46,111 nucleotides of DNA. Origin: Macrostomum lignano. Lineage: Eukaryota. The DNA is taken from assembly GCA_002269645.1 (NCBI GenBank), contig NIVC01004433.1, positions 1 through 46,111 of the forward strand. Direction: 5' to 3'. This document shows positions 1 to 46,111 of this stretch, in pieces. The position numbers and the translations under genes are program-made. How positions within the stretch are numbered: position 1 is the stretch's first letter; every line of letters begins with the position of its first letter. The notes below the pieces were generated by a model, which had not been told where the DNA came from, made no database searches, and was given only the letters and a program-made list of their open reading frames with translations.

Positions 1-441
1 ATGATATTGCATCGTAGCTTTATAAGCCAAGCAAAACCATATCAATGATTATTGCATCGTAGCTATTAGAGCCAAGCAAGCACCATATCAATGATATTGC
101 ATCGTAGCTTATAGAGCCAAGCAAACACCAAATCAATGATATTGCATCGTAGCTTATATAGAGCCAAGCAAACACCATATCAATGATATTGCATCGTAGC
201 TTTATAGAGCCAAGCAAACAATATCAATGATATTGCATCGTAGCTTTATAGAGCCAAGCAAACACCATATCAATGATATTGCATCGTAGCTATATAGAGC
301 CAAGCAAACACCATATCAATGATATTGCATCGTAGCTTTATAGAGCCAAGCAAACACCATATCAATGATATTGCATCGTAGCTATATAGAGCAAGCAAAC
401 ACCATATCAATGATATTGCATCGTAGCTATATAGAGCCAAG
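1..441. repeat. 46-bp tandem satellite, about 9-10 copies, open at the left window edge
   Basis: Unit AATGATATTGCATCGTAGCTTTATAGAGCCAAGCAAACACCATATC repeats with minor indels. A degenerate continuation (CCAAGCAAACACGATATCGCATC) resumes at 1349 after the LTR element. Confidence 0.95.
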
Positions 442-1348
442 TGTTGTGAGTGAAACGTGACTAGGCTGCTTGTTGTAGTCGATAGTTGCCGAAAGCTTAC
501 AGGCGAGAATAATAGGATCAGTATATTTATTGAATAATTGAGCTGAGTCAGGGTGGTGGCTAAAGTCGCACCATGCACATTTGATATTGTACGCACAAGG
601 GGTTGAGCTAGCAGAGTCACGCGACGCAGCCGCTAACAACCACCCCAACACACGCGATAGTACGAGTAGGCGCTGCCTACGCTTCCCCCCCCCAAAGGAA
701 TTGAAAAAAGAAAAAAAAACTTCGAACTAAAGAAAATGGACTGTTTGCACGAAACACAGCTTGAGTTACGCCGCTTCGGGCAATGCGGATCAGCTATTTA
801 ACTCGTATAGCACTTCGGAGTGTCGCGGGCCGCTCTGCGGACTGGTCGGCTGACTGGCCCGACGGTTCCATTAGAGGCCGCAGCTGGGTCACGTGCCGCA
901 TGCAAGACTACTGGCCTCGCCGAAGGATGCAGGTATCGCCTCGAACCTCCTGCACCGTCCATATGGCGGAGTTTCGAATGGCAGCTGCGTTTTTTGCGTG
1001 CCTGCTGCTTGCGAAGACATTCATGGCGGGAACGATGCGGTGCTCCTTTGCGGCCGTGCGCCTGTCGAACGCACTCTCTTCATCTGCTGCGTGTACCGCC
1101 GGTTCCAGTCCTTCACGGCTTCCTGGCTGACATCAGATGACTTCGGCTGTCTGCTGACTGGGATTACGTCGTTGATCGGCCTGCCCATGAGGAGCTTGGC
1201 CGGAGTCCGCCCAGTTGCTCGGTGAGGCGTTGTGCGGAATGCCAGAAGCCAGTCGTCCAGGGCCTTACTCCAGTTCTGACCTTCAGCAACAGAAGTCTTC
1301 ACCACCTTCCCGATGCTACGGTTGACACGCTAGTAGGCGCTGCCTACA
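442..1348 (-). mobile_element. Internally deleted Ty3/gypsy-type LTR retrotransposon (integrase C-terminal remnant, PPT, 3' LTR, 5' LTR stub)
   Basis: 5-bp TSD CCAAG at 437-441 and 1349-1353. On the minus strand the element starts TGTAGGCAGCGCCTACT (1348). The same 5' LTR sequence, CGTAGGCAGCGCCTACT, recurs at 681 directly after the polypurine tract GGGGGGGGGAAG (682-693). The 3' LTR (442-681) ends ...CACAACA. Integrase motif NRSIGKVVKT...W..AL..WLLAFRTTPHRATGRTPAKLLMGR lies at 1021-1320, followed by a frameshifted GPY/F-like tail. Confidence 0.88.
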
Positions 1349-1626
1349 CCAAGCAAACACGATATCGCATCAGGCTTTATAACCGCGACTTCTCTATTCA
1401 GCGGCCGTTTTACTTTTTCAAAGCCAAATAAGTTTATCATGTGAAGTCAATAGATTTCTGCGGTGCCTTGTGTTTCATACTTTGTCCTGGCGGAGGCACA
1501 AGATTTAGGATAATTATTCGATTCTATGTGTATTTTGATTAGGTGGAAATGTACTACTGTTAGTACTCAGAGAAGTGACCACCATTTTCAGTTAGGGTAT
1601 CAAAAGTTAGTTTTGAGTGTCCCAGT

Positions 1627-2122
1627 TCAAATTAGTAGCATCTCGACCTCCTTCAGCGAGTACTCAGCGCCGTACGACCGGGACCAGATGACGCCCTGGC
1701 CCTTGCCAGGCACGGCAGATGATGTCTGATAAGCTCCGTTCGGGTGGCCGTCCGGGCAGCCTCCAAACCACCAAGCGCCGCCTGCGAACTTGGCGCAGTT
1801 TTTTTGTCCATCTCCTGATGGTCCGTCTCTGGCGGAAAAGTCTTTGTTGTCAAATTGATCGAGGTCATCAGCAACACCGGAGCTTCCGGAGAAACCGGAA
1901 ACGAACATCCTAAATTTGTTGGCTTCATCATAAATGTAGAAGCTGGCGTAGCGCGCCCAGCTCTCAGTGTTGTTCCACAGCTTCATCAGGATGAGCAGCT
2001 GCCGTGGCTGCGGACTTGAAGTCAACTCAAAAATCTTTCTCAGGCCTGTGATTCATTTGGTAAGACGATTGCGAGAATGACTTGCCTCGCAAGCGGGTGC
2101 GTACAGATAGATAGACAAACAG

Positions 2123-2172
<50 letters not shown>

Positions 2173-2839
2173 CGATGTATTCTACAGTCTTAACAAACGA
2201 ACTCACCGATCCAAAAGTTTCCATTCTCGCCTTCACCAAAGCCACTTTTGTAAGCGGCGTAGCTAGCGTTAAAGTTGGTGGAGCTGGAGGTCCGGTGCTG
2301 GATTGTAATCCAACAGTCGGTGCTAGCCGTCTGAAGTTAATCGAAGTTTTATGAAAATGCATTACTCGTACTTAGTGGCCTTCCAAAAGACGATTCGATC
2401 CAAGCTATTGAAAGGGAAGGTCGAGCAGAAAAACAACTTTACAAATCGTTTATTTTGGTCTGTAAATTGTTGCTTGTGAAAGCTGGTGATGACGAGTGTA
2501 AGGCATTAAAGTTTCGCCTGGAAGGACGCATAACCTGGTGCTCACCCAAACAGCCTGATTGCCTTTGTGCACATTCCGGCACTTCCTGCAGTGCGGCAGC
2601 CCCATTCGGCAGCGGTAAGTCCTGCACAGCTCGGTCTTGGCGTCGTAGGCGGCGACCTGGGCCGAGGCCGCTCGGCTGGCCAGCGTCACGCACTGGATTT
2701 CGGACGCGGCTCGTTCAGTCCGAGCCACCTCGTAGTCTTCGAGTTTGTCGAAGCTCTGCGTCCAGCTGATCGAGCCCGGTGGCTCGGGGGCCTCGCAGAC
2801 GGCCGCAGCGATGCTGAGCACAGTGAGCAGTCCTAGCAT
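1627..2839 (-). CDS. FReD locus G1: secreted PAN/apple-like + fibrinogen C-terminal domain protein, 278 aa, intact; exons 2839-2546, 2330-2207, 2045-1627
   Basis: Signal peptide MLGLLTVLSIAAAVCEA. GT-AG introns (phase 0, phase 1) give an open 837-nt CDS. FBG motifs CWITIQHR...F..SYAAYKSGFG...NFWIGL, CAKFAGGAWWFGGC..HPNG, YSLKEVEMLLI*. Confidence 0.9.
2103..2170. repeat. (GACA/GATA)n microsatellite in G1 intron 2
   Basis: Direct reading: ACAGATAGATAGACAAACAGACAGACGGACAGACAGAC... Confidence 0.9.
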
Positions 2840-3722
2840 GGCTTGCTGTTGGTTTCTGATCGGCCAGGCTATCGCATTGGCAACTGTGTTTCAGGCTTTA
2901 AATAGCCGGGCCGGCTATCCAGGAAGCATCGAGGTTCCGAAGCTGGATTCCGGAACTGCGGATCGGCTCTTTCCTGTGGCAGCTCTGCCGCACATCCGTG
3001 ATGAAGTCAGCAGAGAGGGCTGTGCTCTACCAGCAAGAATCTTTTTCAAACATTTTGTAAACGGAAAGAAAGCTGTGAGTTTCAGGGGCTTTAGAGAAAG
3101 GCAGGAATCAATGGCTCACCTGGGAAGGAAGCTAACGAAATTCGGGGCATCACTTCCTACAGTGTTCCAGCTGCTAAGCTCTTGCTAGCGCTGAACCGAC
3201 TTCAGCGATAAATACGAGCCAAGTAAAGCAAGAACCCTGAAGACGCCAGAGTTTTTCGCTGATAAAGGGCAAAATTCTTACATTTTTGCCGGATGTTAAT
3301 GCTGCCTCAGAAGTTTGTTTTTAAAAACTTTCTTACTGGCACTGAGCCAGCCTAGCAAACTTCCAAGCTGATTTTTTACCGGTTTCTCGGAACACAGCTA
3401 CGAGTAATTCCCCCGCATGATGCAGAGTATACATGTTAGCGTGTAAATGCCTTAGCAATCACAATACAGTATTTTAACAGATTAGACGCAAATCTGTGCC
3501 TAAAATGTGACCTCCAATAATAAATAGGAAAATTTGCTTATAATCAAGTAAACATTCAAAGCTAACCTGACAGAATGGTACTGCAAAGAGGAGGAGCTTG
3601 CAAATTTTATTCATAAATTTTCTCAAAATAACATCGTGTGTGTAAATAAATAAATTTTATTATACTTCGTTTTCATTGTCACTGTTTTTAAAGTAGGCCA
3701 GATCAGTTCTGAACTGCAGCAC

Positions 3723-3980
3723 TCAGCCGTGGTGGAAGCGGTAGTTTGAATGAGTCGGAGCCCTGCTGTTGCCAGTGATGAACCATTTTCGATCTCTCGG
3801 AACAGCATCCAAACCGTCCTCAGTCTCCGCCATAGCGTTCAACACTTGCTCCGCGACGGACGTGTCAGCATCGTCGGCATCTAGGATTTCCGGTTCCCCC
3901 GACGGCCGGCCCTGGGTCTGGGTAGCAGCGAAGCAGGCGACAGCAAGCAGAACCAGAGCAAACTGCCTCTTGTTGTTCAT
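3723..3980 (-). CDS. Secreted prepropeptide, 85 aa, single exon; candidate amidated neuropeptide or antimicrobial peptide precursor
   Basis: N-terminal MNNKR plus hydrophobic core FALVLLAVACFAAT, then an acidic pro-region (EPEILDADDADTSVAEQVLNAMAETEDGLDAV), a basic cleavage site PRDRK, a 19-aa C-terminal peptide WFITGNSRAPTHSNYRFHH and a terminal Gly before the stop. A TATA box lies upstream and AATAAA downstream (3656-3661, minus). Confidence 0.78.
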   Translation of the reverse strand: MNNKRQFALVLLAVACFAATQTQGRPSGEPEILDADDADTSVAEQVLNAMAETEDGLDAVPRDRKWFITGNSRAPTHSNYRFHHG

Positions 3981-4061
3981 GGCGTAGGTGATGTCGGAGT
4001 TTCTTCACAATTTCGCGATTCGTGACAAATTTTTTTCTGTCAATTTTGGCCAAACGCCACC

Positions 4062-4069
4062 TATTTATA
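4062..4069 (-). promoter_or_regulatory. TATA box of the prepropeptide gene
   Basis: TATAAATA on the minus strand, 82-89 bp upstream of the ATG at 3980. Confidence 0.55.
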
Positions 4070-7000
4070 TGGCAAGGCGACTCGTCCAGTTTTTCGTGTG
4101 TCACTCAATCACGTTTCTGTCGCGCTTTTCTGCATTCGCGCGCGAGCCTGGCACTCCAGGACAAAAAAGAAGCGATTAGTTCCTTGCCTGCATTAGAAAA
4201 TCAACAGACTTGGCCAAGCACACATTTGCTTTGGTGCTGAGCGCAAATAAACAGACTCTCTTATGCAGAGCATGAGCAAACATTTTTGTCAATGGCTTCA
4301 GTTTGCGCTCATTTCACATTCTCATCAAGTATCGAAGTTTGTATTTAGCCACTCCAACAATTATCACGTAAACTTGTCTCTCGCCAAGAGTAATTTTCTC
4401 AGTCTCATTCTTCTCAAGGAAAGTGTAACTTGTCCGGCCATGGAGGCTGTGAGTGCATTTGAGATACACGAACCACATTTATAGTAATCTCAAACAGAGT
4501 TTACAGGCTAGCAGCTGCAAGCTGCAAATCCACTGGTTAAAATTAACTTGATGACGCATCACCAACTCTACTCCTAGGCAATCGTCTTAAGGAAAATAAA
4601 CTCTTCGAACGAGGCTGAATCGAGGATTAGTCTTGAAGATGGCCTTCATCTATAATGTACACGTAGGAGTTTAGTAGCTTTCCGTACTTGCATGTAGACC
4701 CTCGAATGCTCAAATGCAGATTTAAAAAATGGAGGTTGAATGTCCAGCGTCTTAGATTGCTCTTCAAAGAGGAAGAATCTCAGGAAAAATCGATCTATTC
4801 TAACAAGCCGTGCTCCATCTCGTAGAAGCTGCAGCTTCAATGTCGTCACTTGGCGGATGAGGAAGTGCGTCTGGGACGAAGGTCCCGGGCAGTAATTTCT
4901 CCTGCCTGGCCGTACCTGAAATTTGTTGAAAGACTCGAATTATATTTTTGCTGATCTTTTGCGTAACATGGTGCCATAAACACCACCCAACGCAAGCTGC
5001 TTGAGATGATGATCGGAATTGCAGAGCAGCACGTAAATTCAGCTCCTACCTGCCGGCTGTCTGCCAGAGTCCTTAGGTTGCTAGCCCTGGTTGCTTTCAT
5101 AGTTGAGGGTCGAGAAGGCTAGGGAATTTACATTGCAAACTTAGAGACCGTGGATTCCCAATTAGGTCCGTTAACCAAAGGGTTCAGACAGGGAGAACTA
5201 GAGGCTTGAGAGAAGAGGATGACGGAAAAAAACAATTGAGGACTCTGCTACATCCGGGTTCGGAGGCTGGCAACGCAGGTGTTCGAAATTGTTCAAACTG
5301 CACACAGAAGTCACTGCGCAAGAACTTTCAAATAATACAAAGATTCCGGTCTTTCGACGATATAAAATCTCGAGTACATACCGGTATAAATCACCCCCCT
5401 ACTCCCCACAACAACAAAAACTATACACACACGCGTGCAAACTGTGCCAGATTTGTTGGGGAGACCGGTTTTCGTTGAACGAAGTTTTTGTTGCGATACG
5501 GAGTCCTCTCTATCTGTTCATAAGAATTTTTGTGATGAGGATCGACAGACTTTCAGCTCTGATTTTGCTAAATTCGATCGCATACCTACCTTGATACATG
5601 TAGATCGATAGATACCTACCTACCGACAAACCATTTTTTTTATGTAACCGCCCTTGTCGCCTGTCCGCTCCGTTGAGAGACGAACGCATGACTAGAGGGG
5701 GCAATGATCGTAGGCTGCCTATGACCGGGCAATGACCTGACGGACCTCTAGCACCAGACTGTCCCGCCCACATGATTGATAGCTTTGGTAGCGCTTCGTG
5801 ACCAGAGGGCCAAGGACCCACATGGACCCCACCTGTAGCCAAGGTGCAATAGTTGGTCACTCGGTCATAGTATGACCGAGTGGCTGCCACCACTCTATGT
5901 GACCTGGCGCACCTGGATCTTTCTACCAGACCTCTCGAGGCTAGAGCCCCACCTGGGATGGTTACCAGGAGATTTAGGCTAACAGGGGAGACACATGCAG
6001 GCGAGTACAGGGACTCTGCTTGGGGCATGATCGGGAACTCTGGGCTCAATCCTAGAGGATTTCTCAGCAGGGGATCCTTTGTGGCTGTGAGCGAGGCTGA
6101 CTTGCGACTTTGATTACTAAAGTAGTATGAGGCGAACATGTACTGTCTATAGTTTAGATTAAATTAGTAACAGGAACTTACCGGCAGCTGCACAGAGAGA
6201 GAGAGAGAGACGGAGTGACCGAGGGCGGCTGTAGGCTGCAGTCAGGCAGGCAGTGAAGCGGCGATGCGCTGAAGCAACTAGGCGCTGGTGTAGATCAGGC
6301 GATGCTGATGATGCTGGGCGGTATCAGACCGCTGGCCGATAGGCGAGCTCGCTTGGGGAGCTGAAGATAACTTGGCGGTAACAGACCGCGGACCGGCAGG
6401 GGTTCGTCCTATAGACGGGAAGGTCAGAGCAGTGTCTGACCGTAAGTCCAAAGACGGACGAGGAGACGAACAGGGAAAATACTGAGGATTCTGGTGCCGA
6501 AAACCGCTTCCCAGTCTTCCCAGCCGCCGCTCCAAGGTCGTTTCCATGACTCCCTCTCTCTGATTGGCTGCGGGCAGAATGACGTCAGAATGAGTCATGA
6601 TGAGAAGCATGAGACGGCATAGCAACATGAGAAATAGGGGAATTGCGCAATCCGGAGGTGGGGTGGGGGGATAATTGGCGCAGCGGGAGGTCGCAAAAGT
6701 GTTGCGCAAGCCAACATTGAGAACAATGGGGCTGGGGTCGAGAACAAAGGAATTGGAAATCGGGGATAATTGGGGAGAATCGAGAACAATAGAAAAGCAA
6801 ACATTGGGGAAAAGGTGATAATTAGGTGCGAAAACGGGAACAATAGAAAGAGAAAATCGGAGAAAATGTGATAATTGGTGGGGGTCGAGAGAACAAAAGA
6901 ATCAAAAACGAGAACAATAGAAGCGGAGGTGGGGTGGGTGTCACATGAGAAATTTGGGGAGGAGAACAATGGCATGAGAAAAGGTTGCGCAAGAGAGGGG

Positions 7001-8020
7001 GGTGAGTCATCGATGAGTCATCGAGGGGAAGAGGGGATCACACGACTTGCGTCGCCGTTTGGAAGTTCGAGAAGGGATGGGGGAACGGGGAGCACGCAGA
7101 ATACTGTAAGTAGACGCAGAGAAAGAGGGGACAGTGCAGGAAAATAGTGCGAAAAGGGGCCAAAAGAGGGGAGACAGGAAGAGTACATAAAGAATAGGGA
7201 GGCGCGCAGGGGAGATAGGGTAGAGGGGGGGTACAAAGAGGGAGGGGAAGCTCCGGAAAGGCAAGTGTGGCGGCAGGAGAGACGGAGCCAAGGCAGCAGG
7301 GGGTGCAGCAGAGCGGGAGTCTCCAGGCCTGGTCGAAGACCTGGCCGAGTCTCAACAGCTCTGTGCAGGGGGTGCACGGCGATAGAAGGCACTTTCGAAA
7401 AAGTTCCCCTGCCCTATCCCGCGACCAGAGCGTGGTTACATCATTTTCAGCTAATCTCGTCCGATAATTTATTTCTTACTATTTGATTCCCAAAAAATGC
7501 GAGAGCTCAGATGAGCAGCTAAGCTGAAGGCGGGGGCTGCAGTGGACCGAATGGCCAAACATGAGTGCCGTAGTCGATCAATGAATCAATAATTTTGAAT
7601 CAGAATTCAAGCTGCTGCAGTCATATCATGTTCTTCATCAGTGCTGATTCACATGCGTTAGAGGGATATTTAAGCAAAGGACGTAGCGTATTTTATTAAT
7701 ATATTTGGCATTGATTGAAGTCATTTAATTTATAAATAGTCAGCGCCAGAAAAATATCCTTTATATATAGACGTCGACTATAATGACGAGGACGACTCAC
7801 CCCTGCAGAGGGGCGCAGAGAGCATAAAATGTACGGAGTCGCCTGCACAGAACACGTGCTTAATTGTTAAAGGAATAAGAGAACAAATTAAACGAAAACC
7901 ACAAACCGCGACAGGGCCGGAAAAGCCACTCGATAAAACGGCCATGCATACACCAAAAGTAAAAATTTTTACTGTGCATTAATTTGGCAAGAAAGAATAT
8001 CGAATTTTCCTAATTTTTTA

Positions 8021-8240
8021 ACGAAAAGTTTATGAATATCGATAGAGCAATAAGAAAGGCACAACATATCAAAAGATGAGCACTGGATCTGCCTCCTACG
8101 CTCGTATCAAAAGCAATAACAATTTTTGTGCTGAAAAAAATAAAAACTTCCAATCTCCGTATTTTTTCGGGAAAACTTGCCTTCCAAATTTTTCTAAGAA
8201 ACGAGCTGGTTTCGGAACCGTCCTACTTAAGTCGTCCTTG
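8021..8240 (+). mobile_element. Single arm of the foldback/MITE family also at 17293-18050
   Basis: Shares TTTATGAATATCGATAGAG..ATAAGAAAGGCACAACATATCAAAAGATGA.CACTG.ATCTGCCTCC...ATCAAAAGCAATAACAATTTTTGTGCTGAAAAAA with 17866-17975. Confidence 0.75.
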
Positions 8241-8699
8241 AATGAATCGTGCAGTATATTTACACGAAATAGAATATAAATTCGAAAGTCGAATGAATCG
8301 TGTAGTATATTGTGACGAATAAATTGGCGGGAAGACGGTTTGTGTAGCGGTTAATTGGATAGTTCACGATTTAGATTTAGCAGATCGGCAAGCCGCTTTC
8401 ACCCTTAGCGTTACTTTGAATCGTTATGCCTTGCAAAGATCGGGATTCAGTTGATTAACTGGTGGGTTGGTGAATTGTAAAATTGTAGAACACTGTCACA
8501 CTAAAATATAAAATTCTGCTACATGTATACGTACCTGTGCACGCGTATATTCCATTTATTTTCGACACCGAAAATGTTTTAAATTCATGCATTTTTCAGC
8601 TCCAAGCAGAAAGAGGGGACATTTAAGATTATCAAAGGTCAAGATTCAAGTTTTCTGCTTTTTTGAGGATCTTAGAAATTAAAATTTCAAAATTAAAAT

Positions 8700-9012
8700 A
8701 GCCTATAGCCGACCTCGGATAATTTCCAATCTTCCCATATAAGTTTCAACGCTGAGTTGCCACTATTCAAGGAGGAGTTGTCGAAATGACAGACAAACAA
8801 CACGTGAACTTTAGTATATGTAGAGAAGAAGAGATAGAAAGATAGAAGAGAAGACTCAAATTTAGAAAATTTTAAGGTAAGCCTAAGACATTCTCCGTAG
8901 TGAGTTTAGGGTGGGTGCAAAATTTGGTGTAATTTGGTTGAGCAGGTTGGAGTCCATAGCGATCAAAATTGTACACAGACAGAGTTTTGATTTTTATATG
9001 TAGAGAAGAGAT
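8700..9012 (+). mobile_element. Possible non-autonomous Helitron/Helentron-like (HINE/DINE-like) 3' ends, two adjacent
   Basis: Two ACAGACA...TATATGTAGAGAAGA termini (about 8788-8830 and 8975-9010) preceded by AAATTTGG...-type text resembling such elements. Pattern recognition only. Confidence 0.3.
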
Positions 9013-9264
9013 ATAAGACCAGAATCGTAGATTATGGATTAATTGGAATCATTAACGACGTTAAACTTGAGCACAGTAATTAAAAGCAAAAAAATCTGTC
9101 AAATAATATCAAATGCATGACTGAATACAAATTTCGAAGCAACCCAGCAAATCAAGTTATTCATAAAGCCAATGAGCTGAGGCGTGCCATTATACTGTTT
9201 TTTTCAGGCACAGGACAGGTGCCATTGTACGTAGAATAAGAAATAAAAGAATCCTAATTTTCTG

Positions 9265-9490
9265 AACGAAACGCTTTATGAATATCAATAGAGCTATAAA
9301 GAAAGGTACAGCATATTAAAATATGAACATTAGATCTGCCTCCTTCTGTAACATCAAAAGCAACAACAATTTTTGTGCTGAAAAAAATGAGAACTTCCTA
9401 TCCACTAGTCTATTTTTCTGCTAAAAGTGGGCTTCAAAACATTTTCCATAGCTTTCTAGTGTTGCGTCCTTCTACTTTAGTAGTCCTTGA
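9265..9490 (+). mobile_element. Second single arm of the foldback/MITE family
   Basis: Diverged match to 17860-18050, including ATCTGCCTCC, CAAAAGCAACAACAATTTTTGTGCTGAAAAAA and the AGTGTTGCGTCCTTCTACTTT terminus. Confidence 0.75.
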
Positions 9491-9535
9491 CTCAAATATT
9501 TTGAATACCGAATTCTAACCTCTGTCAGGTTTGAC

Positions 9536-10162
9536 CCTCAGTTTGAGCAAAGCATCTCCCAGATCCTCAGTTTGAGCAAAGCATCTCCCAGATCCTCAGT
9601 TTGAGCAAAGCATCATCTCCCAGATCCTCAGTTTGAGCAAAGCATCTCCCAGATCCTCAGTTTGAGCAGAGCATCTCCCAGATCCTCAGTTTGAGCAAAG
9701 CATCTCCCAGATCCTCAGTTTGAGCAAAGCATCTCCCAGATCCTCAGTTTGAGCAGAGCATCTCCCAGATCCTCAGTTTGAGCAAAGCATCTCCCAGATC
9801 CTCAGTTTGAGCAAAGCATCTCCCAGATCCTCAGTTTGAGCAAAGCATCTCCCAGATCCTCAGTTTGAGCAAAGCATCTCCCAGATCCTCAGTTTGAGCA
9901 GAGCATCTCCCAGATCCTCAGTTTGAGCAAAGCATCTCCCAGATCCTCAGTTTGAGCAAAGCATCTCCCAGATCCTCAGTTTGAGCAAAGCATCATCTCC
10001 CAGATCCTCAGTTTGAGCAAAGCATCTCCCAGATCCTCAGTTTGAGCAAAGCATCTCCCAGATCCTCAGTTTGAGCAAAGCATCTTCCAGATCCTCAGTT
10101 TGAACAAAGCATCTCCCAGATCCTCAGTTTGAGCAAAGCATCTCCCAGATGCTCAGTTTAAG
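9536..10162. repeat. 29-bp minisatellite, about 21 copies
   Basis: Unit CCTCAGTTTGAGCAAAGCATCTCCCAGAT, period 29 (GTTTGAG at 9541 and 9570); two units carry an extra CAT. Confidence 0.97.
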
Positions 10163-10306
10163 CAAAAAAATGACAGGAAGAGGAGCATCCTGCACACCAA
10201 ACGAAGTCATTTTGGATAATTTTAATTCTTGCTTTGGCAAACAGAAGATTTTGCATCAACTACACAGAGTTATTCGTGTTAGACGTAATTTTTGGTTTCA
10301 CACCTG

Positions 10307-11348
10307 TCAGATAATGAGCATTTCGAACTCCATCAGCGAGTAGTAGAATCCGTAGTAGTATTTCCATATGATGCCGTGACCAAACGGACCACCGATGGCG
10401 TCAGTGAAGTTCTTGTACACCCCGTTCGGGTGCGTGCTGTAGCAGCCTTGGAACCACCAGCCCCCGGAATAGTTCTCAGCGCAGCTGCTTGAAGAGTCGT
10501 CGTGATCGGCGTCCATCGTGCTGAACTGGCTGCCGGCAGAGTAGGACAGGCTGTCGCCGATGCCGTCGCTGCCCGAGTAGCCCAGCACCTGCAGCCGGTA
10601 GTTGTCCGACTCGGGACCCACGGAGAAGCTGGAGTACTCGGCCCAGTGCTCAGAGTCGTTCCACGCCTTCATCAGGATCCTCAGCTTCCGAGGACTAGAA
10701 GCAGTGAGAGCGTGGAGAGAGTTCAGGCCTGGGAAGATGCGGACGTCATGGCGGTGTTTGTCATTGAAGTCCGAGTTGGAAAAGAAGCGAATGGAGCAGA
10801 TCTGGGATGCACTCACCGATCCAGTAGTTTCCGTCGGGTCCCTCGCCGAACTCGCTCTGGTACTGAGTCCAGTTGCGGTAAAAGTCCACTGAGCCGGACA
10901 CCCTGTGCTGCACGGTGGTCCAGCAGTCACTGCCGGCTGTCTGCAAGGTGACACAACAGGTGTGTCAGCTTTTATGCTCTGCGTTAAAGCGTGGCTGTGA
11001 TGCTGACAAGTCTTGCGGTATGACTCACCCACACTCGCTGAGCTCCCTTGTTCGCATTGCGGCACTTCCTGCAGTGGCTCAGGCCGAGTCGCACCTGAAG
11101 AGAGCGCACAGGCCGGAGCTGGCGTTGAACGCGACCAGCTGCACAGCGGAGTCGCTGTTGGCATGCACCGCGCATTCAGAGTCGCTTCGGACAGGCAGCG
11201 ACCTCACGGCCTCGTAGTCGGAAAGGCTCTCGAGACTCGACCACCACGGTCGTCCAGAGAAGAAGGCGGCAACGGCTTCGGTCACGTGATGCGGGACTGC
11301 AGCGAGCAGCAGCAGCAGAGCCACTTGACGAGCGGGTTGGAGCTGCAT
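10307..11348 (-). pseudogene. FReD locus G2; exons 11348-11029, 10940-10817, 10728-10307; 1-bp frameshift in exon 1 near 11091 (pseudogene or sequencing error)
   Basis: Signal peptide [25 protein letters not shown]. Exon 1 is 320 nt, one short of in-frame: AGG TGC GAC TCG GCC TGA against paralog AGG TGT CGC CTG GGC CTG AGC. Exons 2-3 are open and encode the full FBG part ending YSLMEFEMLII*. Confidence 0.85.
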
Positions 11349-11517
11349 TTGATCTGAATATGGAATAGTGGGTGAAAGCCGTCGCCTCAGTGCGGGTTTC
11401 ACCTGCTGGTTTTCAACCTCATTATCGAAGAAAGAAGGCAGATGGGAGACAGCGAATGAAGAGGGGAAGGAGAAGGCGGAGGCACATCTCATGGCCAGGA
11501 GTGCTTAACAGACTCAC

Positions 11518-11534
11518 CAGTTAAGCTGACTCCT
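11518..11534 (-). other. Putative 17-nt 5'-UTR micro-exon of G2
   Basis: ttacag|AGGAGTCAGCTTAACTG|gtgagt, conserved at 15798-15814 in G4. An acceptor TATTCAG sits just upstream of the ATG. Confidence 0.5.
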
Positions 11535-11638
11535 CTGTAATGTCTCCTAATTCGGAAAATTCAGTCCGCAGTCACACAGGAGGCAGGAGCTGCAAGCCTA
11601 TTATGTAAGTCCCGAGTCAGAAATTTGCAACAGCTGTG

Positions 11639-11652
11639 GTTGCCATGACAAT
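11639..11652. promoter_or_regulatory. RFX X-box-like motif (degenerate copy) upstream of G2
   Basis: GTTGCCATGACAAT, in the same conserved block as the GTCGCCATGGCAAC copies at 13325 and 15915. Confidence 0.35.
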
Positions 11653-12140
11653 CAGGCAGCTCTAGCTTTCAACAGGGGATGCCTCTCTCAGAGGCGGTGG
11701 GGATGGCCTTGCAGCTGACTGCAGCTCATTAATTTCTGGGTTTGAAGGCACTGGAGCCGGCTGGCTTGGATGGCGGAGGCGCAGCTGATGGCGGCAGAGG
11801 CCCACCTCCCTTCCTGCCGCACTGCGCAGGCGGCCTGTTGCAGCGCCGGCCATGATGCAGGCGTTACCTTGAAAACTGGAACCTGAATAAGAAGCCGCTT
11901 TTGTTTACCAATTGAGGTCTGCTTTTTTGCGACTCTTCTCTGACTAGTCTAAGATGCTCATAAAATTGTAATGAGACACTAGTTTAGCCTATTCAGCTGC
12001 CTTCCACTTCAGAAGGCCAAAAAAGGAAGGCCCCAGACGGAAGAAAGGAAAAAGGTAGCTACCAGGCCAGGTAGAGACCAGCCTAGCCATAAACACGGCA
12101 GAATCTGGTCTGGAGAGTGTACACAGATTCGATATTCTCT

Positions 12141-12915
12141 GCAGCTGGTAGCGTTGAACGACAGCTCCAGCCTGCGCGCTCACTTCAGGTGCTGCCTGGG
12201 CCGGAGCCACTGCAGGAAGTGCCGCAATGCGAGTGTGGGTGAGTCATTCTGTTAGACAAATTAAGCGTTACACCTGAAAAGCTGTTACCTCTGTCACCTT
12301 GCAGACAACCGCCAGTGACTGCTGGACCACCGTGCAGCACAGGGTGTCCGGCTCAGTGGACTTTTACCGCAACTGGACTCAGTACCAGAGCGAGTTCGGC
12401 GAGGGACCCGACGGAAACTACTGGATCGGTGAGTGCATCCCAGATCTGCTCCATTCGCTTCTTTTCCAACTCGGACTTCAATGACAAACACCGCCATGAC
12501 GTCCGCATCTTCCCAGGCCTGAACTCTCTCCACGCTCTCACTGCTTCTGGTCCTCGGAAGCTGAGGATCCTGATGAAGGCGTGGAACGACTCTGAGCACT
12601 GGGCCGAGTACTCCAGCTTCTCCGTGGGTCCCGAGTCGGACAACTACCGGCTGAGCGTGTCCGGCTTCTCCGGCAGCGCCGGCATCGGCGACTGTTGTCT
12701 AGTCGTCAGCAGTGGCATGCAGTTCAGTACGAAGGACGCAGATCACGACACCAACTCTGGGAGCTGCGTGAACACTCATTCTGGCGCCTGGTGGTTTGGC
12801 AGCTGCTTCGGCACTCACCCGAACGGACATCACAGAGATCTGCTACCATAGGCTCAGGTCATTATTAGGAGTCTTAAACTGGCTCTCAATACTCGCTGAG
12901 GAAGATTGCGATGCT
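12141..12915 (+). pseudogene. FReD locus G3 (inverted pseudogene); exon 1 remnant 12141-12238, exon 2 12305-12428, exon 3 from 12517
   Basis: 5' part of exon 1 is absent, and a 17-nt deletion between two GCGA tetramers shifts the frame. Exon 2 and intron 2 are nearly identical to G2/G4. Premature stop at 12851 after HPNGHHRDLLP, with degenerate TACTCGCTGAGGAAGATTGCGATGCTG (YSL..M) downstream. Confidence 0.88.
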
Positions 12916-13309
12916 GCCTCTGAAACACTGGCAATGAGCTGACTAAAATATTTTGTTGTAAACCAAAAAGACTAAGTGTGATTACAAGTTAAACTTTTTT
13001 ACTGACAATTTACATAATCATGGTTTCAAATGCACTTTGCATTCTACAATATTGGAGAGTACTTTTCCTGAGTTTAAATCTGAATTATCCTCTCATTGAG
13101 ACGGCAGAGCAGCTTAGCGGCAAACGCGTCTGACTCTCACGGCAAAGCACAGAGGGTGTCATGCGATTCACATCAAGGAGGGCCAGCCCCCGAGGCTCAG
13201 AGAGTGCACATGCCTGATGATTAGAAAATCGGGGCCGCTGTGTGTGTGAGTGCGGAATGGGGCCTCAACGCTAGGTTTTGGATGATGTCACTGAAGTCGC
13301 TTCACACAG

Positions 13310-13475
13310 GTGGTTATAGCTGCGGTCGCCATGGCAACCGGACAATGTAGCTTTCTACAGGGGATATCTCTCTCAGAGGCAGTGAGCCTTGAAACTGACT
13401 GCAGCTCATTGATATCAGAGCGGCTGCGTCTTGGAAGCCGAATCCAGCTGATGGTGGCAGAGCTGCTGCATTTGC
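13310..13475. repeat. Orphan third copy of the conserved upstream block of G2/G4, containing an X-box at 13325-13338
   Basis: GTCGCCATGGCAACC...GCTTT..ACAGGGGAT..CTCTCTCAGAGGC...CTGACTGCAGCTCATT...CAGCTGATG matches 11635-11800 and 15910-16095. Confidence 0.75.
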
Positions 13476-13725
13476 TGCGAGCGGCACCATGCCCTCCCGC
13501 TAGACTTTGCATGCGAACAGTTGCCCTGGCCCGAAGCTGCAACTGCTGCCCACATCGGACTCTGGCTGCAGCGGCGGGAGGCTGTGCCAGGCCTCGCTGT
13601 TGTCGCTCTTTGGAGGCGTCTCTGCGACTGCGCCAGGTCCCCGAAAAACCGCTGGGAGCGGCGGGCGTTGGGGCCGGCGGACTCGAGTGCCTTGATTTGG
13701 AATTTTATGCCAGCAAACAGGTGGG

Positions 13726-13945
13726 CTGAGATTGGATTGGGGTGAGATTGGATTAGGGTGAGATTGGATTGTGGTGGGATTGGATTAGGGTGAGATGCGG
13801 TTGGGTGAGATTTAATTGGGGTGATATTGGACTGGGGTGACATTGGGTTGGGGCATTATTGGACTGGGGTGAGATTGGTCTGGTTGATATTGGATTGATC
13901 GGATTGATTGGGGTTCGATTAGATCTGAATTGGGGTGGGATTAGA
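13726..13945. repeat. Degenerate G-rich simple repeat (GGTGAGATTGGATTG-like)
   Basis: Repeated GATTGG/GGGGTGAGA pentamer and 15-mer units. Confidence 0.8.
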
Positions 13946-14579
13946 ATCGTGTTGTGGATCAAGCTTGCAGGCTGATAGCAGCGGTTCTGCTTTATCTGAA
14001 ACCAAGTGCACTTTTATTAGCAAAAGCCGGGACCTTTGAAGCAGACGAATATACCGGTACTGTGCATGAAAACGTAAAAAATACAAATTAAGCTTAAGCT
14101 TCAAATAAATAAGTTTGAAACTCAATGATTACTTCTGTGACTAAGGCACCTCTGTGAGCAGATGTGACGAAATTAAACTTCTTAGTTTGATGCACGCAAT
14201 AAAATTGCTCACGGGCAAAATCTTGAAGCCTCGGGCTGAGAGCGCCTGAGTGGAAAGAGAATTGGAACTTTTCGGTGAGTAGCTCTCTGTTTCCTGACAA
14301 GCCGATGCTTTCCCAAAATTTCGAATACCATGCCGTGCAGTTTATTAAGGAAATGAAAGTCACAGTCCATCGCCACTGTATGCAGAGTGAATTTTTACCG
14401 TGTATTTCCACCATCAATTCCGAGCGCTTCATCTAACAGATTTCTTTGTGTTGCAATAAAATATTTCAGTTTGGATAAAATTTCGAAAATCTCAAAGTTG
14501 CTTCAAAACTGATTGAGCGCTCGATATTGCAAGTTGCAGCAGCCATCTCCTATGCTCGTTTCCTATCACGCTGGTGCTG

Positions 14580-15629
14580 CTACAGAAGCAGCATCTCGAT
14601 CTCCTTCAGTGAGTAGTAGTAGCCAAAAGTTTTCCTCCAAATGACTCCCTCTGCAAAAGCACCTCCAATGGCAGCAGATGGGTCTTTGTACTCTCCGTTC
14701 GGGTGGGCGCAGTGACAGTGGGTAAACCACCAGGCACCTTTATTATTTGTTGCGCAGTTGCCAGTGCTGGTGTCGTGATCGGCGTCCTTCGTGCTGAACT
14801 GCATGCCGCTGTGATGCGTCAAACAGTCGCCGATGCCGGCGCTGCCGGAGAAGCCGGACACGCTCAGCTGGTAGTTGTCCGACTCGGGACCCACGGAGAA
14901 GCTGGAGTACTCGGCCCAGTGCTCAGAGTCGTTCCACGCCTTCATCAGGATCCTCAGCTTCCGAGGACTAGAAGCAGTGAGAGCGTGGAGAGAGTTCAGG
15001 CCTGGGAAGATGCAGACGTCATGGCGGTGTTTGTCATTGAAGTCCGAGTTGGAAAAGGAAGCGAATGGAGCAGATCTGGGATGCACTCACCGATCCAGTA
15101 GTTTCCGTCGGGTCCCTCGCCGAACTCGCTCTGGTACTGAGTCCAGTTGCGGTAAAAGTCCACTGAGCCGGACACCCTGTGCTGCACGGTGGTCCAGCAG
15201 TCACTGCCGGCTGTCTGCAAGGTGACACAACAGGTGTTTCAGCTTTTCCGCTCTGCGTTAAAGTGTGGTAGTAATGCTGACGTGTCTAACAAAGTGACTC
15301 ACCCACACTCCCTGAGCTCCCTTGTTCGCATTGCGGCACTTCCTGCAGTGGCTCAGGCCCAGGTGACACCTGAAGTGAGCGCACAGGCCGGAGCTGGCGT
15401 TGAACGCCACGAGCTGCACAGCGGAGTCGCTGTTGGCAGGGACAATGCATTCGGGCTCATTCTGGACCGAGTGCGACCTCACGGCCTCGTAGTCGGAGAG
15501 GCTCTCAAGACTCGACCACCACAGTCGTCCAGAAGAGAAGGCGGCAGCGGCTTCGGTCACGTGGTGCGGGACTGCAGCGAGCAGCAGCAGCAGCAGCAGA
15601 GTCACTTGACGACCGGGTTGAAGCTGCAT
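14580..15629 (-). CDS. FReD locus G4: secreted PAN/apple-like + fibrinogen C-terminal domain protein, 290 aa, intact; exons 15629-15303, 15214-15091, 15001-14580
   Basis: Signal peptide [27 protein letters not shown]. 327+124+422 = 873 nt open CDS with GT-AG introns. FBG motifs [22 protein letters not shown]...[16 protein letters not shown]....[21 protein letters not shown]. Confidence 0.92.
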
Positions 15630-15797
15630 TTGATCTGAATGTGGAGTAGTGGGTGAAAGCTGTCACCTTACTGCGGATTTCGCCTGCTGGTTTTCCACCT
15701 CATTATCGGAGGAAGAGGGCAGATGGGACACAGCAGATGTAGAGGGCGGAAGGAGACGGCAGAGGCCCAGCTCATGCCCCGTGCTCAACAGACTCAC

Positions 15798-15814
15798 CAG
15801 TTTAGCTGACTTTT
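15798..15814 (-). other. Putative 17-nt 5'-UTR micro-exon of G4
   Basis: ttacag|AAAAGTCAGCTAAACTG|gtgagt, homologous to 11518-11534. Confidence 0.5.
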
Positions 15815-15914
15815 CTGTAATTCCTTTAAATAAAAAAATTCAGTACGCAGTCACACATTGCAGATGCTGCAGGCCAAAATGAAAGCCCCGAGTCAGAAAT
15901 ATGCAACAGCTGAG

Positions 15915-15928
15915 GTCGCCATGGCAAC
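15915..15928. promoter_or_regulatory. RFX X-box-like motif upstream of G4
   Basis: GTCGCCATGGCAAC fits the X-box consensus GTNRCC-N(0-3)-RGYAAC; it lies 286 bp upstream of the ATG. Confidence 0.45.
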
Positions 15929-16665
15929 CAGGCAGCTCTGGCTTTTAACAGGGGATGCCTCTCTTAGAGGCGGTGGGGATGGCCTTGCAGCTGACTGCAG
16001 CTCATTAATTTCTGGGCCAGAAGGCGCTGGAGCCGGCCGGTTTGAATGGCGGAGGCGCAGCTGATGACGACAGGCGGCAGAGCCGCTGCATTTGCAGCTC
16101 AGCTGATTGCTTACCCCCCACCTTCCTTTCCGCCGGACGGCGTATGCGGGCTGTGAGAACGCAGCTCAGGTAATACAAGTGTTACCATGAAAACTGGAAC
16201 CAACTTTTAGGCTTGTGTGCCCAAATTGCGACTGTTCTCGTCTTCCCATGCTGGATTAGTCTAAGATGGTCATGAAATGGTAATGAGCCACCAGTTTAGC
16301 CTGCTGTGAGTCTCACTTACATTCAACTGGCTCCTGTCTCCACACTTCAGTGATACAAAAAAGGAAGGCCCCATACGGAAGAAAAGGAGAAAGAAAGGTA
16401 GCTACGGGCTTGGCCTACAGACCGGGCTGGCCCTACAAGACACGAAAGAAGCTGGTCTGGAGAATGCAAACAGAAGAGAAGCAAAGTTTGGGGATGGGAA
16501 TAGCGTATTTAGAGCTTTCTGGATTGGATGTTCTACTGCTCAATTATATCCCCATCAACGAACCGAGTAATGGAGCTAAGTAAGTAAGATTTGGTCGAGA
16601 GAGCCAATCACAGACAGTGCAGTGAGAGCTCTCATCCACCATTCGATAGCCCGTATTCAGCTGAG

Positions 16666-17155
16666 ATGCAGCTCCAACTCGCTAGTCAAGCCGCTTTGCT
16701 GCTGCTCGCGACTATCCGGCAACAAGTGACCCCGCTGTGCAGCTGGTGGCGTTCCAGCTCCGGCCTGCGCGCTCACTTCAGGTGTCGCCTGGGCCTGAGC
16801 CACTGCAGGAAGTGCCGCAATGCGAACAAGGGAGCTCAGCGAGTGTGGGTGAGGCACTCAGTCAGATGTGTCAGCATCACAGCCACGCTTTAACGCAGAA
16901 CAGAAAAGCTGGCACACCTGTTGTGTCACCTTGCAGACAGCCCACAGTGACTGCTGGACCACCGTGCAGCACAGGGTGTCCGGCTCAGTGGACTTTTACC
17001 GCATCTGTACTTAGTACAGGACAGAGAGCTCCAGCTTCTCTGTGGGTCCGTGAGTCCGACAAATACCGGCTGACCGTGCCCGGCTTCTCTTTCAGCGCCG
17101 GCACCGGCGACTGTCTTTCTGTTAACAACGATATGCAGTTCAGTGCGAACTGCAG
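16666..17155 (+). pseudogene. FReD locus G5 (inverted, multiply deleted pseudogene)
   Basis: Starts ATG CAG CTC CAA (MQLQLASQAALLLLA). Internal deletion in exon 1, retained [22 protein letters not shown] and donor at 16849, acceptor at 16936. Exon 2 breaks off after GACTTTTACCGCA and resumes in exon 3 at CTCCAGCTTCTCTGTGGGTCC; no C-terminus. Confidence 0.87.
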
Positions 17156-17292
17156 GTGTTCTCAGTACAGAAGCCAACGAGAATAATTAGCAAAGAGAAC
17201 GATTCTCTATCGCCCCAATACGAACAGCCTCTCTCATGAGCTTGTAGCGTACGCCACCACTCAAGCATTTTGCTCCCTAATAGTCTCTCCCC

Positions 17293-18050
17293 AAGGACTA
17301 CTCAAGTAACATATATATAGGACGCAGCACTCGAAATCTATGGTAAATGTAATGAAGGCCACTTTTCGCCGAAAAATACACTACAGAGATAGGAGGTTTT
17401 AGTTTTTTTCAGCACAAAAATTGTTATTGCTTTTGATAGGAGGCAGATCCAGTGTTCATCTTTTGATATGTTGTGCCTTTCTTATTGTTCTATCGATATT
17501 CATAAAGCTTTTTGTTCAGAAATAGTTTTAAAGGCAGGTTTCACTGGAAGAATACACTACGGAGATAGGGAATTTAACGATTTTCAACACTAAAACAGTG
17601 ATTGGGTCTCTTAACACTGTCAGAGAAAGTTCTCTGACATGGAAAAATTGGAAAAAACTTTTAAAATAATGACAAGATCAATTTAACATGAAAAATCGAT
17701 TAATGCGTCGTTAGAGCAGCATGTGAGGCACAAAATAGTGTGATAAGATCGAACTTTCTCTGACACTGTTAAGAGACCCAGACACTGTTTTGGTGTTGAA
17801 AATCGTGAAATTTCCTATCTCCGTAGTGTATTTTTCAGGCGAAGCCTGCCTTTAAAACGAAAAGCTTTATGAATATCGATAGAGAAATAAGAAAGGCACA
17901 ACATATCAAAAGATGAACACTGCATCTGCCTCCTATCAAAAGCAATAACAATTTTTGTGCTGAAAAAAACCTATCTCTGTAGTGTATTTTTCGGCGAAAA
18001 GTTGCCTTCAAAACATTTGTCATAGATTTCGAGTGTTGCGTCCTTCTACT
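17293..18050. mobile_element. Foldback/MITE-like element: about 310-bp inverted arms around a 120-bp spacer
   Basis: GGACGCAGCACTCGAAATCTATG (17320) pairs with CATAGATTTCGAGTGTTGCGTCC (18021-18043). Inner ends TGTCAGAGAAAGTT (17618-17631) and AACTTTCTCTGACA (17752-17765). No coding capacity; related arms at 8021 and 9265. Confidence 0.8.
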
Positions 18051-18431
18051 TTTGTTGTCCCTGTTCTCCCTGTGTGTTTCTAGAGCTTTCATTCCAATAA
18101 TTAAGCCCTGTGCTCGACACTTAGAGCCTTAGATAGAACAAAGTTCTGATCAAACTCGTAGGCCACTTGTCTCCAGACACTTTCTCCCTGGGCGGATACT
18201 TAGCACCTTTTACATACTTAGTATAATTATACAAATCAAAATTGATTCTCTTTCCAAAGAGCTTAAAACAGTTATATAAGGTTTTGGCTGCGAGACAGTT
18301 GTAACGCCTGACTTCAAGCCAATCGAGGATTTTGTAGCTCGGCTGCTGCATTAAGTGATAGAGAGACTGAAGGTCATAAATAAAGCTGAGACAGTATGTG
18401 TGATTTGTCCTCTGTGACATGTACCACAGTT

Positions 18432-18897
18432 TCAATCGTACTTTTTCGTACCTGTGTTTATTTTTTCATGCCAAACCAGTGAAAATTGTGATAGAACTAC
18501 TGAACTCACCTGCACGAAGGTAGACCTGCCGGTACACGGAGATTCGCCGGAACCCCCCGCAGACTTGGGCAGAGTTGCATGTTGCAGTTCATGTTGCAGT
18601 CGCTGTCGGCAGCCTGGCCGTGGGTGCCATACGAGTTTCCCCTGAAGCATTGAGTTGAATGCCAAAGTACTCGAAGTTTCCATAGGCGCACATCTCGCTG
18701 CACAGTTCCAGAGTCATGTTGCCGAGGACGAATGACTCGGACACCGAGTAGGGCCCGATGGTGGACCTGCCTTCGAGTCCGGCCAAGTCTCGAGTTTCCC
18801 CGTCCACGAAGCAGCCCACCGGGCCGAATTCGGCGCCCAGTGAGCAGTCGAAAGCGACGCAGCAGCAGAGAAGCGGCAGAATTGATGAGGCCTGCAT
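18432..18897 (-). pseudogene. Secreted single-WSC-domain gene W1, two frameshifts; exon 18897-18510, probable short last exon 18451-18432
   Basis: Signal MQASSILPLLCCCVAFDCSLG, then GCFVD...RDL...MTLELCSEMC....YFGIQ / TQCF.GNSYGTHGQAADSDCNMNC / NSAQVCGGFRRISVYR. This is the WSC Cys pattern split over three frames. Confidence 0.8.
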
Positions 18898-21618
18898 TGT
18901 CAGCGGCTGTGCAGATGAGGCTTGTGGCTTTTGTCTCTTGCTACCTGCTTAGACTGTGGGGTTTATTAGTTTTCCAAATCATCGGTTGGGAGGGTAGTCT
19001 CGGAAACGGGGCTGCTCAGTTTTTTTTAAATTGTTAAGTGTGTTGCGACACTGCAAACTGTTTACTGAGGGAGGTGGCTGGCAGAATCTGTGCTGCATAA
19101 CTGCTCCCTCCATCGGTTGGGGTGGCGGGCTCGGCAATCGGGATTTATAATAGTTTATTTAGCATTTTTAGCTAAAAGTGTGTTGGCAAAGCGACACTGT
19201 AAACAGTTTACTGGGGGCGGCCTGCAGAATCTGAGCTGCATCACTGCTCCCACCAGCGCCTGCTTCTGCCACATCGTAGGAGGTATCCCAGTGTGACGTT
19301 CGATTTTATTTTTAGATACTCGTAGTTGTGCATGAATTTTCATTCGTTTTTATTTCAAAGCGAAGCCTTCCATTGTTTTTTCCCCGAGTCTCAAATATCT
19401 GCTTTTTTCTGCTGTTTTCGATAGCACACGCATGTACGCTTTCGATTCTTGATTCGATTTGTTTTCCTTTGGATTTGATTCATGGACTAAACTCTGCATT
19501 CTATTGGGAGTATTTCAGTGGAATAGGTTTGCAGGACCCTGCCGATTTTTCCCATTTTTCTTGGAAAAATTATATCCCATTTTTTGCTCTCTTGCAATCT
19601 TTGGAAGAGCAACTTGGGAGCTTTCTGACTTACTAAAAGGGCTGGTCGAATAAACGGGCCCGGCTCGGTACGCTTTCTTCAAATCGATCTTAGCCTTGAA
19701 ATAAAGTCGCTAATCGTCCAAAACACGATCTGCTAAGTAACAGTGATGTGTGAATTCCCGCTGTTGCCTTCCGGAGTGCTACAGTTGTGAATGAGCCGAA
19801 CCATGTCATCCGTCTTCTGGAAGTCACTTTCGTGTGTCTCTCCGTGACGCGGAAGCAGTGGCACAACTCGATCTCGCGTTCGAGCTGCTTCTCGGCCTTA
19901 CTCTCGTTTAGTTTGCAACTCCGTGTTTATCCGAGTTCGAGAATTGTGACTCATCCAAAGTCAACTGGAGTCCGTCACCCCGTCACCCCGCTGCCCTCTA
20001 GTTTTTGTTGTAGTTATCCCGCCGGTTCCATGGCGGGCCTCCGCGTGGTTCCTTGGTTGCCCCTTTAAATTCGTTAGTCAAACGTCTTTAAACAAGCAAA
20101 GGCCATTGTTTCTCTCGCTCTGTCTCGAATATCTGTTGTTTCTTAGACTGCTTTTGATAGCACAAGCATGCACGCTTTCGATTCTCAATCTATTCTTTCT
20201 GTCATGATTAGAAAGCAGAAAAATCTAAAAAAACAGAAAACAGAATCATCTATGAATGAAAAACATAGAAAAGTGAGAATTATTTGCATTAAGAAAGATT
20301 AGGATAATAAAAGCAAAATTTGCTTCCCTTTCAAACATTGCTATCTAACTTTGCTTCTCACTTTCTTTAATTACGAGCTACATAATATTGGCTTATTAGA
20401 CTTAAAAAATTACTAACTGTTGTCTGCAAGGAGGCGCTATTGAACCGGAAGTGTCCCAGCGTTTGGCAAGCTGTCGTCTGAGAACAGATGAAAGGCGCTC
20501 AGGAAGCCAAAGCCTGTCCGCTGTCCTGTCCAAAAGAGTCGTTGCACACAACTCTCAGGTCACTACGAGCTCTTGTGACTCTGGGACGACTCTTGTGACT
20601 TTTTAACGACTCAGACGCGTCTAATATGGCGGAGAGATGACTGTTGCACAACAATCGCCTCACGTTTAATACAGCTAATGAGCTAGAATAGTAAAAGAAT
20701 CGCGAAAAGTCGTTCAAGAATCGTTGTTTAAATTTCTACTAACTCATTAGGCTCATTAGGCTATTTAGAGTGAAATTATAATGCCAATCAAAGAACGAAC
20801 TCAATGTGTGACTTGCAAAGCTCAGCAAATTCAATTTATTAAATAGACTTCACGGTAGACTTTCCTCCCTAGATACAGTAGAATTGGCGGCAACTTCGAC
20901 ATTAAATACCTCTCCGAAACAAATCAATGCTGAGAAGCGATTTTTACTTCGTTTGCCATTGGAGGATTCTTCAACGTGCAAGGATGCGCGGTGGGGAACA
21001 GTGGAGAAAGTCAACTTAAGCTCATAAAGTGGAGCCCGGGTAACCTATGTACACAAATGATGCGTCATTCTGCTCACAGTGACACCAGAAAGCTGGGTTG
21101 GCGAAAAGCGAAAAATATTGGACTTGAGAGAACAATCAAGAAGATAATTTGGGAATTATTATGTCAAATTAAGCTCATAAAGTAGAGTTTTTAATTATCC
21201 CCTTGCTTGTTCTCCCTTATCTCAAGTCCAATTTTCGACGTTCTCGTTGGGGTTGCCGAACAAGGCGAACTTGTGAGACAAGGGCGATCGCGAGAGCTGC
21301 ACAGGTGGAGGAAAATGAGGGGGAGGCTTCTTGGTTCTACAAGGCTTTCTGAGCGGGATGCAAACTTGAGGTGACGCACAAGCAGTGTTATTGAGCGGCG
21401 CACCAGTCGCGGCGAGTTTTGCTGCACCGATAGAACTTCTTCGATTTTTTTTATTTTAAATTAAAATTTTTACATACCAACCAAGAATAAGTTAATAAAA
21501 CTTGTCTTGCAGCAACAATTTTTTAATTGAATTCCTCCATTGAGTCGGAAAGTTGCAAGCAGTTAATGCTATCACAACAAAATTCCTAAAGTTAAAAAGA
21601 AAAATTTTTCTCGAAGAC

Positions 21619-21625
21619 TATAAAA
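21619..21625 (+). promoter_or_regulatory. TATA box of WSC gene W2
   Basis: TATAAAA about 95 bp upstream of the ATG at 21716. Confidence 0.45.
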
Positions 21626-21715
21626 TTAAATGCTCGATCGAGATCGACTATTCGAAAGCTGAGCGATCTCTCAAAAATTGAACCTTTGCTACTGAAAAGG
21701 CGCACAACCTGCAAC

Positions 21716-22350
21716 ATGTCTCTGGCTCGACTGGCTCTACACCTAGCTGTGCTGAGTGTCGCTCTGGCTGCCTTCTGCGGCGCGGCAACCATGAAGCGGA
21801 GCACCGGTAATAGCATTCTTTACTGTGTCCTGACTCCCATGCCGTAGTATTTACTGTGTCCTGACTCCCGTGCCGTAGCATTCTTTACTGTGTCCTGACT
21901 CCCGTGCCGTAGCATTCTTTACTGTGTCCTGACTCCCGTGCCGTAGCATTCTTTACTGTGTCCTGACTCCCGTGCCGTAGCATTCTTTACTGTGTCCTGA
22001 CTCCCGTGCCGTAGCATTCTTTACTGTGTCCTGACTCCCGTGCCGTGATTCTCATGTTCATTTTTACAGCCCCAAAGCGACTCGGCTGCTTTAAGGACAG
22101 ACCTAAAAGAGATCTTAACGGATACGAATTGAAACAACAATATATGAAAACAGCAAACTGCGTGTATCTCTGCACAACATACAAGTACCGGTTTGCAGGA
22201 TTGCAGGCCATTGATTGGTGCCATTGTGGCAACTCATATGGTCGGTATGGCCGTGCTGCAGACTCCGAGTGCTCACTATCGTGTGATGGGGACCACTCAG
22301 ATACTTGCGGAGGACATTGGAGAAACGAAGTCTACAGTACAGGCCTATGA
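21716..22350 (+). CDS. Secreted single-WSC-domain protein W2, 123 aa, intact; exons 21716-21806 and 22070-22350
   Basis: Signal MSLARLALHLAVLSVALAAFCGA. A phase-1 GT-AG intron gives a 372-nt CDS. WSC pattern LGCFKD...RDL...M...NCVYLC...Y.FAGLQ..DWCHCGNSY...G.....ECSLSCDGD..DTCGG.WRNEVY. Confidence 0.9.
21812..22046. repeat. 34-bp minisatellite, 7 copies, filling the W2 intron
   Basis: Unit AGCATTCTTTACTGTGTCCTGACTCCCGTGCCGT at 21877, 21911, 21945 and onward. Confidence 0.95.
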
Positions 22351-22402
22351 GCTGTGAGCCAAGTTGATTCTGCGCTGCTTTGTGGCAACAGTTCATCTCT
22401 GC

Positions 22403-23415
22403 CTGCCTGCATGTCAGTCTGTCTTCCATCAATACTTGCCTGCATGTCAGTCTGTCTTCCATCAATACTTGCCTGCATGTCATTCTGTCTGCCATCAATA
22501 CTTGCTTGCATGTCAGTCTGTCTGCCATCAATACTTGCCTGCATGTCAGTCTGTCTGCCATCAATACTTGCCTGCATGTCAGTCTGTCTTCCATCAATAC
22601 TTGTCTGCATGTCAGTCTGTCTTCCATCAATACTTGTCTGCATGTCAGTCTGTCTTCCATCAATACTTGCTTGCATGTCAGTCTGTCTGCCATCAATACT
22701 TGCCTGCATGTCAGTCTGTCTGCCATCAATACTTGCCTGCATGTCAGTCTGTCTTCCATCAATACTTGTCTGCATGTCAGTCTGTCTTCCATCAATACTT
22801 GTCTGCATGTCAGTCTGTCTTCCATCAATACTAGCTTGCATGTCATTCTGTCTTCCATCAATACTAGCTTGCATGTCATTCTGTCTGCCATCAATACTTG
22901 CTTGCATGTCAGTCTGTCTGCCATCAATACTTGCCTGCATGTCAGTCTGTCTGCCATCAATACTTGCCTGCATGTCAGTCTGTCTTCCATCAATACTTGT
23001 CTGCATGTCAGTCTGTCTTCCATCAATACTTGTCTGCATGTCAGTCTGTCTTCCATCAATACTAGCTTGCATGTCATTCTGTCTGCCATCAATACTTGCT
23101 TGCATGTCAGTCTGTCTGCCATCAATACTTGCCTGCATGTCAGTCTGTCTGCCATCAATACTTGCCTGCATGTCATTCTGTCTTCCATCAATACTTGTCT
23201 GCATGTCAGTCTGTCTTCCATCAATACTTGTCTGCATGTCAGTCTGTCTTCCATCAATACTAGCTTGCATGTCATTCTGTCTGCCATCAATACTTGCTTG
23301 CATGTCAGTCTGTCTTCCATCAATACTTGCCTGCATGTCAGTCTGTCTGCCATCAATACTTGCATGTCAGTCTGTCTTCCATCAATACTTGCTTGTATGT
23401 CAGTCCGTCTGCCAT
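22403..23415. repeat. 33-bp minisatellite, about 30 copies
   Basis: Unit GCATGTCAGTCTGTCTTCCATCAATACTTGCCT; it explains the 11-aa-repeat ORFs in five frames. Confidence 0.97.
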
Positions 23416-23889
23416 CTTAATGCCCGCCTAAATTTCGTCTATTTCTTATCATCATTTTCAATACACGGCCCCAGATACTTTTGGAGTTGTTCTGCCCTTA
23501 GCATGACAATTTGATAATATTAATCCACAATTTCAGATTGAAGAAGATGCCATCAAACACGCTTGGAAAGGAAAACTGCCAGCTGTTTGATTGAAACTCA
23601 TTGACTTAAATGGATATTATTAATTGCCTTAGTGATGCATGAATAAAACTGATTGCACTTAAAATGATGACGAACAAAAAAATTTTTCTTAGCCTTTTTC
23701 TCTGCACGTTTGGGAATTTATTTGGAGATACAGCACTGGCTGTTCTGGGAGTGGGTCTGAAAGTTCGGGGTCTCTGATCAAGCCATTGATAAATAGAGGT
23801 TGTGCCATAGACAAACATCAATGCGGCAGGAAAATGGGCACTCTCAGGGTGAGAAGACTTAAATAAAATTGAAATATGAAGCATATTTT

Positions 23890-28239
<4,350 letters not shown>

Positions 28240-28244
28240 CGTAG

Positions 28245-30352
28245 TTAGACCTAGATCTAGACCTAGACCTAGACGTAGACCTAGTTAGTCAATGGGATGC
28301 TGGGTATAAGACTGAATGTCTGTGACAACATTGGTCCCATGGGGGGTGTTTTGTGGGTTTTGTGGCCCTACGGTAAGAAAAGTACATGCATGGAGGAGCT
28401 CACCAGTGTTCTCGAGTCCAGGTACCTTCAGTCGATGGTTCAACCTTTGTAACTCGTTCTGAAGTTCGCCGGGAGAGATGTTGAACCTCTTCCCCTGGTC
28501 CTTCGAGGCCCAGCGGAAGCCCACCTGCCAGCCTGTCCTCAGTGTGTCTTGGTCAACGTTGCCGGAGGCCTCTAGCAATTCGTCCGCAGTGTTGATCATG
28601 CAAAGCTGGTAGTGGCCCTCCATCGTGTCCTGTGTGCTAGTTTCCCAGGCCTCCGCGTTCTCCTTATCTCGTTTGATGGTTCCGTCGGTAGGCATAGCCG
28701 GTCGGATGAAGGATTCTAGCTGTTCAGCTTTTTATGTACACTTGTCGGCACATTGCGCCAGTTATTCAAGTGGTGGGCAGCCCGAAAGAGTTTCTTAGAC
28801 AGGAGAGCGAGTTGAGACGCGTCATTCGGTAGAGCCACTGCGGCGTGGGCGCGAGGGTCAGCATCTTTTCTTCGAGAATAACGTCGCTCGTCATTGTGTT
28901 TCATAGTTCGTCGAGGTTCGTTGTCGTTGCGGTGAGATTTAAAGTTGTTACCTCGAGCCTCACCCTGAGCACGGTAAGGTACGCCGCGGTTCCGGCGATC
29001 GTTCCAGGACTTTTCCCGTTGTTGGTGCGCCCATCTAGCAGCGTCTGGAGGCCTGTGGTCTGGCCGTGAGCAGTGTTGATGCCCTCCAGTGCGGGTGTTT
29101 TGATGTTGTCGGTTATTTCGCTCGGCAGGTTTTCTTTCAGAATTGTGCCATGTGCGGCTGCTTCTCGGCATTCTAGAATAGCCAAAGAGAGAGCTGACTG
29201 GTCCAGGGAGTAGATAGACGTTTGAAAAAACCTCTCACGCAGTGGCAGTTCTAATCAAGGTAAGTGAGAAATAAATAAGATAGTCACAAAGGTAAAAAAA
29301 TATAAGAATTATGGTAAACCGATATTTCGGCCGTGAAATGGCCTTCGTCAGGGTTTTACAATAGTATAATTGTGCTATAAAATGGAACGAAGTTCATATG
29401 GTAAGTGGGAAATAAAATGTATTGTGAGTTAGTTTATAAAATCAAATAGCGCCTCCGTCGCACGTTGCTCAATAGTGCTCACTCTGAAAGTTTAATCAAT
29501 ACCATCAGTGAGGGCAGGCAGTTTTGAGGGGCAAAGAATGTCCTTTAGAGAGGGTGCTCGAGTGTACGCAGCAAAAGTGTCCAACCCATGTGCATGGTTT
29601 GAGAGAACAGTGCGAATTTCGTGTACAATATTAGTCGATCTATCCGTAAAAGGAATAACTATTGGGATACAAGTGCTTTTGTGTTGCTGTTAATTGTATT
29701 GAGGCCTGCGGGTGACTGCGTGCTCAGCAGGGAGATGAGTTTCTGTTCCATGACCCTGCGTCTGCGTAGCGCTCCTTTGCTGGTCTCGCTCTCGGTGCTG
29801 AGATACTAGAGCCCCATAAAGCGAAGATCGTCGAGGCAGTGATTCGAAGAGCAAAAATGTCTGCTAACAGGGGTGTCCTTAGCGAGCCTAATGTCACTTA
29901 GGTGGGCCTGGAGTCTGACCTTGATAGCTCCACCTGTTTCGCCGACATAAATGCAACGGCCATTGCAGGTGTTGCAAAGAATTGCGTAGACCGCGCACCT
30001 GGAATCACAGCGGACCTTCTGACAAATTCTGTAGGCCATTTTAGTTGCTGTGGAACCGGGACAAAGTTGGCCAAAGCAGCCGTGTCGTCGGCATACAGCA
30101 CAGTCTCCGTTTCTGCAGTCTTGGAAGCCGAAAGCCCACTGAAAATCTATGTAAAATCCAAGTTGTATGAGAGCTGACTTTTTAGCGTCTCGGATCAAGC
30201 GGACTGTGTCCCTGCTTTTTAAGGATGCTCATCAGGCTGCTGCAAGCCTTGTCAAAGTCCACTTTGAAGGTGCAGCGGCAAGCGTAGCGGAGAAACTGGG
30301 ATTTCATGATGCCTTTGAATGTGTGCTTTGGGTGAAAAGAATTCGGGTTCAA
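28245..30352 (-). mobile_element. Penelope-like element (Neptune/Naiad-like): 5'-truncated copy (RT thumb, Cys linker, GIY-YIG), UTR with hammerhead, then N-terminal ORF region of a tandem copy
   Basis: Thumb-like LNPNSFHPKHTFKGIMKSQFLRY..RC....DF (30200-30350). Linker C..GDCAVC. GIY-YIG VYAILCNTC...YVGETG...RLQAHLSDIR...PVSRHF...H...L.FMGL*...R.MEQKLI.LL.T..PAGLN (29660-30130, one premature TAG). The N-terminal region LFRAAHHLNNWRNVPTSVHKKL../..PAMPTD (28285-28900) resembles PLE N-termini (weaker evidence). Confidence 0.82.
29314..29359 (-). ncRNA. Minimal type I hammerhead ribozyme (Penelope-associated)
   Basis: Minus strand GTAAAACC-CTGACGA-A-GGCC atttcac GGCC-GAAA-TATC-GGTTTAC: stem I (GT AAAA CC / GG TTT AC), CUGANGA core, 4-bp stem II, GAAA, loopless palindromic stem III (ATAT), cleavage triplet AUC. 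Confidence 0.8.
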
Positions 30353-30406
30353 TTAGTTAGTTAGTTAGTAAGTTAGTTAGTTAGTTAGTTGGTTAGTTAG
30401 TTAGTA

Positions 30407-30469
<63 letters not shown>

Positions 30470-30582
30470 AAGTTAGTTAGTTAGTTAGTTGGTTAGTTAG
30501 TTAGTTAGTTAGTTAGTAAGTTAGTTAGTTAGTTAGTTAGTTAGTAAGTTAGTTAGTTAGTTAGTTGGTTAGTTAGTTAGTA

Positions 30583-30672
<90 letters not shown>
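30353..30672. repeat. (TTAG)n microsatellite, about 80 units with AAG/TGG variants
   Basis: Direct reading. Confidence 0.97.
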
Positions 30673-31244
30673 ATGAAGGCAGTTAATTAGGGATACTAAC
30701 CTTAGTGCTTAGTTTGTCAGTCAGTTCTGTAATGCCTTCTAATGTCGAGAGCGTTTTCAACTCAAGCATCTAATTCTCCGCATGTTTCAGAGGTATGCTG
30801 CTGCATTCGTGTGATAAGCATTATTGGGAGAGTTGCGAAAACAGGTCATATCAAAATTAATTAAGAATTGCCTGACTTTGGGGGCAGAAATACAACAGCA
30901 AGAGAAGTGCCTGTCCTCATTTAGAGTGATAAACATGGATAGTTATAAAAAACAAAGGAAAAACACTATACGAAGGGAAGATGAAGGCAGTTAATTGGCG
31001 ACAAGTATAAACTAAACTGAAAACTACAGACCAGTAAAACACAAATAACATTCGACAGTTTACTACGAACTACTTATACGTGTATCGGAGATCTTATGAA
31101 TTGAGAAGGAAAAGTATTCAAAATAGTGATAAAACTGCCGAAGTTATTCAGTTCTTTGTTGGCTTTTTCATTGGCAATGAAAGCTTCGACAGAATGCCTC
31201 GATAACCTTCAAACGAATATTTATGTCCCATTTGCCACAAAAAA

Positions 31245-32246
31245 TCACAGTACCATCATCTCGAACTCCTTCAGCGAGTAGTGAACATCATAAAAATGAA
31301 TCCACATGATGCCCTGAGCGTACGGACCTCCGATGGCCTCAGAGAAGTTCTTGTACTGTCCGTTCGGATGGGCGAGAAAGCAGGCGGCGAACCACCATGC
31401 TCCAGAATATTCCTGGGCGCAGCTGTAACCGGAAATGTCGTTGTCAGCGTCCTTGGTGCTGAACTGCATGCCGTTGCCGTCCGAGAAGCTGTCGCCCACT
31501 TTGGCACTGCCGGTCGAGAAGCCGGACACGTTCAGCCGGTACTTGCCGGACTCAGGACCGACTGAGAAGCTGGAGTACTCAGCCCAGGTTTCCAAATTGT
31601 CCCAATCAGTGATCAAAAACCTCACTTTTCGGCTTTTAGACCTCGTAAGCTCGTGAAGCGAGTTCAGACCTGTAAATCGGGCACAGCTCGTAGCAGACTC
31701 AACCGAAAAGGAAGCGAATGAGGCAGATCTTGGATTCACCACTCACCAATCCAGTAGTTTCCGTCGGGTCCCTCGCCGAACTCGCTCTGGTACTGAGTCC
31801 AGTTACGGTAAAAGTCCACTGAGCCGGACACCCTGTGCTGCACGGTGGTCCAGCAGTCACTGCCGGCTGTCTGCAAGGTGACACAGGTTTGTCAGCTTTT
31901 CTACTCTGTGTTAAAGTGTGGTAGTAATGCTGACGTGTCTAACAAAGTGACTCACCCACACTCGCTGAGCTCCCTTGTTCGCATTGCGGCACTTCCTGCA
32001 GTGGCTCAGGCCCAGGCGACACCTGAAGTGAGCGCACAGGCCGGAGCTGGCGTTGAACGTCACCAGCTGCACAGCGGAGTCGCTGCTGGCAGCAGCTGAG
32101 CACTCGATTTCAGACTCAGTTGAGACCGACCTCACGGCCTCGTAGTCGGAGAGGCTCTCGCGACTAAAAAACCACCTGCGCTCAGTGTAAGCTGCAGCAC
32201 AGTCGGTAACGACGAGCGCGGCCAGCAGCATAATTACCTGGTGCAT
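31245..32246 (-). CDS. FReD locus G6: secreted PAN/apple-like + fibrinogen C-terminal domain protein, 279 aa, intact; exons 32246-31956, 31870-31747, 31669-31245
   Basis: Signal [19 protein letters not shown]. 291+124+425 = 840 nt open CDS with the same intron phases as G1/G4. FBG motifs [36 protein letters not shown]. Confidence 0.92.
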
Positions 32247-33014
32247 TCTGAGCAGTTAGTGAGCTGGCTTGCTGAGCATAGCAGGGATGTCATAAAAATC
32301 GCAAGACCTGAGATCTGCAAAGTTTTTTTTCATTTTATGGCAGCTCCTGTTTAGAAAAATTGCAAAACACTTCGTGGCGGACGCCGCGATTGTTGTTGGC
32401 TGCATCAATCCGGAAGATGGAGAAGGCTGGAGTTTCCCGCTGTGCTCCTCAGGATTAACTTCGGCCCACAGGCTCCTCGGTTCAGTCTAAACCAGTCTAA
32501 AACTTTCTTTTGTCTCGCCAGTAGTTGAATGCGGGGAACTCGGCAGTTTCCCATTATGTGTTTCTTTTATTTCCCGTTGAGTCGCATTTTAATTCTTGCA
32601 TGGTAATCCAGGATAGGTTTCTATGGAAGCAGACGACTCGCCCATCACCCCCTTCCTATGCATCGTGTGGGAGCATTGGGAAGACAAGGTCCAGCGCAGG
32701 CTCTCCCATGGTTTTTCAAGACAATGATATTCTGATTCTCCAGCAATGGGAGATGTGTGTTGCTACAGGTGAAGACTCTCTTGAGAAGGCTGCCTGGAAG
32801 GCTTCATGAAAATAAAAGAGAAAAAAATTGTTTCTGAAAGGAACAAACCTTTACTTATTATATTGGTTGTCATAGTCATAAAAAATCTATCAGTAATCAG
32901 TTTTTATGACCAAAATACACGAGATTATGTTGAATTGAAAAACAAATGTGCCGCTTTCAAATGACACTGAAGTTGCGTTTGAAGCTGCTGCCATTTTTGC
33001 TCTGAGACTGCGTG

Positions 33015-33190
33015 TCGGAACTAACCAACTAACTAACGAACAAACAAACAAACAAACTCCTTTATACTAAAAATGTGATGTTTATAATAATATATATATG
33101 TGATAGATTAGAGAAAAACGGCTTAACCGATTTTCATGAGACTTGCACTGTTCGATCAGAAATTTTCCCGGGACGGTACATGTATCTTGG
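33015..33190. mobile_element. Possible Helentron/HINE-like remnants
   Basis: (AACT/AACA)n followed by ACTCCTTTATA, and AAACGGCTTAACCGATTTTCATGA, resemble termini of common invertebrate non-autonomous rolling-circle elements. Pattern recognition only. Confidence 0.3.
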
Positions 33191-33669
33191 CTAAGAAATT
33201 GCTAAATGCTAAAGGCATTAAATATTCGAAAAACATGCTTTTTTGCAAAGGTCAAGCAAACTTTTCGACTTGAAATGCATTGTAAGAATGCTAGAGAAAA
33301 AACTGACTGGTTGAATTCTGATTCTGAAATAGATTGCATCATAACTGAAATGTAACTCCGACTTGAATTGCGTCGCAGTATTGAAAATGCAGTGTGGAAG
33401 CGTAGCACCAGACTTGATTTAGATTGCGTAACCATATTGTCAACTTTAATTGAGACTGATGCTGACTTGCCTGGGAAATTGATTATGTCATAACTGCTTC
33501 GTGAGTGAGTGTTGAATTATATAAGTGCTACAATTTCATTTATAAATTCGATAAGATCTAGCCTAGATGTGAACAGACTGGACTGCAAATGCAGCGACCT
33601 GGGTTCGAATGATAGTAGTGAAAAATTTTTTATTAAAAGCTTTTATTAAAAAAATAATAAAAGACAAAA

Positions 33670-36600
33670 GGCGTCATGTAAAAAATCATAGAAGCGTCAT
33701 GTAAACAATCATAGAAGCGTCATGAAAAAATCATAAAAGCGTCATGTAAAAAATCATAGAAGCATCATGTAAAACATCATAGAAGCGCCATGTAAACAAT
33801 CATAGAAGCGTCATGTAAACAATCATAGAAGCGTCATGTAAACAATCATAGAAGCGTCATCTAAAAAGTCATAGAAGCGTCATGTAAAAAATCATAGAAG
33901 CGCCATGTACACAATCATAAAAGCGTCATGTAAACAATCATAGAAGCGTCATGTAAAAAATCATAGAAGCGTCATGTAAACAATCATAGAAGCGTCATGT
34001 AAAAAATCATAGAAACGTCATGTAAAAAATCATAGAAGCGCCATGTACGCAATCATAGAAGCGTCATGTAAACAATCATAGAAGCGTCATGTAAACAATC
34101 ATAGAAGCGTCATCTAAAAAGTCATAGAAGCGCCATGTACACAATCATAGAAGCGTCATGTAAACAATCATAGAAGCGTCATGTAAACAATCATAGAAGC
34201 GTCATGTAAACAATCATAGAAGCGTCATGTAAACAATCATAGAAGCGTCATGTAAACAATCATCGAAGCGTCATCTAAAAAGTCATAGAAGCGTCTTGTA
34301 AAAATCATAGGAGCGTCATCTAAAAAGTCATAGAAGCGTCATGAAAAAATCATAGGAGCGTCATCTAAAAAGTCATAGAAGCGTCATGTAAACAATCATA
34401 GAAGCGTCATTTAAACAATCATAGAAGCGTCATGTAAAAAATCATAGAAGCGCCATGTACACAATCATAGAAGCGTCATGTAAACAATCATAGAAGCGTC
34501 ATGTAAACAATCATAGAAGCGTCATCTAAAAAGTCATAGAAGCGTCATGTAAACAATCATAGAAGCGTCATGTAAACAATCATAGAAGCGTCATGTAAAC
34601 AATCATCGAAGCGTCATCTAAAAAGTCATAGAAGCGTCTTGTAAAAATCATAGGAGCGTCATCTAAAAAGTCATAGAAGCGTCATGAAAAAATCATAGGA
34701 GCGTCATCTAAAAAGTCATAGAAGCGTCTTGTAAAAATCATAGGAGCGTCATCTAAAAAGTCATAGAAGCGTCATGAAAAAATCATAGGAGCGTCATCTA
34801 AAAAGTCATAGAAGCGTCATGTAAACAATCATAGAAGCGTCATGTAAACAATCATAGAAGCGTCATGTAAACAATCATAGAAGCGTCATGTAAACAATCA
34901 TAGAAGCGTCATGTAAACAATCATCGAAGCGTCATGTAAACAATCATAGAAGCGTCATGTAAACAATCATCGAAGCGTCATCTAAAAAGTCATAGAAGCG
35001 TCTTGTAAAAATCATAGGAGCGTCATCTAAAAAGTGATAGAAGCGTCATGAAAAAATCATAGGAGCGTCATGTAAACAATCATCGAAGCGTCATGTAAAC
35101 AATCATAGAAGCGTCATGTAAACAATCATAGAAGCGTCATGAAAAAAATCATAGAAGCGCCATGTACACAATCATAGAAGCGTCATGTAAACAATCATCG
35201 AAGCGTCATGTAAACAATCAAAGAAGCGTCATGTAAACAATCATAGAAGCGTCATGTAAAAAATCATAGGAGCGTCATGTAAACAATCATAGAATCGTCA
35301 TGTAAACAATCATAGAAGCGTCATGTAAAAAATCATAGAAGCGCCATGTACACAATCATAGAAGCGTCATGTAAACAATCATAGAAGCGTCATGTAAACA
35401 ATCATAGAAGCGTCATGTAAACAATCATCGAAGCGTCATCTAAAAAGTCATAGAAGCGTCATGTAAACAATCATAGAAGCGTCATGTAAACAATCATAAA
35501 AGCGTCATGTAAACAATCATAGAAGCGTCATGTAAACAATCATAGAAGCGTCATGTAAACAATCATAGAAGCGTCATGTAAACAATCATAGAAGCGTCAT
35601 GTAAAAAATCATAGAAGCGTCATGTAAACAATCATAGAAGCGTCATGTAAAAAATCATAGAAACGTCATGTAAAAAATCATAGAAGCGCCATGTACGCAA
35701 TCATAGAAGCGTCATGTAAACAATCATAGAAGCGTCATGTAAACAATCATAGAAGCGTCATGTAAAAAATCATGGAAGCGCCATGTACACAATCATAGAA
35801 GCGCCATGTACACAATCATAGAAGCGTCATGTAAACAATCATAGAAGCGTCATGTAAACAATCATAGAAGCGTCATGTAAATAATCATAGAAGCGTCATG
35901 TAAACAATCATAGAAGCGTCATTTAAACAATCATCGAAGCGTCATCTAAAAAGTCATAGAAGCGTCTTGTAAAAATCATAGGAGCGTCATCTAAAAAGTC
36001 ATAGAAGCGTCATGAAAAAATCATAGGAGCGTCATCTAAAAAGTTATAGAAGCGTCATGTAAACAATCATAGAAGCGTCATGTAAACAATCATAGAAGCG
36101 TCATGTAAACAATCATAGAAGCGTCATGTAAACAATCATAGAAGCGTCATGTAAACAATCATAGAAGCGTCATGTAAACAATCATCGAAGCGTCATGTAA
36201 ACAATCATAGAAGCGTCATGTAAACAATCATAGAAGCGTCATGTAAACAATCATAGGAGCGTCATGTAAAAAATCATAGAATCGTCATGTAAACAATCAT
36301 AGAAGCGTCATGAAAAAATCATAAAAGCGTCATGTAAAAAATCATAGAAGCATCATGTAAAAAATCATAGAAGCGCCATGTAAACAATCATAGAAGCGTC
36401 ATGTAAACAATCATAGAAGCGTCATGTAAACAATCATAGAAGCGTCATGTAAACAATCATAAAAGCGTCATGTAAACAATCATAGAAGCGTCATGTAAAC
36501 AATCATAGAAGCGTCATGTAAACAATCATAGAAGCGTCATGTAAACAATCATAGAAGCGTCATGTAAACAATCATAGAAGCGTCATGTAAACAATCATCG

Positions 36601-39600
36601 AAGCGTCATGTAAACAATCATAGAAGCGTCATGTAAACAATCATCGAAGCGTCATCTAAAAAGTCATAGAAGCGTCTTGTAAAAATCATAGGAGCGTCAT
36701 CTAAAAAGTGATAGAAGCGTCATGAAAAAATCATAGGAGCGTCATGTAAACAATCATCGAAGCGTCATGTAAACAATCATAGAAGCGTCATGTAAACAAT
36801 CATAGAAGCGTCATGAAAAAAATCATAGAAGCGCCATGTACACAATCATAGAAGCGTCATGTAAACAATCATCGAAGCGTCATGTAAACAATCATAGAAG
36901 CGTCATGTAAACAATCATAGAAGCGTCATGTAAAAAATCATAGGAGCGTCATGTAAACAATCATAGAATCGTCATGTAAACAATCATAGAAGCGTCATGT
37001 AAAAAATCATAGAAGCGCCATGTACACAATCATAGAAGCGTCATGTAAACAATCATAGAAGCGTCATGTAAACAATCATAGAAGCGTCATGTAAACAATC
37101 ATCGAAGCGTCATCTAAAAAGTCATAGAAGCGTCATGTAAACAATCATAGAAGCGTCATGTAAACAATCATAAAAGCGTCATGTAAACAATCATAGAAGC
37201 GTCATGTAAACAATCATAGAAGCGTCATGTAAACAATCATAGAAGCGTCATGTAAACAATCATAGAAGCGTCATGTAAAAAATCATAGAAGCGTCATGTA
37301 AACAATCATAGAAGCGTCATGTAAAAAATCATAGAAACGTCATGTAAAAAATCATAGAAGCGCCATGTACGCAATCATAGAAGCGTCATGTAAACAATCA
37401 TAGAAGCGTCATGTAAACAATCATAGAAGCGTCATGTAAAAAATCATGGAAGCGCCATGTACACAATCATAGAAGCGCCATGTACACAATCATAGAAGCG
37501 TCATGTAAACAATCATAGAAGCGTCATGTAAACAATCATAGAAGCGTCATGAAAATAATCATAGAAGCGTCATGTAAACAATCATAGAAGCGTCATTTAA
37601 ACAATCATCGAAGCGTCATCTAAAAAGTCATAGAAGCGTCTTGTAAAAATCATAGGAGCGTCATCTAAAAAGTCATAGAAGCGTCATGAAAAAATCATAG
37701 GAGCGTCATCTAAAAAGTTATAGAAGCGTCATGTAAACAATCATAGAAGCGTCATGTAAACAATCATAGAAGCGTCATGTAAACAATCATAGAAGCGTCA
37801 TGTAAACAATCATAGAAGCGTCATGTAAACAATCATAGAAGCGTCATGTAAACAATCATAGAAGCGTCATGTACACAATCATAGAAGCGTCATGTAAACA
37901 ATCATAGAAGCGTCATGTAAACAATCATCGAAGCGTCATGTAAACAATCATAGAAGCGTCATGTAAACAATCATAGAAGCGTCATGTAAACAATCATAGG
38001 AGCGTCATGTAAAAAATCATAGAATCGTCATGTAAACAATCATAGAAGCGTCATGTAAACAATCATAGAAGCGTCATGTAAAAAATCATAGAAGCATCAT
38101 GTAAAAAATCATAGAAGCGCCATGTAAACAATCATAGAAGCGTCATGTAAACAATCATAGAAGCGTCATGTAAACAATCATCGAAGCGTCATCTAAAAAG
38201 TCATAGAAGCGTCATGTAAAAAATCATAGAAGCGCCATGAACACAATCATAAAAGCGTCATGTAAACAATCATAGAAGCGTCATGTAAACAATCATAGAA
38301 GCGTCATGTAAACAATCATAGAAGCGTCATATAAAAAATCATAGAAACGTCATGTAAAAAATCATAGAAGCGCCATGTACGCAATCATAGAAGCGTCATG
38401 TAAACAATCATAGAAGCGTCATGTAAACAATCATAGAAGCGTCATCTAAAAAGTCATAGAAGCGTCATGTAAACAATCATAGAAGCGTCATGTAAATAAT
38501 CATAGAAGCGTCATGTAAACAATCATAGAAGCGTCATGTAAACAATCATCGAAGCGTCATCTAAAAAGTCATAGAAGCGTCTTGTAAAAATCATAGGAGC
38601 GTCATCTAAAAAGTCATAGAAGCGTCATGAAAAAATCATAGGAGCGTCATCTAAAAAGTCATAGAAGCGTCATGTAAACAATCATAGAAGCGTCATGTAA
38701 ACAATCATAGAAGCGTCATGTAAAAAATCATAGAAGCGCCATGTACACAATCATAGAAGCGTCATGTAAACAATCATAGAAGCGTCATGTAAACAATCAT
38801 AGAAGCGTCATCTAAAAAGTCATAGAAGCGTCATGTAAACAATCATAGAAGCGTCATGTAAACAATCATAGAAGCGTCATGTAAACAATCATCGAAGCGT
38901 CATCTAAAAAGTCATAGAAGCGTCTTGTAAAAATCATAGGAGCGTCATCTAAAAAGTCACAGAAGCGTCATGAAAAAATCATAGGAGCGTCATCTAAAAA
39001 GTCATAGAAGCGTCTTGTAAAAATCATAGGAGCGTCATCTAAAAAGTCATAGAAGCGTCATGAAAAAATCATAGGAGCGTCATCTAAAAAGTCATAGAAG
39101 CGTCATGTAAACAATCATAGAAGCGTCATGTAAACAATCATAGAAGCGTCATGTAAACAATCATAGAAGCGTCATGTAAACAATCATAGAAGCGTCATGT
39201 AAACAATCATCGAAGCGTCATGTAAACAATCATAGAAGCGTCATGTAAACAATCATCGAAGCGTCATCTAAAAAGTCATAGAAGCGTCTTGTAAAAATCA
39301 TAGGAGCGTCATCTAAAAAGTGATAGAAGCGTCATGAAAAAATCATAGGAGCGTCATGTAAACAATCATAGAAGCGTCATGTAAACAATCATAGAAGCGT
39401 CATGTAAACAATCATAGAAGCGTCATGTAAACAATCATAGAAGCGCCATGTACACAATCATAGAAGCGTCATGTAAACAATCATAGAAGCGTCATGTAAA
39501 CAATCATAGAAGCGTCATGTAAACAATCATAGAAGCGTCATGTAAACAATCATCGAAGCGTCATCTAAAAAGTCATAGAAGCGTCATGTAAACAATCATA

Positions 39601-42600
39601 GAAGCGTCATGTAAACAATCATAGAAGCGTCATGTAAACAATCATAGAAGCGTCATGTAAACAATCATAGAAGCGTCATGTAAACAATCATAGAAGCGTC
39701 ATGTAAACAATCATAGAAGCGTCATGTAAAAAATCATAGAAGCGTCATGTAAACAATCATAGAAGCGTCATGTAAAAAATCATAGAAACGTCATGTAAAA
39801 AATCATAGAAGCGCCATGTACGCAATCATAGAAGCGTCATGTAAACAATCATAGAAGCGTCATGTAAACAATCATAGAAGCGTCATGTAAAAAATCATGG
39901 AAGCGCCATGTACACAATCATAGAAGCGCCATGTACACAATCATAGAAGCGTCATGTAAACAATCATAGAAGCGTCATGTAAACAATCATAGAAGCGTCA
40001 TGTAAAAAATCATAGAAGCGTCATGAAGCGTCATGTAAAAAATCATAGAAGCGTCATGTAAAAATCATAGAAGCGTCATGTAAAAATCATAGAAGCGTCA
40101 TGTAAATCATAGAAGCGTCATGTAAACAATCATAGAAGCGTCATGTAAACAATCATAGAAGCGTCATTAAACAATCATAGAAGCGTCATGTAAACAATCA
40201 TAGAAGCGTCATGTAAACAATCATAGAAGCGTCATGTAAAAATCATAGAAGCGTCATGTAAACAATCATAGAAGCGTCATGTAAACAATCATAGAAGCGT
40301 CATGTAAACAATCATAGAAGCGTCATGTAAAAATCATAGAAGCGTCATGAAAAATCATAGAAGCGTCATGTAAAAATCATAGAAGCGTCATGTAAAAATC
40401 ATAGAAGCGTCATGTAAACAATCATAGAAGCGTCATGTAAACAATCATAGAAGCGTCATGTAAAAATCATAGAAGCGTCATCTAAAAAGTCATAGAAGCG
40501 TCATGTAAAAATCATAGGAGCGTCATCTAAAAAGTCATAGAAGCGTCATGTAAAAATCATAGAGCGTCATCTAAAAAGTCATAGAAGCGTCATGAAACAA
40601 TCATAGAAGCGTCATGTAAACGAAGTCATAGAAGCGTCATGTAAACAATCATAGAAGCGTCATGTAAACAATCATAGAAGCGTCATGTAAACAATCATAG
40701 AAGCGTCATGTAAACAATCATAGAAGCGTCATGTAAACAATCATAGAAGCGTCATGTAAACAATCATAGAAGCGTCATGTAAACAATCATAGAAGCGTCA
40801 TGTAAACAATCATAGAAGCGTCATGTAAACAATCATAGAAGCGTCATGTAAAAATCATAGAAGCGTCATGTAAAAATCATAGAAGCGTCATCTAAAAAGT
40901 CATAGAAGCGTCATGTAAACAATCATAGAAGCGTCATCTAAAAAGTCATAGAAGCGTCATGTAAAAATCATAGAAGCGTCATGTAAAAAGTCATAGAAGC
41001 GTCATGTAAACAATCATAGAAGCGTCATGTAAAAATCATAGAAGCGTCATGTAAAAAGTCATAGAAGCGTCATGTAAACAATCATAGAAGCGTCATCTAA
41101 AAAGTCATAGAAGCGTCATGAAAAATCATAGAAGCGTCATGTAAAAATCATAGAAGCGTCATCTAAAAAGTCATAGAAGCGTCATGTAAAAATCATAGAG
41201 CGTCATCTAAAAAGTCATAGAAGCGTCATGTAAAAATCATAGAGCGTCATCTAAAAAGTCATAGAAGCGTCATGAAAAATCATAGAGCGTCATCTAAAAA
41301 GTCATAGAAGCGTCATGTAAACAATCATAGAAGCGTCATGTAAACAATCATAGAAGCGTCATGTAAACAATCATAGAAGCGTCATGTAAACAATCATAGA
41401 AGCGTCATGTAAACAATCATAGAAGCGTCATGTAAACAATCATAGAAGCGTCATGTAAACAATCATAGAAGCGTCATGTAAACAATCATAGAAGCGTCAT
41501 GTAAACAATCATAGAACGTCATGTAAACAATCATAGAAGCGTCATGTAAAAAATCATAGAAGCGTCATGTAAACAATCATAGAAGCGTCATGTAAACAAT
41601 CATCGAAGCGTCATCAAAAAGTCATAGAAGCGTCATGAAAAAATCATAGGAGCGTCATCTAAAAAGTCATAGAAGCGTCATGTAAACAATCATAGAAGCG
41701 TCATGTAAAAAATCATAGAAGCGTCATGTAAACAATCATAGAAGCGTCATGTAAACAATCATCGAAGCGTCGTCTAAAAAGTCATAGAAGCGTCATGAAA
41801 AATCATAGGAGCGTCATCTAAAAAGTCATAGAAGCGTCATGTAAACAATCATAGAAGCGTCATGTAAAAAATCATAGAAGCGTCATGTAAACAATCATAG
41901 AAGCGTCATGTAAAAATCATAGAAGCGTCATGTAAACAATCATAGAAGCGTCATGTAAACAATCATCGAAGCGTCATCTAAAAATCATAGAAGCGTCATG
42001 TAAAAATCATAGAAGCGTCATGTAAAAATCATAGAAGCGTCATGTAAACAATCATAGAAGCGTCATGTAAACAATCATAGAAGCGTCATGTAAACAATCA
42101 TAGAAGCGTCATGTAAACAATCATAGAAGCGTCATGTAAAAAATCATAGAAGCGTCATGTAAACAATCATAGAAGCGTCATGTAAACAATCATAGAAGCG
42201 TCATCTAAAAATCATAGAAGCGTCATGTAAACAATCATAGAAGCGTCATGTAAACAATCATAGAAGCGTCATGTAAACAATCATAGAAGCGTCATGTAAA
42301 CGTCATGCGTGTCATGCAATCATAGAAGCGTCATGTAAACAATCATGAAGCGTCATGTAAACAATCATAGAAGCGTCATGTCAATCATAGAAGCGTCATG
42401 TCATAGAAGCGTCATGTAAACAATCATAGAAGCGTCATGTAAACAATCATAGAAGCGTCATGTAAACAATCATAGAAGCGTCATCTAAAAAGTCATAGGA
42501 GCGTCATCTAAAAAGTCATAGAAGCGTCTTGTAAAAATCATAGGAGCGTCATCTAAAAAGTCATAGAAGCGTCATGAAAAAATCATAGAGCGTCATCTAA

Positions 42601-45600
42601 AAAGTCATAGAAGCGTCATGTAAACAATCATAGAAGCGTCATGTAAACAATCATAGAAGCGTCATGTAAACAATCATAGAAGCGTCATGTAAACAATCAT
42701 AGAAGCGTCATGTAAAAAATCATAGAAGCGTCATGTAAAAATCATAGAAGCGTCATGTAAACAATCATAGAAGCGTCATGTAAACAATCATAGAAGCGTC
42801 ATGTAAACAATCATAGAAGCGTCATCTAAAAAGTCATAGAAGCGTCATGTAAACAATCATAGAAGCGTCATGTAAACAATCATAGAAGCGTCATGTAAAC
42901 AATCATAGAAGCGTCATGTAAACAATCATAGAAGCGTCATATAAACAATCATAGAAGCGTCATGTAAACAATCATAGAAGCGTCATGTAAACAATCATAG
43001 AAGCGTCATGTAAAAAATCATAGAAGCGTCATGTAAAAAATCATAGAAGCGCCATGTACGCAATCATAGAAGCGTCATGTAAACAATCATAGAAGCGTCA
43101 TATAAACAATCATAGAAGCGTCATCTAAAAAGTCATAGAAGCGTCATGTAAACAATCATAGAAGCGTCATGTAAACAATCATAGAAGCGTCATGTAAAAA
43201 ATCATAGAAGCGTCATGTAAAAATCATAGAAGCGTCATGTACAATCATAGAAGCGTCATGTAAACAATCATAGAAGCGTCATGTAAACAATCATAGAAGC
43301 GTCATGTAAAAATCATGGAAGCGCATGTACACAATCATAGAAGCGTCATGTACAATCATAGAAGCGTCATGTAAACAATCATAGAAGCGTCATGTAAACA
43401 ATCATAGAAGCGTCATGTAAACAATCATAGAAGCGTCATGTAAACAATCATAGAAGCGTCATGTAAACAATCATCGAAGCGTCATCTAAAAAGTCATAGA
43501 AGCGTCTTGTAAAAATCATAGGAGCGTCATCTAAAAAGTCATAGAAGCGTCATGAAAAAATCATAGGAGCGTCATCTAAAAAGTTATAGAAGCGTCATGT
43601 AAACAATCATAGAAGCGTCATGTAAACAATCATCGAAGCGTCATCTAAAAAGTCATAGAAGCGTCTTGTAAAAATCATAGGAGCGTCATCTAAAAAGTCA
43701 TAGAAGCGTCATGTAAAAATCATAGGAGCGTCATCTAAAAAGTCATAGAAGCGTCATGTAAACAATCATAGAAGCGTCATGTAAACAATCATAGAAGCGT
43801 CATGTAAACAATCATAGAAGCGTCATGTAAACAATCATAGAAGCGTCATGTAAACAATCATAGAAGCGTCATGTAAACAATCATAGAAGCGTCATGTAAA
43901 CAATCATAGAAGCGTCATGTAAACAATCATAGAAGCGTCATGTAAAAATCATAGGAGCGTCATCTAAAAATCATAGAAGCGTCATGTAAAAAATCATAGA
44001 GCGTCATCTAAAAATCATAGAAGCGTCATGAAAAAATCATAGAGCGTCATCTAAAAATCATAGAAGCGTCATGTAAACAATCATAGAAGCGTCATGTAAA
44101 CAATCATAGAAGCGTCATGTAAACAATCATAGAAGCGTCATGTAAACAATCATAGAAGCGTCATGTAAAAATCATAGAAGCGTCATGTAACAATCATAGA
44201 AGCGTCATGTAAACAATCATAGAAGCGTCATGTAAACAATCATAGAAGCGTCATGTAAACAATCATAGAAGCGTCATGTAAACAATCATAGAAGCGTCAT
44301 GTAAACAATCATAGAAGCGTCATGTAAAAATCATAGAAGCGTCATGTAAACAATCATAGAAGCGTCATGTAAAAATCATAGAAGCGTCATGTAAACAATC
44401 ATAGAAGCGTCATGTAAACAATCATAGAAGCGTCATGTAAAAAATCATAGAAGCGTCATGTAAAAATCATAGGAAGCGTCATCTAAAAAGTCATAGAAGC
44501 GTCATGAAAAAATCATAGCGTCATCTAAAAATCATAGAAGCGTCATGTAAACAATCATAGAAGCGTCATGTAAACAATCATAGAAGCGTCATGTAAAAAT
44601 CATAGAAGCGTCATGTAAACAAATCATAGAAGCGTCATGTAAACAATCATAGAAGCGTCATGTAAAAAATCATAGAAGCGTCATCTAAAAATCATAGAAG
44701 CGTCATGTAAACAATCATAGAAGCGTCATGTAAACAATCATAGAAGCGTCATGTAAACAATCATAGAAGCGTCATCTAAAAATCATAGAAGCGTCATGTA
44801 AAAATCATAGGCGTCATGTAAAAAGTCATAGAAGCGTCATGTAAAAATCATAGAAGCGTCATCTAAAAAGTCATAGAAGCGTCATGTAAAAATCATAGAG
44901 CGTCATCTAAAAAGTCATAGAAGCGTCATGAAAAATCATAGAGCGTCATCTAAAAATCATAGAAGCGTCATGTAAACAATCATAGAAGCGTCATGTAAAC
45001 AATCATAGAAGCGTCATGTAAACAATCATAGAAGCGTCATGTAAACAATCATAGAAGCGTCATGTAAACAATCATAGAAGCGTCATGTAAACAATCATAG
45101 AAGCGTCATGTAAACAATCATAGAAGCGTCATCTAAAAAGTCATAGAAGCGTCATGTAAAATCATAGGCGTCATCTAAAAAGTCATAGAAGCGTCATGTA
45201 AAAATCATAGAGCGTCATGTAAACAATCATAGAAGCGTCATGTAAACAATCATAGAAGCGTCATGTAAACAATCATAGAAGCGTCATGTAAAATCATAGA
45301 AGCGTCATGTAAACAATCATAGAAGCGTCATGTAAACAATCATAGAAGCGTCATGTAAACAATCATAGAAGCGTCATGTAAACAATCATAGAAGCGTCAT
45401 GTAAAAATCATAGAAGCGTCATGTAAACAATCATAGAAGCGTCATGTAAACAATCATAGAAGCGTCATGTAAAAATCATAGAAGCGTCATGTAAACAATC
45501 ATAGAAGCGTCATGTAAACAATCATAGAAGCGTCATGTAAACAATCATAGAAGCGTCATGTAAACAATCATAGAAGCGTCATCTAAAAATCATAGAAGCG

Positions 45601-46111
45601 TCATGTAAAAAATCATAGAAGCGTCATGTAACAATCATAGAAGCGTCATGTAAACAATCATAGAAGCGTCATGTAAACAATCATAGAAGCGTCATGTAAA
45701 CAATCATAGAAGCGTCATGTAACAATCATAGAAGCGTCATGTAAAAATCATAGAAGCGTCATGTAAACAATCATAGAAGCGTCATGTAAAAATCATAGAA
45801 CGTCATGTAAAAAATCATAGAAGCGTCATGTACAATCATAGAAGCGTCATGTAAACAATCATAGAAGCGTCATGTAAACAATCATAGAAGCGTCATGTAA
45901 AAAATCATAGAAGCGCCATGTAACAATCATAGAAGCGTCATGTAACAATCATAGAAGCGTCATGTAAACAATCATAGAAGCGTCATGTAAACAATCATAG
46001 AAGCGTCATGTAAAAATCATAGAAGCGTCATGTAAACAATCATAGAAGCGTCATGTAAAATCATAGAAGCGTCATGTAAAAAATCATAGAAGCGCATGTA
46101 ACAATCATAGA
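33670..46111. repeat. 23-bp tandem satellite, more than 500 copies, open at the right window edge
   Basis: Unit ATCATAGAAGCGTCATGTAAACA (period 23, e.g. 33801 and 33824) with recurrent variants (CTAAAAAGT, GGAG, CGAAG, GCCATGTACAC). Confidence 0.99.

Follow-up and report, generated by a model that had tools for sequence, protein, structure and literature searches.

The small gene at 3723..3980 on the minus strand of Macrostomum lignano contig NIVC01004433.1 (assembly GCA_002269645.1) raises the question of whether it encodes a prepropeptide from which one amidated peptide would be released, and of whether such a peptide would act as a signal or in defence. The window analysed here is the whole contig, 46,111 nt in length. 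The ORF is already in GenBank as a hypothetical protein. On the minus strand (3980..3723), an 85-codon frame, MNNKRQFALVLLAVACFAATQTQGRPSGEPEILDADDADTSVAEQVLNAMAETEDGLDAVPRDRKWFITGNSRAPTHSNYRFHHG, runs without interruption from ATG to TGA; it belongs to the BOX15_Mlig034053 group and has the same length as the GenBank protein models. The TATA box (TATAAA within CATATAAATAGG, 4064..4069, minus strand) lies 84-89 nt 5' of the ATG and is identical in 3/3 genomic copies. The 5' UTR would span about 40-55 nt (3981..4035, minus strand), with a start inferred from the P0003 transcript model described below, and it contains no pyrimidine-rich trans-splice acceptor. The start context ACGCCATGA has a purine at -3, and on the same strand two AATAAA signals follow the stop codon, the first at 3656..3661 (62 nt 3' of the stop) and the second at 3611..3606, both kept in the three copies. 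The intact ORF with TATA box and AATAAA described in the initial annotation was thus found in full on the minus strand, with the CDS in a single exon.

The finding was picked from a scan, so motifs by themselves prove little. The chance rate was determined with 200 dinucleotide-preserving shuffles of window positions 1-34000, in which we counted ATG-ORFs of 40-200 aa that combined a signal-peptide-like start, a dibasic site and a Gly-stop. This motif set appeared 0.025 times per shuffle (34 kb) and is thus rare for one window; scaled up to several hundred Mb of genome, however, the same chance rate would give hundreds of look-alikes, so such a motif set does not by itself prove a gene.

Independent support for a gene came from the base composition, the RNA-seq-derived gene model and the intactness of the ORF in three copies. 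The ORF has 57% GC, whereas the sequence upstream has 46% and that downstream 32%, and its GC3 of 65% is like that of the neighbouring fibrinogen-related (FReD) exons (64-70%). GenBank carries CDSs at all three loci, and the window product and the two other copies form one cluster. The GenBank gene models of M. lignano are not ab initio predictions: they come from RNA-seq data processed by StringTie/TACO, the TBONE boundary pipeline and TransDecoder, and novel transcripts needed an RPKM of at least 0.5 or de novo transcript support (PMC5730564). A GenBank CDS therefore implies a transcript model, in which reads are not assignable among near-identical copies. The initial annotation had named the lack of a transcript as a reason to drop its reading, but all three loci carry CDSs from this RNA-seq-built annotation, and the small gene is probably transcribed.

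The P0003 model of the third copy, which is labelled 5'-partial, extends 12 codons 5' of the Met, and no in-frame stop is found further upstream. It follows that this transcript model begins 39-41 nt 5' of the ATG and about 50 nt 3' of the conserved TATA box, which favours a stand-alone TATA-driven mRNA over a read-through or trans-spliced cistron; the mRNA would be about 0.4-0.5 kb long. No non-coding RNA was indicated at the locus, since there was no Rfam match anywhere in the window. The names Mlig034053 and Mlig008899 were not mentioned in literature full texts or in the supplements of PMC5730564, PMC5816591 and PMC12896417.

The same evidence bears on a transcribed but functionless young ORF, either de novo or decaying, whose prohormone-like features would be a coincidence of scanning many windows. 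In favour of such an ORF are the hundreds of look-alikes extrapolated genome-wide and an annotation that admits transcripts from RPKM 0.5, as well as the missing homologs and Pfam match and a constraint that is not statistically demonstrable (both given below). Against it stand the TATA box, conserved and suitably spaced from the transcript-model start, the poly(A) signals, the good start context and the gene-like GC3 and GC step, together with an indel that stays in frame and the retention of start, stop, RK and Gly across the three copies. We consider a functionless ORF unlikely; the evidence supports a real gene with its own promoter, whose single-exon CDS encodes a small secreted pre-pro-protein.

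The protein divides into a secretory N-terminus, an acidic middle part and a basic tail. Residues 1-24 (3909..3980, minus strand) passed a heuristic n/h/c-region test for a signal peptide: MNNKRQ (with K4/R5) is followed by the hydrophobic uncharged core FALVLLAVACFAA and by TQTQG, with small residues at -3/-1, and the signal peptide could be cleaved after A19 or G24. The best 10-residue window, FALVLLAVAC, had a mean Kyte-Doolittle value of 3.05, and the signal-peptide-like test was passed by 4/130 ATG-ORFs (40-200 aa) of the window vs 0.97 per shuffle. Residues 25-61 (37 residues; 3798..3908, minus strand) form the acidic propiece, with 11 D/E and a single basic residue (R). Direct reading of residues 62-65 (3786..3797, minus strand) gives the basic site RDRK, with a predicted prohormone-convertase site after K65; the site is KDRK in the homeolog, and the RK pair is kept in 3/3 copies. 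The predicted mature peptide WFITGNSRAPTHSNYRFHH occupies residues 66-84 (3729..3785, minus strand) and ends in RFYH in the homeolog. These 19 residues include 2 Arg, 3 His, Trp, Tyr and 2 Phe with no acidic residue, and have a pI of 10.8; the charge splits exactly at RK, the propiece being acidic and the tail basic. Gly85, a potential amide donor, and the TGA (3723..3728, minus strand) close the frame in 3/3 copies. The computed amidated monoisotopic mass is 2326.126 Da, and that of the homeolog variant is 2352.130 Da.

The chain after the signal peptide lacks Cys and has a pI of about 4.7. Single-sequence AF2 returned a mean pLDDT of 57 and no confident fold, with the tail below 50 (low-confidence or disordered) and with helices only at residues 4-20, in the signal peptide, and 40-57, a low-confidence stretch of the propiece. 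The missing Cys and the missing confident fold fit a processed precursor better than a folded mini-protein. The signal peptide, acidic spacer, RDRK and Gly-stop that had been listed for this locus were each found again, and its count of one peptide held as well, with no further peptide copies or paralogs in the window.

Planarian prohormones have been recognised by three operational features, namely a signal sequence, basic sites on the flanks of the peptide, and a precursor shorter than 200 aa that does not resemble a non-neuropeptide gene (Collins et al. 2010, PMC2953531). Here the signal sequence is indicated by both the heuristic test and the AF2 helix at 4-20, the basic residues R62-D-R-K65 stand directly before the tail with R at P4 while its C-terminal side is the stop, and the protein has 85 aa, no Pfam match and no homolog except its own copies; the amide donor, Gly85-TGA, is present in three copies. 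On these operational grounds the gene qualifies as a flatworm secreted-peptide prohormone. Its layout, with signal peptide and acidic propiece followed by R-x-R-K, a single C-terminal peptide and Gly-stop, also fits the convertase/PAM processing proposed earlier.

On this layout we tentatively favour, at somewhat short of an even chance, a lineage-restricted signalling-peptide precursor that releases one amidated 19-mer. The signal peptide (residues 1 to about 24) would direct the protein into the secretory pathway, where a PC2-type convertase in dense-core vesicles would cut after Arg64-Lys65 of RDRK, a carboxypeptidase would trim the basic pair off the acidic propiece, and the PHM/PAL amidating enzymes would turn the terminal Gly85 into an amide. 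The product would be one 19-residue peptide, WFITGNSRAPTHSNYRFHH-NH2, of 2326.13 Da (...RFYH-NH2 in the homeolog), and the peptide would serve as an intercellular signal, that is, a neuropeptide or peptide hormone, rather than as a membrane-active defence peptide. The acidic propiece may neutralise or chaperone the basic tail and would be free for quick evolution. With aromatic and basic residues close to the C-terminus and a hydrophilic character that lacks amphipathicity, the tail looks neuropeptide-like rather than AMP-like. There is one peptide copy, and the comparison lies within one genome, while peptide discovery pipelines normally require cross-species conservation.

RK is reportedly the least used dibasic site in Veenstra's and NeuroPred's surveys, but the Arg at P4 helps to strengthen it. 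A poor convertase site would suit a small secreted acidic protein that is left unprocessed or is processed differently, in which a 61-residue, Cys-free disordered chain would come from a gland cell (prostate, adhesive, rhabdite-type or gut) and the RK and Gly would be incidental. The locus has a real gene with a secretory N-terminus, as this explanation requires, and by our estimate a few percent of small secreted orphans carry a dibasic pair and a terminal Gly by chance. Moreover, M. lignano is rich in lineage-specific secreted gland products, e.g., rapidly evolving reproduction-related genes (PMC7336406). But an incidental RK would hardly coincide with so sharp an acidic/basic charge partition or carry R at P4, and AF2 predicts no structure that would stand alone. 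We regard an unprocessed gland protein as possible, with the odds clearly against it; the divergence between the genomic copies, described next, also enters into this estimate.

Apart from the window locus, the gene is present in two further copies. Copy 2 (PAA76388.1, BOX15_Mlig034053g2, contig NIVC01000826) is 99% identical to the window product, and the homeolog copy (PAA76349.1, BOX15_Mlig008899g1, contig NIVC01000827) is about 90% identical. The three loci are syntenic, with about 99% and about 96% identity to the window over more than 4 kb and with tandem repeats and FReD genes in common around them, so the copies are allelic or duplicated and homeologous, as expected in a duplicated genome. 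This synteny and flank identity ruled out an origin from a transposon or other mobile repeat. The two further copies keep the frame, the start, the stop, RK, the Gly-stop and 18/19 peptide residues.

Between the ORF and its homeolog there were 13 substitutions (8 non-synonymous and 5 synonymous) and one 3-nt in-frame indel; flank indels were mostly of 1, 2, 19 or 66 nt, with one of 6 nt. The pN/pS of the ORF against the homeolog was 0.44-0.51, which is not significantly below 1 (Fisher p 0.17-0.31). Divergence was higher in the ORF than in the flanks (5.1% vs 2.6%, p = 0.045), because the propiece stretch holds 9/13 substitutions: the propiece and RDRK (3786-3908) had 9 changes in 123 nt, or 7.3% vs 2.6% in the flanks (Fisher p about 0.01). 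The peptide, Gly and stop (63 nt) had only 2 changes, adjacent to each other, one synonymous in Phe and the other turning His83 into Tyr. The excess divergence of the ORF over its flanks would suit an unprocessed protein, but the substitutions avoid the tail, which would not be expected of one; the difference between propiece (9/123) and tail (2/63) has p = 0.34 among these intra-genome copies.

A neutral simulation placed 13 random substitutions and scored the trials in which the ORF, RK and Gly were kept with at most one peptide change. This pattern was kept in 11% of trials, or about 4% with the in-frame indel (about 1/3 chance). A processed peptide precursor would be expected to show a fast propiece between a stable signal peptide and a stable tail. 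The pattern is suggestive here, but copies about 5% diverged give only weak evidence of constraint. The initial annotation had made conservation of the segment after RK a test of its reading; the segment is indeed kept between M. lignano copies about 5% diverged, but about 11% of neutral trials would do the same. As separate observations, the acidic propiece (3786-3908) is the most diverged stretch of the 4.4-kb homeologous block, and the ORF pS of 0.083 exceeds the flank divergence, so either the flanks are constrained or the segment is mutating or evolving unusually fast.

The searches for relatives returned the gene's own copies. A homolog search over 5.8 billion clusters found only the three M. 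lignano copies, an exhaustive phmmer search of 1.84 billion representatives likewise found only the gene's own M. lignano copies, a Pfam search of the 85-aa protein gave no match, and a JGI metagenome scan gave no relative. In a control search with the neighbouring FReD exon, all matches above 50% identity were from M. lignano, with no congener and no Logan-derived sequence among them. Since the control contained no other Macrostomum species, these databases are unable to test conservation within the genus and "orphan" is largely a statement about sampling; since it contained no Logan source, missing Logan members are uninformative on expression. Between flatworm orders, relatives of precursors that are short and evolve quickly would be expected to escape detection. 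The label of orphan given by the initial annotation was thus correct as a description of the search result, with no homolog beyond M. lignano in the databases searched, but congeners are absent from those databases and the label carries little biological weight.

The predicted peptide was also compared with described peptide families. The planarian spp/npp prohormones (Collins et al. 2010, PMC2953531) are likewise short precursors of less than 200 aa with a signal peptide, a flanking basic site and a Gly donor, and many planarian secreted-peptide prohormones are lineage-restricted, without homologs beyond flatworms (PMC2953531). Our candidate differs from them in having RK rather than KR or RR and a single predicted copy at the extreme C-terminus, and in being known from sequence alone. 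The N-Y-R-F near its C-terminus resembles flatworm FMRFamide-like peptides (YIRFamide, GYIRFamide, RYIRFamide, GNFFRFamide) and NPF (...GRPRFamide). But the sequence ends in ...Y-R-F-H-H-G-stop (...R-F-Y-H-G in the homeolog), and with His-His or Tyr-His between RF and Gly, the amide would fall on His and not on Phe, which ruled out an RFamide/FLP. The initial annotation was right to keep the peptide apart from the RFamides, as Arg-Phe does not stand directly before Gly.

NPF/NPY was ruled out as well: those peptides have about 36-40 residues, stand directly after the signal peptide and end in (G)RPRF/Y-Gly-basic, whereas the present 19-mer is at the C-terminus and has no RPRF motif. The predicted His-amide end (...RFHH-NH2 or ...RFYH-NH2) matches none of the described flatworm peptides; no family with an ...RFHH-amide C-terminus was found in the literature, and no published M. 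lignano neuropeptidome was found. CCHamides are His-amide peptides too, and the likeness is confined to the terminal amidated His, whereas the Cys pair and sequence similarity are missing here. It is very doubtful, though conceivable, that the gene represents a previously unreported Macrostomum-restricted His-amide family (...YRF[H/Y]H-NH2), either as a C-terminally extended RFamide-type ligand with a diverged receptor or as a metal-binding HH-amide effector beside the FReD cluster. If an HH-amide effector were really co-located with FReD lectins, the locus would be a small innate-immunity island in a free-living flatworm.

The initial annotation had placed the gene beside a FReD array and had taken this position to favour a defence role. 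The location was confirmed, with PF00147 exons at 1627-2025, 10307-11164, 14580-15086 and 31245-31742 flanking the small gene, and FReD genes are annotated downstream in the contigs of both other copies too. However, the small gene itself contains no PF00147 domain, tblastn and blastn (even at word size 7) found no similarity between it and the rest of the window, and 0 of the other FReD units in the window carry a copy of it. That the gene arose by duplication of a FReD promoter or first exon was ruled out, as the two have only a generic signal-peptide composition in common (E = 24 over 19 aa). The small gene therefore lies outside the FReD repeat unit and was not duplicated with the array, and the step from adjacency to defence finds no support in it: a neighbourhood of immune-type lectin genes is uninformative on its role.

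An exocrine defence, toxin or antimicrobial precursor of the melittin, mastoparan, frog-skin or latarcin type would use the acidic propiece to mask a cationic amidated peptide in epidermal or gut glands, maybe together with FReD lectins or with metal binding via HH-amide. The gene's position inside the FReD array would suit such a product, but that two genes are neighbours in an animal genome does not count as evidence of function, and effector families are usually expanded while this gene is single-copy per haplotype and has no paralog in the array. The precursors of melittin, mastoparans, frog-skin peptides and latarcins, like many other venom and AMP precursors, have a signal peptide, an acidic propiece, a cationic peptide and a Gly-stop, and a fast propiece with conserved signal peptide and tail is also the pattern of such genes. 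Their propiece features, xP/xA dipeptidyl repeats and the processing quadruplet motif, are missing here.

With a net charge of about +3 plus three His, the peptide has the positive charge of linear cationic AMPs. But it is hydrophilic (GRAVY -1.1, mean Eisenberg H -0.12), with Gly and Pro in mid-sequence, and its helical hydrophobic moment muH(100 degrees) of 0.23 was equalled or exceeded by 47% of permutations, which means that the substantial hydrophobic content and the amphipathic helix of such peptides are both absent. So the peptide is not a typical antimicrobial peptide, and the antimicrobial character suggested earlier was not supported. Since the layout is known from venom and AMP precursors, we keep a defence product among the alternatives, as an improbable one.

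Returning to the signalling-peptide precursor, the gene is probably best taken as a plausible addition to the lineage-restricted amidated peptide precursors, one candidate among what are probably dozens. In the transgenic, regenerating model flatworm M. lignano, a lineage-specific amidated peptide with a compact TATA promoter could, if validated, be used to label a secretory or neuronal cell type or to drive expression in it, and would be an example of new peptide signals arising in a recently duplicated genome. The locus is of value as an inexpensive target that is clearly defined (one mass, one probe and one RNAi), rather than as an answer to an open question.

Some observations concern the rest of the window. 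The FReD array comprises at least 6 PF00147 genes or fragments in both orientations, at 1627-2839(-), 10307-11492(-), 12315-12851(+), 14580-15629(-), 16737-17186(+) and 31245-32246(-). Each FReD gene has a signal-peptide exon with a conserved Cys-rich motif (...RC.LGL.HCRKCRN..KG...), and the Pfam match is confined to about positions 77-218 of a profile of 221. A search gave more than 20 distinct FReD clusters from M. lignano, so the family is expanded in this flatworm. The copy at 1627-2839(-), directly downstream of the small gene (about 11140-12360 in contig L001), has no called counterpart in the gene annotation of the two other contigs and may be a pseudogene or may have been filtered as repeat-overlapping. 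The FReD annotated in those two contigs lies 5.6-6.2 kb downstream and is about 79% identical to the near copy.

Repeats make up much of the remaining sequence features. From 33671 to the contig end at 46111 runs a 12.4-kb satellite with the 23-nt unit GCGTCATGTAAACAATCATAGAA (about 547 copies, 90% matches, AT skew +0.33, GC 35%). At 22404-23416 there is a 33-nt tandem repeat of about 31 copies, whose long ORFs (330-416 aa, several frames, both strands) are repeat artefacts and not genes, and a 34-nt repeat lies just upstream of it (21811-22046). The minisatellites at 1-441 (46 nt), 8240-8311 (about 51 nt) and 9536-10166 (29 nt) differ greatly in copy number from the other two contigs; the 46-nt array has a length of about 1 kb in contig L001 and of about 2 kb in contig L002, while L001 also has the 8240-8311 unit expanded to about 1 kb. 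Retroelement debris occupies 26271-29171(-) and 29806-30198(-), where one ORF has a PF14529 endonuclease-reverse-transcriptase match (28.5 bits vs a 27.4-bit cut-off) and another a weak sub-cut-off GIY-YIG match, possibly Penelope-like, and this debris is followed by a (TTAG)80 microsatellite at 30353-30672. The stretch at 6200-7400, which has no obvious function, is purine-rich and of low complexity on the plus strand (GC skew +0.27, AT skew +0.23), and its minus strand carries Pro/Ser/Leu-rich ORFs.
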